From the NCBI GenBank assembly GCA_045113495.1, contig JBGUIZ010000003.1:18665-82664 (forward strand): DNA of 64,000 bases. The letters run 5' to 3'. Positions within the stretch are counted from its first letter, which is position 1; each line of letters opens with the position of its first letter. Source of the stretch: Bacteroidaceae bacterium (GTDB lineage Bacteria; Bacteroidota; Bacteroidia; Bacteroidales; Bacteroidaceae). Below the pieces are notes generated by a model, which did no database searches, was not told where the DNA came from, and worked only from the letters and a program-made list of their open reading frames with translations. Shown here in pieces: positions 1 to 64,000 of this stretch. Made by a program: the position numbers and the translations under genes.

Positions 1-512
1 CCGTCCTTGTTGTATGAACCGGTTGCTACCAGAACCTTGACCGACGGAGCATCCTTGAGGCAGTCATTGACATGCTGTATCATGATGGGCTCATCGGCAC
101 TTACAATCATCTTGATCTGTGCTGAGTTGGCGCGGTAGATAAGGTCCTTGGGGGTGAGCAGGTGGGTTGCGGGGATTGCCACGGCACCCAGCTTGTGCAG
201 AGCTACGATAGAGAACCAGAACTCGGCACGGCGCTTGAGCATCATCATGACGCAGTCACCGCGGCCTATGCCCAGAGACTGGTAGAATGATGCAACCTGG
301 TCTGATTTACGCTTTATGTCGGCAAATGTGTACCTAACCTCTACGCCCTCATCGTTGGTCCAGAGTAGCGCAAGCTTGTCAGGGTTTGTACGTGCCCACT
401 CATCAACCACGTCATAACCGAAGTTGAAGTTATCGGGTACAATTATTTCAAAATTCTTCTGGAAATCCTCCAGTGAATCAAATTCTACTTTCTTAAGGTA
501 TTTCTCTAACAT
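1..512 (-). CDS. AMP-dependent synthetase/ligase (acyl-CoA synthetase family), N-terminal part; 3' end outside window
   Basis: Own translation of the minus strand from ATG at 512: MLEKYLKKVEFDSLEDFQKNFEIIVPDNFNFGYDVVDEWARTNPDKLALLWTNDEG... It stays open to the window edge. This N-terminal layout is typical of medium-chain acyl-CoA ligases. It is absent from the ORF track because it is truncated. Confidence 0.7.
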   Translation of the reverse strand, partial: MLEKYLKKVEFDSLEDFQKNFEIIVPDNFNFGYDVVDEWARTNPDKLALLWTNDEGVEVRYTFADIKRKSDQVASFYQSLGIGRGDCVMMMLKRRAEFWFSIVALHKLGAVAIPATHLLTPKDLIYRANSAQIKMIVSADEPIMIQHVNDCLKDAPSVKVLVATGSYNKD

Positions 513-517
513 GTTTC

Positions 518-1075
518 TCAGAATATGATGGCAAGGAACCTTGCGGGCTCACCGTTAAGAGCCCTCATGCCGTGGGGCTGTGTTGAATCAAAGTATATGC
601 TGTCGCCGGGGTTGAGTGTGAGTTCCTTACCGCCGATGCTCAGGAGCAGTGTGCCTTTGAGTACCAGGTTGAACTCCTGGCCCTCATGTGAGTTCAGGTG
701 CATCTCATTCTCCATCTTGGGATCAACGGTAACAATGAAAGGTGATGCCTTGGCGTGCTTGAATCCCATGGCCAGTGCCTGGTATTTGTAGGCCTTCTGA
801 CGCTCAATGACCGGACCCTTGCCCTTGCGTACCAGCCAGTAGCTGCTCATGTTGGGGGCGTCGCCTGAGAAGAGTTCAAGAGGCTCCACACCGAACACAT
901 TAGCTGCGTTGCAGAGGAAGTTCATCGGAATATCCGATTCACCCGACTCATATTGTTTCAACTCATCGGGGGTGATGCCGCACTTGGAGGCCACCTCCTC
1001 AACGGTCATTTCCAGATCCTCGCGCAGTCCGCGAAGACGCATGGCCATCTGTTTGATCTGTTCGTTTATCTCCAT
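518..1075 (-). CDS. XRE-family HTH + cupin domain transcriptional regulator
   Basis: 185 aa. N-terminal HTH-like segment (LRGLREDLEMTVEEVASKCGITPDELKQYESG) and C-terminal cupin barrel (HEGQEFNLVLKG...GDSIYFDSTQPHG). Confidence 0.8.
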   Translation of the reverse strand: MEINEQIKQMAMRLRGLREDLEMTVEEVASKCGITPDELKQYESGESDIPMNFLCNAANVFGVEPLELFSGDAPNMSSYWLVRKGKGPVIERQKAYKYQALAMGFKHAKASPFIVTVDPKMENEMHLNSHEGQEFNLVLKGTLLLSIGGKELTLNPGDSIYFDSTQPHGMRALNGEPARFLAIIF

Positions 1076-1076
1076 A

Positions 1077-2729
1077 TCAAATAACCTCTATTCCTTTCTC
1101 CTCGCAAAGCTTAAGACTGAGCTCACGAAGTTTGAATTTCTGAATCTTTCCGCTACCTGTCAGCGGGTATTCCTTTACAAAGAATACGTATTTAGGTATC
1201 TTGTATCGGGCTATCTTGCCGCGGCACCAGTCACGTACCTCCTCCTCGGTCAGTTTTGCGCCCTCATCCAGGATGATGAATGCACCAACCTCCTCGCCGT
1301 ATTTCTTGGAGGGTACGCCTGCCACCTGTACGTCACGTACGCCGGGCAGATGATAGAGGAACTCCTCAATCTCACGCGGGTAGATGTTCTCACCGCCGCG
1401 GATAATCATATCCTTGATACGTCCGGTGATGCGGTAGTTGCCGTTCTCATCCATGATACCAAGGTCTCCTGAGTGCAGGTATCCGTTCTCATCAATGACC
1501 TCGGCTGTAGCCTCGGGGTTCTTGTAGTAACCCTTCATTACGTTGAATCCCTTGCAGCACATCTCACCCTGGGTGCCAACGGGAACCTCCTTGTTGGTCT
1601 CAGGATCCAGCACCTTGACGTCTACGAACTCATAGTCACGTCCTACGGTGGTATAACGTACCTCATCGGGATCGTCTATGCGTGTCTGGCTCATACCGGG
1701 TGATGACTCTGTAAGACCGTATACGCTGGTTACATGCAGGAACATCTTCTCCTCAACCTTACGCATCAGTTCAATGGGGCAGAGTGAACCGGCCATGATA
1801 CCTGTGCGCAGGCATGAGAGGTCAAACATGTTGAACATGGGGTGGTTAAGCTCGGCAATGAACATGGTGGGCACACCGTAAACCGCGGTGCAGCGCTCCT
1901 TATGTATTGATGCCAGGGTAACCAGCGGGTCAAAACGTTCTACAAGTACCTCGGTGCAACCGTGTGTAAGGCAGTTCATTGTAGCAAGTACCACGCCGAA
2001 GCAGTGGAACAGGGGTACGCATACGCAGAGCTTGTCATCCTGGGTGAATTTCATATGCTCACCGGTCAGGAATCCGTCGTTCGCTATGTTGTAGTGGGTA
2101 AGCATGACTCCCTTGGGGAATCCTGTTGTACCCGATGTATACTGCATGTTCACAACATCATGGCAGGTAACAGCCTTGCGCAGACGCTGAAACTCGTCAT
2201 CTTCAGTATTCTCGCCGAGCAAAAGAATCTCGGCAGTATTGTACATTCCGCGGTATTTCTCCTGACCTATGTAAACTACGTTCTTAAGGTTGGGGAAACG
2301 CTTGCTCTCCAGGTGGCCGCGCTCGCACTGACGCAACTCGGGAAGCATGGTGTAAGCCATATCCACATAGTTGCTCTCCCAAGTACCGTCAGTAAGGCAG
2401 AGGGTGTGCATATCGGAGTTCTCAACCAGATACTCCAGCTCATTCTGCTTGTAGTTGGTGTTCACGGTGATGCATACGGCACCTATCTTGGCGCATGCAT
2501 AGAGGAACGTAAGCCAGTCAGGCACGTTCTGAGCCCAAAGGCCCACGTGGCTGCCACGTGTAACACCTATTGCTATCAGGCCGCGTGCCATGTCATCGAC
2601 CCTCTCGTTGAACTGTTTCCAGGTAAAACGGAGGTCGCGGTCTGAATAGACTATATACTCCTTGTCTGGAGTCTCCTGGACCCAATGCTCAAGCCAGTCG
2701 CCCAGTGTTCTTTCAGATAACTGATACAT
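1077..2729 (-). CDS. AMP-binding acyl-CoA synthetase / fatty-acid--CoA ligase family protein
   Basis: 550 aa. AMP-binding signature [12 protein letters not shown], plus [34 protein letters not shown] and C-terminal GSGKIQK. Confidence 0.9.
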
Positions 2730-2737
2730 GGGCTAAA

Positions 2738-3313
2738 TCAAATGGGAGTATATACAACGGCAAGGATGCGGGCTTTCTGTCCGTTATATCCGTGCACGTG
2801 GTGTTTTACAATTGAATCGTAGTAGATGCTGTCACCCTTGTCCAGGACGTAGGTGGTCTTGCCATAGTTGATCTCTACCTGACCCTCAAGAACGTAGATG
2901 AACTCCTCACCCTCATGGGTTGAGAGGTCAAAGTTGGGAGCCTCATTGGGCAGGATGTCAATTACGAACGGCTCCAGATGGCGGTTGTCCTTGCCGTCTG
3001 AGAGTGAGTGGTAGATCATGTTCTCATGACCGCTTGATGCATGGTTTGAGAACCTTACGCTCTCATGCTCATCCTCGGCACGGCTTACAACAGCGCCTAT
3101 GCTCTGCTGGTCATCAAGGAAAGTACCTAGACGGACACCCAGTACGCGGGCAATCTTGATTAGGGGAGCCAGACCCGGCAGCGGGCCATCCTCCTCAATT
3201 GCCTTGACCTGTTCAACGGTTAGCTGTGCGCGCTCGGCCAGCACCTCAATCTCCATCTGTTTTGACTCCCTCAGGGAGCGGATTTTCTTACCTACTGGTA
3301 CTTTCGAATTCAT
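2738..3313 (-). CDS. XRE-family HTH + cupin domain transcriptional regulator (paralog of 518..1075)
   Basis: 191 aa. HTH segment (IRSLRESKQMEIEVLAERAQLTVEQVKAIEED) and cupin (HEGEEFIYVLEG...GDSIYYDSIVKHH). Confidence 0.8.
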   Translation of the reverse strand: MNSKVPVGKKIRSLRESKQMEIEVLAERAQLTVEQVKAIEEDGPLPGLAPLIKIARVLGVRLGTFLDDQQSIGAVVSRAEDEHESVRFSNHASSGHENMIYHSLSDGKDNRHLEPFVIDILPNEAPNFDLSTHEGEEFIYVLEGQVEINYGKTTYVLDKGDSIYYDSIVKHHVHGYNGQKARILAVVYTPI

Positions 3314-3389
3314 GACTTTTGTATTTTTATGCGGAATGTTCCTATTTTACGCGGCAAAAATACAAAAAGCATCCGATATGGAGGCTTAA

Positions 3390-5447
<2,058 letters not shown>

Positions 5448-5471
5448 GTAGTTCCATCCGGCGGGTTTCTC

Positions 5472-5496
5472 GCCGCTTTGCGGCTCGGTGTTTTTT
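5472..5496 (+). terminator. Candidate intrinsic terminator after gyrB
   Basis: GCCGC-TTT-GCGGC hairpin followed a few nt later by a T6 run. Confidence 0.35.
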
Positions 5497-5560
5497 GACT
5501 TTTATGGCCCGGAGGGCCTAAAAAGTCGCTAGCTGGAAACGTATTTATATTTGGAAAGAT

Positions 5561-5702
5561 CCAGCCAATGAATTGGCTGGCTACCCCTATTATGTGCCTA
5601 GCGGCACAGGGTAATGCCGTAGGCATTGGATAATGGTAGCCAGCCATTTTAATGGCTGGGTTATGGGAGTACATACCTATTTTTTCCATGCCGTAGGTAT
5701 GG
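5561..5702. repeat. Degenerate tandem duplication (~75-79 bp unit) of a two-hairpin module
   Basis: Unit A has CCAGCCAATgaATTGGCTGG (5561-5580) and AATGCC-GTA-GGCATT (5613-5627). Unit B has CCAGCCATTttAATGGCTGG (5640-5659) and CCATGCC-GTA-GGTATGG (5686-5702). Confidence 0.6.
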
Positions 5703-5705
5703 GAT

Positions 5706-5738
5706 AAAAAAAAGGTTGGACGTTGGTCCAACCTTTTT
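5706..5738. terminator. Bidirectional intrinsic terminator between convergent gyrB and the oxidoreductase operon
   Basis: A8 run, 8-bp stem GGTTGGAC/GTCCAACC with GTTG loop, then a T5 run. Confidence 0.7.
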
Positions 5739-5757
5739 ATAAAGAATTATTTCCGTA

Positions 5758-6297
5758 TTATTCCTTAACCAGTTCCATTCCGGCCTTGATGGCTTTCTCG
5801 TTGAGCGGGAGGTATTTCCAGTTACGCTCTGATACGGAGTGCTTGATGCCTTCCATTACGTAGTCTACCTGGAGGATGGGGCGTATCTTCATGAACGCTC
5901 CAAGCAGGAACATGTTGGCAACCTTTGAGGCGTTTATCTTGGCAGCCTCCTCGATGGCCTTGATGGGGTAGATTGTGATATCAGTACGTGTGGGCTTGCG
6001 GGTGATGGTGCTGGGGGTGTATATGAGTACGCCACCGGGCTTTACCATCGGCTCAAACTTGTCCATTGACTGCTGGTTCAGGATGATAGCGGTGCTGAAC
6101 TTCTGCAGGATAGGTGAGCTGATACGGCTGTCGCTAAGGATAACCGTAACGTTTGCTGTACCTCCACGGATCTCAGGACCGTATGACGGCATCCACGATA
6201 CCTCCAGACCCTGCATGAGGCCTGAATAAGCTATTATCTTACCCATTGAGAGGACACCTTGTCCTCCGAATCCGGCTATGATTATCTCTTCTGTCAT
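5758..6297 (-). CDS. 2-oxoacid:ferredoxin oxidoreductase, gamma subunit
   Basis: 179 aa. N-terminus IIAGFGGQGVLSMGKI is typical of the gamma subunit family. Last gene of a four-gene operon. Confidence 0.85.
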   Translation of the reverse strand: MTEEIIIAGFGGQGVLSMGKIIAYSGLMQGLEVSWMPSYGPEIRGGTANVTVILSDSRISSPILQKFSTAIILNQQSMDKFEPMVKPGGVLIYTPSTITRKPTRTDITIYPIKAIEEAAKINASKVANMFLLGAFMKIRPILQVDYVMEGIKHSVSERNWKYLPLNEKAIKAGMELVKE

Positions 6298-6313
6298 GAT
6301 TCCTACTCCTTTA

Positions 6314-7120
6314 TTATCTGGGTGCGTTCATATCCATGACAAGCTTGCCATCGACCTTAATGTCTCCCAGAGGATATTTCTTGAACATGTTCTCTACCAT
6401 CCAGTCGTTGGCGGCCTTAGGAGTGAGACCCCAGCCTGAGTTGCAGTTTGATACAACCTCAACGATTGATGTTCCCTTCTTGTCACGCTGGTTCTCAAAT
6501 GCCTGACGCAGAGCCTTCTTGAGCTTACGAACATTGGCGGGGGTGTGTACTGAGTGACGTGTCACGTAGCATACACCGTCCAGCTGAGCCAGCAGCGGGG
6601 TGATATTGAGGGGGTAACCCATGGTCTTGACGTCACGTCCGCGGGGGCAGGTGGTGGTCTTCATGCCCTCCAGTGTGGTAGGAGCCATCTGACCGCCGGT
6701 CATACCGTAGATACCGTTGTTGATGAACACGATTACGATGTTCTCACCACGGTTGCAGGCGTGCATTGTCTCACCTGTACCGATGGCGGCCAGGTCTCCG
6801 TCACCCTGATAGGTGAATACGAACTTATCGGGCTGAACACGCTTGATACCGGTTGCAACGGCGCATGCACGTCCGTGAGCTGCCTCAACTACATCGAACT
6901 TATAGAAATCATAGAGGAACACGGAGCAACCTACAGGTGAGATACCTATTACGTCATGCTCTATGCCCATCTCCTCAATTACCTCGGCAATGGTGCGTAC
7001 AACAACACCGTGGCCGCAGCCGGGGCAGAAGTTGAACTGCTTCTCGGCCATCAGACGGCTTTTCTGATAGACCAGATTTTCAGGTTTGATTATATCGTTT
7101 ACTTCCATTGCTGTGCTCAT
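6314..7120 (-). CDS. 2-oxoacid:ferredoxin oxidoreductase, beta (TPP-binding) subunit
   Basis: 268 aa with CPGCGHG and a GDGDLAAIG thiamine-PP motif. Overlaps the alpha subunit gene by 4 nt. Confidence 0.88.
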   Translation of the reverse strand: MSTAMEVNDIIKPENLVYQKSRLMAEKQFNFCPGCGHGVVVRTIAEVIEEMGIEHDVIGISPVGCSVFLYDFYKFDVVEAAHGRACAVATGIKRVQPDKFVFTYQGDGDLAAIGTGETMHACNRGENIVIVFINNGIYGMTGGQMAPTTLEGMKTTTCPRGRDVKTMGYPLNITPLLAQLDGVCYVTRHSVHTPANVRKLKKALRQAFENQRDKKGTSIVEVVSNCNSGWGLTPKAANDWMVENMFKKYPLGDIKVDGKLVMDMNAPR

Positions 7121-8196
7121 TTGATATTAAAGTAATTGTAAAGAGCTGTCTCAATCTCCTCAGGTGTGGGAACCATACCGCCCAGACGGCCAAAGAAGCC
7201 AACGGGCTTGCGGCCCTCTACAGCCAGACGGATATCCTCAATCATCTGACCGGCGCTGAGCTCTACAGACATGAGGCCCTTGATGCGGGGATTGTCAGCC
7301 AGCTCGCGGATCTGGTCATAGGGGAAAGGATAGAGTGAGATGGGGCGGAACAGGCCGATCTTGTGGCCTTTGGCGCGTGCCAGCTCAATGCTCTTCTGTG
7401 CTATACGGGCGATGATACCGAATGCAACGATTACGTAATCGGCGTCATCACACTGTATCATCTCATAACGTACCTCGTTCTGCTCCATCTCGCGGTACTT
7501 CTTCTGCAGACGGATGTTAACCAGCTCGTGCTCCTGCGGCAGCAGGTTCAGAGAGGTAACGAAACGGCGCTCCTTGCCTACGGGGGTACCGTTGGTAGCC
7601 CAATCGGGATACTCGGTCATGCGAGGACGCTGTGCGGGCAGGTAGATCTTCTCCATCATCTGACCCAGTGCACCGTCGGCCAGGATCATTGTGGGGTTGC
7701 GGTATTTGAATGCGAGGTCAAAACCAAGTGCGATGAAGTCTGCCAGCTCCTGGACCGATGAGGGTGCCAGTGTGAGCAGCTTGTAGTCACCGTGGCCACC
7801 GCCCTTTACAGTCTGGAAATAGTCAGCCTGGCTGGGCTGGATGGTGCCCAGTCCGGGACCTCCACGTGATACGTTGATAAGCAGACAGGGCAGCTCGGCA
7901 CCTGCCAGATATGATATACCTTCTGCCATCAGGCTGATACCGGGGCTTGAAGATGAAGTCATAACCCTGTGACCAGTCGATGCGCCGCCATAGACCATGT
8001 TGATGGCGGAAACTTCACTCTCTGCCTGGAGTACTGCCATGCCTGTACGGGCGGTGGCATCGGTCTCCATCAGATATTCCATTACCTCCGTCTGCGGAGT
8101 GATGGGGTAACCGTAAAAGGCATCGGCGCCGGCGCGGATAGCGGCCTCGGCAATTGCCTCATTGCCTTTCATAAGTCTCATTTCTCTTTCTTCCAT
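7117..8196 (-). CDS. 2-oxoacid:ferredoxin oxidoreductase, alpha subunit (Kor/Vor type; substrate not determinable)
   Basis: 359 aa with MKGNEAIAEAAIRAGADAFYGYPITPQTE. Confidence 0.88.
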   Translation of the reverse strand: MEEREMRLMKGNEAIAEAAIRAGADAFYGYPITPQTEVMEYLMETDATARTGMAVLQAESEVSAINMVYGGASTGHRVMTSSSSPGISLMAEGISYLAGAELPCLLINVSRGGPGLGTIQPSQADYFQTVKGGGHGDYKLLTLAPSSVQELADFIALGFDLAFKYRNPTMILADGALGQMMEKIYLPAQRPRMTEYPDWATNGTPVGKERRFVTSLNLLPQEHELVNIRLQKKYREMEQNEVRYEMIQCDDADYVIVAFGIIARIAQKSIELARAKGHKIGLFRPISLYPFPYDQIRELADNPRIKGLMSVELSAGQMIEDIRLAVEGRKPVGFFGRLGGMVPTPEEIETALYNYFNIK

Positions 8197-8198
8197 AA

Positions 8199-8429
8199 TT
8201 ACTCCTCTACTTTTACCCTATAGACTGATATTACTCCGTCAGGGCAGATAATGCCGCAGTTAGTGCAACCTATGCATGCCTCAGGATTTGCCATGTAGGC
8301 ATAATGGTAACCCTTGCTGTTGACGGCTTCTGACATGCCCAGCACCTGCTTGTCGCAAGTGTGTACGCACAGCTCGCAGCCTTTGCAACGCTCGGCGTCA
8401 ACTGTTACAGCACCTCTAATTTTTGCCAT
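8199..8429 (-). CDS. 4Fe-4S dicluster ferredoxin-like delta subunit of the oxidoreductase
   Basis: 76 aa with two Cys clusters ([11 protein letters not shown] and [12 protein letters not shown]). Confidence 0.85.
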
Positions 8430-8469
8430 GATAAATTAATGTTAGTGGTATGGTTATTGGTATGTATTG

Positions 8470-9099
8470 TTATCTGGGTGAAAGGCTCTGTCCCGTTCTG
8501 GCCATCTCTGTCAGGTTGACATCAAAAATGATGGTCGAGTAGGCGGGTATAGAGCTTTTATCCTGGTCTCCGTAAGCAAGCTCCTGCGGAATGTATAGTC
8601 TCCAGAAATCTCCTCGGTGCATATACATGAGTGCGGTGGATACTCCGTCAACCAATCCGGATACACAGAATGATGAAGGGATGTTTACCGACGGATCAAG
8701 AGTGGCGGTCTTGAAAGACTGGTCCACAACCTGGCCATCCGGGTAGTTGTCTGTGGGTATGAGACGGACACGGTAATTGATGCGCACACTGTCGGTAGAA
8801 CGGGGCGAAAGGGTATCGGCGCTCTTGGTAATTACACGGCAATATACGTATGACTGGTTGTCCCACTCCTTTTCCGGATCGAGTTTGTAAGACAGGATGC
8901 GGAACAGTTGTCCTTCGGCTGCCTCCTCAGGGGTTACAGAGCCTGAGCCTCCGCCACATTGGGAGGCTATGTTGTCTATGTACTCCCTGTTTCTTGCATT
9001 CCAGTTGGCGTGGTCATCGGCCTCCTTGGTCTCACTGCAGGAGACTGTGAGGATGACAACCGTCAAAAGGGTGAAGAATATGGCCGATAAACGCTTCAT
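8470..9099 (-). CDS. FKBP-type peptidyl-prolyl cis-trans isomerase lipoprotein
   Basis: 209 aa. Lipobox LTVSCSE and C-terminal FKBP core (GDFWRLYIPQELAYGDQ...STIIFDVNL). Confidence 0.8.
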   Translation of the reverse strand: MKRLSAIFFTLLTVVILTVSCSETKEADDHANWNARNREYIDNIASQCGGGSGSVTPEEAAEGQLFRILSYKLDPEKEWDNQSYVYCRVITKSADTLSPRSTDSVRINYRVRLIPTDNYPDGQVVDQSFKTATLDPSVNIPSSFCVSGLVDGVSTALMYMHRGDFWRLYIPQELAYGDQDKSSIPAYSTIIFDVNLTEMARTGQSLSPR

Positions 9100-9101
9100 A
9101 C

Positions 9102-10640
9102 TTAGAGTGTCTTGAGGACGCTTGTGATTGAAACTGTATCTGAAAGGATTCCGCAGAGGTCTGCAATCTTGACGCGCTGCTGCTCCATGGTGTCACGGTT
9201 ACGCAGGGTAACGGTCTGATCCTCAAGTGACTGATGGTCAACGGTTACGCAGAACGGGGTGCCGATGGCATCCTGACGGCGGTAACGCTTACCTATTGAA
9301 TCCTTCTCGTCATACTGGCAGTTGAAGTGGAACTTGAGGTCATTCTGGATGGAACGTGCCAGCTCAGGCAGTCCGTCTTTCTTTACAAGCGGCAGGATAG
9401 CCAGCTTGATAGGTGCCAGAGGTGCGGGCAGATGAAGAACCGTGCGGGTCTCGCCGTTCTCAAGGGCCTGCTCCTCATATGATGCGCACATGACGCTCAG
9501 GAACATACGGTCAACGCCTATTGATGTCTCGATTACGAACGGAGTGTAGCTCTCGTTTGTCTCGGGATCGAAGTACTTGATGCTCTTGCCGCTGAACTTC
9601 TCATGCTGTGAGAGGTCAAAGTTGGTGCGGCTGTGGATTCCCTCAACCTCCTTGAATCCGAATGGCATAAGGAACTCGATGTCGGTAGCTGCGTTCGCAT
9701 AGTGGGCCAGTTTGTCATGATCGTGGAAACGGTAGTGGTCTGCACCGAATCCGAGGGCCTGATGCCATTTCATGCGGGTCTCCTTCCACTTGGCGAACCA
9801 GTCAAGCTCAGTGCCGGGCTTGATGAAGAACTGCATCTCCATCTGCTCGAACTCACGCATACGGAATATGAACTGACGGGCTACGATCTCATTACGGAAA
9901 GCCTTACCTATCTGGGCAATTCCGAAAGGAATCTTCATGCGGCCTGTCTTCTGTACGTTCAGGTAGTTTACGAATATACCCTGTGCGGTCTCAGGGCGCA
10001 GGTATATCTTCATTGCGCCGTCAGCGGTAGAACCCATCTCTGTCTGGAACATCAGGTTGAACTGACGTACATCGGTCCAGTTGCGTGTGCCGCTGATGGG
10101 GCAAACGATACCCTCATCCAGGATGATCTGCTTGAGCTCGTCAAGGTTGCCGTCATTCATGGCCTTCTTGTAACGGTCATGCAGGGCGTCGCGCTTGGCT
10201 ACGTGCTCCAGTACGTTGTTGCTGGTGGCGCGGTACTTGGCCTCATCGAAAGAGTCACCGAAACGCTTGCGCGCCTTGGCAACCTCCTTCTCTATCTTCT
10301 CGTCATATTTGGCTATCTGATCCTCAATCAGGACGTCTGCACGGTAGCGCTTCTTTGAGTCGCGGTTGTCTATGAGGGGGTCATTGAATGCATCTACGTG
10401 GCCTGAAGCCTTCCAGATGGTGGGGTGCATGAAAATTGCGGAGTCAATACCCACAATGTTGTCATGCAGCAGAACCATGCTCTGCCACCAATAGGTCTTG
10501 ATGTTATTCTTCATCTCAACTCCCAGCTGTCCGTAATCGTAAACAGCGCCGAGTCCATCATAAATCTCGCTTGAAGGGAATACGAAACCGTACTCTTTAC
10601 AGTGTGCTACAATCTTTTTGAAAACGTCTTCTTGAGCCAT
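9102..10640 (-). CDS. glyQS: Glycine--tRNA ligase (homodimeric class II type)
   Basis: The ORF track starts at TTG 10670, but that TTG lies inside the TAccTTTG -7 box. ATG 10640 gives MAQEDVFKKIVAHCKEYGFVFPSSEIYDGLGAVYDYG, a typical GlyRS N-terminus. Confidence 0.93.
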   Translation of the reverse strand: MAQEDVFKKIVAHCKEYGFVFPSSEIYDGLGAVYDYGQLGVEMKNNIKTYWWQSMVLLHDNIVGIDSAIFMHPTIWKASGHVDAFNDPLIDNRDSKKRYRADVLIEDQIAKYDEKIEKEVAKARKRFGDSFDEAKYRATSNNVLEHVAKRDALHDRYKKAMNDGNLDELKQIILDEGIVCPISGTRNWTDVRQFNLMFQTEMGSTADGAMKIYLRPETAQGIFVNYLNVQKTGRMKIPFGIAQIGKAFRNEIVARQFIFRMREFEQMEMQFFIKPGTELDWFAKWKETRMKWHQALGFGADHYRFHDHDKLAHYANAATDIEFLMPFGFKEVEGIHSRTNFDLSQHEKFSGKSIKYFDPETNESYTPFVIETSIGVDRMFLSVMCASYEEQALENGETRTVLHLPAPLAPIKLAILPLVKKDGLPELARSIQNDLKFHFNCQYDEKDSIGKRYRRQDAIGTPFCVTVDHQSLEDQTVTLRNRDTMEQQRVKIADLCGILSDTVSITSVLKTL

Positions 10641-10667
10641 AATCAGCAATTTTTCAGAAAATTTCCG

Positions 10668-10675
10668 CAAAGGTA
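10668..10675 (-). promoter_or_regulatory. -7 box TAccTTTG upstream of glyQS
   Basis: The reverse complement of caaaggta matches TAnnTTTG, about 28 nt upstream of ATG 10640. Confidence 0.45.
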
Positions 10676-10856
10676 CTCCTTTTATTTAATAAATAGAGGT
10701 ATGCCTAATTAAAATAACCTAATTGACTGCACAATATGCCGCCAATGTGCGGTTGTTGAAAAGTATGATGAAAAATTGGGACAAGTTAGCACTGTGGATT
10801 GGGATTTGTCGCTGAAAAGCAGTAAATTCGCATCCAATCATATTGCTAAAGGGATA

Positions 10857-13544
10857 ATGAGTGACGAGATAGAGAACATTGATGACGAACTCCGCGACAA
10901 GGCTGCGGAGAGTGCTGATGACGGTCAGGAGACTGGGCATTCTACGTACCAGCCTGTAAAGGATGACAACGGAATGATACGCCATCAACTGTCCGGCATG
11001 TACCAGGGCTGGTTCCTGGACTATGCGTCATATGTTATCCTGGAGCGCGCCGTACCTCATTTTGTGGACGGCTTAAAACCCGTTCAGAGGCGCATACTGC
11101 ACTCCATGAAACGTCTGGATGACGGCCGTTTCAATAAGGTGGCCAATATTGTGGGCCACACCATGCAGTTCCATCCGCACGGCGATGCTTCCATTGGCGA
11201 TGCGCTGGTGCAGCTTGGCCAGAAGGACCTGCTTATAGAGTGTCAGGGAAACTGGGGAAATATCCTTACAGGTCATCGAGCCGCAGCGCCCCGATACATT
11301 GAGGCTCGTCTCTCCAAATTCGCCCTTGAGACCCTGTTCAACCCCAAGACCACAGAGTGGAAAGCGTCATATGACGGACGTAACAAGGAACCGGTCACAC
11401 TACCGGTCAAGTTCCCGTTGCTGCTGGCTCAAGGTGCTGAGGGTATTGCTGTAGGACTATCTTGTAAGATACTTCCGCATAACTTTAACGAGTTGTGTGA
11501 CGCAGCCGTATCATACCTGAGCGGAGAGGAATTCCATCTCTATCCTGATTTCCAGACGGGTGGTGCCATTGACGTGTCCCGTTACAATGACGGTGAACGC
11601 GGAGGTATGGTCCGTATCCGTGCCAAGATTTCAAAAGAAGCTGACAATAAGACTCTGGTCATAAATGAGATTCCATACGGTGAGAACGTGATGACACTGT
11701 GCGAATCCATAGTCAAGGCCGGAGAGAAAGGCAAGATAAAGATACGTAAGGTGGAGAACCTTACCGCCGATAAGGTTGAGATCCGCATATCGCTTGCTCC
11801 CGGTGTGTCATCGGACAAGACGATAGACGCTCTGTATGCCTTTACCAACTGCGAGGTGAGCATCTCTCCAAACTGCTGCGTGATCGATGAAAACAAGCCT
11901 CACTTCCTTACGGTAAGCGACGTGCTCATGAAAACAGTTGACAACACCAAGGAACTGTTACGCCGCGAACTGGAGATTGAGCGCGGTGAAATCCTTGAAC
12001 AGCTGCATTTTGCATCACTGGAAAAGATTTTCATAGAGGAGCGTATCTATAAGGACCGTGAGTTTGAAGAGGCTCCCACAATGGATGCCGCCTGCGAGCA
12101 TATCGATGACCGTCTGACTCCTTATTACCCGCAGATGATCCGCGAGGTGACAAAGGAGGATATCCTCAAGCTGATGGAGATAAAGATGGCCCGGATTCTT
12201 AAGTTTAACAAGGAGAAGGCAGAGGAGGCTATAGCCAAAATGAAGGCCGATATCGCACGGATTGACAAGGATCTGGCCAATATGGTGGGTGTGACCATCC
12301 GCTGGTTCCGTATGCTCAAGGATAAGTACGGAGATGCATATCCGCGCCGTACGGAGATAAAGAATTTTGACACTATCGTGGCAACCAAGGTGGTGGAGGC
12401 TAACCAGAAACTCTATATTAACAGGGCTGACGGATTCATCGGCATGGAACTCAAGAAGGATGAGTATGTATGCAACTGCTCAGACCTGGATGACATAATC
12501 CTGTTCTATAAGGACGGAAAGTTCAAGGTTGTCAAGGTGGCCGACAAACTGTTTGTAGGTCAGAATGTGCTCTACCTGAACGTGTTCAAGAAGAATGACA
12601 AGCGCACCATATACAACGTGGTCTATCGTGACGGACGTAACGGGGCTTACTTTATAAAGAGGTTTGCCGCAACCGGTCTTACACGAGACAAGGAGTATGA
12701 CCTGACCCAGGGTAAGGCAGGCTCCAAAATCATGTATTTCACTGCCAATCCAAACGGTGAGGCCGAGGTGATAAAGATCACGCTCAAACCCAACCCCAAA
12801 CTCAAGAAACCTGTCTTTGACAAGGATTTCAGTGAGATGCTTATCAAGGGCCGTCAGTCAATGGGTAACCTGCTGACCCGTAATGAGGTTCTGCGCATAG
12901 GTCTCAAGGCACACGGTTCGTCAACACTGGGCGGACGTAAGGTGTGGATTGACAGGGATATACTTCGTCTGGACTTTGACGGACACGGTGATTATCTGGG
13001 CGAGTTCAACAGTGGTGACCAGCTTCTTGTAATCAACTCGAACGGAGAGTACTACACCACTCCGGTCGATCCCAACTGTCACTTTGACGCTGATCTGCTC
13101 AAGCTGGAGAAATATGACCAGAACAAGGTCTGGACGGCAGTTCTTTTTGATGCTTCACAAAAAGGCTATCTCTACCTCAAGAGGTTCAATCTGGATCCCA
13201 CATCCAAGCGTATAAACATACTTGGAGATGAGAAAGGCAGCCGTTTGGTACTGCTTACCGATACCCCGTTCCCGCGTCTGCTGGTTACCATGGGCGGAGC
13301 TGACAGTTTCCGTGAGCCGATGGAGGTGGATGCCGAACAGTTTGTGGGAGTTAAGGGCGTCAAGGCACGTGGCCGCAGAGTGACCGCATACTCAGTTCAG
13401 GATGTGGAGGAGATGGTTCCCTTGAGACAGCCTGAACCTGTTGCCGTGCCTGAACCTGACAATTCCGATATTTCCGATGAAGAGCCCTCTATAGATGATG
13501 AAAACTCTGAAACGGTTAATGACGGACAGCTTTCGCTGTTCTGA
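10857..13544 (+). CDS. parC: DNA topoisomerase IV subunit A (type IIA topoisomerase A subunit)
   Basis: The ORF track starts at TTG 10776; ATG 10857 (MSDEIENID...) is more likely. Contains GLKPVQRRILHSM, HPHGDASIGDALV and the catalytic-Tyr region AAPRYIEARL. The overall pattern resembles Bacteroidota ParC more than GyrA. Confidence 0.88.
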   Translation: MSDEIENIDDELRDKAAESADDGQETGHSTYQPVKDDNGMIRHQLSGMYQGWFLDYASYVILERAVPHFVDGLKPVQRRILHSMKRLDDGRFNKVANIVGHTMQFHPHGDASIGDALVQLGQKDLLIECQGNWGNILTGHRAAAPRYIEARLSKFALETLFNPKTTEWKASYDGRNKEPVTLPVKFPLLLAQGAEGIAVGLSCKILPHNFNELCDAAVSYLSGEEFHLYPDFQTGGAIDVSRYNDGERGGMVRIRAKISKEADNKTLVINEIPYGENVMTLCESIVKAGEKGKIKIRKVENLTADKVEIRISLAPGVSSDKTIDALYAFTNCEVSISPNCCVIDENKPHFLTVSDVLMKTVDNTKELLRRELEIERGEILEQLHFASLEKIFIEERIYKDREFEEAPTMDAACEHIDDRLTPYYPQMIREVTKEDILKLMEIKMARILKFNKEKAEEAIAKMKADIARIDKDLANMVGVTIRWFRMLKDKYGDAYPRRTEIKNFDTIVATKVVEANQKLYINRADGFIGMELKKDEYVCNCSDLDDIILFYKDGKFKVVKVADKLFVGQNVLYLNVFKKNDKRTIYNVVYRDGRNGAYFIKRFAATGLTRDKEYDLTQGKAGSKIMYFTANPNGEAEVIKITLKPNPKLKKPVFDKDFSEMLIKGRQSMGNLLTRNEVLRIGLKAHGSSTLGGRKVWIDRDILRLDFDGHGDYLGEFNSGDQLLVINSNGEYYTTPVDPNCHFDADLLKLEKYDQNKVWTAVLFDASQKGYLYLKRFNLDPTSKRINILGDEKGSRLVLLTDTPFPRLLVTMGGADSFREPMEVDAEQFVGVKGVKARGRRVTAYSVQDVEEMVPLRQPEPVAVPEPDNSDISDEEPSIDDENSETVNDGQLSLF

Positions 13545-14370
13545 TATTAAAGGCATACTCGCAACGTTCATCTTTGCGGTATTACCTCTCTCCCTCAAAG
13601 GACAGAACAATGTATGGAATCTGCCCGGCTACAGGGAGACTGTCCGTGTGGGTTCTGTAGGTCTGGGTACTGTGAATTCCCGTGACACATATCTTTCACA
13701 ATCTACTTACAGCGGCTTTCTGGTTGCCGGTGAAACGGATACATGGACCGGATACAAGCCCTACAGGCTTTTCAGTTACGGCAGGACTCATTCCGCTCTC
13801 CAGATCGGCCTCTTGAACAACAGCCTGGGCGGCGGCGAGACGATGAGTGCATCGGGCTCATTCCACTGGTCAGGGATGTGGCATGCTGTAGAGACCGGTT
13901 CATACGACCTGTTGCTGGGTCCGGCAGCTATGACGGAGCTCGCTGTATTGTATAATGTCCAGAATTCAAATAATCCGGTAGACGTTACAGGATACATAGG
14001 GGCCGGTATTTGTGTTGACAACACTGTCCGTTTCTCTGTGTTCCACCGTCCCATAGCCGTTCAGGCTACGTTCCATATGCCTTTGGCGGGTGTAGGATTC
14101 GCTCCTGATTATGATATGCCGTATTGGTACATATACCAGTACGGGGAGTACGGAAAGGTGCTTCATTTTATAAATCCTTTCAATAACCCGGCTTTTACGC
14201 AGCAGGTAGACCTGATCGTTCCGGTGCGTAGCAACCGTCTGAGGATAGGTTATACATTTGATTATCAGGGAAACCGTCTGGGCGGTCACAAGAGGCATCT
14301 GGGTATGGGATACTTTACCCTGGGATATGTCATGAGATTTGAAACAAAGGATTGGGGACGTGTAAGATGA
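13495..14370 (+). CDS. Hypothetical secreted / outer-membrane-like protein
   Basis: 291 aa. Hydrophobic N-terminal segment ILATFIFAVLPLSL and a Gly/Tyr-rich, beta-strand-like composition. No family recognised. The start is uncertain: ATG 13495, 13498 and 13519 all overlap the parC 3' end. Confidence 0.55.
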   Translation: MMKTLKRLMTDSFRCSDIKGILATFIFAVLPLSLKGQNNVWNLPGYRETVRVGSVGLGTVNSRDTYLSQSTYSGFLVAGETDTWTGYKPYRLFSYGRTHSALQIGLLNNSLGGGETMSASGSFHWSGMWHAVETGSYDLLLGPAAMTELAVLYNVQNSNNPVDVTGYIGAGICVDNTVRFSVFHRPIAVQATFHMPLAGVGFAPDYDMPYWYIYQYGEYGKVLHFINPFNNPAFTQQVDLIVPVRSNRLRIGYTFDYQGNRLGGHKRHLGMGYFTLGYVMRFETKDWGRVR

Positions 14371-15425
14371 GAAGGGTAAAATCATATATGACGGTGGTTC
14401 TGATGATGACGGCGGTTTTGCTGCCGGTCTCATGCGCCAGAACTGAGAAAGCTGCTGACAGGGAGTTCTCAAACACTCCTCAGGGCAATTTCCTGGCTTT
14501 GTGGACCATCATGGATGAGCATTACTGCTTCTTTGACCTTAAGCGTGAGAGGCTGGGAGTTGACTGGAATGAGGTCAGGGCCAGATATGCGCCCAGCATT
14601 ACAGACAAGATTTCTGCTCAGGCCCTGTTTGAGGTCCTATGCAATATGATAGGCGAGCTCAGGGACGGGCATGTGAATCTTACAAGCAGCTATGATTACG
14701 GACGCAACTGGAGTTGGAAGACGGATTATCCGGCTAACTATTCAAAGGACATACAGGACAGTTATCTTGGGATTGACTACAAAATTGGAGGCAACGGCTA
14801 TTATTACCGGATACTGGACGATAACATAGGCTATTTTGTAGTGGAGAGTTTTGATGATATGATGTCCAGCAGCAGGATAAACGCGATGCTCAATCATATG
14901 GCTCTCTGTAACGGTATTATCATTGACATACGCAATAACGGAGGCGGGTTGGTGCTGGCATCCCAGATGCTGGCTTCACATTTTACTGAGAAGACTGTCA
15001 CTACCGGTTACTCCCGATACAAGACCGGTCCCGGTCACAATGACTTTTCTAAGCCGTATGCCAATGAGATATCACCAGCCGACAAAGACCTTAGATGGAT
15101 TAAGCCGGTGGTGGTGCTCGTTAACAGGGGCTGTTTCAGCAGTGCCAATGACTTTGCATGCTCCATGAAGGCTTTGGATGGAGTGGTACTGTTGGGTGAC
15201 ACTACGGGTGGCGGCGGCGGTCTGCCCATGTCATCGGAACTACCTAACGGATGGGTGGTGAGGTTCTCATCGGCGCCGAGTTTTGATGCCGAAATGCATC
15301 ATATAGAGTTCGGTATCGCTCCGGATATCAGGGTGGATATGAAGGATGAGGATATCGCGGCCGGTAGGGATACTTACATTGAAGAGGCTCGCAGGTACAT
15401 AAATGACAAAATAGTCAACCCTTAG
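14367..15425 (+). CDS. S41 family (tail-specific protease-like) peptidase lipoprotein
   Basis: Signal/lipobox MRRVKSYMTVVLMMTAVLLPVSC. S41-like core IIIDIRNNGGG and NRGCFSSANDF. ATG 14367 overlaps the upstream stop (ATGA). Confidence 0.8.
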   Translation: MRRVKSYMTVVLMMTAVLLPVSCARTEKAADREFSNTPQGNFLALWTIMDEHYCFFDLKRERLGVDWNEVRARYAPSITDKISAQALFEVLCNMIGELRDGHVNLTSSYDYGRNWSWKTDYPANYSKDIQDSYLGIDYKIGGNGYYYRILDDNIGYFVVESFDDMMSSSRINAMLNHMALCNGIIIDIRNNGGGLVLASQMLASHFTEKTVTTGYSRYKTGPGHNDFSKPYANEISPADKDLRWIKPVVVLVNRGCFSSANDFACSMKALDGVVLLGDTTGGGGGLPMSSELPNGWVVRFSSAPSFDAEMHHIEFGIAPDIRVDMKDEDIAAGRDTYIEEARRYINDKIVNP

Positions 15426-15498
15426 CCTTAAGTTTGGCGATTACAGCTAAAACCACTATTTTTGTAACGCGTTCCGGCTGATGGAGCGCGTTTTTAAT

Positions 15499-15579
15499 GC
15501 GGGCGTGGCGGAATTGGTAGACGCGCTAGACTTAGGATCTAGTATCTTAGATGTGTAGGTTCGAGTCCTATCGCCCGTA
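15499..15579 (+). tRNA. tRNA-Leu (anticodon UAG)
   Basis: Cloverleaf folded by hand. Acceptor GCGGGCG/CGCCCGT; 3-bp D stem with a GG loop; anticodon stem CTAGA/TCTAG with loop CT-TAG-GA; long variable arm (ATCT/AGAT); T arm with TTCGAGT loop; discriminator A. No encoded CCA. Confidence 0.9.
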
Positions 15580-15589
15580 CGAAAATAAA

Positions 15590-15614
15590 ACAGCCGACCT
15601 TTGGGGCCGGCTGT
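15590..15614. terminator. Bidirectional hairpin terminator between the tRNA and a convergent OMP gene
   Basis: ACAGCCGaCC-loop-GGgCCGGCTGT stem, A/T-rich on both sides. Confidence 0.6.
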
Positions 15615-15634
15615 CCATTTATTATGAGTTTAAA

Positions 15635-16183
15635 TCAGAACTCGTATACAAGGCTAATCTGAAGATCTTCAAAGTTAAAGCCTAAGCCTGCGTTGTTCTT
15701 GTAAGTTGCATAACGGGGCTGTGAGTCAGGATTGTTCTCGTGATCGAAGTAGAGACCCCAGAATAATGCCTCAAGTCTGAAGTGATCTGACATTGCGTAT
15801 TTGATACCGGGAGATGCAAATACACCTACATGCCACCAGTTAAAACCTGAAGGTGAGCAGATGCCATACTCGAATCCACCATCTACGAACATGCTGAAAT
15901 TACCCTCATTGAAGAAAGTGTAGCGGAGGAACGGAGCAAAATTAAAGGTGAATTCCTTCTGGCCGTCTGAGTATTTGAGATCCTGAACGGAGAACTGTAA
16001 ACCTAAGTCAAGGTTGTCCTCAATTGCCATACCGACCATGGGGCTGAACACAAACTGGTGATACTTGTTGTCATTGTAATAATATGACTCGGTGTCGAAT
16101 CCTATTGATCCACCAAACCAGTACTTAGCACTTACGGTCATGCATGAAGCGAGAGCTGCGATAATGAATAAAGCTTTTTTCAT
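15635..16183 (-). CDS. Small outer-membrane beta-barrel (porin-family / OmpW-like) protein
   Basis: 182 aa. Signal peptide (AALASCMTVSA), alternating aromatic strand pattern, C-terminal ...LVYEF. Confidence 0.7.
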   Translation of the reverse strand: MKKALFIIAALASCMTVSAKYWFGGSIGFDTESYYYNDNKYHQFVFSPMVGMAIEDNLDLGLQFSVQDLKYSDGQKEFTFNFAPFLRYTFFNEGNFSMFVDGGFEYGICSPSGFNWWHVGVFASPGIKYAMSDHFRLEALFWGLYFDHENNPDSQPRYATYKNNAGLGFNFEDLQISLVYEF

Positions 16184-16430
16184 AATTGTGATTTTAGTTA
16201 AGTGTTAATAAATATCGTTTTAGTTACTGTCTATAAGTCCTCTGATGATGAATTAGAATCCTTTTAACTGTGCCAAAAGTATACAACATTTGTTAAAGCG
16301 GCAAAAAAATCCCAAAAAAATAGTGCTTTGGATGCACTTTTTTTGCCTTTTGTGAACATTAAGGGGGCAAATGAGCGTTTTTGTGGTTTAAAGAAGGCGT
16401 TTAAAAGATGTTTTGTTGGGTTGAAATAGT

Positions 16431-16438
16431 TATTTTTG
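16431..16438 (+). promoter_or_regulatory. -7 box TAttTTTG upstream of murF
   Basis: Exact TAnnTTTG match 8 nt before ATG 16446. This implies a leaderless or very short-leader mRNA. Confidence 0.4.
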
Positions 16439-16445
16439 CGGTACT

Positions 16446-17750
16446 ATGAAGGTTGAGGATTTATACAGCAGACTGAGTGAGTGCGCCGGTGTTACGACCG
16501 ATAGCCGTAAGTGCGGTCCGGGGCTTATGTTCTTTGCCCTTAAAGGAGAACGTTTTGACGGAAACGAGTTTGTGCGCGGAGCGCTGGATCAGGGTTGCAG
16601 CTATGCCGTTATGGATGATACTGCACGGTATGATGCAGGTGACAGCAGAATGATTCTGGTGGATAATACCCTTACCGCATTGCAACAGCTTGCCGCCTAT
16701 CACCGCAGACAGCTTGGAACAACCATAGTAGGTATTACAGGAACCAACGGCAAGACAACCACAAAAGAACTTACCAGCGCAGTGTTGCGCTCTACCTATA
16801 ATATACTGTGCACTCAGGGAAACCTGAACAATTCCATAGGCGTTCCTCTTACTGTCCTTGGCCTTAAGCCGGAACATGAATATGCCATTGTGGAGATGGG
16901 TGCCAGCCATCCCGGTGATATAAAGGAGTTGGTTGAGATAAGCCAGCCGGATTACGGATTGATTACCAATGTGGGTAAGGCTCATCTGCTGGGATTCGGG
17001 TCCTTTGAGGGCGTAAAACGTACCAAGGGCGAACTGTATGACTGGATCCGTGAGCATAAAGGTTCAGTATTCGTAAACCGTGACAACGAACACCTGCAGC
17101 AGATGGCATCAGGACTACCGCTCATTGAATATGGTAAGCCAGGGCAGGACGGACTTCTGGTTGAAGGTGAGGTCCTGGAGTGCAACCCGTTCGTGAAGTT
17201 CCGCTGGCGCAGTCGCGGAGGAGAGTGGCATACGGTACAGACAAACCTTATAGGCGCTTATAATGTTGACAATGCGCTGGCTGCCATAACCATCGGTCTT
17301 AAGTTGGGTGTAACGGAGGATAAGGCATCGGCTGCGGTAGCAGGATATCAGCCGCAGAACAACCGTTCACAGCTTACCGATACCGGCCGTAACCGTCTGG
17401 TTGTGGATGCATATAATGCAAATCCCACCAGTATGGCTGCTGCGATTGAGAACTTCAGCATGATAAACGCAGACAGGAAGATGCTTATCCTGGGTGATAT
17501 GCGTGAACTAGGAGAGGTATCTCAAGCGGAGCACAAAGAGATTGTAAAACTACTTAAGGCTAAGGGTTTTACAAAGGTCTGGCTGGTGGGCGGCGAGTTC
17601 GCCAAGGCGGCAGATGGAACGGATTTCCGCCTGTTTGCCGATGTGGATGAGGTGAATAAGGAACTTGAGATTGAACCTTTGACAGGATTGACTATACTTA
17701 TTAAAGGTTCAAACAGTATTGGATTAACCAAAATCATAACCAATTTATAA
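16446..17750 (+). CDS. murF: UDP-N-acetylmuramoyl-tripeptide--D-alanyl-D-alanine ligase
   Basis: 434 aa with VTTDSRKCGPG, P-loop GITGTNGKTTTKE and DAYNANPTSM. Confidence 0.92.
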   Translation: MKVEDLYSRLSECAGVTTDSRKCGPGLMFFALKGERFDGNEFVRGALDQGCSYAVMDDTARYDAGDSRMILVDNTLTALQQLAAYHRRQLGTTIVGITGTNGKTTTKELTSAVLRSTYNILCTQGNLNNSIGVPLTVLGLKPEHEYAIVEMGASHPGDIKELVEISQPDYGLITNVGKAHLLGFGSFEGVKRTKGELYDWIREHKGSVFVNRDNEHLQQMASGLPLIEYGKPGQDGLLVEGEVLECNPFVKFRWRSRGGEWHTVQTNLIGAYNVDNALAAITIGLKLGVTEDKASAAVAGYQPQNNRSQLTDTGRNRLVVDAYNANPTSMAAAIENFSMINADRKMLILGDMRELGEVSQAEHKEIVKLLKAKGFTKVWLVGGEFAKAADGTDFRLFADVDEVNKELEIEPLTGLTILIKGSNSIGLTKIITNL

Positions 17751-17752
17751 TT

Positions 17753-18421
17753 ATGAAAAAATTAGCTTTTCTTTTTGCATTAGTTCTTGTATGCGGCAAC
17801 ATGTCCGCACAGTTGAAGGTTTCCGTAATGGGTGACTCCTACTCAACATTCACCGGCACTATGCCCAAGTATTATGACACATTCTATCCCAACCAGTTCT
17901 GCGGAGTTACAGAGCAGAGCCAGCAATGGTGGGCTCAGGTTATAGAGAAGAACGGCTGGGTTCTTGAAAAGAACGATTCATATTCAGGCAGTACCGTATG
18001 CTGCCGCGGTTACAATCATGATGACTACTCAGACCGTGCTTTCGTAAGCCGTCTGAACCGTATTGGTGCTCCTGACATCCTGTTCATATTCGGCGGTACC
18101 AACGATGACTGGACACACGAGCCCTTTGGTGACTACAAGTATTCAGACTGGACCAAGGAGGATCTCTATTTCTATCGTCCGGCATTTGCATACCTGCTTG
18201 ACAACCTCAAGAAGCTCTATCCCAACATGAAGATCTATTCACTGCTGAATGACGGCATGAGTGAGAATCTGGGTGAGTCAATGAGAGAGATCTGCAAGCA
18301 TTACGGTGTACCTGTAATTGCCGTTGAGGGTATTGAGAAGCGTATGAATCACCCCACAGCTGCAGGTATGACCAAGATTGCCGAGCAGATACAGGCCTTC
18401 CTTGACGCAGAGAAGAAGTAA
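17753..18421 (+). CDS. SGNH/GDSL-family hydrolase (secreted)
   Basis: 222 aa. Signal peptide, block I VSVMGDSYST, block III GGTNDD. Confidence 0.7.
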   Translation: MKKLAFLFALVLVCGNMSAQLKVSVMGDSYSTFTGTMPKYYDTFYPNQFCGVTEQSQQWWAQVIEKNGWVLEKNDSYSGSTVCCRGYNHDDYSDRAFVSRLNRIGAPDILFIFGGTNDDWTHEPFGDYKYSDWTKEDLYFYRPAFAYLLDNLKKLYPNMKIYSLLNDGMSENLGESMREICKHYGVPVIAVEGIEKRMNHPTAAGMTKIAEQIQAFLDAEKK

Positions 18422-19191
18422 TGACAAAAATAATGGGGATAATCAACGTGACCCCTGACTCCTTTTGGAGCGGGTCACGTGTGCAGGATAGGTCCACTCT
18501 GGTGGAGCGTGTGAGGATGATGATTTCCCAAGGTGCCGATGCTATCGACGTCGGCGGCTGCTCAACCCGTCCGGGCGCAGTCCAGGCCTCTGAAAAAGAG
18601 GAGATGGAACGCCTGGAGTGGGGTCTTGAAGCAATCAGGGAGGAGTTCCCGGACGTATTGCTTTCTGTCGACACCTACCGCCCGCGAATTGCGGATCATT
18701 GCATTCGCGAGTGGAGAGTTGACATTATAAATGATGTATACGGGGGGAATGATGACATGTACAAGGTGTTGTCCGATACAGGTGTGCAGTATGTGCTCAT
18801 GTGGTCTGAGGATATCAGGAAGGATCCCATCGGTGAGATGATGGCTTTCTTCAAGGAGAGACTGCAGATGCTTGAGAAAGCCGGTGTGGATGTGAACCGT
18901 AAGGTGATTCTTGATCCCGGATACGGTTTTGGCAAGACAGTGGAACAGAACTACACCGTTCTGGCCAACCAATCCCGTCTGTGTGAGTTCGGACTGCCGG
19001 TACTCTCCGCCCTTTCCCGTAAATCAATGGCTTGGAAACTCCTTGGGATAACTCCCGCTGACGCTCTTGCAGCTACCGTGGTCATGAATACGGTGGCAAT
19101 AGAGCAGGGCGCAGACTGGATACGTGTCCATGATGTGCGGGAGGCTGCCCATACCGTAAGGATAATGCAAGCCCTTAGTGACTATAAATAA
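18421..19191 (+). CDS. folP: Dihydropteroate synthase
   Basis: 256 aa with MGIINVTPDSFWSG, DVGGCSTRPG and ILDPGYGFGK. Confidence 0.93.
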   Translation: MTKIMGIINVTPDSFWSGSRVQDRSTLVERVRMMISQGADAIDVGGCSTRPGAVQASEKEEMERLEWGLEAIREEFPDVLLSVDTYRPRIADHCIREWRVDIINDVYGGNDDMYKVLSDTGVQYVLMWSEDIRKDPIGEMMAFFKERLQMLEKAGVDVNRKVILDPGYGFGKTVEQNYTVLANQSRLCEFGLPVLSALSRKSMAWKLLGITPADALAATVVMNTVAIEQGADWIRVHDVREAAHTVRIMQALSDYK

Positions 19192-19203
19192 CTTAAAAAG
19201 GAT

Positions 19204-19980
19204 ATGTTCGATTACTTTGTTTCATTCGGCGTCAAGGATATCATTGACGTGCTGAGCGTATCGCTGCTCCTGTTCTATCTCTACAAGCTGATGAAGAGGA
19301 CCGGATCACTCAATATGTTCATAGGTATTCTGGTATTCATATTTGTATGGATAATTGTGTCCCAGGTGTTGAAGATGCAGCTTCTGGGCGCCGTGATGGA
19401 CAAATTGGTCGATGTGGGTGTCATAGCTATCATCGTGCTCTTTGCCGATGACATCCGCCATTTCTTCCGCGATATCGGCACATCTACACGCACCAGGAAA
19501 CTGTTCCACTGGCTTACCCGCAGGCGTCATGCAGACGGTGACTTGAGCAAGTGGGAGCCCATTGTAAGGGCGTGTGAAAGCATGAGCCATCGCAAGGAGG
19601 GTGCTTTGATTGTCATAGGCCAGAATGATGAGTTGCATGATGTGATTGAGAGCGGCGAGGAGGTAAACGCCAATGTCAATCAACTGCTCATAGAGAACAT
19701 ATTCTTTAAGAACAGCCCTCTGCATGACGGAGCCATGATAATCGTGGGCGATCGGATAGAATCGGCAGCCAGCATATTGCCTCTGTCCCAGTCCGAACAG
19801 CTGCCCAAATCATTCGGTCTGCGCCATCGTTCGGCCATGGGTGTCGCCGAGAAGACAAACGCAGTGGCCGTTGTGGTATCGGAAGAGACGGGAACAATAT
19901 CAGTATTCCATAAGGGCTCGTTCCAGCGTAACGTAAAGGGCGAGCAGCTGGCCAAGTATCTGGCAGAGAATGTCAGATAA
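19204..19980 (+). CDS. cdaA: Diadenylate cyclase (c-di-AMP synthase), membrane-anchored CdaA type
   Basis: 258 aa. Three N-terminal TM helices and a DAC domain (GALIVIG, PLHDGAMII, RHRSAMGVAE, VVVSEETGTISV). Confidence 0.9.
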   Translation: MFDYFVSFGVKDIIDVLSVSLLLFYLYKLMKRTGSLNMFIGILVFIFVWIIVSQVLKMQLLGAVMDKLVDVGVIAIIVLFADDIRHFFRDIGTSTRTRKLFHWLTRRRHADGDLSKWEPIVRACESMSHRKEGALIVIGQNDELHDVIESGEEVNANVNQLLIENIFFKNSPLHDGAMIIVGDRIESAASILPLSQSEQLPKSFGLRHRSAMGVAEKTNAVAVVVSEETGTISVFHKGSFQRNVKGEQLAKYLAENVR

Positions 19981-20003
19981 TAGGGGAAAGATATTATAAG
20001 TTG

Positions 20004-20060
20004 TGCCAAACTGTCAGTGAGGATGTCATATTTGATCCTGCTGGCAGTTTGGCATGTTTT
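20004..20060 (+). terminator. Long hairpin after cdaA (terminator or operator upstream of groES)
   Basis: 14-bp stem TGCCAAACTGTCAG / CTGGCAGTTTGGCA (one G-U pair), 23-nt loop, followed by TGTTTT. It does not match the CIRCE consensus. Confidence 0.5.
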
Positions 20061-20129
20061 ATGCACTCACCCTATTGCCCTATGAGAGGCTTTGTGGAAG
20101 ATTATAAATAACTTAAAAACTATAAGATT

Positions 20130-20405
20130 ATGAACATCAAACCGTTAGCAGACCGCGTTCTGATACTTCCGGCAGCAGCCGAGGAGAAGACCATCGGTGG
20201 TATCATCATCCCCGATACAGCAAAGGAGAAACCCCTTAAGGGTGAGGTTATTGCAGTAGGAAACGGCACCAAGGATGAGGCTATGGTTCTCAAGAAAGGT
20301 GACCAGGTTCTCTATGGCAAGTACTCAGGCACTGAGCTTGAAGTTGAGGGAACAAAATATCTGATTATGCGCCAGAGCGACGTTCTGGCCGTGGTTGAAA
20401 AATAA
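20130..20405 (+). CDS. groES: Co-chaperonin GroES
   Basis: 91 aa with [12 protein letters not shown]...[13 protein letters not shown]...GKYSGTE. Confidence 0.97.
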
Positions 20406-20408
20406 TAA

Positions 20409-22058
<1,650 letters not shown>

Positions 22059-22079
22059 TCATCCTCACATTCATATCAG

Positions 22080-22121
22080 GAAAGATGGTTCCCATAATCA
22101 CGGAGCCATCTTTCTTTTTTT
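22080..22121 (+). terminator. Intrinsic terminator after groEL
   Basis: GAAAGATGG...CCATCTTTC stem followed by a T7 run. Confidence 0.75.
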
Positions 22122-22171
22122 CAGGTTATTATTAGTAATTTCGCGGGACTAACTAAATCTTATTGCTGACA

Positions 22172-23437
22172 ATGAATAAACTGTCATTATCTGTTATTAT
22201 GTTTTCCGTTCTGGCTGTTTCCTGTCAGTCAGACTATGAGCCCGGCATAAAGGGCTATCGCAGTGTGGGAGACTGGGGTTACATGGTTGACTCCATCGAT
22301 ATCGTCGTACCTGACCGTGCTGCAGTCAAGAACCTTAAGGCAAGTGATTTTGAGCTTACCGGTAACACCTACGGAACTCCGTATGATCCCAATACCGGTG
22401 AATTCGCCCAGGATTATGCTGATGATGAGATATCGGTCTCAATAGACCGTAACAGGGTTCGTGTAAGGTTCCGCCCGTTCCGTGAGGAGGGCCGTCTGGG
22501 CCAGAATTTCCGTTCTGTTCCATGGGAACTCAAGTGTGAGAAGGCCGGTATCACCGTCACTGACAAGGATGTGACTGATTTTGCTACCGACATTATTGAC
22601 GATTGTATAACGGGCAGTTTCAGCTATGCCGGACTTACCCGTGAATATATGCTTTATCTCCCTAAGGATGAGAACGGCAATCCTTTGAAGAATGTGCCGC
22701 TGCTGGTTTGGCAGATAGGCGGAGGCGAATACAACAAGCCTCTTCTGGAGACTATCATAGCCAACCGCGGCCTGGTGGCACTGCCCCAGAAAGGCGTAAA
22801 GTGCGCTGTACTGGAGTTTGCACTGGCTAATGAGAACTACTCATACAGTGCTTCACTGTTCCCCGAGAAGATTAAGCTCATAGACCGTAACAACGCCTTG
22901 CAGATGGCGTTCATCGATACTTTGATTGAACAGGGACTGGTTGACGGCAGCAGACTGTTCTGTGCCGGTGCAAGCAGCGGCGGCGGCTGTACCATGCGTT
23001 TCATGATGCAGTTCGCAGACCGTTTCAAGGCTGCAATACCGTGCTGCGCAATGGATCCCATCGTTCCCATCCACATGACTACCGAGAAGTATGACGGACA
23101 GTTCACTGATGACGTGACCAAGGCTTTCCAGGGTGATGTATACCGCTGGAACGGCACTGAGATGGTGGCTTCAAAGATCAATCTGGATGCATTCCTGTCA
23201 ACTCCGCTCTATTTTGTGCATGCACAGGATGACCAGACCTGCAAGGTGATAAGTTCACACGTATACTTTGACGCCCGCAAGAGACTGGGCGCCAAGGATG
23301 ACAAGATAACCATCTACTCTGATGACTATATGAAGAAGTTCGGTGTAGGTGGCATGCTGAACCATTTTTCATGGGTAACACTGCTCGATGACTATTCGGA
23401 GGGCTCTGCCATGGACTGGCTTTTGAAACAATTCTGA
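22172..23437 (+). CDS. Alpha/beta-hydrolase-fold esterase/peptidase lipoprotein (family uncertain)
   Basis: The ORF track starts at TTG 22163; ATG 22172 gives MNKLSLSVIMFSVLAVSCQS (lipobox). Nucleophile-elbow-like CAGASSGGG in the C-terminal half. Confidence 0.6.
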   Translation: MNKLSLSVIMFSVLAVSCQSDYEPGIKGYRSVGDWGYMVDSIDIVVPDRAAVKNLKASDFELTGNTYGTPYDPNTGEFAQDYADDEISVSIDRNRVRVRFRPFREEGRLGQNFRSVPWELKCEKAGITVTDKDVTDFATDIIDDCITGSFSYAGLTREYMLYLPKDENGNPLKNVPLLVWQIGGGEYNKPLLETIIANRGLVALPQKGVKCAVLEFALANENYSYSASLFPEKIKLIDRNNALQMAFIDTLIEQGLVDGSRLFCAGASSGGGCTMRFMMQFADRFKAAIPCCAMDPIVPIHMTTEKYDGQFTDDVTKAFQGDVYRWNGTEMVASKINLDAFLSTPLYFVHAQDDQTCKVISSHVYFDARKRLGAKDDKITIYSDDYMKKFGVGGMLNHFSWVTLLDDYSEGSAMDWLLKQF

Positions 23438-23442
23438 TAAAA

Positions 23443-24114
23443 ATGATAAAACTCGCCATTCTGGCATCGGCCAACGGAACCAATGCACAGGCTATTATGG
23501 AGGCTGTGCGTGACGGACGTCTTGACGCCCGGGTTGAGGTTGTGCTTACAAACAAAGAGGATGCGGGCGTGATTGCCCGTGCCCGTAATTTTGGCATTCC
23601 GGTTGAGGTGGTTCCGTCAAAGGGCCACCGTAACCGTGCCGAGTATGATACCATCGTAGTTGATACCTTGAGAAAATATGAGGTTGATACAATTGCTCTT
23701 GCAGGTTGGATGCGTATTCTGAGTGATGTGTTCGTGAACGCATTCGAGGGTAGGATCCTTAATCTGCATCCGGCGTTGCTGCCCAGTTTCAAGGGGGCTA
23801 CGGCTATTGCCGATGCCTATGAGCATGGCGTGAGGATAACCGGGTGTTCAGTTCATCTGGTTACTCCGGAACTGGACGCCGGCCCGGTCATTATCCAGGC
23901 TGCTGTACCGGTGGTAAGTTCTGTGGATGATCTTGAGGCCAGGATTCACCGTATGGAGCATAGGATATTCCCGCAGGCCCTGCAGTGGTTCGCCGAGGGT
24001 CGTATCAGCACAGAGGGACACAAGATAGTTGTGACTCCCATATCGGGTCATGTTAAGAAGATTGATTACATAGAGGGTTGCCTGGTTTCACCGGCGCTCG
24101 AATTAAAAGACTGA
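23443..24114 (+). CDS. purN: Phosphoribosylglycinamide formyltransferase
   Basis: 223 aa with MIKLAILASANGTNAQAI and NLHPALLPSFKG. Confidence 0.9.
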   Translation: MIKLAILASANGTNAQAIMEAVRDGRLDARVEVVLTNKEDAGVIARARNFGIPVEVVPSKGHRNRAEYDTIVVDTLRKYEVDTIALAGWMRILSDVFVNAFEGRILNLHPALLPSFKGATAIADAYEHGVRITGCSVHLVTPELDAGPVIIQAAVPVVSSVDDLEARIHRMEHRIFPQALQWFAEGRISTEGHKIVVTPISGHVKKIDYIEGCLVSPALELKD

Positions 24115-24117
24115 GAT

Positions 24118-24831
24118 ATGAGTAGACAAGATGTTCCGTCGGCGCATATATCGGCACAATATGACGATATAGCCAGGACTGTGATAATGTGTGGTGACCC
24201 TTTGCGCGCCAAGTTCATTGCCGAGAAGTATCTGGATAATCCGGTGCTTTTCAATGAGGTTCGCAGCATGTTGGGATACACAGGTTTCTATAAAGGAAAG
24301 CGTGTCTCCGTGATGGGACACGGCATGGGTATTCCGTCAATAGGAATCTACTCATATGAACTCTTCAACTTCTATGATGTGGAGCGCATAATAAGGGTGG
24401 GTACAGCCGGAGCTCTGAGCAGCGACATGAAGATTGGCGACATGCTGTTTGCACAGGCTGCCTGCACTGACTCCGATTATGGGCATCAGTACGGTTTCCC
24501 CGCACGTTTTGCCCCTATTGCCGATTTTGAGTTGCTGGAGAGTGCGGTTCAGGTGGCACGCGAGCACGGTTTTGAGTTCCAGGTGGGCAATATCTACAGT
24601 GCCGATGTCTTTTATGACGAATCGGACGCACAGATGATATGGGGTAAGTTCGGTGTCAAGGCTGTGGAGATGGAGGCTGCAGGACTCTATATCAATGCTG
24701 CCGCTTCGGGTAAGAAGGCACTTACCATCTGTACCATATCTGACCAGCTGGTTCATCGTAAATATGCATCGACCGAGGAACGCCGTTCCAGCTTTACCAA
24801 TATGATGAGAGTAGCACTTGAAATAGCCTGA
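24118..24831 (+). CDS. deoD: Purine nucleoside phosphorylase, DeoD type
   Basis: 237 aa with GDPLRAKFIAEKYL, GHGMGIPSIGIYSYEL and EMEAAGLY. Confidence 0.92.
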   Translation: MSRQDVPSAHISAQYDDIARTVIMCGDPLRAKFIAEKYLDNPVLFNEVRSMLGYTGFYKGKRVSVMGHGMGIPSIGIYSYELFNFYDVERIIRVGTAGALSSDMKIGDMLFAQAACTDSDYGHQYGFPARFAPIADFELLESAVQVAREHGFEFQVGNIYSADVFYDESDAQMIWGKFGVKAVEMEAAGLYINAAASGKKALTICTISDQLVHRKYASTEERRSSFTNMMRVALEIA

Positions 24832-24833
24832 TA

Positions 24834-25265
24834 ATGAGAAAACTGTCCCGTCTTTTGACCTTGACGGCATGCCTGTTGTCGCTGTATGGATGCCAGAAAG
24901 AGGAGTTCGCCGAGGCTCCCGTATATGGCAAGATATACTGCAGTTCACCTCATCCCGAGGTGGGCGATACAGTCACGGTCCTTGTCGAGGTCCTGGATGC
25001 CGGGAACAGACTGAATAGTGCTGAGTACAGATGGAAGATCCGTAGTCCTTTCACTACGTACAACAAGACTGTAAAGACAATGAGAAAGGCAGGACAGAAA
25101 TCCATAACTGAGGTGCCGTCATTTGAGTGGGTATTCAGGGAAGACGGGAAACACAGGCTGGAGCTGACAGCCAAGTTCAGCTACTCCATGGGTGATGCCA
25201 ACTCGGTTATGAGAGGTTATTCGACTGCCCGGGGAGAGATAGAGGTTTATCCTAAATCCAATTGA
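24834..25265 (+). CDS. Small hypothetical lipoprotein
   Basis: 143 aa. Lipobox LSLYGCQ. No family recognised. Confidence 0.55.
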   Translation: MRKLSRLLTLTACLLSLYGCQKEEFAEAPVYGKIYCSSPHPEVGDTVTVLVEVLDAGNRLNSAEYRWKIRSPFTTYNKTVKTMRKAGQKSITEVPSFEWVFREDGKHRLELTAKFSYSMGDANSVMRGYSTARGEIEVYPKSN

Positions 25266-26099
25266 ATGAAAGGGATTCTGGCATCCATAGAGAGTGCGTT
25301 GGACAGACGTTACGCTTCATCGGAACTGGAATCCGTAAAGAAGGCGCTTTGTACCGAGTATCTGGGCATAAGCGCCTTGTCATATTATACAAAAGAGACT
25401 TTGCCGCCCGATACAGACCGGGACAGGCGTCTTGGCGAGGCTCTCTCCAGGCTCGCGGCCGGTGAGCCGTTACAGTATATTCTGGGACACACTCCGTTCT
25501 GCGGCCTTGATTTCAAGGTTGACAGCCGTGTGCTTATCCCGCGTCCCGAGACTGCCGAACTGGTGGAGTGGGTGGCTCATGACAGTGCCAAAGCCGGCTC
25601 TTTGCTTGATATCGGTACCGGAAGCGGATGCATAGCCGTTACGCTGGCGCATAAACTGCCCGGATGCAGGGTTCAGGCCTGGGATATAAGTGAAGGTGCG
25701 CTTGAGGTGGCCGCCGGGAACAGCCGTCTTAACGGCACGGATGTGGAGTTCCGCAAGGTGGACGTGCTTGCAGCCGGTGATGCAGATTGCCGTTTTGACG
25801 TGATTGTGAGTAATCCGCCGTATGTGATGGAGTCTGAGAAGGCTCAAATGGAGGATACGGTGCTTGAACATGAACCTCACACCGCTCTGTTTGTACAGGA
25901 TAATGACGCATTGGTCTTTTATCGGGCCATTGCCCGTCTGGGCCGGAGAATACTGAACTCCTGCGGTTCTTTATATTTTGAAATCAACCCGCTTAAGGCA
26001 GATGATATGAAAAAGATGCTCTCTGATGCGGGATACCATAATGTTGAACTGCGCAGTGACATTTACGGAAAACTGCGTATGATAAAAGCTATACTATGA
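25266..26099 (+). CDS. prmC: Release factor glutamine N5-methyltransferase
   Basis: 277 aa with PLQYILG, DIGTGSGCIA (SAM site) and VSNPPYV. Confidence 0.9.
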   Translation: MKGILASIESALDRRYASSELESVKKALCTEYLGISALSYYTKETLPPDTDRDRRLGEALSRLAAGEPLQYILGHTPFCGLDFKVDSRVLIPRPETAELVEWVAHDSAKAGSLLDIGTGSGCIAVTLAHKLPGCRVQAWDISEGALEVAAGNSRLNGTDVEFRKVDVLAAGDADCRFDVIVSNPPYVMESEKAQMEDTVLEHEPHTALFVQDNDALVFYRAIARLGRRILNSCGSLYFEINPLKADDMKKMLSDAGYHNVELRSDIYGKLRMIKAIL

Positions 26100-26557
26100 C
26101 AGAATCTGAAGGAAAGACACGGGCCGAGGCCTACTGCTCTGCCGCCGAGCACTGCAGGAGTGAGGTTAGGGCCATGTTGGAACGTCACGGCGCTGAACGG
26201 CCGGACATTGAACGTATCCTTGACTATCTGGTTAAGGAGGGTTTTATTGATGAGTCCCGATATGCACGGGCATTTGTTCATGACAAGGTGAGGTTTGCCA
26301 AGTGGGGCCGCGTCAAGATAGGGCAGGCTCTATGGCAGAAACGCATCCCGCAGGATGTGGTTGATGATGCTCTTTCATCTATTGATGAGGATGAGTATAT
26401 GACCGCTCTCAGGGATGTGGCTAAGGCAAGATACCGTTCTGCCAAAGGTGCCACCGAGTATGAGCGTAAGATTAAGACCATGAAATCAGTCTGTGGGCGC
26501 GGATATGAGCCGTCACTTGTCCGTAAAGTGATAGACCTGTCCGATCTCCCGGAATAA
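26096..26557 (+). CDS. recX: Regulatory protein RecX
   Basis: 153 aa. RecX-like helical repeats (YCSAAEHCRSEVRAMLERHG...ILDYLVKEGFIDESRYARAFVHDK). 4-nt overlap with prmC. Confidence 0.8.
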   Translation: MTESEGKTRAEAYCSAAEHCRSEVRAMLERHGAERPDIERILDYLVKEGFIDESRYARAFVHDKVRFAKWGRVKIGQALWQKRIPQDVVDDALSSIDEDEYMTALRDVAKARYRSAKGATEYERKIKTMKSVCGRGYEPSLVRKVIDLSDLPE

Positions 26558-26570
26558 ATCATCGGAACAT

Positions 26571-27299
26571 ATGGATAATCCTGTTTGCCGTGACGGACAA
26601 TTGAGTCGTCCCGGTCTTGTGAGAATTCTCTTTGAGTTCGTTTTCCCTCATTACTGTAAGGTGTGCGGCCGGCGTCTTGACCCCAGTGAGGAGGAACTCT
26701 GCATCACCTGTTTCCTGGGCATGCCGCGTCTGGAATATGACATGAATGCCATCAACCCTACTGAGCGTATGCTGCTTACTGAGCGCAGCCTGGTACGGGC
26801 GGCCTCTATACTACATTATAGTAAGGAGAGTGATTACCGCAACATACTGTTCCATCTCAAATACTGGCATCATCCCAGGGTGGGGCGGTGGCTTGCTGCA
26901 CTTGGTGCCTCTGAACTTATGGAGAAAGGGTTCTTTGAGGGTGTTGACTGCATCGTTCCCCTGCCTCTTACCCGATGGAAGGAGCTGCGGCGCGGATATA
27001 ACCAGTGTATGCATATTGCCAGGGGGGTGAGTAAAGTCACGGGATTGCCTATACTGGATGGCGCGGTCATTCGTAAGGTTAACAGCGGCAAGCAGGCTGG
27101 GCTGGGCAAGTATCAGCGGTGGCGCAATGCCGAGGGCCTTTTCCATGTGGCCGATGCTGCCGCGCTGCAAGGCCGGCACATCCTCATCATCGATGACGTA
27201 ATCACCACCGGAGCTACACTCTGCTCTATGATCGACACCATAGAATCAGCCGTCCCTGACATCAAAGTCTCCGTCTTTACTCTTGCGCTCGCAAATTAA
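26571..27299 (+). CDS. ComF-family phosphoribosyltransferase-domain protein
   Basis: 242 aa. N-terminal Cys4 finger (CKVCGRR...CITC) and PRTase motif ILIIDDVITTGATL. Confidence 0.85.
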   Translation: MDNPVCRDGQLSRPGLVRILFEFVFPHYCKVCGRRLDPSEEELCITCFLGMPRLEYDMNAINPTERMLLTERSLVRAASILHYSKESDYRNILFHLKYWHHPRVGRWLAALGASELMEKGFFEGVDCIVPLPLTRWKELRRGYNQCMHIARGVSKVTGLPILDGAVIRKVNSGKQAGLGKYQRWRNAEGLFHVADAAALQGRHILIIDDVITTGATLCSMIDTIESAVPDIKVSVFTLALAN

Positions 27300-27335
27300 C
27301 ACAAAGGGGACTGTCCCTATTGTGTGCTTTTTAGC

Positions 27336-27343
27336 TAACTTTG
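27336..27343 (+). promoter_or_regulatory. -7 box TAacTTTG upstream of queA
   Basis: Exact TAnnTTTG match 9 nt before ATG 27352. It lies within the N-terminal extension in the ORF track, which argues for the shorter start. Confidence 0.4.
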
Positions 27344-27351
27344 CGGTCCGA

Positions 27352-28596
27352 ATGGAGGAGAGCGTTAAACATATCAGGATTGCGGAGTTCAATTATGAGT
27401 TGCCCGATGAGCGGATCGCTAAGTTTCCTTTGGCTGAGAGGGACAGTTCCAAGCTGTTGCTTTACAGGCATGGGAAGGTTAGCCATGATGTTTTCCGGAA
27501 TTTGCCGGAGTATCTGCCCAAGGGGGCTTTGATGATCTTTAATAATACTAAGGTGATTCAGGCCCGGCTCCATTTTCGCAAGGAGGCTACGGGTGGTCCC
27601 AAGTCAACGGGTGCCCTGATTGAGATATTCTTGCTTGAACCGGCCGATCCTAATGACTATCAGGTTATGTTTACCCAGACGGAGCGTTGCAGCTGGTACT
27701 GTCTGGTGGGTAACCTTAAGCGTTGGAAGGATGATACTCCTGTGCTTCGCAATACCGTTCAGATAGGTGACCGTACCGTTACTCTTGAGGCCCGGCGTGG
27801 CCCTGTTCACGGCACCAGTTACCGCATTGACTTTAGCTGGGACGGAGGCGTGAGCTGGGCCGAGCTGCTTGAGGCTGTGGGCGAGATTCCCATTCCGCCA
27901 TATCTTAACCGTGAGTCACAGGAGAGTGACAAGACTACATACCAGACCGTATATTCCAAGATCAAGGGCAGCGTTGCAGCTCCTACTGCAGGACTGCACT
28001 TTACGGAGCGCGTGCTCAAGGATCTGGATGCACACGGCATTGACCGCGAGGAGCTGACTCTGCACGTAGGAGCAGGTACTTTCCGTCCCGTCAAGTCAGA
28101 GGAAATAAGCGGCCACGAGATGCATACCGAGTTCATTGCAGTAAAGCGCTCTACCATAGAGAAACTTATTGCACATGGAGGTGAGACCATAGCCGTGGGA
28201 ACCACATCGGTCCGCACCATTGAGAGCCTCTACTACATAGGCGTCTATCTGAGCACTCATCCCGATGCCACCGAGGAGGATATGCACGTAAACCAGTGGA
28301 CTCCCTACGACACCAACCCCACCATGACATCAGTTCAGGCGCTTCAATATATACTGGATTACCTGGACCGACATAACCTGGATGTGCTAAAAACCAGCAC
28401 CCAGATCATCATAGCGCCGGGTTACAAATATCACATAGTGAAAATGATGGTAACCAACTTCCACCAGCCCCAAAGCACCCTGCTCCTGCTGGTATCAGCC
28501 TTTGTGAACGGAGACTGGAAAACCATCTACCGCTACGCCCTTGACAACGGGTTCCGTTTCCTTAGCTACGGTGATTCTTCCCTGCTCATTCCCTGA
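27352..28596 (+). CDS. queA: S-adenosylmethionine:tRNA ribosyltransferase-isomerase
   Basis: 414 aa from ATG 27352, with IAEFNYELPDERIAKFPLAERDSSKLL, PIPPYL, GAGTFRPV, AVGTTSVRT and FHQPQSTLL. Confidence 0.92.
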   Translation: MEESVKHIRIAEFNYELPDERIAKFPLAERDSSKLLLYRHGKVSHDVFRNLPEYLPKGALMIFNNTKVIQARLHFRKEATGGPKSTGALIEIFLLEPADPNDYQVMFTQTERCSWYCLVGNLKRWKDDTPVLRNTVQIGDRTVTLEARRGPVHGTSYRIDFSWDGGVSWAELLEAVGEIPIPPYLNRESQESDKTTYQTVYSKIKGSVAAPTAGLHFTERVLKDLDAHGIDREELTLHVGAGTFRPVKSEEISGHEMHTEFIAVKRSTIEKLIAHGGETIAVGTTSVRTIESLYYIGVYLSTHPDATEEDMHVNQWTPYDTNPTMTSVQALQYILDYLDRHNLDVLKTSTQIIIAPGYKYHIVKMMVTNFHQPQSTLLLLVSAFVNGDWKTIYRYALDNGFRFLSYGDSSLLIP

Positions 28597-28692
28597 CACT
28601 TAGGTAAAACTGATATCGTTTTCTGGGGGGCGCTTGCTGTTTTAAAAATAAATAGTTATAATTGCAAAAATTATTAACTAACCTAAGTGTTT

Positions 28693-29715
28693 ATGAAAAA
28701 GGACTTCTTTAAAGTGTTGTTTATTGCAGCGGTCGCATTGCTGACAGTTTCATGTTCAAAGGATAAAGACAATGAGGTGACAATTGACCGTAAGGTCGCT
28801 GTTCTGCTTCCTGATAACTCCATTATTGAACGTTGGGGTATAGACAAGAGTAATCTTGAGAATGCAATGACCAGGTATGGTTTAGATGCCACTTTCTATA
28901 CCGCCCCGGAGACGGAAGCGGGTGCTGCACAGCAGGTTGATCAACTTAGAAAAGCAATTAATGACGGAATTAAATATATAGTACTGACCGCCATTGACTA
29001 CAAGAAGATAAACGAATCCAAACTTATTGAGGAGCATCCCGATGTAAAGGTGGTATGCCATGACAGGTTTGTGCTTGACAATCCCAATATCGCTTATATC
29101 TCATCGGCCGATACAAAGGCTGTAGGACATATACAGGCAATGTTCCTGATCACTTATTTCCGTGCTTCAGGAAAAGCTTCAATGACATTGGAAATACTTG
29201 AAGGCCCTGTGACCGATGTGAATGCCAAGGATTACTATGACGGCGCAATGGAACAGCTGAAACCATTGATTGAAAACGGACAACTGATAGTAATGAGCAA
29301 TAAGAAAGAGTATAATGAGGTCAAGACTAACAGCTGGACTGTAGCCGACGGCAAGAGTGCAATGCTGGACCGTCTTGAAGCCTATGAGCAGGGTGAGTGC
29401 CCGGACCTGATTCTGGCTGCTATCGACAATCAGGCTCAGGGTGTCATCGAAGCTCTGGCAGAAAAAGGTATCAATAAAACGCCGGTCATCACTGGTCAGG
29501 ACAATTCTACCATCGCTAAGCAAAATATTGAGAACGGTAAACAGACCATGACTGTTGACAAGAGCCTTGATGAGATGGCATTCAATACAGCGCTGATCAT
29601 CAACGGCCTCATACATAATGCTCCCGTTCAGACCATTGAGAGCGTAACCATAGGATCGGCAAAGATTCCGGTTCTGTACTCCAAGCTCATCACCAAGGTC
29701 AAGGAGAGCGAATGA
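28693..29715 (+). CDS. Periplasmic-binding-protein (type I, sugar-binding-like) lipoprotein, orphan
   Basis: ATG 28693 gives MKKDFFKVLFIAAVALLTVSCSKD (lipobox). The rest resembles ABC sugar-binding / LacI-type PBP folds (VAVLLPDN...IVLTAID...VVCHDRF...LILAAIDNQAQGVIEAL...VITGQDN). Confidence 0.65.
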   Translation: MKKDFFKVLFIAAVALLTVSCSKDKDNEVTIDRKVAVLLPDNSIIERWGIDKSNLENAMTRYGLDATFYTAPETEAGAAQQVDQLRKAINDGIKYIVLTAIDYKKINESKLIEEHPDVKVVCHDRFVLDNPNIAYISSADTKAVGHIQAMFLITYFRASGKASMTLEILEGPVTDVNAKDYYDGAMEQLKPLIENGQLIVMSNKKEYNEVKTNSWTVADGKSAMLDRLEAYEQGECPDLILAAIDNQAQGVIEALAEKGINKTPVITGQDNSTIAKQNIENGKQTMTVDKSLDEMAFNTALIINGLIHNAPVQTIESVTIGSAKIPVLYSKLITKVKESE

Positions 29716-29736
29716 GATTCTGCTGACATCTAAAAC

Positions 29737-29779
29737 AATAATGGAGCCATCCTTACAGGTAATGGCTCCATTATTTTAC
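29737..29779 (+). terminator. Intrinsic terminator after the PBP gene
   Basis: 14-bp perfect stem AATAATGGAGCCAT / ATGGCTCCATTATT followed by T-rich sequence. Confidence 0.75.
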
Positions 29780-29873
29780 TCCTCAAGGGTAATATCAAAG
29801 TGTTTTTTCATCTTTTTCCAAGTGTTCATTTCTTTCATTATAATTGCATTACGACGATAATATTTAATATGTT

Positions 29874-30740
29874 ATGAGAAAAGTCCTGATCTTCTTGTCT
29901 TGCTTTATATGGGTAATGGCTGCGTATGCCAATGACGGCGCTTTCTATGCAGAGGGAACCCATTTGATTCCAATCAGTGAAACCGACATCAGTGTTAAGA
30001 AGGAGGTCCTGACGCTGAACCGCGTTGGAGAAATAATACAGGTTACAGTCTATTATGAGTTTTTCAATCCCGAGGCGCAGAAAGAGGTGCTTATGGGATT
30101 TGAGGCCGCTCCTCCTTCGGTTGATTTCAATACGCAATCAGTAAAACAGTTCCCACAGCACCCGTATATGTATAACTTCAAGGTGGTGATGAACGGAGAG
30201 CCGATGTCGTATCAGGTTGCCCATGTATCTGAATATGATGAGAACTGGAATAAGATATCTGATCCTGAGTATTATGTGGATGGTGAGATAAAGAGTGCAT
30301 CCATCAAGGAGTTGTATTTGGAAGACTGGTTTGAAGATGGGGATCCCGAGGCAGTAGGACATCCGCTGTACGTATATCATTTCAAAGCTCAGTTCCGTCC
30401 CGGACTCAATATTATACAGCATAGTTATGACTTTGACATATCGGATCAACGGAATGGAAGTACATCAGAGTTCTTCTATATCCTGACCGCTGCCAACCGA
30501 TGGGCCAACAATCAGATTGACGACTTTACACTGTATGTCAATATGGGTGACTATACGTCATTCCATATAGCCCCCGGTTTTTTTAAAAGCCCTGATGAAT
30601 GGGAGATTCAGGGCATAGGCAAATCTGCGGTCGGTACTCTACCGTATCAGCTCAGGGTGGACAGCGTATTCTTCCACATGCAGCACGGCAATAAAGGTTG
30701 CATAAGGAAAACTTCCATCCGGAAGGGGAACTCTATATAA
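29874..30740 (+). CDS. DUF4424-like secreted protein (possibly the N-terminal part of a frameshifted gene)
   Basis: 288 aa. Signal peptide ending AYANDGAFYAEG. The last ~15 aa (KGCIRKTSIRKGNSI) look like out-of-frame read-through. Confidence 0.6.
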   Translation: MRKVLIFLSCFIWVMAAYANDGAFYAEGTHLIPISETDISVKKEVLTLNRVGEIIQVTVYYEFFNPEAQKEVLMGFEAAPPSVDFNTQSVKQFPQHPYMYNFKVVMNGEPMSYQVAHVSEYDENWNKISDPEYYVDGEIKSASIKELYLEDWFEDGDPEAVGHPLYVYHFKAQFRPGLNIIQHSYDFDISDQRNGSTSEFFYILTAANRWANNQIDDFTLYVNMGDYTSFHIAPGFFKSPDEWEIQGIGKSAVGTLPYQLRVDSVFFHMQHGNKGCIRKTSIRKGNSI

Positions 30741-30742
30741 GC

Positions 30743-31111
30743 ATGGACTACCCGTGGGATTATGGATACATATGTTCATTGGACCGTATCGACTCTTTCA
30801 ATGCTCAAGAATATGTGAATAAGTACAAGGAACAATACCTGGATATCAATTCGCGTTTTCTCATCAGAATGAAAGATACCTACGATTATAACAACCTCTT
30901 CACACAAGAACAGCGCCGTATTCTCAGGAACCTGCCCTTTGCCTACCGAGGATACATCTTCAAAAACAAGGAACTGCAAGACTTTTTCGAATCCACCGTC
31001 TGGTACATACCCAACCCCAACTACACCCCCAATATAGAAGCCCTGACTGAAGACGAACAATACTGGGTAAACTACTGGAACAAATCTGATATTCCAGCTC
31101 CTACCAAGTAA
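30743..31111 (+). CDS. YARHG-domain protein (or C-terminal part of the preceding gene; alternative in-frame TTG at 30698)
   Basis: NLPFAYRGYIFKNKELQDFFESTVWYIPNPNY matches the YARHG-domain pattern. No signal peptide of its own. Confidence 0.6.
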   Translation: MDYPWDYGYICSLDRIDSFNAQEYVNKYKEQYLDINSRFLIRMKDTYDYNNLFTQEQRRILRNLPFAYRGYIFKNKELQDFFESTVWYIPNPNYTPNIEALTEDEQYWVNYWNKSDIPAPTK

Positions 31112-31135
31112 TAACAAAAGCCTCCCTTTGCAGTA

Positions 31136-31326
31136 GCCGAACCTTCAGTCGGGGGACCATCGTGGAGAGGCGTAAGCGGAGAGCCCACGAAGGATCCCGT
31201 TAAGAACGGCGCATGTCTGAGGCACGTTAGGCCCCGTAGGGGACTATAAGGCCGAGTTCGACGTTTAGGGTCCGTAGGGGCTCGCAGTAGCCTCGGAGCG
31301 TTGTGTCCCCCGACTGAAGGTTCGGC
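31136..31326. repeat. 191-bp GC-rich element bounded by 22-bp perfect inverted repeats (MITE-like or structured RNA)
   Basis: GCCGAACCTTCAGTCGGGGGAC (31136-31157) is the exact reverse complement of 31305-31326. Internal hairpins are CGTGG...CCACG, CCGTT-AAG-AACGG and CCCC-GTA-GGGG. Confidence 0.7.
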
Positions 31327-31407
31327 GTTGTTACACAAAATTGGAAAGACTGTGCAATAGTATTCTTTTTGATAACGCAGGTGCAAAGGGAAGGGGTTGT
31401 AAAAAGG

Positions 31408-31415
31408 TATCTTTG
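31408..31415 (+). promoter_or_regulatory. -7 box TAtcTTTG upstream of the HAD-etf-acd operon
   Basis: Exact TAnnTTTG match 21 nt before ATG 31436. Confidence 0.45.
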
Positions 31416-31435
31416 CAACCATAAATGAGCTAATT

Positions 31436-32296
31436 ATGGAGAGACCTACAGTTGCACTGATGTATGATTTTGACGGAACATTGTCGCCGTCATACATGCA
31501 GGAGTACGATTTTATGGACGCCATAGGACTCACCGACAAGGACTCGTTCTGGAAAGAGTCCCACGGCCTGGCCGAACGGCAGCAGTGCAGTACAATCCTT
31601 GCATACATGAAGCTTATGGTCGACAAGGCCAAAGAGAACGGCATAAGCATCCGCCGCCAGCAGTTCGTGGAGTTTGGCCGCGGAATAGGATTCTTTCCCG
31701 GAGTGGAGCAGTGGTTCGAACTGATAAACCGCAAGGGTGATGAGATAGGAGTGAACATAGAACACTATATCATCTCGTCGGGACTCAAGGAACTGATAGA
31801 GGGCACATCCATTGCAAAATACTTCAAGCAGATATACGCATGCTCGTTCATGTATGAGAACGACAAGGCTGTATGGCCCGGTGTTGCTGTGGATTTCACC
31901 TCCAAGACACAGTTCATATTCATGATCAATAAGGGCATACACGATATCTGGCGCAATGCACAGATCAATGATTCCATGCCCGATGAAGGCCGTCCTGTGC
32001 CGTTCCAGCATATGATATACTTTGGTGACGGAGAGACTGACATACCCAGTATGCGAATAGTCAAGGGTGAGGGAGGCCGCTCCATAGCAATTTACAAGCC
32101 CGGCAATGATTCAAGCCGCGCACAGGCACGCAATCTGGTACAGAGAGGACGCGTTAATTTTGCATGCCCGGGTGATTACACCGAGGGCAGTGAACTGTAC
32201 AATGCCGTGATAGCCACGATAGCAACAATCAAGACAGATTCCGAATTCCATTATCTGGAGCGCAGAAACCAGAAATCCATGCTTCAGAACGATTAA
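31436..32296 (+). CDS. HAD-superfamily hydrolase
   Basis: 286 aa. Motif I LMYDFDGTL and a late GDGETD motif. Confidence 0.75.
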   Translation: MERPTVALMYDFDGTLSPSYMQEYDFMDAIGLTDKDSFWKESHGLAERQQCSTILAYMKLMVDKAKENGISIRRQQFVEFGRGIGFFPGVEQWFELINRKGDEIGVNIEHYIISSGLKELIEGTSIAKYFKQIYACSFMYENDKAVWPGVAVDFTSKTQFIFMINKGIHDIWRNAQINDSMPDEGRPVPFQHMIYFGDGETDIPSMRIVKGEGGRSIAIYKPGNDSSRAQARNLVQRGRVNFACPGDYTEGSELYNAVIATIATIKTDSEFHYLERRNQKSMLQND

Positions 32297-32304
32297 CAAG
32301 ACCT

Positions 32305-33111
32305 ATGGAAAAATTCAATATAATAGTTTTGGCAAAGCAGGTACCCGATACCCGTCAGGTGGGAAAGGATGCCATGAATGCCGACGGCACCATTAACCGT
32401 GCCGCACTTCCGGCAGTGTTCAACCCGGAGGATCTCAATGCCCTGGAGCAGGCCCTTGCCATCAAGGACCGTTTCCCCGGCAGCACAGTGACAATGCTCA
32501 CTATGGGTCCTGAGAGAGCAAAAGAGATAGTGATGGAGGGTGTATACCGCGGTGCCGATGACGGATATCTGCTTTCAGACCGTCTGTTTGCAGGTGCCGA
32601 TACACTTGCCACATCATATGCCCTGTCAACCGCAATCCGCAAGATAGGCAAGTTTGATATAATAATAGGTGGACGCCAGGCTATTGACGGTGATACCGCA
32701 CAGGTAGGCCCTCAGGTAGCCGAGAAGCTGGGTCTGAACCAGATTACCTACGTTGAGGAGGTGCTGGAGATGGATGCCAAGAGCGTAACCGTAAAGCGTG
32801 TGATCACAGGTGGTGTGGAGACCGTGAAGGCTCCGCTGCCCTGCCTGCTTACCGTGAACGGAAGCGCCGCCCCCTGCCGCCCCCGCAACGCCAAGCTGCT
32901 CATGAGCCGCAAGCGTTATGAGGTACCCACATGGGCTGTGGCCGATGTCAATGCCGATCCCGCCAAGTGCGGTCTGTCAGGCTCACCCACCAAGGTAAAG
33001 AAGATTGAGAACATAGTATTCCAGGCCAAGGAGAGCAAGCGCTTTGGTGCAGCCGATGCCGATATCGCAGCTCTGATTGATGAACTGGCCGTTAACCACA
33101 TAATAGGATAA
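32305..33111 (+). CDS. etfB: Electron transfer flavoprotein subunit beta
   Basis: 268 aa with IVLAKQVPDT, NPEDLNALEQAL and GRQAIDGDTAQVGP. Confidence 0.92.
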   Translation: MEKFNIIVLAKQVPDTRQVGKDAMNADGTINRAALPAVFNPEDLNALEQALAIKDRFPGSTVTMLTMGPERAKEIVMEGVYRGADDGYLLSDRLFAGADTLATSYALSTAIRKIGKFDIIIGGRQAIDGDTAQVGPQVAEKLGLNQITYVEEVLEMDAKSVTVKRVITGGVETVKAPLPCLLTVNGSAAPCRPRNAKLLMSRKRYEVPTWAVADVNADPAKCGLSGSPTKVKKIENIVFQAKESKRFGAADADIAALIDELAVNHIIG

Positions 33112-33114
33112 GCC

Positions 33115-34134
33115 ATGAACAGCGTATTCGTATATTGTGAGCTTGAGGGCAACCAGGTTGCTCCTGTCAGTCAGGAACTGCTCACCAAGGGCCGCTCACT
33201 GGCCAGCCAGCTTGGAGTAAAACTTGAGGCAATTGCCATTGGCAGTGAGCTCAAGGGTATAGAGAACCAGATACTTCCTTACGGTGTTGATGTGCTGCAT
33301 CTGTTTGATGACAAGGCACTGGCACCTTACACTACAGCACCCCATTCAGCAATCCTGGTAAAGCTGTTCCAGGAGGAGAAGCCGCAGATTGCACTTATGG
33401 GCGCAACCGTAATAGGCCGTGACCTGGGCCCCAGGGTATCATCGGCACTGGGTAGCGGACTTACTGCCGATTGCACCAACCTGGAGATTGGTGAGTATGA
33501 GGACAAGAAGACAGGCAAGGTATATGAGAACCTGCTCTATCAGATCCGTCCCGCATTCGGCGGTAACATCATAGCTACCATCGTCAACCCCGACCACCGT
33601 CCCCAGATGGCAACCGTACGTCAGGGCGTGATGAAGAATGAGCCTCTTAAGGATGCTGCAAAAGGAACCATTGTAAACCATAAGGTTGCGGATTATGTAA
33701 GCCAGGCAGACCTGGCAGTAAGCGTCATAGAGCGCCACATGCAGAAACCCTCACACCATCTGGACAGCGCCAGCATAGTTGTTGCCGGCGGTTACGGAAT
33801 GGGCAGCCGCGAGGGCTTTGACATGCTGTTCAAGCTGGCTGACCTGTTGCATGCAGAGGTCGGCGCCAGCCGTGCCGCAGTAGATGCCGGTATGGTTGAC
33901 CATGACCGTCAGATAGGTCAGACTGGTCTTACCGTACGCCCCAAGCTCTATATCGCCTGCGGTATATCGGGCCAGATACAGCACATAGCAGGTATGCGTG
34001 AGAGCAGCCTCATCATGTCAATCAACCAGGATCCCGATGCTCCCATCAACGCCATTGCCGATTATGTGGTAACTGGCCGCGTTGAGGATGTGATTCCCAA
34101 AATGATCCGTAACTTAAAGGAGATTTCAAAATGA
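33115..34134 (+). CDS. etfA: Electron transfer flavoprotein subunit alpha
   Basis: 339 aa. C-terminal FAD-binding region (VVAGGYGMG...GASRAAVDAG...QIGQTG..V.PKLYIACGISGQIQH). Confidence 0.92.
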   Translation: MNSVFVYCELEGNQVAPVSQELLTKGRSLASQLGVKLEAIAIGSELKGIENQILPYGVDVLHLFDDKALAPYTTAPHSAILVKLFQEEKPQIALMGATVIGRDLGPRVSSALGSGLTADCTNLEIGEYEDKKTGKVYENLLYQIRPAFGGNIIATIVNPDHRPQMATVRQGVMKNEPLKDAAKGTIVNHKVADYVSQADLAVSVIERHMQKPSHHLDSASIVVAGGYGMGSREGFDMLFKLADLLHAEVGASRAAVDAGMVDHDRQIGQTGLTVRPKLYIACGISGQIQHIAGMRESSLIMSINQDPDAPINAIADYVVTGRVEDVIPKMIRNLKEISK

Positions 34135-35822
34135 ACAGATATAAAGATACCCCTGAACTTGAAGCCCGCATGCACTCTCCGCTTATGGAGCGCATTGTGG
34201 AGCTTAAGGAGAACTTCTATTCAGAGGCTGGCAAGTTTGATTATGCACCGGCCGATTTTGCCGATGCAATGGACAATTTTGACCGCGTGCTGGAACTGAC
34301 CGGCAGCGTATGCGAGGATGTGATTGCACCCAACGCAGAGCGCGTGGACCGCGAAGGCTCACACTGCAGCGGTGGCCGCGTGCAGTATTCTGAGGGCACT
34401 GCCCAGAACCTCAAGGTCATGCATCAGGCCGGAATGTCCGGATTCGGACTGCCCCGTCAGTACGGTGGTCTGAACATGCCTGTAACCGTGTTCAGCGCAG
34501 TATGTGAGATGATATCACGTGCCGATGCATCATTCCAGAACGTATGGGGCCTACAGTCATGCGCCGATACCATCAATGAGTTCGGCAGCGCAGAGCAGAA
34601 AGAGAAATACCTGACTATGGCAAGCAACGGCGCCACCATGTCAATGGACCTTACTGAGCCCGATGCCGGTAGTGACCTGCAGAGCGTGATGCTCAAGGCA
34701 ACAGAAGATCCGGAGAACGGCTGCTGGCGCTTGAATGGCGTAAAGCGTTTCATCACCAACGGTGACAGCGATATCCACCTGGTACTGGCCCGCAGTGAGG
34801 AGGGTACCACCGACGGCCGCGGTCTGTCACTCTTTATCTATGACAAGCGTAACGGTGGCGTGAACGTTCGCCGTATTGAGGATAAGATGGGTATTCACGG
34901 ATCACCCACCTGCGAGCTGGTGTTTAACAATGCCAAGGCAGAGCTTTGCGGTGACCGCCGTCTGGGTCTTATCAAGTATGTGATGGCTCTTATGAACGGA
35001 GCCCGTCTGGGTATCGCCACACAGAGCGTAGGTATTCAGGATGCCGCATGGCGTGAGGCTGTGGCATATGCTGCAGAACGCCGTCAGTTTGGCCGTAACA
35101 TCGATACATTCCCCGCTGTCTACCAGATGCTGGCAGTGATGAAGGCCAAGGTTGAGGCTTCACGCTCACTCCTGTATGAGACATCACGTTACGTTGATAT
35201 CTACAAGTCACTTGATGCAATAGCTAAGGTACGCACACTCACCCCTGAGGAGCGTCAGGAGAGCAAGCGTTACAGCCGTCTGGCCGATGCGCTCACTCCC
35301 ATATCAAAGGGTATGACCAGTGAGTTCGCCAACCAGAACACATATGACAGCATACAGATACACGGAGGTTCAGGCTTTATGCGTGATTACGCCTGCGAGC
35401 GCCTGTACCGCGATGCCCGTATCACCTCAATCTATGAGGGTACCACACAGCTGCAGGTTGTAGCCGCCCTGCGTTACGTGACCAGCGGCGTATACTCACA
35501 GTTCGTGAAGGATATGCTGGCTACACTGCCTGACTCAGAGAGCAAGGCAGCCATCAGCGCCCTGACCCAGAAGCTGGATGCCATGACCGCTCATGTGCTG
35601 GACCAGAAGGAGACTGAGGTCAATGATTTCTGCGGACGCCGCCTCATGGAGAGCGCAGCTTACTGCGTAATGAGCACCCTGCTGCTGCGTGACTCAGTAG
35701 AGACTCCCGATCTTTTTGACAAGTCACTCAAGGTATTCCTTGACTATGCACTCTCACAGGTGGAGGGTCATTACAGCGTAGTGATGACCTGGACCGCCCA
35801 GAGCATGGAATATTATAAATAA
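34131..35822 (+). CDS. Acyl-CoA dehydrogenase family protein (long form)
   Basis: 563 aa with MSMDLTEPDAGSD, ITNGD, GSPTCEL and IHGGSGFMRDYACERLYRDARITSIYEGTTQLQ. 4-nt overlap with etfA. Confidence 0.9.
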   Translation: MNRYKDTPELEARMHSPLMERIVELKENFYSEAGKFDYAPADFADAMDNFDRVLELTGSVCEDVIAPNAERVDREGSHCSGGRVQYSEGTAQNLKVMHQAGMSGFGLPRQYGGLNMPVTVFSAVCEMISRADASFQNVWGLQSCADTINEFGSAEQKEKYLTMASNGATMSMDLTEPDAGSDLQSVMLKATEDPENGCWRLNGVKRFITNGDSDIHLVLARSEEGTTDGRGLSLFIYDKRNGGVNVRRIEDKMGIHGSPTCELVFNNAKAELCGDRRLGLIKYVMALMNGARLGIATQSVGIQDAAWREAVAYAAERRQFGRNIDTFPAVYQMLAVMKAKVEASRSLLYETSRYVDIYKSLDAIAKVRTLTPEERQESKRYSRLADALTPISKGMTSEFANQNTYDSIQIHGGSGFMRDYACERLYRDARITSIYEGTTQLQVVAALRYVTSGVYSQFVKDMLATLPDSESKAAISALTQKLDAMTAHVLDQKETEVNDFCGRRLMESAAYCVMSTLLLRDSVETPDLFDKSLKVFLDYALSQVEGHYSVVMTWTAQSMEYYK

Positions 35823-35826
35823 TGAG

Positions 35827-35834
35827 TACTTTTG
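35827..35834 (+). promoter_or_regulatory. -7 box TActTTTG upstream of the MATE gene
   Basis: Exact TAnnTTTG match. The ORF-track TTG start (35832) is part of this box. Confidence 0.4.
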
Positions 35835-35858
35835 TGCCAGGTTTTTAAACAGACTCTG

Positions 35859-37256
35859 GTGCACAGCGATAATGTTGACATACTGAAAAGTGAGGCCCGC
35901 TACAGGCGGCTCACGGAGACACCGGTTCCAAGGCTGGTACTTAGCCTGGCGGTGCCCACAGTAATAAGTATGTCCATATCGGCCATCTACAATATTGTAG
36001 ATTCATGGTTTGTAGGCCACATCAGCACCGTCGCTACGGCGGGTGTCGGTGTGGCTTTCGCATACCAGTCACTCATTCAGGCCACCGGTTTCTTCTTTGG
36101 ACACGGATCCGGCAACTATATGTCACGGGCGCTGGGTGCACGTGATGCCGAAGGGGCCGGCAAGATGGCCGCTACCGGATTCCTGTCATCATTCCTGCTG
36201 GGACTGGTGTTCATGGTGCTGGGACTCTGTTTCATGACACCACTGTCCAGACTGCTGGGTGCTACCCCCGATGTGGTGCCGTACTCAAACGCTTACCTTA
36301 GGTGGATACTCATAGCCACGCCGTTCCTGGTGTCACAGATGACCCTGAACAACCAGTTGCGCCTGCAGGGTAATGCCATGCTGGCTATGATAGGTATTGC
36401 GGCCGGAGCGGTGCTGAACATATTCTTTGACTGGCTGCTCATAGACCGTCTGGATATGGGCGTGCAGGGTGCATCAATGGCTACGCTCATAAGCCAGTTC
36501 ATATCATGGTGTCTGCTGCTGTGGGCTACCACGCTTGACGGTAACGTCCATATACAGCTGCGAAACTTTGCACCTACGCTAGGCAGGCTGCGTGAGATAG
36601 GGGCGGGCGGACTGCCGTCACTTATGCGTCAGTCACTCTCCAGCATATCGGCCATATGCATGAACTGGGCGGCTGCAAGTTATGCGCTCCAGGGCCGGGA
36701 GGCATCGACCATTGCGGCATTTACCGTGGTGGCCAGGGTGATGCAGACCGCCATGGCCGTGATACTGGGTGTGGGCCAGGGATTCCAGCCGGTATGCGGA
36801 TTCAACTGGGGTGCCAGACTGTACGGCCGCGTAAGGCAGTCTTACCAGTTTACCATCAGCATGTGCGTGGTGATACTGCTGGTGACTTCCACACTGGGTT
36901 GGGTGTTTGCACCGGAGATCATCAGCTTTTTCCGTGATGAGGATCCGGAACTTATAAGAATAGGTACGACGGTGCTGCGCTGGCAGTGCGTGGCATTCCC
37001 GCTCGTGGGCCTGACCACTCCTACCAACATGCTGCTGCAGAACATACGCCGTACCGGCAGGGCCACTCTGCTGGCCATGAGCCGTCACGGTTTCGCATTC
37101 TATCCCACACTCTTTATTCTGCCCGCCATCTGGGGCTTGCAGGGGCTGGAGGCTACGATGGCTACGGCCGATGTCATTACATTCTCCATAGCACTGCCTT
37201 TTGCAATAGGTATGATACGTGAGCTTTCGGCCCGTGAGAGAGGAGAAATTGCCTAA
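35859..37256 (+). CDS. MATE family efflux transporter
   Basis: The 474-aa ORF track entry starts at TTG 35832, inside the -7 box. The next in-frame start is GTG 35859; the first ATG would delete TM1. 12-TM profile with an N-terminus LTETPVPRLVLSLAVPTVISMSISAIYNIVDSWFVG typical of MATE/NorM. Confidence 0.85.
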   Translation: MHSDNVDILKSEARYRRLTETPVPRLVLSLAVPTVISMSISAIYNIVDSWFVGHISTVATAGVGVAFAYQSLIQATGFFFGHGSGNYMSRALGARDAEGAGKMAATGFLSSFLLGLVFMVLGLCFMTPLSRLLGATPDVVPYSNAYLRWILIATPFLVSQMTLNNQLRLQGNAMLAMIGIAAGAVLNIFFDWLLIDRLDMGVQGASMATLISQFISWCLLLWATTLDGNVHIQLRNFAPTLGRLREIGAGGLPSLMRQSLSSISAICMNWAAASYALQGREASTIAAFTVVARVMQTAMAVILGVGQGFQPVCGFNWGARLYGRVRQSYQFTISMCVVILLVTSTLGWVFAPEIISFFRDEDPELIRIGTTVLRWQCVAFPLVGLTTPTNMLLQNIRRTGRATLLAMSRHGFAFYPTLFILPAIWGLQGLEATMATADVITFSIALPFAIGMIRELSARERGEIA

Positions 37257-37264
37257 GATTTGTA

Positions 37265-37272
37265 TATCTTTG
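37265..37272 (+). promoter_or_regulatory. -7 box TAtcTTTG upstream of the M20 peptidase gene
   Basis: Exact TAnnTTTG match 5 nt before ATG 37277. Confidence 0.4.
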
Positions 37273-37276
37273 CCGC

Positions 37277-38344
37277 ATGGAACAATCATTCAGTGACATG
37301 CTTGCGCTGCTAAAGCAGCTTATTGCCACTCCGTCAGTGACACGTCAGGAGCAGGAGGTATCGGCCATAATGAAGGCCGATATGGTTCGTCATGGCTATA
37401 CCCCTAAGGAGATAGGGCTCAACCTGCTGCTTTACGGACACTCTTATGATCCCGCCAAGCCTACGCTGCTGCTAAACAGCCATATGGATACGGTAAAGCC
37501 GGTGGCAGGCTGGACCAAGGACCCCTTTACACCTACTGTTGAGGATGGTAAATTGTACGGTCTGGGCAGTAATGATGACGGAGCGGGCCTGGTGTCATTG
37601 CTCTATACGTTCTATCAGCTGGACAGCAAACCGCAGGCCTATAACCCCATTTTCCTGGCTACGGTCGAGGAGGAGGTGAACGGCACGGGAGGCATGAAGC
37701 TGGCCGTGAATGAGCTGCCTAAGGTTGACGTAGCATTGATAGGTGAGCCTACCGGCATGCAGCCCGCAGTGGCTGAGAAGGGCCTGATGGTGCTGGACTT
37801 TACCGCGCACGGTAAGGCCGGTCATGCGGCACGTAATGAGGGCATAAACGCTCTGTACCGCGCCATGGATGTGATTGCCATGCTGCGTGATTTCAAGTTC
37901 ACGGAGCAGTCTGACCTGCTGGGCCCCGTCAAGATGACCGTGACCATGATCAATGCCGGCACACAGCATAACGTTATACCCGATACCTGCACCTTCACCG
38001 CCGATATCCGCAGCAACGAGTTCTACTCTAACCACAGGATATTTGACATGATAAGCGCAGCGTTGCCTGAGTGGTGTGAGGTTAAGGCCAGGTCTTTCAA
38101 TCTCAACTCATCAAGGATTGACGTTAATCATCCTATCATACGTAAGGCTGCAGGCATGGGCATGGTACCGTACGGATCACCTACGCTGTCTGACCAGGCA
38201 ATACTGGATTGCCCCTCATTCAAACTTGGTCCGGGCCAGTCAAGCCGTTCACATACGGCCGATGAATATGTGGGTCTGGACGAGTTGGAGCAGGCAGTTC
38301 CACTATATCTGGAATTGCTTGACGGACTGCGTATCGATGAATAA
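37277..38344 (+). CDS. M20-family metallohydrolase (ArgE/DapE-like deacylase)
   Basis: 355 aa with LLNSHMDTV, LYGLGSNDDGAG, EEEVNGTGG and GEPT. Confidence 0.85.
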   Translation: MEQSFSDMLALLKQLIATPSVTRQEQEVSAIMKADMVRHGYTPKEIGLNLLLYGHSYDPAKPTLLLNSHMDTVKPVAGWTKDPFTPTVEDGKLYGLGSNDDGAGLVSLLYTFYQLDSKPQAYNPIFLATVEEEVNGTGGMKLAVNELPKVDVALIGEPTGMQPAVAEKGLMVLDFTAHGKAGHAARNEGINALYRAMDVIAMLRDFKFTEQSDLLGPVKMTVTMINAGTQHNVIPDTCTFTADIRSNEFYSNHRIFDMISAALPEWCEVKARSFNLNSSRIDVNHPIIRKAAGMGMVPYGSPTLSDQAILDCPSFKLGPGQSSRSHTADEYVGLDELEQAVPLYLELLDGLRIDE

Positions 38345-38443
38345 TTATGCGTTGATTCGTTGATTGTGACGGCGCAAAAGTGTTATAATCTGCAAATTTC
38401 ACTTAAATTGCCCTCAAAAATATACGAGATAAAAAATAAAGAA

Positions 38444-38451
38444 TAACTTTG
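38444..38451 (+). promoter_or_regulatory. Orphan -7 box TAacTTTG in the M20 / ATPase intergenic region
   Basis: Exact TAnnTTTG match with no ORF downstream before the terminator at 38559-38601. Confidence 0.35.
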
Positions 38452-38558
38452 TACCGCGATTACGAAAAGCGGTTAACCCGCGTAAGTGATCATTAATAGT
38501 TAGATAGTCCTTTTTATAAATATCATTGGGTATCGTTTGATGTGAATCACGCGCCGCC

Positions 38559-38601
38559 AAAAAAAGAGAAGAGTATGCGCAAGCAGACTCTTCTTTTTTT
38601 T
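38559..38601. terminator. Strong bidirectional-type intrinsic terminator 39 nt upstream of the ATPase start codon
   Basis: A7 run, stem AGAAGAGT/ACTCTTCT (8 bp, extendable by A-T pairs), 12-nt loop, T8 run. Confidence 0.7.
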
Positions 38602-38639
38602 ATACTTTTACCGGAAAGAAACCATAAACCTGAATAGTT

Positions 38640-39461
38640 ATGGAGAGCAGTTACGCCGATGGCATAAGCCGTATAGAGATCAATTCCCTGTGGGGAAGAA
38701 AGCATATCGTATGGGAACTCCGCCCCGATGTCAACATACTTAGCGGTGTGAACGGCACAGGTAAGAGTACTATACTGAACAAGACGGTGGCACGTCTGGA
38801 TTATCTGTCGGGTGAGAGCAAGGACGAGAATCCGGAGGTATCCATAGACTTCTATCCTGACGGTTGCAGGAAATTGCGTTATGACGTGATACGCAGTATA
38901 GACCGTCCGCTCATGCACAGCAACCTGCTTGAGAAGATGAGTGACAAGAGCGTGGTGTCAGAACTTGACTGGCAGCTTTACAAACTGCAGCGCCGTTATC
39001 TGGACTATCAGGTCAACATAGGCAACCGTACCATCCAGCTGCTGACATCGGGCGATCCCTCCAAGATAAGCGAGGCGCAGAATATTGCGGCGCCCAGAGT
39101 CCGTTTCATGGACTTTATGGATGAGCTGTTTGCAGATACCGGTAAGAAGATTGTACGTACAAGCAACGAGATACTGTTTGACCAGTTCGGTTCCACGCTG
39201 TTGCCGTACAGCCTCTCATCGGGCGAGAAACAGCTGCTTGTAATAATGCTAACCACACTGGTTCAGGACATGGCACCTTGTGTACTGCTTATGGATGAGC
39301 CGGAGATATCACTGCACATAGAGTGGCAGCAGCAGCTCATACAACGTGTCCGTTCACTCAATCCCAATGTCCAGATAATCATGACTACCCATTCACCGGC
39401 TCTCATCATGGACGGCTGGATGGATAACGTATATGATGTTGAGGATATAACCGTCAAGTGA
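38640..39461 (+). CDS. Minimal ABC/SMC-type (AAA_21-like) ATPase; putative AriA-like partner of the DUF4435 protein
   Basis: 273 aa. Walker A LSGVNGTGKST, signature-like LSSGEKQ, Walker B VLLMDEPE, H-loop TTHSP. Confidence 0.8.
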   Translation: MESSYADGISRIEINSLWGRKHIVWELRPDVNILSGVNGTGKSTILNKTVARLDYLSGESKDENPEVSIDFYPDGCRKLRYDVIRSIDRPLMHSNLLEKMSDKSVVSELDWQLYKLQRRYLDYQVNIGNRTIQLLTSGDPSKISEAQNIAAPRVRFMDFMDELFADTGKKIVRTSNEILFDQFGSTLLPYSLSSGEKQLLVIMLTTLVQDMAPCVLLMDEPEISLHIEWQQQLIQRVRSLNPNVQIIMTTHSPALIMDGWMDNVYDVEDITVK

Positions 39462-39474
39462 GGGGCTTGGTGGA

Positions 39475-40539
39475 ATGAAGAGGCTCACCGATAACATTAA
39501 CTCCCGGTATTTTGAGGCGGCCGACAGGCTCTTGCCCGGCAAGCGTCGTGGCCGTATCATAGCCTTTGTGGAGAGTTATGATGATGTCTCTTTCTGGCGT
39601 GTCCTATTGGATGAGTTTGAGACTCCTGATCACTATTTCCAGATAATGCTGCCCAATCGTGGCGGCTTGACCAAAGGTAAGAAATCGGCCCTGCGTTCAT
39701 GCATCGAGCATGACGGATTGGGTAAGAGCCTGATTGCGTGCGTGGACAGTGATTATGACTGGCTTCTGCAGGGGGTGACCCAGACATCACGCGATATCAT
39801 ATCCAATCCCTTTGTGATACAGACATACGCATACGCCATAGAGAACTATCAGTGCTGGGCGGGTAGCCTGCATCAGGTATGCGTGCAGTGTACACTTAAC
39901 GATCACCGTCTGATTGATTTCCCGGCTTTCATGGAACTCTACTCAAAGGCTGTGTATCCGTTGTTTGTGTGGAATGTGTGGTTCTACCGCAAGAAAAAGC
40001 ACAATGAGTTCAGTATGCAGGACCTGAGTATTGACATCAGGCTTAAAAGTGTGGATGTACACCGTCCTCAAGCATCCATAACCGCCGTTCAGGAAAAAGT
40101 GGCCCGAAGAGTCCGCTGGCTGGAGAGTCATTACCCGGATGCCGTTCCTGAGGTTGCGGAACTCAGAAAGGAACTGACCTCAATGGGAGTAACGGAAGAG
40201 AGTACGTATCTGTTCCTTCAGGGCCATCATCTGGTGGAGAACGTGATCCTTAAACTACTGCTGCCGGTATGTACTGTCCTGAGGCAGGAGCGTGAGGCCG
40301 AGATCAGGCGTTTTGCAGTGCATGACCAACAGTATCGTAACGAGATAAGCGCATACCAGCATAGTCAGATGAGTCTGACTGAGGCTATACGCAAGAACAC
40401 GCATTACCGCGGCTGTTATCTCTACCAGCGTATGCGTGATGACATGAGCCGCATGTTATCTATGCTTCCAGAAAGCGGGGGTGAGAATAAGCAGGACACT
40501 GAAGACCTCCAGTCGGCCCATCAGCATCAGGAAGGTTGA
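39475..40539 (+). CDS. DUF4435 / TOPRIM-like (OLD-family-type, AriB-like) protein
   Basis: 354 aa with IIAFVESYDD (acidic Glu motif), ACVDSDYD (DxD) and TYAYAIENY, followed by a helical C-terminal half. The last 28 codons are antisense to trkH. Confidence 0.75.
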   Translation: MKRLTDNINSRYFEAADRLLPGKRRGRIIAFVESYDDVSFWRVLLDEFETPDHYFQIMLPNRGGLTKGKKSALRSCIEHDGLGKSLIACVDSDYDWLLQGVTQTSRDIISNPFVIQTYAYAIENYQCWAGSLHQVCVQCTLNDHRLIDFPAFMELYSKAVYPLFVWNVWFYRKKKHNEFSMQDLSIDIRLKSVDVHRPQASITAVQEKVARRVRWLESHYPDAVPEVAELRKELTSMGVTEESTYLFLQGHHLVENVILKLLLPVCTVLRQEREAEIRRFAVHDQQYRNEISAYQHSQMSLTEAIRKNTHYRGCYLYQRMRDDMSRMLSMLPESGGENKQDTEDLQSAHQHQEG

Positions 40540-41919
40540 GAACCATTTGCCTATACAAGGCATGTCACTCCACGGGATATTGCATCCGTGATACCCAATT
40601 GTAAGTCCTATGTTGCTGAGACATGAGAGGGAAATGCCGTAGGCCTCGGCAATATCTATTCCTATGGCCAGGTAGAAGAACCATCCCACAAATACCAGCG
40701 CAAAAAAGAATATACTGAAAGTCAGCACACTCTGACGTGTAGACGGCGGTATTACCTTTCCGTTTATACGTACCGGCAGCACAGCGTTAGGGTGCAGGAT
40801 GCGGTTGAACTCGTTGCGCATGGACTTGGACAGAATGGCAATACGTATGGATTTCATTCCACCTGTGGTTGATCCGGCGCAGGCTCCGAAATAGAAGCAC
40901 AGGCCCAGTATCATCCAAAGGAACGGAGGCCACATGGTATAATCAGTCGATGTAAAACCTGTGGTGGTTATGATGGATGTGACATGGAACAGTGCGTTGC
41001 GCAGAGATGACGGGGCATTGTAAGAGGTGGAGATGAATAGTCCGATAGCCACGATCACGGTAAAGATAAGCAGCATGAATGTGTACCACTTGAACTGCGA
41101 ATCCTCTATCAGTTTGCGGACCTGTCCGCGGAAAGCTACAAAGAAGAGCAGGCCGTAGTTGATTCCTGAGAGGTACATGAAGAATGTAATCACATACTCA
41201 ATGGAATGTGAATTGAAATAGGCTATGCTGCTGTTCTTGGTGGAGAATCCGCCGGTAGCCGCGGTGGCGAATGCATGGTTCACGCTGTCAAATATGCCCA
41301 TGCCGCAGAATCTCAGGGCTACGGCGCAGAGAATGGTTATGAGCAGATATACAGTAATGATCCATCGACCGCTGATGCTTATGCGCGGGTGCAGTTTATA
41401 ACGGGTAGGTCCGATGGCCTCGGCCGCAAAGAGCTGAACCTCACCTACACCGAATATAGGCAGTACGGCAACGGTAAAGAATACTATACCCAAGCCTCCT
41501 ATCCACTGGGTCAGGCTCCTCCAGAACAACAGACCGTGCGGCATAGCTTCTATGTCATCAATGATGGTTGCGCCCGTGGTCGTGAAACCGGACATGGTCT
41601 CAAAGAAGGCATCGGTATAGGAAGGTATGTATCCGCTCAGGTAATAGGGCAAGGACCCGAAAATGGAGAACAATACCCAACTGACGGCAACGACGATATA
41701 TCCGTCGCGGCGGGTCATGGCACTCTCATTGTTAAGGGAGCTCCTGCCTACTATCATGCATGTCATGCCGCAGCAGGCTGATATGAGGGATGCCATAACA
41801 AATCCGAACAGGTCATTCTCACCATAGAAGACGGGAAGCAGGGCACATAGCAGCAGTATTCCTGATTCAATAAGAAGCAGGACTCCCAGTATGCGGTGTA
41901 TGATCTTGAAGTGTATCAA
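40456..41919 (-). CDS. trkH: TrkH-family potassium uptake protein
   Basis: 487 aa, polytopic, with MSGFTTTGAT, ATGGFST and GAGSTTGGMK selectivity-filter-like repeats and a C-terminus TPAFWKHR. Confidence 0.92.
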   Translation of the reverse strand: MIHFKIIHRILGVLLLIESGILLLCALLPVFYGENDLFGFVMASLISACCGMTCMIVGRSSLNNESAMTRRDGYIVVAVSWVLFSIFGSLPYYLSGYIPSYTDAFFETMSGFTTTGATIIDDIEAMPHGLLFWRSLTQWIGGLGIVFFTVAVLPIFGVGEVQLFAAEAIGPTRYKLHPRISISGRWIITVYLLITILCAVALRFCGMGIFDSVNHAFATAATGGFSTKNSSIAYFNSHSIEYVITFFMYLSGINYGLLFFVAFRGQVRKLIEDSQFKWYTFMLLIFTVIVAIGLFISTSYNAPSSLRNALFHVTSIITTTGFTSTDYTMWPPFLWMILGLCFYFGACAGSTTGGMKSIRIAILSKSMRNEFNRILHPNAVLPVRINGKVIPPSTRQSVLTFSIFFFALVFVGWFFYLAIGIDIAEAYGISLSCLSNIGLTIGYHGCNIPWSDMPCIGKWFSTFLMLMGRLEVFSVLLILTPAFWKHR

Positions 41920-43253
41920 TTGAAATACTTTTCTATTGTCTTTATCATGCCCTCCAGACAGAATACCACTACGTGGTCTCCGGGCTGGATCTGGGTGTTA
42001 CCTGTTACCAGAATGGCCTCCTTGTCACGGATAAGGCCACCGATGGTTACTCCACGCGGCAGTGAGATGTCCTTTATCAGGCTGCGGGTGATTCGGGCAC
42101 CCTCAATGACGTTGAATTCCGCAACATCGGCGTTTGCGAAAGTGAGACACTTGACATTGGTGACATCGGCATCCAGCATCATCTGGTAGATATGGCTGGC
42201 GGCGATCTTCTTCTTGTTGATTACCGTGCCTATATCAAGTTTTTCGGCCATGTTTATGTAGTCTATGTTCTCAACCTCCGCTATGGTCTTGGTCACGCCA
42301 AACCGTTTGGCTGCGAGACAGGCCAGGATATTGGTCTCAGAGTTGTCTGTCAGGGCTACGAATGCCTCTGTGTGCTGAATGCCCTCACTCATAAGCAGAC
42401 TGGGGTCACGGCCGTCGCCGTTTATGACCATTACGCTGTCATCAACCAGTTCGGTGAGCCGGTTGCATCGGGCCATATCACTTTCGATGATCTTGAGATT
42501 CATGTAGTCCGGCATGAGTTGTGCCGTGCGGACTGCTATACGGCTGCCACCCATGATGATGACGTCACGTACATCGGGCAGCTCCTCCTTACCGGCAATC
42601 TTGCGGATATGGGGGATATGTTTCTTCATTGTCATGAAGTAAACCAGGTCACCGGCTTTCATGGTGTCGTTACCACTCGGGATGATGGTCTCACCCTCAC
42701 GCAGGATAGCTACGATATGATAGGGAAGCTCACGTCCCAACTCTGCAAGCGGTTTGTCCAGGATCTGAGCGTTCTTACGCAGTTTGATTCCCATCATGAC
42801 CAGGGCTCCGCCGGCAAATTCCCACCACTGACGGATCCAACTCAGTTTCATGCCGTCTACGATATCCTTGGCGGCAAGCATCTCGGGATAGATGAGTGAA
42901 TCTACACCCAGGCTTGAGAAATACTCCTTGTTCTTGGGCTGAAGATACTCAAAGTTGTCTATTCTGGCTACTGTCTTCTTGGCTCCAAGCATGTGGGCCA
43001 GCTGGCAGGATATGAGGTTGCGGCTTTCATCGGGAGTTACGGCTACAAACAGGTCCGCGCTGCCGGCGCCGGCTTCCTTCAGGCCGCGAAGCGATACCGG
43101 TGATTCCTGTATTGTGAGAAGGTCAAAGCTGGAATCCATGCGGCTCAGCTTGTCTTCACTCTCGTCAATCAGTATGATGTCCTGGTTCTCACCGGCCAGC
43201 AACTTGGCCAGGTGTGTTCCTACATTTCCTGCTCCTGCAATAACGATTTTCAT
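41916..43253 (-). CDS. trkA: Trk system potassium uptake protein TrkA
   Basis: 445 aa. Two RCK/NAD-binding repeats ([16 protein letters not shown] and [13 protein letters not shown]). Confidence 0.92.
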
Positions 43254-45187
43254 TTTTCTGTCTTATTGGATCCTGAAGTCAGCTCCGTGAGTGCATCCGT
43301 TACGGCATCCTGGTCAAGGTGACACAGGTGCAACAGCTGCGGGGTGGAGCCGTGCTCAATGAAACGGTCGGGCAATCCCAACCTCCTGATAACCGGAGAG
43401 AAGCCGTTCTCCATCATATACTCCATGACAGCGGTGCCCAGACCTCCGGTCACGGTACCGTTCTCAATGGTTATGATGCGGCTGAATTTTTGTCCCACCT
43501 CCTTAAGGATGGTGGTATCGATAGGTTTGAGAAAACGCATGTCATAAAGGGCGGCGGTATGACCGCTCTCAGCCTCCCATTTCATGATGGCATGTTCGGC
43601 CAGATTACCTATGGGGCCGATGGAGAGTACCGCCACGTCCTTACCGTCCTTGAGTTTGCGGCCTGTGCCTACCACTACCGGCTCAAGCGGTTTATGCCAG
43701 TCCGTAAGTATTCCGTGACCACGCGGGTATCGGATAACAAACGGCCCCTGGTCAGGAAGCTGGGCGGTATACATCAGGTTGCGCAACTCTATCTCGTCAT
43801 ACGGGGATGCAATTGTCAGGTTGGGGATGGGGCGCAGGAACGCAAGGTCAAAGGCTCCGTGGTGCGTGGGGCCGTCTTCACCTACAAGCCCGGCGCGGTC
43901 CAGACAGAATACCACGTTGAGTTTCTGGATGGCTACATCATGTATGACGTTGTCATAGGCTCGCTGCATGAATGACGAGTATATGTTGCAGAAGGGCATC
44001 ATACCCTCCTTGGCCAGACCGCCGGAGAATGTCACGGCATGTCCTTCGGCGATGCCTACGTCAAAACAACGGTCGGGAAAAGCCTTCATGGCTATGTCCA
44101 TGCTGCATCCTATGGGCATGGCAGGTGTTATGCCGATGATTCTGGAGTTCTCTTTCATGAGTTCCAGAAGAGTCTTGCCGAACACATCCTGAAAGAGTGG
44201 GGGCTGACCTGAGCCGTTACCTATGATACGCTCTCCTGTAACCTTGTCAAACAGGCCGGGGGCATGCCATATGGCGGAGTCTTTCTCGGCGGGTTCATAG
44301 CCTTTTCCCTTTACTGTCTTTATGTGGAGCAGCTTGGGGCCGTGCATGTTCTTGATATTGCTCAGGATACGGACCAGATTCAGGACATTATGTCCGTCCA
44401 CCGGACCGAAATAGCGGATATCCATACCCTCAAACATGTTGTTCTGATGGGTGAGCTTTATCTTGATATGGTTGTTCCGGCGTATTATGTTACGACGGCG
44501 CTGCTCCGTAAGGAGTCCCAGCGTGTCAAGCACACGGGATACGTAGTAGCGGAACTTGTTGTATGAACGTGATGTCTGCAGCTGAGTAAGGTAGCTGCGC
44601 ATACCTCCAACACTCTGGGATATGCTCATGTCATTGTCATTCAGGATGATGAGCAGGTCATTGTCCGTGATGGAGGCGTTGTTTATACCCTCAAACGCAA
44701 GTCCGCCGCTCATGGCTCCGTCACCTATGACTGCCACCACACGGCGTGAAGGATGACCGTTGCGTTTATCGGCCACGGCCATACCCAATGCTGCAGATAT
44801 GGAGTTGGATGCATGTCCGGCAGTGAAGGTGTCATACTCGCTCTCATCGGGTGACGGGAAAGGTTTCAGACCGCCGAACTTGCGGTTGGTCGAGAAGCGG
44901 TCGCGGCGGCCGGTAAGAATCTTGTGCCCGTAAGCCTGATGGCCTACGTCCCAGACAATGCGGTCATCGGGGGTATTGAACACATAGTGAAGAGCCACTG
45001 TCAACTCTACGGTACCCAGACTGGAACCAAAGTGACCGGGGTTGTGTGAGAGCTCGTCAATTATCATCTGACGGAGTTCATTGCAAACCTGCGGTAACTT
45101 GTCCGGACTGAGTCTTTTAAGGTCATACGGAGAGTCTATGCTCTTAAGGAGTCCGCCTGTTGATTGTTCCTCTTCTGCCTTTTGCAT
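43250..45187 (-). CDS. dxs: 1-deoxy-D-xylulose-5-phosphate synthase
   Basis: The ORF track extends to 45337. ATG 45187 ([26 protein letters not shown]...) follows a -7 box. Contains [17 protein letters not shown] and GDGAMSGG (TPP motif). Confidence 0.94.
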
Positions 45188-45212
45188 CCACTTCTTGTTG
45201 TTGTTCAAACGG

Positions 45213-45220
45213 CAAATGTA
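45213..45220 (-). promoter_or_regulatory. -7 box TAcaTTTG upstream of dxs
   Basis: The reverse complement of caaatgta matches TAnnTTTG, 26 nt upstream of ATG 45187. Confidence 0.45.
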
Positions 45221-45325
45221 CCAAAAATCGTATGAATATACCCCTGTTTGGGAGAGATATTGGTATTTTTTAATATGGTGTGCAAGGTTGCCCCCTGAGC
45301 TGTGACAATTAACAGGAATAATGGT

Positions 45326-45333
45326 TATCTTTG
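45326..45333 (+). promoter_or_regulatory. -7 box TAtcTTTG upstream of murF-alr
   Basis: Exact match. The ORF-track TTG start (45331) is part of the box. Confidence 0.45.
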
Positions 45334-45357
45334 GCAAATTGGAAAATCAGGTACACA

Positions 45358-47826
45358 ATGACATATTCCATTGACGATATAGTGTTGATGACGGGAGCTG
45401 AAAGGCATGGTTTCTGCCCGGCCAGGATATCATGGCTTCTTACGGACAGCCGTTCCCTCTGCTTCCCTGCCGAAACTCTGTTTTTTGCTCTTGTGAGCAG
45501 GCGTAATGACGGTCATAACTACATCAGGGAGTTGTATAACCGCGGCGTGAGAAACTTTGTGGTGAGTTATCTTCCGGACAATATGGATGATTACAATGAA
45601 GCCAACTTCCTGCTGGTAAGGGATACTCTGGCTGCACTTCAGACCCTGGCCGCCTCACACAGGAAGAATTTTGAAATTCCTATAGTGGGTATTACCGGAA
45701 GTAACGGAAAGACCATGATCAAGGAGTGGCTTTACCAGCTTCTGGAGCCTGATTTCGTAGTGACCCGTTCACCCAAGAGCTATAACTCACAGATAGGTGT
45801 TCCCCTCTCGGTATGGCTGCTCAACAAACAGTCTGAGATAGGACTGTTTGAGGCCGGCATATCCAAGAAGGATGAGATGGGGCAGTTATGGAAGATAATC
45901 AAACCTACCATCGGCGTGCTCTCCAACATAGGTCTGGCCCATCAGGAGAATTTCCAGACCCTTCAGGACAAGTGCATTGAGAAACTCAAACTGTTCCGTG
46001 ACTGTGACGTGGTTATTTACAACTGTGACAATGACCTGATTCAGAGCTGCGTCGACAAGTCAATCATCACCGCCCGTGAGATAGCGTGGTCCCGCAAGAA
46101 CCAGGACAAGCCTCTCTTTATTTCATCGATAGTGAAAGGTGAGGAGAGTACGGAGATTACCTACCGTTACATAGGACTGGAGAATAAATTTACCATTCCG
46201 TTCATAGATGACGCCTCGATCGAGGATGCTCTGCACTGTCTTGCTGTATGCATATACCTCATGGTTCCGCCCGAGAAGATTACTGAGAGAATGGCCAAAC
46301 TGGAGCCGTTGGCCATGCGTCTGGAGGTAAAGGACGGCAAGCAGGGCTGTATCATAATCAATGACAGCTACAACTCCGATATATCGTCACTGGGTATCGC
46401 CCTTGATTTCATGGCCCGACGTCAGGACGGCAAGTCAAAGAACAGGACGCTCATACTCTCAGACATACTTCAATCAGGATGGTCGGTACATGAGTTGTAC
46501 CGCAGGGTAGCTCAGCTGGTAGAGAGCAGGGGTATAACAAAACTGATAGGAATAGGTGAGGATATTTCATCGGAAGCCAAGAGGTTTGACGTCCCCAAGA
46601 AATATTTCTTCAACAACACGGAGAGTTTCCTCAAGTCAGATGTCATAGATGATATCCATAACGAACTGGTTCTTATCAAGGGTGCCCGCGTTTATGAGTT
46701 TGACCGTATTGCCGAGCGTCTGGAACTGAAAGTTCATGAGACCATCCTTGAGGTAAACCTGCAGGCTCTTGCCGAGAACCTGAACCGTTATCGCGGAATG
46801 CTCAAGATCGAGACCGGAATTGTCTGCATGGTTAAGGCATCGGCTTACGGATCCGGTGCAATAGAGGTGGCCAAGACTCTTCAGGACCGTCAGGTTGACT
46901 ATCTGGCAGTGGCAGTGGCTGATGAGGGTGCTGAGTTGCGTAAGGCCGGAATCACCACCAACATCATGGTCATGAACCCTGAACGTACGTCGTTTGGTAC
47001 CCTGTTTGACCAGAAACTGGAACCGGAGGTCTACAGCTTCCACCTGCTGGATATGATAATACGTGCGGCCGAGCACAACGGCGTGACCAATTTCCCCATA
47101 CATATCAAGGTGGATACCGGAATGCATCGTCTGGGATTCGCTCCCGACGATATGCCTGAGCTGGTTTACAGGCTTCAGAGACAGACTGCTGTCATTCCAT
47201 GCTCCATTTTCTCACATTTTGTGGGCAGTGACAGTCCTGATTTTGATGATTTCACAAAACTGCAGATAGAACGTTTCAATAAGGCGGCCGAAACGCTTCA
47301 GGCCGGATTCAAGCATCATATCCTGCGCCATATCTGCAACTCTGCAGGTATAGAGCGTTTCCCGGAGGTGCATTATGACATGGTGCGTCTGGGATTGGGA
47401 CTGTACGGAATCAATCCGCTTGACAACCAGCCGCTTGAGACTGTCTGCACACTCAAGACCACCATACTCCAGATACGTGAACTGGACAAGGGCGAGACTG
47501 TGGGCTACAGCCGCAAGGGCAAGATAACCAAGCATTCACGCATAGCAGCCATTCCCATAGGTTATGCCGACGGACTGGACCGTCATCTGGGTAACGGAAA
47601 CGCCTATTGCCTTGTGAACGGTCAGAAGGCTTACTATGTGGGTAACATATGCATGGATGTGTGTATGATCGATGTCACGGATATTGATTGCCAGGAGGGA
47701 GACAGCGTAGAGATATTCGGCCCTAACCTGCCGGTACATGTGCTGTCTGACATTCTGGGTACAATCCCGTATGAGATAATATCCACGGTGTCAATCCGTG
47801 TAAAGCGTGTATACTACACCGAATAA
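45358..47826 (+). CDS. Bifunctional MurF-like ligase / alanine racemase fusion protein
   Basis: 822 aa from ATG 45358. The N-terminal half is a Mur ligase (LLTDSRS, GITGSNGKTMIKE, NDSYNSD). The C-terminal half is a PLP alanine racemase (MVKASAYGSG, GYADG). Confidence 0.9.
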   Translation: MTYSIDDIVLMTGAERHGFCPARISWLLTDSRSLCFPAETLFFALVSRRNDGHNYIRELYNRGVRNFVVSYLPDNMDDYNEANFLLVRDTLAALQTLAASHRKNFEIPIVGITGSNGKTMIKEWLYQLLEPDFVVTRSPKSYNSQIGVPLSVWLLNKQSEIGLFEAGISKKDEMGQLWKIIKPTIGVLSNIGLAHQENFQTLQDKCIEKLKLFRDCDVVIYNCDNDLIQSCVDKSIITAREIAWSRKNQDKPLFISSIVKGEESTEITYRYIGLENKFTIPFIDDASIEDALHCLAVCIYLMVPPEKITERMAKLEPLAMRLEVKDGKQGCIIINDSYNSDISSLGIALDFMARRQDGKSKNRTLILSDILQSGWSVHELYRRVAQLVESRGITKLIGIGEDISSEAKRFDVPKKYFFNNTESFLKSDVIDDIHNELVLIKGARVYEFDRIAERLELKVHETILEVNLQALAENLNRYRGMLKIETGIVCMVKASAYGSGAIEVAKTLQDRQVDYLAVAVADEGAELRKAGITTNIMVMNPERTSFGTLFDQKLEPEVYSFHLLDMIIRAAEHNGVTNFPIHIKVDTGMHRLGFAPDDMPELVYRLQRQTAVIPCSIFSHFVGSDSPDFDDFTKLQIERFNKAAETLQAGFKHHILRHICNSAGIERFPEVHYDMVRLGLGLYGINPLDNQPLETVCTLKTTILQIRELDKGETVGYSRKGKITKHSRIAAIPIGYADGLDRHLGNGNAYCLVNGQKAYYVGNICMDVCMIDVTDIDCQEGDSVEIFGPNLPVHVLSDILGTIPYEIISTVSIRVKRVYYTE

Positions 47827-47854
47827 TCCTGAAACAAACTAACCAATTAAAATA

Positions 47855-49318
47855 ATGAGTAAAAATTCCGTTTCCAATCCCGTGCGGATGACAAATTTCC
47901 GCTGGGTGCTGTGTATTCTTCTGTTTGTTGCTACAACAGTCAATTATCTGGACCGTCAGGTGCTTTCACTTACCTGGAAAGACTTTATCTCAGCCGATTT
48001 CCACTGGACTGACAGCCAGTACGGTTCAATTACAGGCTTTTTCTCCATATTCTATGCCGTAGCATGCCTGTTCAGCGGCAAGATCATAGACAAACTGGGT
48101 ACCAGAAAAGGTTACCTGTGGGCTATTTTCATATGGTCTGTGGGCGCCTGCATGCATGCAGCCTGCGGCTGGGCTGCCCTTAAATGGGCCGGGATCGAGT
48201 CCATGGAGGCAGCCAGGAACTCTGCCGATATAGTCCTGCTGGTATCGACGGTGTCGGTTTATATGTTCATGTTCTGCCGTGCCGTGCTTGCTCTTGGTGA
48301 ATCAGGAAACTTCCCTGCCGCCATTAAGGTTACAGCCGAGTATTTCCCCAAGAAGGACCGTGCGTTTGCAACATCAATATTCAATGCCGGAGCATCAGTA
48401 GGTGCGCTGGCTGCTCCTGCATGTATTCCTAAACTGGCCGCTTTGTGGGGCTGGGAGATGGCTTTCATAATCATAGGTGCGCTGGGCTTTATATGGATGT
48501 TCTTCTGGTTCGGACTCTATCAGAAACCAGAAAAGTCCCGTTTCGTCAACGAGGCGGAGCTTGAGTACATTCACCAGGATGATGCTGCCGAACTGGCTGC
48601 TGCCAAGGCCGCTGAGGCCGCTGCCAAGGAGGAGAAATCAATTCCTTTCTTCAAATGTTTTACATTCCGTCAGACATGGGCTTTCATCTGCGGTAAGTTC
48701 TTTACAGACGGTGTATGGTGGTTCTTCCTGTTCTGGGCACCTGCATACTTCAGTGACCAGTACGGATACCGCTCGGATTCAAATGAGGCCATCATGCTTA
48801 TTTTTGTCCTCTATCTGATAGTTACTGTGGTAAGCATAGGCGGCGGTTATCTGCCCAAACTCTTTGTCGAGAAGAAGGGTATGGAACCCTATTCCGGACG
48901 TATGAAAGCTATGCTCATATTTGCGTTCTTCCCGCTGTTGGCCCTGTTTGCACAGCCTCTGGGCAGATACAGCGCATGGTTCCCCGCCATCATCATCGGT
49001 CTGGCAGGTGCCGGACATCAGGCATGGTCTGCCAACCTCTATTCAACCATAGGTGATATGTTCCCCAAGTCAACCATCGGCACCATTACCGGTGTGGGTA
49101 CGACTATGGGAGGTCTGGCTTCATTCATGATCAATAAGGGTGCCGGTATGCTCTTTACCAAGAGCGATGCCCTGGGCTCAGCTTTCACTTTCCTGGGATT
49201 TGAGGGTAAGGAGGCCGGATACATGATTGTATTCTGCATCTGCGCCGTAGCCTATCTGATTGGCTGGACAGTGATGAAGGTGCTTGTTCCCAAGTACAAG
49301 CCCATTGTCGTAGAGTAA
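47855..49318 (+). CDS. MFS transporter (hexuronate/ACS-like subfamily)
   Basis: 487 aa. FRWVLCILLFVATTVNYLDRQVLSL N-terminus and a 12-TM profile. Confidence 0.8.
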   Translation: MSKNSVSNPVRMTNFRWVLCILLFVATTVNYLDRQVLSLTWKDFISADFHWTDSQYGSITGFFSIFYAVACLFSGKIIDKLGTRKGYLWAIFIWSVGACMHAACGWAALKWAGIESMEAARNSADIVLLVSTVSVYMFMFCRAVLALGESGNFPAAIKVTAEYFPKKDRAFATSIFNAGASVGALAAPACIPKLAALWGWEMAFIIIGALGFIWMFFWFGLYQKPEKSRFVNEAELEYIHQDDAAELAAAKAAEAAAKEEKSIPFFKCFTFRQTWAFICGKFFTDGVWWFFLFWAPAYFSDQYGYRSDSNEAIMLIFVLYLIVTVVSIGGGYLPKLFVEKKGMEPYSGRMKAMLIFAFFPLLALFAQPLGRYSAWFPAIIIGLAGAGHQAWSANLYSTIGDMFPKSTIGTITGVGTTMGGLASFMINKGAGMLFTKSDALGSAFTFLGFEGKEAGYMIVFCICAVAYLIGWTVMKVLVPKYKPIVVE

Positions 49319-49331
49319 TACCTTCATTCAT

Positions 49332-50333
49332 ATGGAAGGCTCTGACTATAAGGCATCCGTTTTCCGTTATGACGGGCGTATGCCGTATATCCGATGCGGA
49401 CACAGCGGGGTCAGGCTCCCTGCCGTGTCACTTGGGTTCTGGCATAATTTTGGTAGCGTGGATGATTTTGAAAAGGCTCATGCCACTGCCAAATGTGCGT
49501 TTGACAATGGCATAACCTGCTTTGATTTGGCCAACAACTACGGTCCGGAGTATGGTAGCGCCGAGGAGAATCTGGGCCGGATGATGGACCTGTCACTGCG
49601 TCCATATCGTGATGAACTGTTCATCACCACAAAAGCGGGCTATGACATGTGGCCCGGACCATATGGAGAATGGGGTTCGAGAAAGTACCTCATGAGCAGT
49701 CTGGACCAGAGCCTCAAGCGTATGCGTCTGGATTATGTGGACCTGTTCTACTCACACCGTTATGATCCGGAGACTCCCCTTGAGGAGACCATGCAGGCTC
49801 TTGTGGATATAGTCCGTCAGGGCAAGGCTCTCTATGTGGGCATATCGAACTATCCGGTGGAGACTCTGGATTTCTGTTTCAGCTACCTTAAGAGCCGTGA
49901 TGTTCCCTGCCTGATATATCAGGGCCGATACAACATGATGGACCGCAAGGTTGAGGAGAGCGGAATCCTTGAAAAGTGCTATGAGGCCGGAGTGGGTTTT
50001 ACCGCCTTCTCGCCGCTGAATCAGGGACTCCTTTCGGACCGTTATCTGAACGGCATTCCCTCAGATTCCAGGATGGCCCGTAACTTCTTCCTTAAGAGTG
50101 ATGTCCTGACTCCGGGGCTGCTATCCAAACTGAAGCGTCTGAATGATATCGCCGCTTCACGCTCCCAGACTCTTTCAGAGATGGCGCTGTCATGGCTGCT
50201 TAAGGATGCGCAGGTGACATCGGTCCTGGTGGGGGCTAGCTCTCCGTCCCAGATACTTACCGATATCAAGGCAGTGAACAACACACAGTTCACAGCCGAT
50301 GAAATGTATGAGATAGATAGACTTTTAAGATAA
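49332..50333 (+). CDS. gpr: Aldo/keto reductase, YghZ/Gpr-like (L-glyceraldehyde-3-phosphate reductase family)
   Basis: 333 aa. Long collinear similarity to my recollection of E. coli YghZ (LSLGFWHNFG, FDLANNYGPEYGSAEENLGR, TKAGYDMWPGPYGEWGSRKYL, GKALYVGISNY). Confidence 0.8.
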   Translation: MEGSDYKASVFRYDGRMPYIRCGHSGVRLPAVSLGFWHNFGSVDDFEKAHATAKCAFDNGITCFDLANNYGPEYGSAEENLGRMMDLSLRPYRDELFITTKAGYDMWPGPYGEWGSRKYLMSSLDQSLKRMRLDYVDLFYSHRYDPETPLEETMQALVDIVRQGKALYVGISNYPVETLDFCFSYLKSRDVPCLIYQGRYNMMDRKVEESGILEKCYEAGVGFTAFSPLNQGLLSDRYLNGIPSDSRMARNFFLKSDVLTPGLLSKLKRLNDIAASRSQTLSEMALSWLLKDAQVTSVLVGASSPSQILTDIKAVNNTQFTADEMYEIDRLLR

Positions 50334-50358
50334 ACCTAACCTTATTGCTTCAATTATT

Positions 50359-51714
50359 ATGAGTTACAACAAACCTACAGTACGGGAAAAGATAGCGTAC
50401 GCTCTTGGCGATGCCGCTGCAGGTGGTATTACATGGAAGATCATGTCCATTGCTTTCCCCTTGTTTTTTACAAATGTTTTTGGTCTGACTTTTGCCGATG
50501 CAGCCGCGCTGATGCTCATAGCCCGTCTGTTTGATGTGGTCACGGATCCGCTTATGGGCAGCCTGGCCGACCGTACCCAGTCCAAGTGGGGTACATACCG
50601 TCCGTGGCTTATATTCGGAGCCATACCTTTTGGGTTGATATTCGCACTGTTGCTTTATACGCCTGACCTGGGTCCTGCCGGCAAGCGTGTCTACGCATAT
50701 GTACTCTATCTGCTCATGATGGCGGTCTATACCGCAGTCAACGTACCTTACGGCTCGCTGCTGGGTGTCATGACTGATGATGACAATGAGAAGAACCAGT
50801 TCTCGTCATACCGTATGGTGGGTGCCTATGCAATGGGTTTCATAACTCTGCTGTCATTCCCTTATCTGCAGAAAATGGTGGGCGGAACCGATGCACACCA
50901 GTATGCGGTGCTTGGCGCCGTATTCGGCATAATAGCCGCTGCCATGACACTGGCCTGCGGTCTTATGACTAAGGAGCGTCTCAAACCTGTCAGGGCCGAG
51001 AAGTACTCCCTGAGTCAGTTCGTCGACCTGTTCAAGAACAAGCCTTGGATTTATCTCACGCTGATAGGTCTCTGCACCAACTTCTTTAACGGATTCCGTT
51101 ATGCCGTGGCAGGTTATCTTATCTCCTACTGTCTGGGCGGAGATGTGACTGTAGGTTCACTCATTATCAACTACACCGTGCTTATGGCATTCGGTGAGGT
51201 TACATGCATGATATTCGGTGGTGTATCTCCCAAGTTCGCCAAGTGGGTGGGCTCCAAGCGTATGGCTTTCCTCTGGGCAGCCGTAATCTGCGTGGTATTC
51301 TCAGTGCTGTTCTTCTTTATCCCAATGAGTCCCAGGTATATCTGGCTGATGGTTGCAGTGGTTATCCTGACATCAGTGGGTGTAGGACTCTACTCACCGC
51401 TGCTGTGGTCCATGTATGCCGATGTGGCTGACTTTGCGACAGAAAAATTCGGCACATCATCCACCGGACTGATATTCTCATCGGGTACGATGGCCCAGAA
51501 ACTGGGTGGTGCGATATCGGGCTCACTCATTGCGCTTCTGCTGGGTTTGGCAGGCGCACGTATGATTCCCGATGACTTTGGCAACATGTCAATCGATCCT
51601 ACGTCGGTTACTGAGTCGGTACGTACCATGGTATGGTCGCTGTTTTCACTTATTCCCGCTGTCATTGCTGTGATAATGGGATTTTTGGCATATAAGTTCC
51701 CCATCAAGAAATAA
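50359..51714 (+). CDS. Glycoside-pentoside-hexuronide (GPH):cation symporter family transporter
   Basis: 451 aa. [11 protein letters not shown]...[29 protein letters not shown] is the classic GPH N-terminal motif. Confidence 0.85.
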
Positions 51715-51719
51715 CTGTT

Positions 51720-54161
51720 ATGGCAAAGGAATACGGATATTATGATGATGCGGCCAGGGAGTATGTAATAACCGACCCCTGCACACCGTGGCCTTGGATA
51801 AACTATCTGGGTACCCGGGATTTCTTTGGACTCATCTCCAATACGGCAGGCGGATATGATTTCTGCAAGGATGCCAAGTTCCGCCGAATTACCCGTTACC
51901 GCTATAACGGAGTTCCCATGGATGCGGGCGGCCGTTACTTCTACATAAAGGACGGTGATACGGTATGGAATCCGGGCTGGAAACCCTGCAAGACTACGCT
52001 TGATTTCTACGAGTGCCGTCACGGCATGAACTATACCTCAATTGAGGGCCGCAAGGACGGTGTTACCGCCCGTGTGCTTTTCTTTGTTCCGCTCAAGACT
52101 TGGGCCGAGGTCCAGAAACTGACGCTTACCAATACTACCGATAAGGTCAAGAAGCTTAAGCTGTTCAGCTTCCAGGAGTGGTGCCTTTGGAACGCATCGA
52201 CCGATATGGAGAATTTCCAGCGCAACTTCTCTACCGGTGAGGTGGAGATTGACGGCTCTGTGATCTACCATAAGACGGAGTACAAGGAGCGCCGCAACCA
52301 CTACGCATACTACTCGGTAAATGTGCCCGTGCAGGGATTTGACACTGACCGCGAATCTTTCCTGGGTCTGTACAACGGATTTGACTCTCCTGAAGCTGTG
52401 CTTGAGGGCAAGCCCCGCAACAGCGTGGCCCACGGATGGTCACCCATAGCATCCCACTATCTGGAGATGGAACTTAAGCCGGGTGAGAGCCGTGACCTGA
52501 TATTCGTGCTGGGTTATGTGGAGAATCCTCAGGATGACAAATGGGAGAGCAAGGGTGTAATCAACAAACGCCCGGCCCGTGAGACCCTTTCCCGTCTGGA
52601 TACAGTAGCCAAGGTTGATGCCGAGTTCCGCAAACTCAATGAATACTGGGATAATCTGCTCAGCATCTTCAATGTCAAGAGCGGAGATGACCGAATGGAC
52701 CGCACTGTCAACATCTGGAACCAGTACCAGTGCATGATTACCTTCTGTTTCTCACGCAGCGCATCGTTCTTTGAGAGCGGCATAGGGCGTGGCATGGGAT
52801 TCCGTGACTCCAATCAGGACCTGATAGGATTCGTGCATCAGATTCCGGAGCGTGCCCGCGAGAGGATAATCGATATCGCATCGACCCAGTTTGCCGACGG
52901 AGGCTGCTACCATCAGTACCAGCCCCTGACCAAGCGCGGCAATGACGGTATAGGCGGCGGATTCAACGATGATCCCATGTGGCTCATATTCGGCGTTTGC
53001 GGTTATCTGCGTGAGACGGGTGACTTTGGCATACTTGATGAACCGGTTCCGTTTGATAACGTACCCGGCAGCGAGAAGAGTCTGTTTGAGCATCTTACCA
53101 TATCATTTGATCATGTGGTCAATAATCTGGGTCCTCACGGACTGCCTCTGATAGGACGTGCCGATTGGAATGACTGCATGAACCTGAACTGTTTCAGCAA
53201 TGATCCTGACGAGAGCTTCCAGACTACTGAGAACAAGACCGAGGGCAGCAAGGCAGAGAGCCTTATGATTGCTGGCCTGTTCGTGTTCAGCGGTCGTGAC
53301 TATGTGGAACTGTGCCGTCACTTGGGCCGTAATGCCGAGGCTGACCGTGCACAGAAGCACATTGATGCCATGATCAAGGCTGTTGAGCAGTATGGATGGG
53401 ACGGTGAGTGGTTCCTGCGTGCATATGACTATTTCGGAAATAAGGTAGGCTCCCATGAGAATGAGGAGGGTCAGATATTCATAGAGTCCAACGGATGGTG
53501 CACCATGGCGGGCATCGGTCTTAAGGAGGGTCTCTGCGACAAGGCTCTTGACTCCGTCAAGGAGCGTCTTGACTCAGAGCACGGCATAGTACTGAACAAC
53601 CCCGCATTCACCCGTTACTACATAGAGTACGGAGAGATATCCAGTTACCCCGCAGGTTACAAGGAGAACGCCGGCATATTCTGCCACAACAACCCCTGGG
53701 TAATCATAGGTGAGACAGTTCGCGGTAACGGCAAGGCCGCCATGGAATACTGGCGCAAAATCTGCCCTGCCTACATCAAAGACCAGACCCTGCACAAGGT
53801 TGAACCCTACGTTTACTCCCAGATGGTAGCAGGAAAGGATGCATTCCGTCCCGGCGAGGGTAAGAACTCATGGCTCACCGGCACAGCCGCATGGAACTGG
53901 TACACCATCACCCAGTTCATCCTTGGAATCAAGCCGACTTACAACGGCCTTGAGATTGATCCCTGCATCAGTCCCGATATGAAGGAATACAAGGTTACCA
54001 GAAAGTTCCGCGGAGCAACCTACGAGATTGAAATCAAGAATCCCAACGGTGCCACCCACGGAATCAAATCATTAACCATAGACGGCAAAGAAATCACCGG
54101 AAATCTAATCCCCCTCGCCGCAGAAGGCTCCAAGGTGCGCGTAACAGCAATCCTTCAGTGA
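51720..54161 (+). CDS. GH94 glycoside phosphorylase (cellobiose / chitobiose phosphorylase family)
   Basis: 813 aa. The N-terminus [39 protein letters not shown] and the overall size are typical of cellobiose phosphorylases. Confidence 0.88.
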
Positions 54162-54363
54162 AAGAATTTGGGGTATCGGTATCAGAAACCGTCGCCACCC
54201 TCGGCGCGTTAGAGGGAGGGGCCCGTGCTCAAGAAGATGCTCTGGAAGGTGGGAGCTTGCTCACGCCTTTCAGAGCGTCTTATTGGGGATGGGAGGGATA
54301 GGCCCGTAGGGCCGTAGTTTCAGATACTGATACCCCAAATTCTCACTGAGGGATTGCTGTTAC
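54141..54363. repeat. 223-bp element with ~48-bp imperfect terminal inverted repeats spanning the ends of both convergent genes
   Basis: The left arm is gtaacagcaatccttcagtgaaagaatttggggtatcggtatcagaaac (54141-54189). The reverse complement of 54317-54363 is gtaacagcaatccctcagtgagaatttggggtatcagtatctgaaac. They differ by 3 mismatches and a 2-nt indel. Confidence 0.75.
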
Positions 54364-54728
54364 CTCTCAATAGCGAGAGTAAAGCCGGATGCCGCGCAAG
54401 GAGCGCAAACCGGAGGATTCTCCTTGCAGACCTTAATAGTCAGTGCCTTAATCGCAGGGAAACTATCAAGTAGCGCCTGAGCTATACGTCCCGCTACGTG
54501 TTCAAGTAAAGCAGAGCGAATAAGCATCTGCTGTTTGATAACTTCAGCGACTTGAGCATAGTTGATAGTTCCGCTCAAATCATCGGATTGTATGGCAAGA
54601 GTTGCATCGGCAGTGATGCATACATCAACCGTGTACCATGCACCGACAATGGCCTCCTGCGGCTCTGCACCGTGATAGGCGTAGAACCGCAGGCTGTCAA
54701 GTGTTATGGTCTGTTCCTTTATCTTCAT
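54360..54728 (-). CDS. folB: Dihydroneopterin aldolase
   Basis: The ORF track extends to 54866, overlapping nrdJ. ATG 54728 gives a 122-aa protein, MKIKEQTITLDSLRFYAYHGAEPQEAIVGAWYTVDV... Confidence 0.85.
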   Translation of the reverse strand: MKIKEQTITLDSLRFYAYHGAEPQEAIVGAWYTVDVCITADATLAIQSDDLSGTINYAQVAEVIKQQMLIRSALLEHVAGRIAQALLDSFPAIKALTIKVCKENPPVCAPCAASGFTLAIER

Positions 54729-54732
54729 CTTA

Positions 54733-57318
54733 TTATCCGCAACGTGAGGAGCCGCAGTTCTTGCAGATGAGGCAGCCCTCCTGGTAAACCAGGGATTCGC
54801 TTCCGCAAACGGAGCACTTCTCGCCCTTGACGGCTGTACCGTCCTGGACGTATTTCTTGAGTGCACGCTCCACGCCGTTTTTCCAGTTGTTAATATTCTC
54901 TGATCCCAGATCCAATGATCCTATAAGTTTCATGCACAGGTCAATAGGCATCTGGTAACGCAATACGCCCGATATCAGCTTGGCGTAGTTCCAGTACTCC
55001 TTGTCAAACTTCTCGGACAGGCCCTCGATGGTTACTTTGTATCCGCGTTTGTTGGTAAACTGGAAGTCATAACGCTTGCGGCCCTCCTCGTCAATGTTCT
55101 TGATGATCCAGCCGTGGTCCACGGTCTTAGGCAGTACAATGCCCTCCTCGTCATCCTGCAGACCGGTGAATATCTCATATGGACGGCCGTCCAGGATTCC
55201 CACGAATGCCACCCATTTCTCCTTGTTGTTCTGGAAACGTACCACATCGGCCTCCAGTATGCGGGGACGAACCTCGACAACCTGACGCGGCTCGCAGTCG
55301 CATGGTGCCAGAGTGGGCTCCTTGGCGTCTTTCTTCTCCTTCTCCTTATCGGCTTTCTTGTCACTCTTGGCGTCAATGAGCACGCCGTCACGTGAGCCGT
55401 CGCGGTATACGGTGCAGCCTTTGCAGCCGCTCTTCCATGCCTCAACGTAGAGCTGGTTGACCAGATCCTCTGATACGTCATTTGGCAGGTTGATGGTTAC
55501 GCTGATGGAGTGGTCTACCCATTTCTGCATGGCACCCTGCATCTTTACCTTGTTTACCCAGTCAACATCCTGTGCGGTGGCCTTGTAGTAGGGTGAGCGG
55601 GCAACCAGCTCGTCAACCTCCTCGGGGGTGAACTTCTGTGCCGGATTGATACCGTTCACTATCATCCACTCCACAAACTTGTGGTGGAATACTATGAACT
55701 CCTCAAATGAATCGCCGTTCTCATCGGTAAAGGTTATGTTGGCGTTCTCATCCTCACGGTTAACCTTGCGACGACGCTTGTAGACGGGCATGAACACCGG
55801 CTCCAGGCCTGATGTGGTCTGAGTCATGAGGCTTACGGTACCTGTGGGCGCAATGGTAAGACATGCTATATTACGGCGGCCGTATTTCTTCATATCCTCA
55901 TAGAGCTGGGGATCGGCCTCCTTAAGACGCAGTATGAAGGGGTTCTTCTGCTCGCGTTTCCAGTCAAATATCTCAAATGCACCGCGCTCGCGTGCCATCT
56001 CTACCGATGAACGGTATGCGGCAAGTGCCAGCGTACGCTGAACCTTCTCGGCGAATGCGGTGGCTTCCTCTGTTCCGTAACGGAGTCCCATTGCGGCCAG
56101 CATATCACCCTCGGCAGTGATGCCTACACCGGTACGGCGGCCCATGGTGCTCTTGTGCATGATCTTCTCCCACAGACGCTTCTCAGTATACTTGGTCTCG
56201 TCATCCTCTGGGTCACTGGCTATCTTGGCCTGGATCATGTCAATCTTCTCAATCTCAAGGTCAATGATGTCATCCATTATGCGCTGGGCAACGGTCACAT
56301 GCTTCTTGAACAGGTCAAAGTCAAACTCAGCCTTGGGGGTGAACGGGTTCTTTACGTATGAGTAGAGGTTTATGGCCAGCAGACGGCAGCTGTCATAGGG
56401 ACAGAGGGGTATCTCACCGCAGGGATTGGTGCTGACGGTTCGGAATCCCAGGTCTGCATAGCAGTCAGGTACTGACTCACGTATTATGGTATCCCAGAAC
56501 AGGACTCCGGGCTCGGCCGATTTCCATGCGTTGTGCACGATCTTCTTCCAGAGCTCAGCGGCGTCGACCTCCTTCTTGTAGAGAGGGTTCTTGGAATCGA
56601 TGGGGTAGGTCTGCAGATATTTCTTGCCGCTGATGGCGGCTTTCATGAACTCATCATCAATCTTGACCGATACGTTGGCACCGGTAACCTTGCCGCTCTC
56701 CATCTTGGCGTCGATGAATGACTCTGAGTCAGGGTGCTTGATGGATACGCTCAGCATAAGGGCACCGCGGCGTCCGTCCTGTGCAACCTCACGGGTGGAG
56801 TTTGAGAAACGTTCCATGAACGGAACCAGTCCGGTCGATGTGAGCGCTGAGTTCTTTACGGGTGAACCCTTGGGGCGTATATCGGACAGGTCATGGCCTA
56901 CACCTCCGCGGCGTTTCATAAGCTGGACCTGCTCCTCATCTATCTTCATGATGGCGCCGTATGAGTCGGCTGATCCCTCATTACCTATTACAAAGCAGTT
57001 GGAAAGGGATGCAATCTGATAGTTGTTGCCAATTCCGGTCATGGGGCTACCCTGTGGAACAATGTATTTGAACCCTTTGAGCAGTTCATGGAGCTCTTTT
57101 GCACTCATGGGATTCTTGTACTTTTTCTCCACGCGTGCAATCTCATTTGCTATGCGCCAGTGCATGTCATCGGGAGTCTTTTCATAGATATTCCCGAAAG
57201 AGTCCTTAACGGCGTACTTGTTAACCCAAACCTTGGCTGCAAGTTCGTCGCCTCCAAAATACTCGACGGAGGCCTTGAACGCCTCATCGAATGTGTAGGT
57301 CTGTTTTTGTTTATCCAT
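54733..57318 (-). CDS. nrdJ: Adenosylcobalamin-dependent (class II) ribonucleotide reductase
   Basis: 861 aa with LSNCFV, NPCGEIPL and APTGTVS, plus a C-terminal Cys-rich tail CSVCGS...CLICKNCGSSRCG. Confidence 0.9.
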   Translation of the reverse strand: MDKQKQTYTFDEAFKASVEYFGGDELAAKVWVNKYAVKDSFGNIYEKTPDDMHWRIANEIARVEKKYKNPMSAKELHELLKGFKYIVPQGSPMTGIGNNYQIASLSNCFVIGNEGSADSYGAIMKIDEEQVQLMKRRGGVGHDLSDIRPKGSPVKNSALTSTGLVPFMERFSNSTREVAQDGRRGALMLSVSIKHPDSESFIDAKMESGKVTGANVSVKIDDEFMKAAISGKKYLQTYPIDSKNPLYKKEVDAAELWKKIVHNAWKSAEPGVLFWDTIIRESVPDCYADLGFRTVSTNPCGEIPLCPYDSCRLLAINLYSYVKNPFTPKAEFDFDLFKKHVTVAQRIMDDIIDLEIEKIDMIQAKIASDPEDDETKYTEKRLWEKIMHKSTMGRRTGVGITAEGDMLAAMGLRYGTEEATAFAEKVQRTLALAAYRSSVEMARERGAFEIFDWKREQKNPFILRLKEADPQLYEDMKKYGRRNIACLTIAPTGTVSLMTQTTSGLEPVFMPVYKRRRKVNREDENANITFTDENGDSFEEFIVFHHKFVEWMIVNGINPAQKFTPEEVDELVARSPYYKATAQDVDWVNKVKMQGAMQKWVDHSISVTINLPNDVSEDLVNQLYVEAWKSGCKGCTVYRDGSRDGVLIDAKSDKKADKEKEKKDAKEPTLAPCDCEPRQVVEVRPRILEADVVRFQNNKEKWVAFVGILDGRPYEIFTGLQDDEEGIVLPKTVDHGWIIKNIDEEGRKRYDFQFTNKRGYKVTIEGLSEKFDKEYWNYAKLISGVLRYQMPIDLCMKLIGSLDLGSENINNWKNGVERALKKYVQDGTAVKGEKCSVCGSESLVYQEGCLICKNCGSSRCG

Positions 57319-57384
57319 TTATAATTACTTGTTTGATGTATGCCCTTTAGGTCGGTTCCAATCATCTGATTGGTATTAGCGTCA

Positions 57385-57392
57385 CAAATGTA
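57385..57392 (-). promoter_or_regulatory. -7 box TAcaTTTG upstream of nrdJ
   Basis: The reverse complement of caaatgta, about 66 nt upstream of ATG 57318. The leader contains hairpin CCAATCagatGATTGG. Confidence 0.45.
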
Positions 57393-57580
57393 AAAAATGT
57401 GTTTTATAAAAACTAATGTTTGCAAATAATATATTGCCGTTTAATTGAAAGTTTTCCGTTTTGTTTAATCAAAATGCAGAAAACCAACTAAATAGCATTT
57501 TGATAAATTGAAAAAGTTTTCCCAAACGGGAAACATTCCTAATTTTTCTGCCTGTTGGTATGTTTGAATCCGATATGAAC

Positions 57581-57611
57581 AGAAAAGAAAAAAGCGGTGA
57601 AAGTTCACCGC
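57581..57611 (-). terminator. Intrinsic terminator after dnaA
   Basis: On the minus strand: GCGGTGA-ACTT-TCACCGC followed by TTTTTTCTTTTCT. Confidence 0.75.
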
Positions 57612-57638
57612 TTTACAATCATGTGCAGGTTATTGTTA

Positions 57639-59039
57639 TCAGCAACGAAGTCCGCTTTCAATATTTTCCATATCAGCCTTGAAGTTCTTGTCTACCTGAA
57701 TCTGGTCACGAACCATATTGCAGGCATGAAGAACTGTGGCGTGGTCGCGTTTGCCGATATAGGCTCCGATCTTTGAAGTTGAGAAATCCAGGTATTTCTT
57801 GGCAAGATACATGCTGATCTGTCTTACCTGAACTATCTCATGTTTGCGTGACTTGGACTGTATGGATGCCTCGTCTATGTTGTAATAGTCGCAGACCTTG
57901 GAAATTATTGATTCTATCGTGATGGGCTTCTGCTCGTGATGCTGGCTCTTGTCAATCACCTCATGGGTAAGATTCAGGTCAATCTCCTTACCATAGATGG
58001 TAGAGTAGGCCATCAGAGATACTATTACTCCCTCCAGGTCACGAACGTTGTCACGAACCTTGTCTGCTATGTAATCGATGACCGGCTCCGGGAAGTTGAG
58101 ACCGTCACGTCTTGTCTTGTCACGAAGAATGTCTTTACGCAGGTTCAGGTCCGGACGCTCCAGTTCTGCTACAAGACCCCACTTGAAACGGGTAACCAGA
58201 CGTTCCTCCAGATCCTTCATGTCCTTGGGAGCCCTGTCACTTGTCATGATGAGCTGCTTGTGGTTGAGGTGAAGGTAATTGAATATGTGGAAGAATGTGT
58301 TCTGGGTCTTGGTCTGACCGGCCATCTCCTGCATGTCATCTATTATCAGAACGTCAATTGACTGATAGAAATGGATGAAGTCATTGGTGGTGTTGTTCTT
58401 TACAGAATCAACATACTGCACCATGAACAGGTGGGCTGATACATACAGAACCCTCTTTTCCGGATGAAGTTCCTTTACCTTACGTCCGATGGCGTTTACC
58501 AGATGGGTCTTTCCTACACCGGATGATCCGTAGATGAACAACGGATTGAATGCTGTGCTTGCCGGATTGAGTGCGATGGTTTCACCAGCCGTACGTGCCA
58601 GCTTGTTGCTTATACCCTCAACATAGTTCTCAAAACTGTAGTTGGGATCAAGCATGGGGTTCAGGTCCTGAACCAGCGGTGCGTCATTTACGGATGGTGC
58701 CTTGTTGCCGGTATCGGCAGTACCTTTGATATTATTAGATAAGGTGTTTGCGGAACTTACGTTCTGGCTTATGTTGTTCTCCTTATCTGTAAGAATGCTG
58801 TAGGCGAGTTTTGTTCCCTTACCGAATACCTTTGTTATGGCAGCCTTGATGACGTCAAGGTAGTTCTGCTCAAGATACTCATATACAAAAGAGCTTGGAA
58901 CCTGGATCATGAGTTCACCGCTTTCAAGTGAGACAGGCTCTACGATGGAGAACCATGTATCGAATGCTGATTCCGATACATTGTCACGGATGAAATCCAG
59001 ACATAAGCTCCATTGGTTCTTTAGTTCAGTTCCTGTCAT
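57639..59039 (-). CDS. dnaA: Chromosomal replication initiator protein DnaA
   Basis: The ORF track extends to 59093; ATG 59039 (MTGTELKNQWSLCLDFIRDNV...) is more likely. Contains Walker A GSSGVGKTHL, LIIDDMQ, and the C-terminal DNA-binding helix region ISMYLAKKY...IGAYIGKRDHATVLHA. Confidence 0.95.
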   Translation of the reverse strand: MTGTELKNQWSLCLDFIRDNVSESAFDTWFSIVEPVSLESGELMIQVPSSFVYEYLEQNYLDVIKAAITKVFGKGTKLAYSILTDKENNISQNVSSANTLSNNIKGTADTGNKAPSVNDAPLVQDLNPMLDPNYSFENYVEGISNKLARTAGETIALNPASTAFNPLFIYGSSGVGKTHLVNAIGRKVKELHPEKRVLYVSAHLFMVQYVDSVKNNTTNDFIHFYQSIDVLIIDDMQEMAGQTKTQNTFFHIFNYLHLNHKQLIMTSDRAPKDMKDLEERLVTRFKWGLVAELERPDLNLRKDILRDKTRRDGLNFPEPVIDYIADKVRDNVRDLEGVIVSLMAYSTIYGKEIDLNLTHEVIDKSQHHEQKPITIESIISKVCDYYNIDEASIQSKSRKHEIVQVRQISMYLAKKYLDFSTSKIGAYIGKRDHATVLHACNMVRDQIQVDKNFKADMENIESGLRC

Positions 59040-59414
59040 TTTTATCTCACTATTGAAAACGGTTGTGTTGTGTTCCAATCGTCGGCTTTGCAAAGTTGAT
59101 AATCTTATTCCATTTGTCCAAACAGTTTTTGTCAGTCAAAAAAAACCTCTTACGTAAAGTATTGGGAATTAATGACTTGTAAAACAGGCTTAAAAAGGTT
59201 GAAAAGAGCCTATTGATTTTTTACAAATATCTGAATATCAGTGATATAACCTGTTGATAACTTATAAAAGGCATGGTTTGGGCAGTTCTCTATCCCCCTT
59301 TTTGAATGTGTTTTGGACAAGATTGGTTATAGTCTTTTTTTAATTTGCAGGAGAGTGTTTATTTGGATAAAATCTAATTTAGGCGAAGTTTTTCGCTGAA
59401 TAAAAATGCCTGAA

Positions 59415-60518
59415 TTATTTGTTTTTTGAGGTCATTTCACGTGCTTCTTTGACACTGATTTTCTTTCCCTCATAGACCGCAATTACGAATGCATCCTTGT
59501 ATTTTTTCTGAACCTCCGCCTTCGTTTTGAGGATGGTTTCATAATCGGTAGTATCACCGCAGGTATACTTGCACATTCCACCCTCCTGGTAGTAGTCTAC
59601 ATTTTCATATGCCTTGAGCTTCTTATCATTCTTCTTGAGGGGATTCTTAAGGCTCATGAACTGTACCTTGTATACGGGTAGAGGCTTCTCGACTTCCTTT
59701 TGTCCTATTGCCTGCGCTGCAGGAACAGCCTTCTCAACCAGTTTGTTGTGATATTCCAGATAATCGGCAAAAGCCTTGTACAGGCTCATACTCATCTCAT
59801 CCTCTCCTTTTTGTGATGTGAGATACTTGCACTCATTGTCATTGGATATGAATCCGAGTTCTATCAGTATGCTGGGCATGGTGCTTTTCCAAAGTACCAG
59901 ATATCCTGCCTGATGCACGCCGCGGTCAGGACGTTTGGCGGACTTTACCATCTGGTCCTGAGTGAATGACGCCATCTTGAGGCTCTCTTTCTGATACTCG
60001 TTCTGCATGAACTCAAATATGATCATACTCTCCGGACTGTTGGGGTCATAACCTTCATAGTGGGTCTGGTAGTCATTCTCCAGGAGAATGGCCTTGTTCT
60101 CCTCAAGCGCAGCATTGAGGTTGGCGGCGGTGCGGTTCTCTTCCACTCCTAGCAGGTATGTCTCTGCTCCGTATGCGCTCTTGCTCTTGGCCGAGTTGGT
60201 GTGGACGGATATGAACATGTCTGCGCTTGCCTTGTTGGCTATGTCAGCGCGTTTGTACAACTCAACGAACACATCGGTCTTGCGGGTGTAGATGACCTTG
60301 ACGTTCTTGCAGTTCTCCTCAATGAGCTTACCCATTTTGAGGGCTACGTTCAGGTTAATGGATTTCTCCTGACTCTTTCCGTTCACGGCACCCGGGTCCT
60401 TGCCTCCGTGGCCGGGGTCAATGACCAGCACAAAACGTCCCTGTTCATCGATGGCGTGAGCGGGGCAGAATGTAAGCAACGATGCTGAAAGAATCAGAAC
60501 TGAAAGCAACCTGTTCAT
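59415..60518 (-). CDS. N-acetylmuramoyl-L-alanine amidase (Amidase_3) with a C-terminal SPOR-like domain
   Basis: 367 aa. Signal peptide, VIDPGHGGKDPGA, FISVHTNS, and a C-terminal YKVQFMSLKNP...FVIAVYEGKKISV. Confidence 0.88.
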   Translation of the reverse strand: MNRLLSVLILSASLLTFCPAHAIDEQGRFVLVIDPGHGGKDPGAVNGKSQEKSINLNVALKMGKLIEENCKNVKVIYTRKTDVFVELYKRADIANKASADMFISVHTNSAKSKSAYGAETYLLGVEENRTAANLNAALEENKAILLENDYQTHYEGYDPNSPESMIIFEFMQNEYQKESLKMASFTQDQMVKSAKRPDRGVHQAGYLVLWKSTMPSILIELGFISNDNECKYLTSQKGEDEMSMSLYKAFADYLEYHNKLVEKAVPAAQAIGQKEVEKPLPVYKVQFMSLKNPLKKNDKKLKAYENVDYYQEGGMCKYTCGDTTDYETILKTKAEVQKKYKDAFVIAVYEGKKISVKEAREMTSKNK

Positions 60519-60536
60519 GACGATGTGTGTATTATG

Positions 60537-62015
60537 TTATTGGTTAATCTTTGATTCAAATGATACCTGGGTGGGTTTGGAACCGCGGATGAATGAAGCA
60601 ATCCTGCGTGCTGATATCCTTACCGGCTCAATCGTGAACTCCGGAACATTGAATGCAAACAGGAATTTCCTGTTGAACTCCGGGTCGCGCTGGGGCAGTG
60701 CGAACGGTTTTGAGAATGTTCCGTCACTGTTGAAATGCGCCAGATACAGTCTTGTATATATGCCGTCTTCACGTCTGGTACTGAGCACTACCCATTTGCC
60801 GGTACTGGACCAGGCATGATAGCTTTCGGCCTGGTCGCTGTTGATTTCTGTCACGTACCTGTGGGTGCCGTTCTCCAGATCGAACATAAAAAGGTCAGAT
60901 TTGTCCTGATAGGGAGGGAATACACCGTGAGTGCTGATTGAGCAGAGGATATAGCGGCCGTCCGGACTGACCTTGGGCCATGTGATGCTGCTGTCTATGG
61001 CTGCTGCATCAAAAAACATCTCAGTCGGCCCCCAGGCACGGGTGTCGGGGTCAAACGGTTTCCTATAGAGGTTATACTTGACCTCATCCATGTGGATGAC
61101 AATCTGGTTGGTCGTTTTCATTTCGGGGTAATCGGCCGATGTGTAATAGAGGGTGCGTCCGTCTTTTGACCAGGCTGGATGACACTCCAGACGGTCAGGT
61201 GAGTTCTCAATTATACTGACAGCGTTATCCTTTATGTTGTACAGAATAAGGTCACTGAGTTCGTCAAATGCTTCAATCCTGTCCGGATGGACTGTATGCA
61301 TTATCTGGTATGTCTTATTGGTCGAGTAGGCTATGTAGTCATGGGTGGGATGCCATGAGGGATAGACGGCTGCGGCCAGTGTGGAATCAGTATTCATGTT
61401 AAGTCTGAGCAACTTGCCGTCTTGGTAGAATATGGTACCTCCCAGATACTGACGTGCATGGAACTGCATGTAGTCAGTCTTGTAGTCCCTGAAATAGTGG
61501 CAGTTGATGCATTGTCTGCTGCCGTCTTTCATTACCATGCTGTTGGCATAGATCACCTTCTCCTTGAAAGATGTGAGGTCGCGCTGGTTTAAGGAGAGTC
61601 TCTGATAACTCTCGAAAGAGTGTGGTATCACACGGTAGGATATGTAGTTGTCTATCTCATCGGGTGAAACAAATATGGTGAACGGTTTGTATGATATCCA
61701 TTGGCCTGAAGTCTGGCTGTATACAGTAACCTTAATGTCTCCCTGACGGGTCAGGCTGTGCCACTTCTTGAAGGGTATCATTACCTTTTTCCCTCTTAAG
61801 ATGACCTGCTGATTGCCAGCCTCCAGAACCGTAATGTGCTTTTGGGCATTATCCTGGATGAGGAAATTGGTGGGGGCTATGTTGGCGGGGACAGTGATTC
61901 CTATATTGTCAGGGAAGATTGACGGATATGAGCTGTCACTGACACTGGTTGAAGGTACTTTGCTGCAACCGGTCAGAACAACTGATAAGATAAGTATTGC
62001 TGTAAGTTTTTTCAT
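60537..62015 (-). CDS. Lipoprotein with a CxxCH motif and TolB/PD40-like beta-propeller repeats
   Basis: 492 aa. Lipobox VLTGCSK, CINCH at residues 169-173, and repeats HPAWSKDGRTLYYTS, WPKVSPDGRYILCS and AWSSTGKWVVLS. Confidence 0.7.
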   Translation of the reverse strand: MKKLTAILILSVVLTGCSKVPSTSVSDSSYPSIFPDNIGITVPANIAPTNFLIQDNAQKHITVLEAGNQQVILRGKKVMIPFKKWHSLTRQGDIKVTVYSQTSGQWISYKPFTIFVSPDEIDNYISYRVIPHSFESYQRLSLNQRDLTSFKEKVIYANSMVMKDGSRQCINCHYFRDYKTDYMQFHARQYLGGTIFYQDGKLLRLNMNTDSTLAAAVYPSWHPTHDYIAYSTNKTYQIMHTVHPDRIEAFDELSDLILYNIKDNAVSIIENSPDRLECHPAWSKDGRTLYYTSADYPEMKTTNQIVIHMDEVKYNLYRKPFDPDTRAWGPTEMFFDAAAIDSSITWPKVSPDGRYILCSISTHGVFPPYQDKSDLFMFDLENGTHRYVTEINSDQAESYHAWSSTGKWVVLSTRREDGIYTRLYLAHFNSDGTFSKPFALPQRDPEFNRKFLFAFNVPEFTIEPVRISARRIASFIRGSKPTQVSFESKINQ

Positions 62016-62020
62016 AATGG

Positions 62021-63871
62021 TCAGAACTGTTCGAGTCCGCGGACAAATGTGTAATAATAATAGTAGGTATATCTTAGTTGGGAGGGTATGATTCTGCGGG
62101 CGTCCTTAAGGGACTTAAGGTCCATCTCATTCTTTCTGATGACACCGCTGAATGATTCATACAGATCCTTGGTGTTTTTATCATAAGGTAGAGCCATAAG
62201 AGTGCGGTTTTTCTCCATATTGCCGAACATATAGGCTGCCTCCTGATAATAGCGTTCAAGTTTAGTGGGGTCTGATGAATCCAGATATAACAGGAACTTG
62301 GTCCAGAAAGCTCTGGAATCCTGTGATTTCAGAGCCCAGAACAGTGCGACCCTGTCATAAAACGGTGTGGCTTGTTCGGGTCTTGCTGCCAGAAAATGGT
62401 GTGAGAGAGTATATTCACATCCGCGGAGGTCTTCCATGAGCTGGTCGTCATAGCAGACTAGGGGGAATATCTTGTCATACGGCGCTGTCTTGGCAGCCAG
62501 CTCGCGGTTCAGGTTTAAGGAACGCTGCTGTTCTGACCATTTCCTGTAAAACAGCGTGTGGTCCATCATGTCCAGATATTTTGTAGTCAGTTTGCTGTCT
62601 CCGATTGATATGGAGGTCATGATCAGATATTTGAGCCTGTCATAACTCCATCCGAACTCTCCGTTCTCCTCCAGACACCAGCGGTGACAGAATCCGGGAA
62701 TGCCGTAGTGGAGATAGAGAATCCTGCCTATCTGGATTACCATGGGTATGTCATAGCTATTTTTCTGTTTCATGTCTCCGTCATCAAATGCGAATGCTGA
62801 TTGGCCCTCTTGCCCGGTCTTGATGAGTGCCAGGTCCTTTAGCAGTACCATTACACGTGTGGGCTGGTAATCCTTATTCTTGTCTGCTTTGGCGTTGAGA
62901 TCCTTAAGAAGGCCTGCTGTCCTGTTCCAGTCCATCTCATTGACGGACTGGATCATGGAAATCTCAGTACTGTAGTTGGTGTCCTTGAACCATGAGAGAT
63001 ACAGCAGTATGATGCAGGCTGTGAGAACAGAGGTTTGTAACAGAACCGGTTTTGCCACCGGACGGTTTACGTACGACCTTATGAAAGGTAGAATTACAGG
63101 TACTGCCGTGGCGGTTATGACAGGCAGGAATGTCCTGAAATGAGTCTCAATATAGAGTGAAGTGGGGAGTCCCAAAGACCAGCTTTGCGGAATGTTATAC
63201 GTGGTGAGCCCATACAGAACCAGCGGGGATATGACCGTAACGGCAATCCCGGTGATGAGCGGCACGAACCTGCTGCTGCGTTTGTTGGAACACAGATGAT
63301 CTGTGCCTGCGGTTATTATCGCGGCAAAGGCATAATAACCGGCAATCCAGAATCCTGCAAATCCCCAAATGGCAATGAATGCAATCTGTACCGGTACGGA
63401 ACTGATCCGGCGGAAGATGGCGACGGTGACCAGAATGAACAGATACCCAAGTACCGGTGAAAAGAAGTAACCGGGTACGTTCATTATATAAATGAGGTAG
63501 CCTATGGACATGTTTGCTCCTGCAAGCAGGAATGCCGGAATCCATGCCAATACAGAACGGTTTTGACTTATGCCGTATGTCCGTTCAGTAAGGAATGCAG
63601 ACAGGGCAAGCAGAAGGACCCAAATGAATGATCCCATCCAAGGCAGATGGAGGAACTGGGTCAGGAAGAGTGCGAGACATTGAAGAATGCCCGACGGCGT
63701 ATTCATGAAATCCTTTATCCAGAACCAGTCAAACAGGAAAAGGGAACGCGCCTCAACCTGCAGCAGGAAATCCCTTGAGGTTAATACAAGGATAATCCAG
63801 AACAGAGCCGGAAGAAGGTATTTAAGGTATGCGGCGTAAGAACCGTTATTACTTTTCATAGTTTCTCTCAT
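62021..63871 (-). CDS. Large polytopic membrane protein (~10 TM) with a ~310-aa C-terminal soluble domain; DUF6057-like, function unknown
   Basis: 616 aa. The hydrophobic N-terminal half shows about 10 TM helices by eye; the C-terminal half is helical. Alternative start at M5 (63859). Confidence 0.65.
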   Translation of the reverse strand: MRETMKSNNGSYAAYLKYLLPALFWIILVLTSRDFLLQVEARSLFLFDWFWIKDFMNTPSGILQCLALFLTQFLHLPWMGSFIWVLLLALSAFLTERTYGISQNRSVLAWIPAFLLAGANMSIGYLIYIMNVPGYFFSPVLGYLFILVTVAIFRRISSVPVQIAFIAIWGFAGFWIAGYYAFAAIITAGTDHLCSNKRSSRFVPLITGIAVTVISPLVLYGLTTYNIPQSWSLGLPTSLYIETHFRTFLPVITATAVPVILPFIRSYVNRPVAKPVLLQTSVLTACIILLYLSWFKDTNYSTEISMIQSVNEMDWNRTAGLLKDLNAKADKNKDYQPTRVMVLLKDLALIKTGQEGQSAFAFDDGDMKQKNSYDIPMVIQIGRILYLHYGIPGFCHRWCLEENGEFGWSYDRLKYLIMTSISIGDSKLTTKYLDMMDHTLFYRKWSEQQRSLNLNRELAAKTAPYDKIFPLVCYDDQLMEDLRGCEYTLSHHFLAARPEQATPFYDRVALFWALKSQDSRAFWTKFLLYLDSSDPTKLERYYQEAAYMFGNMEKNRTLMALPYDKNTKDLYESFSGVIRKNEMDLKSLKDARRIIPSQLRYTYYYYYTFVRGLEQF

Positions 63872-64000
63872 TTTTTTGTTGGTATCCTACAGGTATGGCT
63901 TGTGTTGATGATATGAATGATGCGAATTCTCTTGGTGATATGCGTACCGGCTCCTTCATGAACTCGGGTATGTTGTATGAGTACAGGAATGTACGGTTGA
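63849..64000 (-). CDS. C-terminal end of a paralog of the CxxCH/PD40 lipoprotein (5' part outside window)
   Basis: Own translation: ...NRTFLYSYNIPEFMKEPVRISPREFASFISSTQAIPVGYQQKNERNYEK*. This aligns with ...FNRKFLFAFNVPEFTIEPVRISARRIASFIRGS... at the C-terminus of 60537..62015. The stop codon is at 63849-63851, and the CDS overlaps the next gene by 23 nt. Confidence 0.65.
   Translation of the reverse strand, partial: NRTFLYSYNIPEFMKEPVRISPREFASFISSTQAIPVGYQQKNERNYEK

Follow-up and report, generated by a model that had tools for sequence, protein, structure and literature searches.

A two-gene cassette in a Bacteroidaceae genome, encoding a compact ABC ATPase (g1) and a putative DUF4435/TOPRIM nuclease (g2), is vertically inherited and chromosomally fixed and is not a mobile defence island. 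The cassette lies in a window of 64,000 nucleotides on contig JBGUIZ010000003.1, the window being the whole stretch of DNA that was analysed. We give an even chance to the reading that the pair belongs to the PARIS family as a compact, vertically inherited form that became fixed on the chromosome and would function as an ATP-gated TOPRIM nuclease. The finding bears on annotation, as the pair would be automatically labelled 'PARIS' in some very abundant gut and rumen bacteria and yet evolves in the manner of core genes.

The ORF listing of the window contains the co-directional gene pair described in the original prediction, encoding 273 and 354 aa with a gap of 13 nt, and the flanking genes are also those that it named, an M20 peptidase gene upstream and trkH-trkA-dxs downstream in convergent orientation (Table 1). 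The GC content of about 0.50 over g1-g2, against 0.49-0.57 in the flanks, agrees with the earlier impression of no obvious compositional shift. A feature absent from that prediction is that the last 84 nt of g2 (40456-40539) run antisense to the 3' end of trkH; depending on the species, this antisense overlap measures 84, 51, 39, 38 or 29 nt, or is lacking. Both ORFs are intact and separate genes in 25 of 25 genomes, with an intergenic gap of -4 to 25 nt in 24 of them and of 94 nt in the remaining one (L071). These gap sizes, together with the correlation between the pairwise distances of g1 and g2 (r = 0.945), indicate that the two genes form one predicted operon and co-evolve.

Table 1. Coordinates of the features of the g1-g2 locus within the window.
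Feature	Position	Strand	Basis or description
A7 - hairpin - T8, bidirectional intrinsic-terminator-like element	38559..38601	+	sequence and fold; ends 38 nt before the g1 start codon
TACTTTTA, possible Bacteroides-type -7 promoter box of the g1-g2 operon	38603..38610	+	7/8 positions of TAnnTTTG
g1	38640-39461	+	ORF, 273 aa (about 31 kDa), compact AriA-like ABC ATPase
Walker A / P-loop GVNGTGKST, g1 residues 36-44	38745..38771	+	conservation in alignment A2
Helical hairpin insertion, g1 residues 101-163, in place of AriA IS1, coiled coil and IS2	38940..39128	+	model
ABC signature LSSGEKQ (192-198), Walker B VLLMDEPE (215-222), D-loop/HIEWQQ helix (224-231), H-loop TTHSP (249-253)	39213..39398	+	invariant in alignment A2
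g2	39475-40539	+	ORF, 354 aa, AriB-like DUF4435/TOPRIM nuclease (predicted)
TOPRIM catalytic core, g2 residues 27-128	39553..39858	+	acids E33, D37, D91, D93, E123 and GKK motif (K69, K70)
All-helical C-terminal domain, g2 residues 129-330	39859..40464	+	pLDDT above 90
Disordered g2 tail, residues 331-354, and stop codon	40465..40539	+	pLDDT below 50; inside the trkH antisense overlap

The terminator-like element upstream of g1 folds with a 15-bp outer stem (z = -3.2 for the 188-nt leader) and is kept in the 10 closest species, among which base changes close to the loop are compensatory. It probably shields g1-g2 from the upstream M20 gene. The Bacteroides -7 promoter has the consensus TAnnTTTG, and the candidate promoter region upstream of g1, ATACTTTTAC, is kept among close relatives. 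Rfam searches of this region and of the whole window returned a single tRNA-Leu, and no known leader RNA was found upstream of g1.

All motifs quoted earlier for g1 are found in its translation (LSGVNGTGKST at residues 34-44, LSSGEKQ at 192-198, VLLMDEPE at 215-222 and TTHSP at 249-253). Its description as a minimal ABC ATPase is borne out by Pfam matches to AAA_21 (1.4e-18, 68.4 bits) and AAA_15 (4e-15, 56.7 bits), and the PADLOC AriA model PDLC04164 spans the protein end to end (6.1e-56, model positions 5-251 of 253). Conservation was assessed in alignments of 40 g1 sequences (A2) and 33 g2 sequences (A3), with homologues 51-94% identical; residues G36, N38, G39, G41, K42 and T44 of Walker A are invariant in A2. 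Judged from its sequence, the ABC ATPase g1 is catalytically intact. The label of ABC transporter ATPase, which some sources attach to it, was rejected: the ABC_tran score (27.9 bits) is barely over the 25-bit cut-off, the NCBIfam transporter models fall far below their cut-offs and no permease gene adjoins g1 in the ORF listing. More generally, no NCBIfam model exceeded its cut-off for g1 or for g2.

Among PDB sequences, g1 matches E. coli AriA (8ux9) best, the match being confined to the N and C lobes. Residues 9-48 and 191-264 of g1 are the sole stretches that align to AriA (6-45 and 365-436), the second of these covering the C-lobe motif region and including HIDWQE, the AriA helix that touches AriB and carries the contact residues D401 and E404; this helix reads HIEWQQ in g1. 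Between the lobes of AriA lie IS1 (122-180, trigger recognition), IS2 (242-289, trimer-of-dimers assembly) and a coiled coil (PMC11464382). Compared with E. coli AriA, g1 lacks about 177 residues, which make up IS1, IS2 and the greater part of the coiled coil, and the original prediction was right that g1 is far shorter than AriA (273 aa vs 464 aa in the solved E. coli chain) and has no long coiled coil between its lobes. A short helical hairpin of roughly 55-65 residues takes that place in the AF2 model (pLDDT 82), with helices at 108-135, 140-149 and 151-163. No other stretch of g1 is as conserved as the first inserted helix (101-135, SELDWQLYKLQRRYLDYQVNIGN), which has a block conservation of 0.84-0.96 over residues 101-130 and a dN/dS of 0.05, compared with 0.16 over residues 136-165. 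The sensing pores of canonical PARIS are poorly conserved, and the observation that they vary whereas the inserted helix is so constant counts against a PARIS reading. PtuA and AriA are the top Foldseek matches of the g1 model, and its nearest structural neighbours are defence ATPases without exception. The compact ATPase family comprises 317 clusters (50% level, E <= 1e-30), mostly of 270-350 aa.

The motifs reported for g2 are likewise present in its translation (IIAFVESYDD at 28-37, ACVDSDYD at 88-95 and TYAYAIENY at 117-125). Its assignment as a DUF4435/TOPRIM protein holds, with intact catalytic acids, a Pfam DUF4435 match of 1.2e-46 (159.9 bits, the model reaching residue 271) and matches to the PADLOC AriB models PDLC02983 (4.9e-55) and PDLC04165 (3.7e-33). 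The five TOPRIM acids and G68, K69 and K70 are invariant among the 33 g2 homologues of A3. In E. coli AriB the two-metal TOPRIM acids are E26, D30, D88, E90 and E122 (PMC11464382), and the acids of g2 have the same spacing, the equivalence being assigned through spacing and a phage AriB alignment and not through structural superposition. The core of g2 aligns with a P2-phage AriB (BLASTP 5e-6; also hhalign). AriB K60/K64 hold the tRNA anticodon loop; the GKK motif of g2 lies at the offset of these residues and, when g2 is aligned to a phage AriB, falls on the KK of that protein. The protein is predicted to be a catalytically intact, metal-dependent DUF4435/TOPRIM nuclease and, by analogy, its substrate is probably RNA.

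The helical C-terminal domain attributed to g2 is confirmed in the AF2 model (overall pLDDT 84), in which residues 129-330 are all-helical; this domain has no alignment to phage AriB and no PDB neighbour in Foldseek. The tail that follows shows a dN/dS of about 2 with a dS of 0.09, which indicates that its sequence is held by trkH and not by g2. Searches of PDB sequences with g2 and with its 33-sequence profile recovered no AriB, OLD or GajA and returned spurious helical matches only, the g2 model had no Foldseek match in the PDB at E <= 0.001, and PHROGs holds no family for g2. The lack of detectable similarity to solved AriB, by sequence profile and by Foldseek, was counted against the PARIS reading. 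A genuine phage AriB also misses the solved AriB by sequence, and thus DUF4435 proteins may be too divergent for g2 to be compared with solved AriB by PDB sequence or Foldseek searches.

The operational rule for PARIS (Rousset 2022, DefenseFinder; PMC9122126) calls for adjacent genes with AAA_15 at >=32 bits or AAA_21 at >=27 bits, plus DUF4435 at >=27 bits. The pair exceeds these thresholds (AAA_21 68.4, AAA_15 56.7 and DUF4435 159.9 bits) and its best defence HMMs are AriA and AriB, in keeping with the PARIS-type architecture proposed for it. The accompanying suggestion of an uncharacterised subtype was not supported insofar as the type is already catalogued: the AriA model of PADLOC-DB v2 matches g1 end to end, and 'PARIS' is among the systems that DefenseFinder-based papers report for B. 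thetaiotaomicron and B. fragilis, which may or may not be the same pair.

The phylogenetic distribution of the pair is revealing of its mode of inheritance. In an unbiased scan baited with TrkA, the pair adjoins trkH in 23 of 23 species representatives, these being the species with sufficient sequence, at TrkA identities from 95% down to about 73-76%. The pairwise distances of g1/g2 track those of TrkA and TrkH (r 0.87-0.91), and the dN/dS of the pair (0.06-0.08) equals that of these two neighbours. No segment exceeds a dN/dS of 0.2, the trkH-overlapping tail of g2 aside, and diversifying selection is not seen. The gene upstream of the pair varies by sub-lineage, being an M20 peptidase, GH35, capsule-export genes or MatE. 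Fixation, vertical divergence and low dN/dS form an evolutionary pattern that is atypical for defence and counts against a defence reading.

A homologous pair occupies another housekeeping site in the Bacteroides group, between EamA and MscS, in 74 of 75 metagenome loci. The sole MscS locus without the pair (L174) carries an IS insertion beside MscS on a short contig and does not represent a clean absence. The pairs at the two sites are about 59% (g1) and about 50% (g2) identical, and because this divergence extends the within-clade trend against TrkA/TrkH, it suggests that the pairs descend from the common ancestor of these genera. The original prediction had described the cassette as an island, a claim contradicted by its presence in 23/23 species, its co-divergence with the flanks, its housekeeping-level dN/dS and this second conserved site; the comparison of presence and absence across relatives found the pair conserved as core genes at trkH within the clade, the very outcome which that prediction had named as speaking against it.

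By its tblastn percentages the ATPase looked hypervariable across the Bacteroides loci, but this was largely gone after proper alignment; a few residual mosaic ATPase alleles, on short contigs, may be assembly chimeras or genuine exchanges of the N lobe. Matches labelled 'plasmid' in P. massiliensis and B. finegoldii were discarded as a sign of mobility, these sequences being chromosome fragments ('plasmid 41' and 'plasmid 93') with housekeeping genes. The mislabelled matches led to Bacteroides orthologues, which appear to exist in tractable species (a B. finegoldii pair, a named B. nordii ATPase and the 'PARIS' calls for B. thetaiotaomicron and B. fragilis) and would make the choice between immunity and a host function directly testable.

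No integrases and no neighbouring defence genes were found across the five kinds of sampled context, where the sole mobile-element genes are those of the IS insertion at L174; the prediction of no integrase or transposase by the cassette is borne out by these contexts. In the phage and viral collections no relatives of g2 or of the pair were found, the viral_contigs profile scan being limited by peptide patterns, and g1 alone gave weak or partial ABC-type matches in 9 records of the phage collection. The compact ATPase of Fusobacterium phage Fnu1 was rejected as a counterpart, as it is only 24% identical and its partner is a 136-aa unknown protein and not DUF4435. A literature search for DUF4435 in Bacteroides, or for a tested compact or Bacteroidales PARIS, found no relevant report.

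If the pair is a compact PARIS-family member, its mode of action may be sketched on the model of the E. coli system. The ATPase g1 would bind the nuclease g2 and keep it inactive until a signal-triggered, ATP-dependent conformational change releases or activates it; the freed g2 would then cut RNA, most likely specific tRNAs, and so halt translation in an abortive-infection or stress response. Since g1 is without IS1, IS2 and the bulk of the coiled coil, it would probably act as an ATP-sandwich dimer (A2B1 or A2B2) with a different sensing surface, and not as an A6B3 propeller; the same absence makes the earlier proposal of an activation logic different from that of AriA plausible. The inserted helix, being the most conserved element of g1, may sense a conserved signal of host origin in place of variable phage proteins.

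Much of this evidence can also be read without immunity. The pair may be an exapted or ancestral housekeeping nuclease complex with a routine cellular task other than anti-phage defence, such as the maturation, turnover or quality control of stable RNA (cf. RNase M5) or ATP-dependent DNA repair (cf. RecF-RecR), which PARIS-type tools would flag merely through shared domains; we regard this as a substantial but minority possibility. Clade-wide fixation at housekeeping positions (23/23; 74/75), vertical co-divergence at the dN/dS of TrkA/TrkH with no diversifying segment, and five kinds of context free of phage or defence-island association, with one IS insertion only (L174), all argue for it, as does the divergence between the trkH and EamA-MscS sites, which suggests descent from the common ancestor of the genera; the best-conserved element being the inserted helix would fit a constant cellular ligand. 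However, all experimentally characterised ATPase + DUF4435 pairs are anti-phage systems (PMC9122126, PMC11464382), the defence models AriA and AriB score best among the HMMs with no NCBIfam housekeeping family reached, and the nearest structural neighbours of g1 are all defence ATPases. Moreover, the pair has moved within the chromosome on at least three occasions among the lineages, and is thus without a conserved functional neighbourhood.

Two further readings carry very little weight. The view of the original prediction, a recently acquired and isolated defence island of an unrecognised compact PARIS/AbiL subtype, is highly improbable: the PARIS-like domain architecture, the unusually short ATPase and the upstream neighbour that differs among sub-lineages are in its favour, but the pair stands beside trkH in 23/23 informative species with distances that co-vary with the flanking genes, neither a compositional shift nor mobility genes accompany it, the PADLOC model covers the type end to end and the AbiL models are not its best match. 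It is even harder to credit that the pair is the decaying, non-functional remnant of a former PARIS whose ATPase was stripped of its sensor and oligomerisation modules, given ORFs intact in 25/25 genomes, a dN/dS of 0.06-0.08, invariant catalytic residues and a compact form that constitutes a large family of 317 clusters, even though g1 lacks about 177 of the residues found in E. coli AriA and the g2 tail is without protein-level selection.

A wider and tentative proposal, which we hold to be less likely than not, is that the pair constitutes a core Bacteroidaceae nuclease complex and not mobile immunity, in which an ATP-gated TOPRIM RNase (or DNase) would survey or process a conserved host nucleic acid or process. 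Were this true, the 'PARIS' calls of DefenseFinder and PADLOC in gut Bacteroidaceae would largely represent a housekeeping or 'guard-of-self' module, and phage-borne PARIS would be an embellished derivative, or the ancestor, of a minimal chromosomal machine. Either the pair is a rare case of an immune module that became fixed long ago throughout the family, or it puts the PARIS architecture to a purpose other than immunity, and a natural minimal AriA without the trigger-recognition and hexamerisation insertions could separate the nuclease-gating parts of the system from its sensing parts.

The PARIS system of E. coli B185, for which structures are available (8UX9, 8V45-8V49; Rousset 2022, Burman 2024, Deep 2024), resembles the pair in its order of an AAA_15/21 ABC ATPase gene and then a DUF4435/TOPRIM nuclease gene. 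Common to both are the ATPase motifs, the HI(D/E)WQ helix after the D-loop and the five-acid TOPRIM spacing. PARIS systems as a whole fall into 11 clades (Burman 2024). Unlike E. coli AriA, g1 has no IS1, no IS2 and little of the coiled coil, and thus the A6B3 propeller and its pores could not form in the same way; the C-terminal domain of g2, in turn, does not align with AriB. The salt bridges of PARIS join AriA D401/E404 to AriB R28/R31, whereas the equivalents in the pair, taken from the g1-AriA alignment and the g2 motif offsets, are E228 (acidic, kept) and Q231 in g1 and Y35 and V38, which are not basic, in g2. The replacement of R28 and R31 was counted against the PARIS reading. E. coli PARIS occurs patchily on P4 satellites and in P2 hotspots, in contrast to the chromosomal, fixed and vertical pair described here.

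Modules of this kind have precedents among core genes. RecF, an ABC ATPase that has no long coiled coil, is partnered by the TOPRIM protein RecR. RNase M5 is a TOPRIM RNase with an AriB-like active site (PMC12409363). Both are offered as analogies only, no specific sequence relationship to the pair having been detected. Lactococcus AbiL (AbiLi/AbiLii) is a two-gene abortive-infection system of an ATPase and a DUF4435-like protein from the same superfamily. The proposed affiliation with AbiL was nevertheless not upheld, as g2 matches AriB models only, with no match to AbiLii models at E <= 1, and the B. finegoldii orthologue scores 2.4e-14 with AbiLi vs 5.6e-58 with AriA. OLD and GajA hold both catalytic modules in one chain, and the pair may be regarded as a minimal version of such an enzyme divided between two proteins. 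That earlier comparison survives in the possession of the same two modules and fails in that g2 is DUF4435 and not Toprim_OLD, to which it gives no match, the GajA model also not being among its best matches; unlike the pair, OLD/GajA enzymes have a dimerisation domain inside the ATPase and DNA as their target.

PtuA of Septu and of retrons Ec78/Ec83/Eco7 provides the top Foldseek matches of g1 (E about 1e-9) and, in the C lobe, strong matches to PADLOC models and PDB sequences. Both belong to the same clade of ABC ATPases used to gate a nuclease, although PtuA, unlike g1, has 400-550 aa with long insertions and is partnered by the HNH nuclease PtuB and not by DUF4435. The closest mobile relative found is the P2-hotspot PARIS of Escherichia phage vB_EcoM-813R9 (ON470620.1), which sits between phage tail and baseplate genes and consists of a 419-aa ATPase and a 283-aa DUF4435 protein. 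This phage pair matches the same PADLOC models as g1/g2; its ATPase is 44% identical to g1 in the N lobe and 39% in the C lobe, and its TOPRIM core aligns with that of g2 motif for motif. About 150 extra residues separate the lobes of the phage ATPase, and its PDLC04164 match falls in two separate stretches.

The compact ATPase gene (g1) and the nuclease gene (g2) run in the same direction, 13 nt apart in the ORF listing of the window. Their coordinates in the original prediction were exact, all of the motifs quoted there were found in the two translations, and the neighbours were correctly named: an M20 peptidase gene lies upstream and trkH-trkA-dxs lies downstream in convergent orientation. 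On the opposite strand, the 3' end of trkH covers the final 84 nt of g2 (40456-40539); the closest species share an overlap of 84 nt, and elsewhere it is shorter (51, 39, 38 or 29 nt) or absent. GC content is ~0.50 across the pair and 0.49-0.57 in the flanks. Both ORFs are intact in all 25 genomes compared, with a g1-g2 junction that varies between a gap of 25 nt and an overlap of 4 nt, apart from one outlier of 94 nt (locus L071). It seems well supported that the two genes make up a compact PARIS-family module, co-expressed as an operon and encoding an ABC ATPase and a TOPRIM nuclease that are both intact.

Features of the pair, its upstream spacer and the only RNA gene found by Rfam/ARAGORN in the 64-kb window
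Feature	Position	Strand	Description
g1	38640-39461	+	ORF, 273 aa
g2	39475-40539	+	ORF, 354 aa
A7 - 15-bp hairpin - T8 element	38559-38610, including the following -7-like box		ends 38 nt upstream of the start codon of g1
Second -7-like box	38444-38451		TAACTTTG, in M20-g1 spacer
Small conserved hairpin	~38528-38558		GGGTATCGTTTGATGTGAATCACGCGCCGCC, in M20-g1 spacer
tRNA-Leu (anticodon TAG)	15499-15580		Rfam/ARAGORN

The HMM searches proposed with the original prediction gave strong matches for both proteins: g1 to Pfam AAA_21 (1.4e-18) and AAA_15 (4e-15), and also to SMC_N, and g2 to DUF4435 (1.2e-46) over nearly the full model. Among the models of PADLOC-DB v2, g1 covers the AriA model PDLC04164 (253 positions) from end to end (6e-56), and the sole matches of g2 are two AriB models (4.9e-55 and 3.7e-33); the NCBIfam search yielded no match to either protein above the cut-off. 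The original PARIS detection rule calls for adjacent genes, AAA_15 or AAA_21 plus DUF4435 (PMC9122126). Because the Pfam scores of the pair exceed the thresholds of this rule, and because DefenseFinder-based papers have already reported 'PARIS' in B. thetaiotaomicron and B. fragilis, the pair qualifies by its sequence as PARIS under the operational definition and is within reach of existing tools.

The spacer between the M20 gene and g1 is AT-rich and 295 nt long. Its A7-hairpin-T8 element was not picked up by a consensus terminator scan; comparison of the 10 closest species shows a conserved stem in which changes near the loop are compensatory. After the element comes TACTTTTA, a sequence similar to a Bacteroides -7 box. 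The element probably serves as a bidirectional terminator, shielding the pair from the M20 gene, and the candidate promoter of the pair would lie just after it. The second -7-like box, the small hairpin and the terminator-like hairpin could together delimit either a leader or a separate short transcript of ~150 nt; an Rfam search of the spacer elements at 38444-38558 gave no matches.

The distribution of the pair is that of a resident chromosomal locus. Identity to g1 declines smoothly among its homologues, from 94% to 64%; nearly all of them are of 272-288 aa, and some are found unchanged on more than 100 contigs; the pair adjoins trkH-trkA-dxs in contexts at 84%, 76% and 65% identity. In an unbiased scan, species-representative genomes were baited with TrkA rather than with the pair, which was then scored by tblastn. 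Both genes were found directly beside trkH in 23 of 23 loci with enough sequence and a TrkA at least 76% identical, all from uncultured rumen or hindgut Bacteroidaceae of cattle, buffalo, yak, reindeer and horse. In the same scan Bacteroides, Phocaeicola and Mediterranea (TrkA 70-74%) lacked the pair at the trkH site, one MAG excepted. The two proteins diverge in step with TrkH and TrkA: their pairwise distances correlate with those of the two flanking proteins at r = 0.87-0.91, as tightly as TrkH does with TrkA (r = 0.91), and g1 and g2 correlate at r = 0.945. The dN/dS ratios of the pair (g1, 0.064; g2, 0.082) resemble those of TrkH (0.091) and TrkA (0.051), and region-wise values in the folded parts are all at most 0.2 (g1 51-80, 0.19; g1 136-165, 0.16; g2 191-240, 0.16). 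Other contexts are also of housekeeping type, with capsule-export genes or MatE near the trkH site and an additional UvrA/Exo_endo_phos...MFS site. The original prediction therefore stands as to a PARIS-family ATPase/nuclease pair (Pfam, PADLOC) and falls as to an island between housekeeping genes: universal conservation at the site within the clade, of a kind that it had itself named as contrary evidence, effectively excludes recent acquisition.

A second site class occurs in the Bacteroides group. B. finegoldii carries a pair of ~50% identity, flanked by genes for an EamA/DMT transporter and an MscS channel; Jilunia laotingensis shares this arrangement. The ATPases of this group are mutually 85-97% identical (120 clusters). 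A second unbiased scan, of metagenome contigs baited with MscS, found the pair in 74 of the 75 loci with enough upstream sequence. In the remaining locus (L174, 205-2018) an IS element, encoding a 405-aa DDE transposase and a 157-aa IS200-like TnpA, occupies the usual place of the pair directly upstream of MscS, on a short contig that ends 200 nt beyond. The ATPase frame is shifted or truncated in 3 of the 74 loci (L147, L163 and L157); in L147 the EamA gene next to it is broken too, which points to assembly indel errors rather than true pseudogenes. Mosaic ATPase alleles occur on two short human-gut Bacteroides metagenome contigs (L170, 378-1283; L167, 2822-3724). In L170, residues 1 to ~118 share only ~45% identity with neighbouring alleles and look like the type in the window, the remainder is 100% identical, and the breakpoint lies inside the ultra-conserved helix; such alleles may reflect real exchange of the N-lobe between lineages or chimeric assembly. 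Between the two site classes, identity is ~59% for g1 and ~50% for g2, a divergence that continues the within-clade trend against TrkA/TrkH and fits descent from a common ancestor and later relocation.

Links to mobile elements were sought in several ways. As originally predicted, no integrase or transposase gene accompanies the pair in the window, and none, nor any other defence gene, was found in the sampled contexts except for the L174 insertion. No confirmed relative of g2 or of the pair was found in the phage collection or, in a scan by peptide patterns and the g2 profile, in IMG/VR. Two tblastn 'plasmid' matches, PLSDB 'plasmid 41' of B. finegoldii (NZ_OY725943.1) and 'plasmid 93' of P. 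massiliensis (OY726067.1), bear ordinary chromosomal genes (alpha-2-macroglobulin, MeaB, TonB receptor) and appear to be mislabelled chromosome fragments. For g1 alone, 9 phage records gave ABC-type matches, all of them weak or partial. In Fusobacterium phage Fnu1 (locus L102, 2983-4145), the gene for a compact ABC ATPase of 258 aa, with 24% identity to g1 over 93% of its length, overlaps that for a 136-aa protein of unassigned function; the two may form a different phage-borne minimal ATPase-effector pair.

The g2 structure is predicted with good confidence (pLDDT 84): a TOPRIM fold at the N-terminus is followed by an all-helical domain (129-330) and then by a disordered tail. Residues E33, D37, D91, D93 and E123 are invariant in 33 of 33 homologues (51-91% identical), with the same spacing as the AriB metal ligands E26, D30, D88, E90 and E122. 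Also invariant is a GKK motif (K69, K70); its offset is that of K60 and K64 in AriB, two lysines that grip the anticodon loop of the tRNA, and it aligns with the KK of AriB from a P2-like phage. The TOPRIM core aligns to this phage AriB (BLASTP 5e-6; also hhalign); no alignment to it was found for the helical domain. Neither the g2 family profile nor Foldseek of the model reached the solved E. coli AriB, but a genuine phage AriB also fails to reach it by sequence, so that the missing match is not taken as a sign of a different fold. AriB R28 and R31, which form salt bridges with AriA, correspond to Y35 and V38. The residues encoded in the trkH overlap are disordered in the model and show a dN/dS of ~2 with a very low dS (0.09), indicating a sequence constrained by trkH and not by g2; the tail is thus a read-through extension and no functional part of the nuclease.

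By analogy with PARIS, g1 would gate g2, a signal leading to ATP-dependent release or activation of the nuclease, which would probably cut RNA; tRNA is the leading candidate because the active site and lysines are AriB-like. The chances that the pair is a defence-type gated RNase seem to us evenly balanced. A non-immune core function is possible, if somewhat doubtful: the pair is fixed across genera, diverges congruently with its neighbours at housekeeping dN/dS, has a highly conserved 'sensor' insertion in g1 and, save for one IS insertion, has no link to mobile elements, yet precedent favours a defence role for such pairs. This pattern is that expected of a housekeeping gene, or of a guard watching a conserved host feature.

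The compact ATPase is best compared with E. coli AriA (8ux9, 464 aa), its best PDB sequence match. Only g1 9-48 and 191-264 align, to AriA 6-45 and 365-436, leaving 142 residues where AriA has 319. In AriA this interval holds IS1 (122-180), for trigger recognition, a coiled coil, and IS2 (242-289), through which the trimer of dimers is assembled (Burman et al., PMC11464382). The AlphaFold2 model of g1 (pLDDT 82, pTM 0.82) predicts an ABC head whose sole insertion is a short helical hairpin, H108-135 packed against H140-163. No other block of g1 is as well conserved as the inserted helix (101-135); sensing pores are poorly conserved in canonical PARIS. The AriA helix HIDWQE is retained as HIEWQQ. 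Foldseek groups the model with AriA and with PtuA ATPases from Septu and retron systems, all of them proteins of 300-550 aa. The compact form is recurrent, with 317 clusters at E <= 1e-30, mostly of 270-350 aa, in an exhaustive search over representatives clustered at 50% identity. Since IS1, IS2 and the coiled coil of E. coli AriA are replaced by a short hairpin, the A6B3 propeller of canonical PARIS is unlikely, and a dimeric head is the simplest expectation. The PARIS of the P2-like E. coli phage hotspot is itself canonical, with an ATPase of 419 aa that aligns with the 273 aa of g1 in the two lobes only, at 44% and 39% identity.
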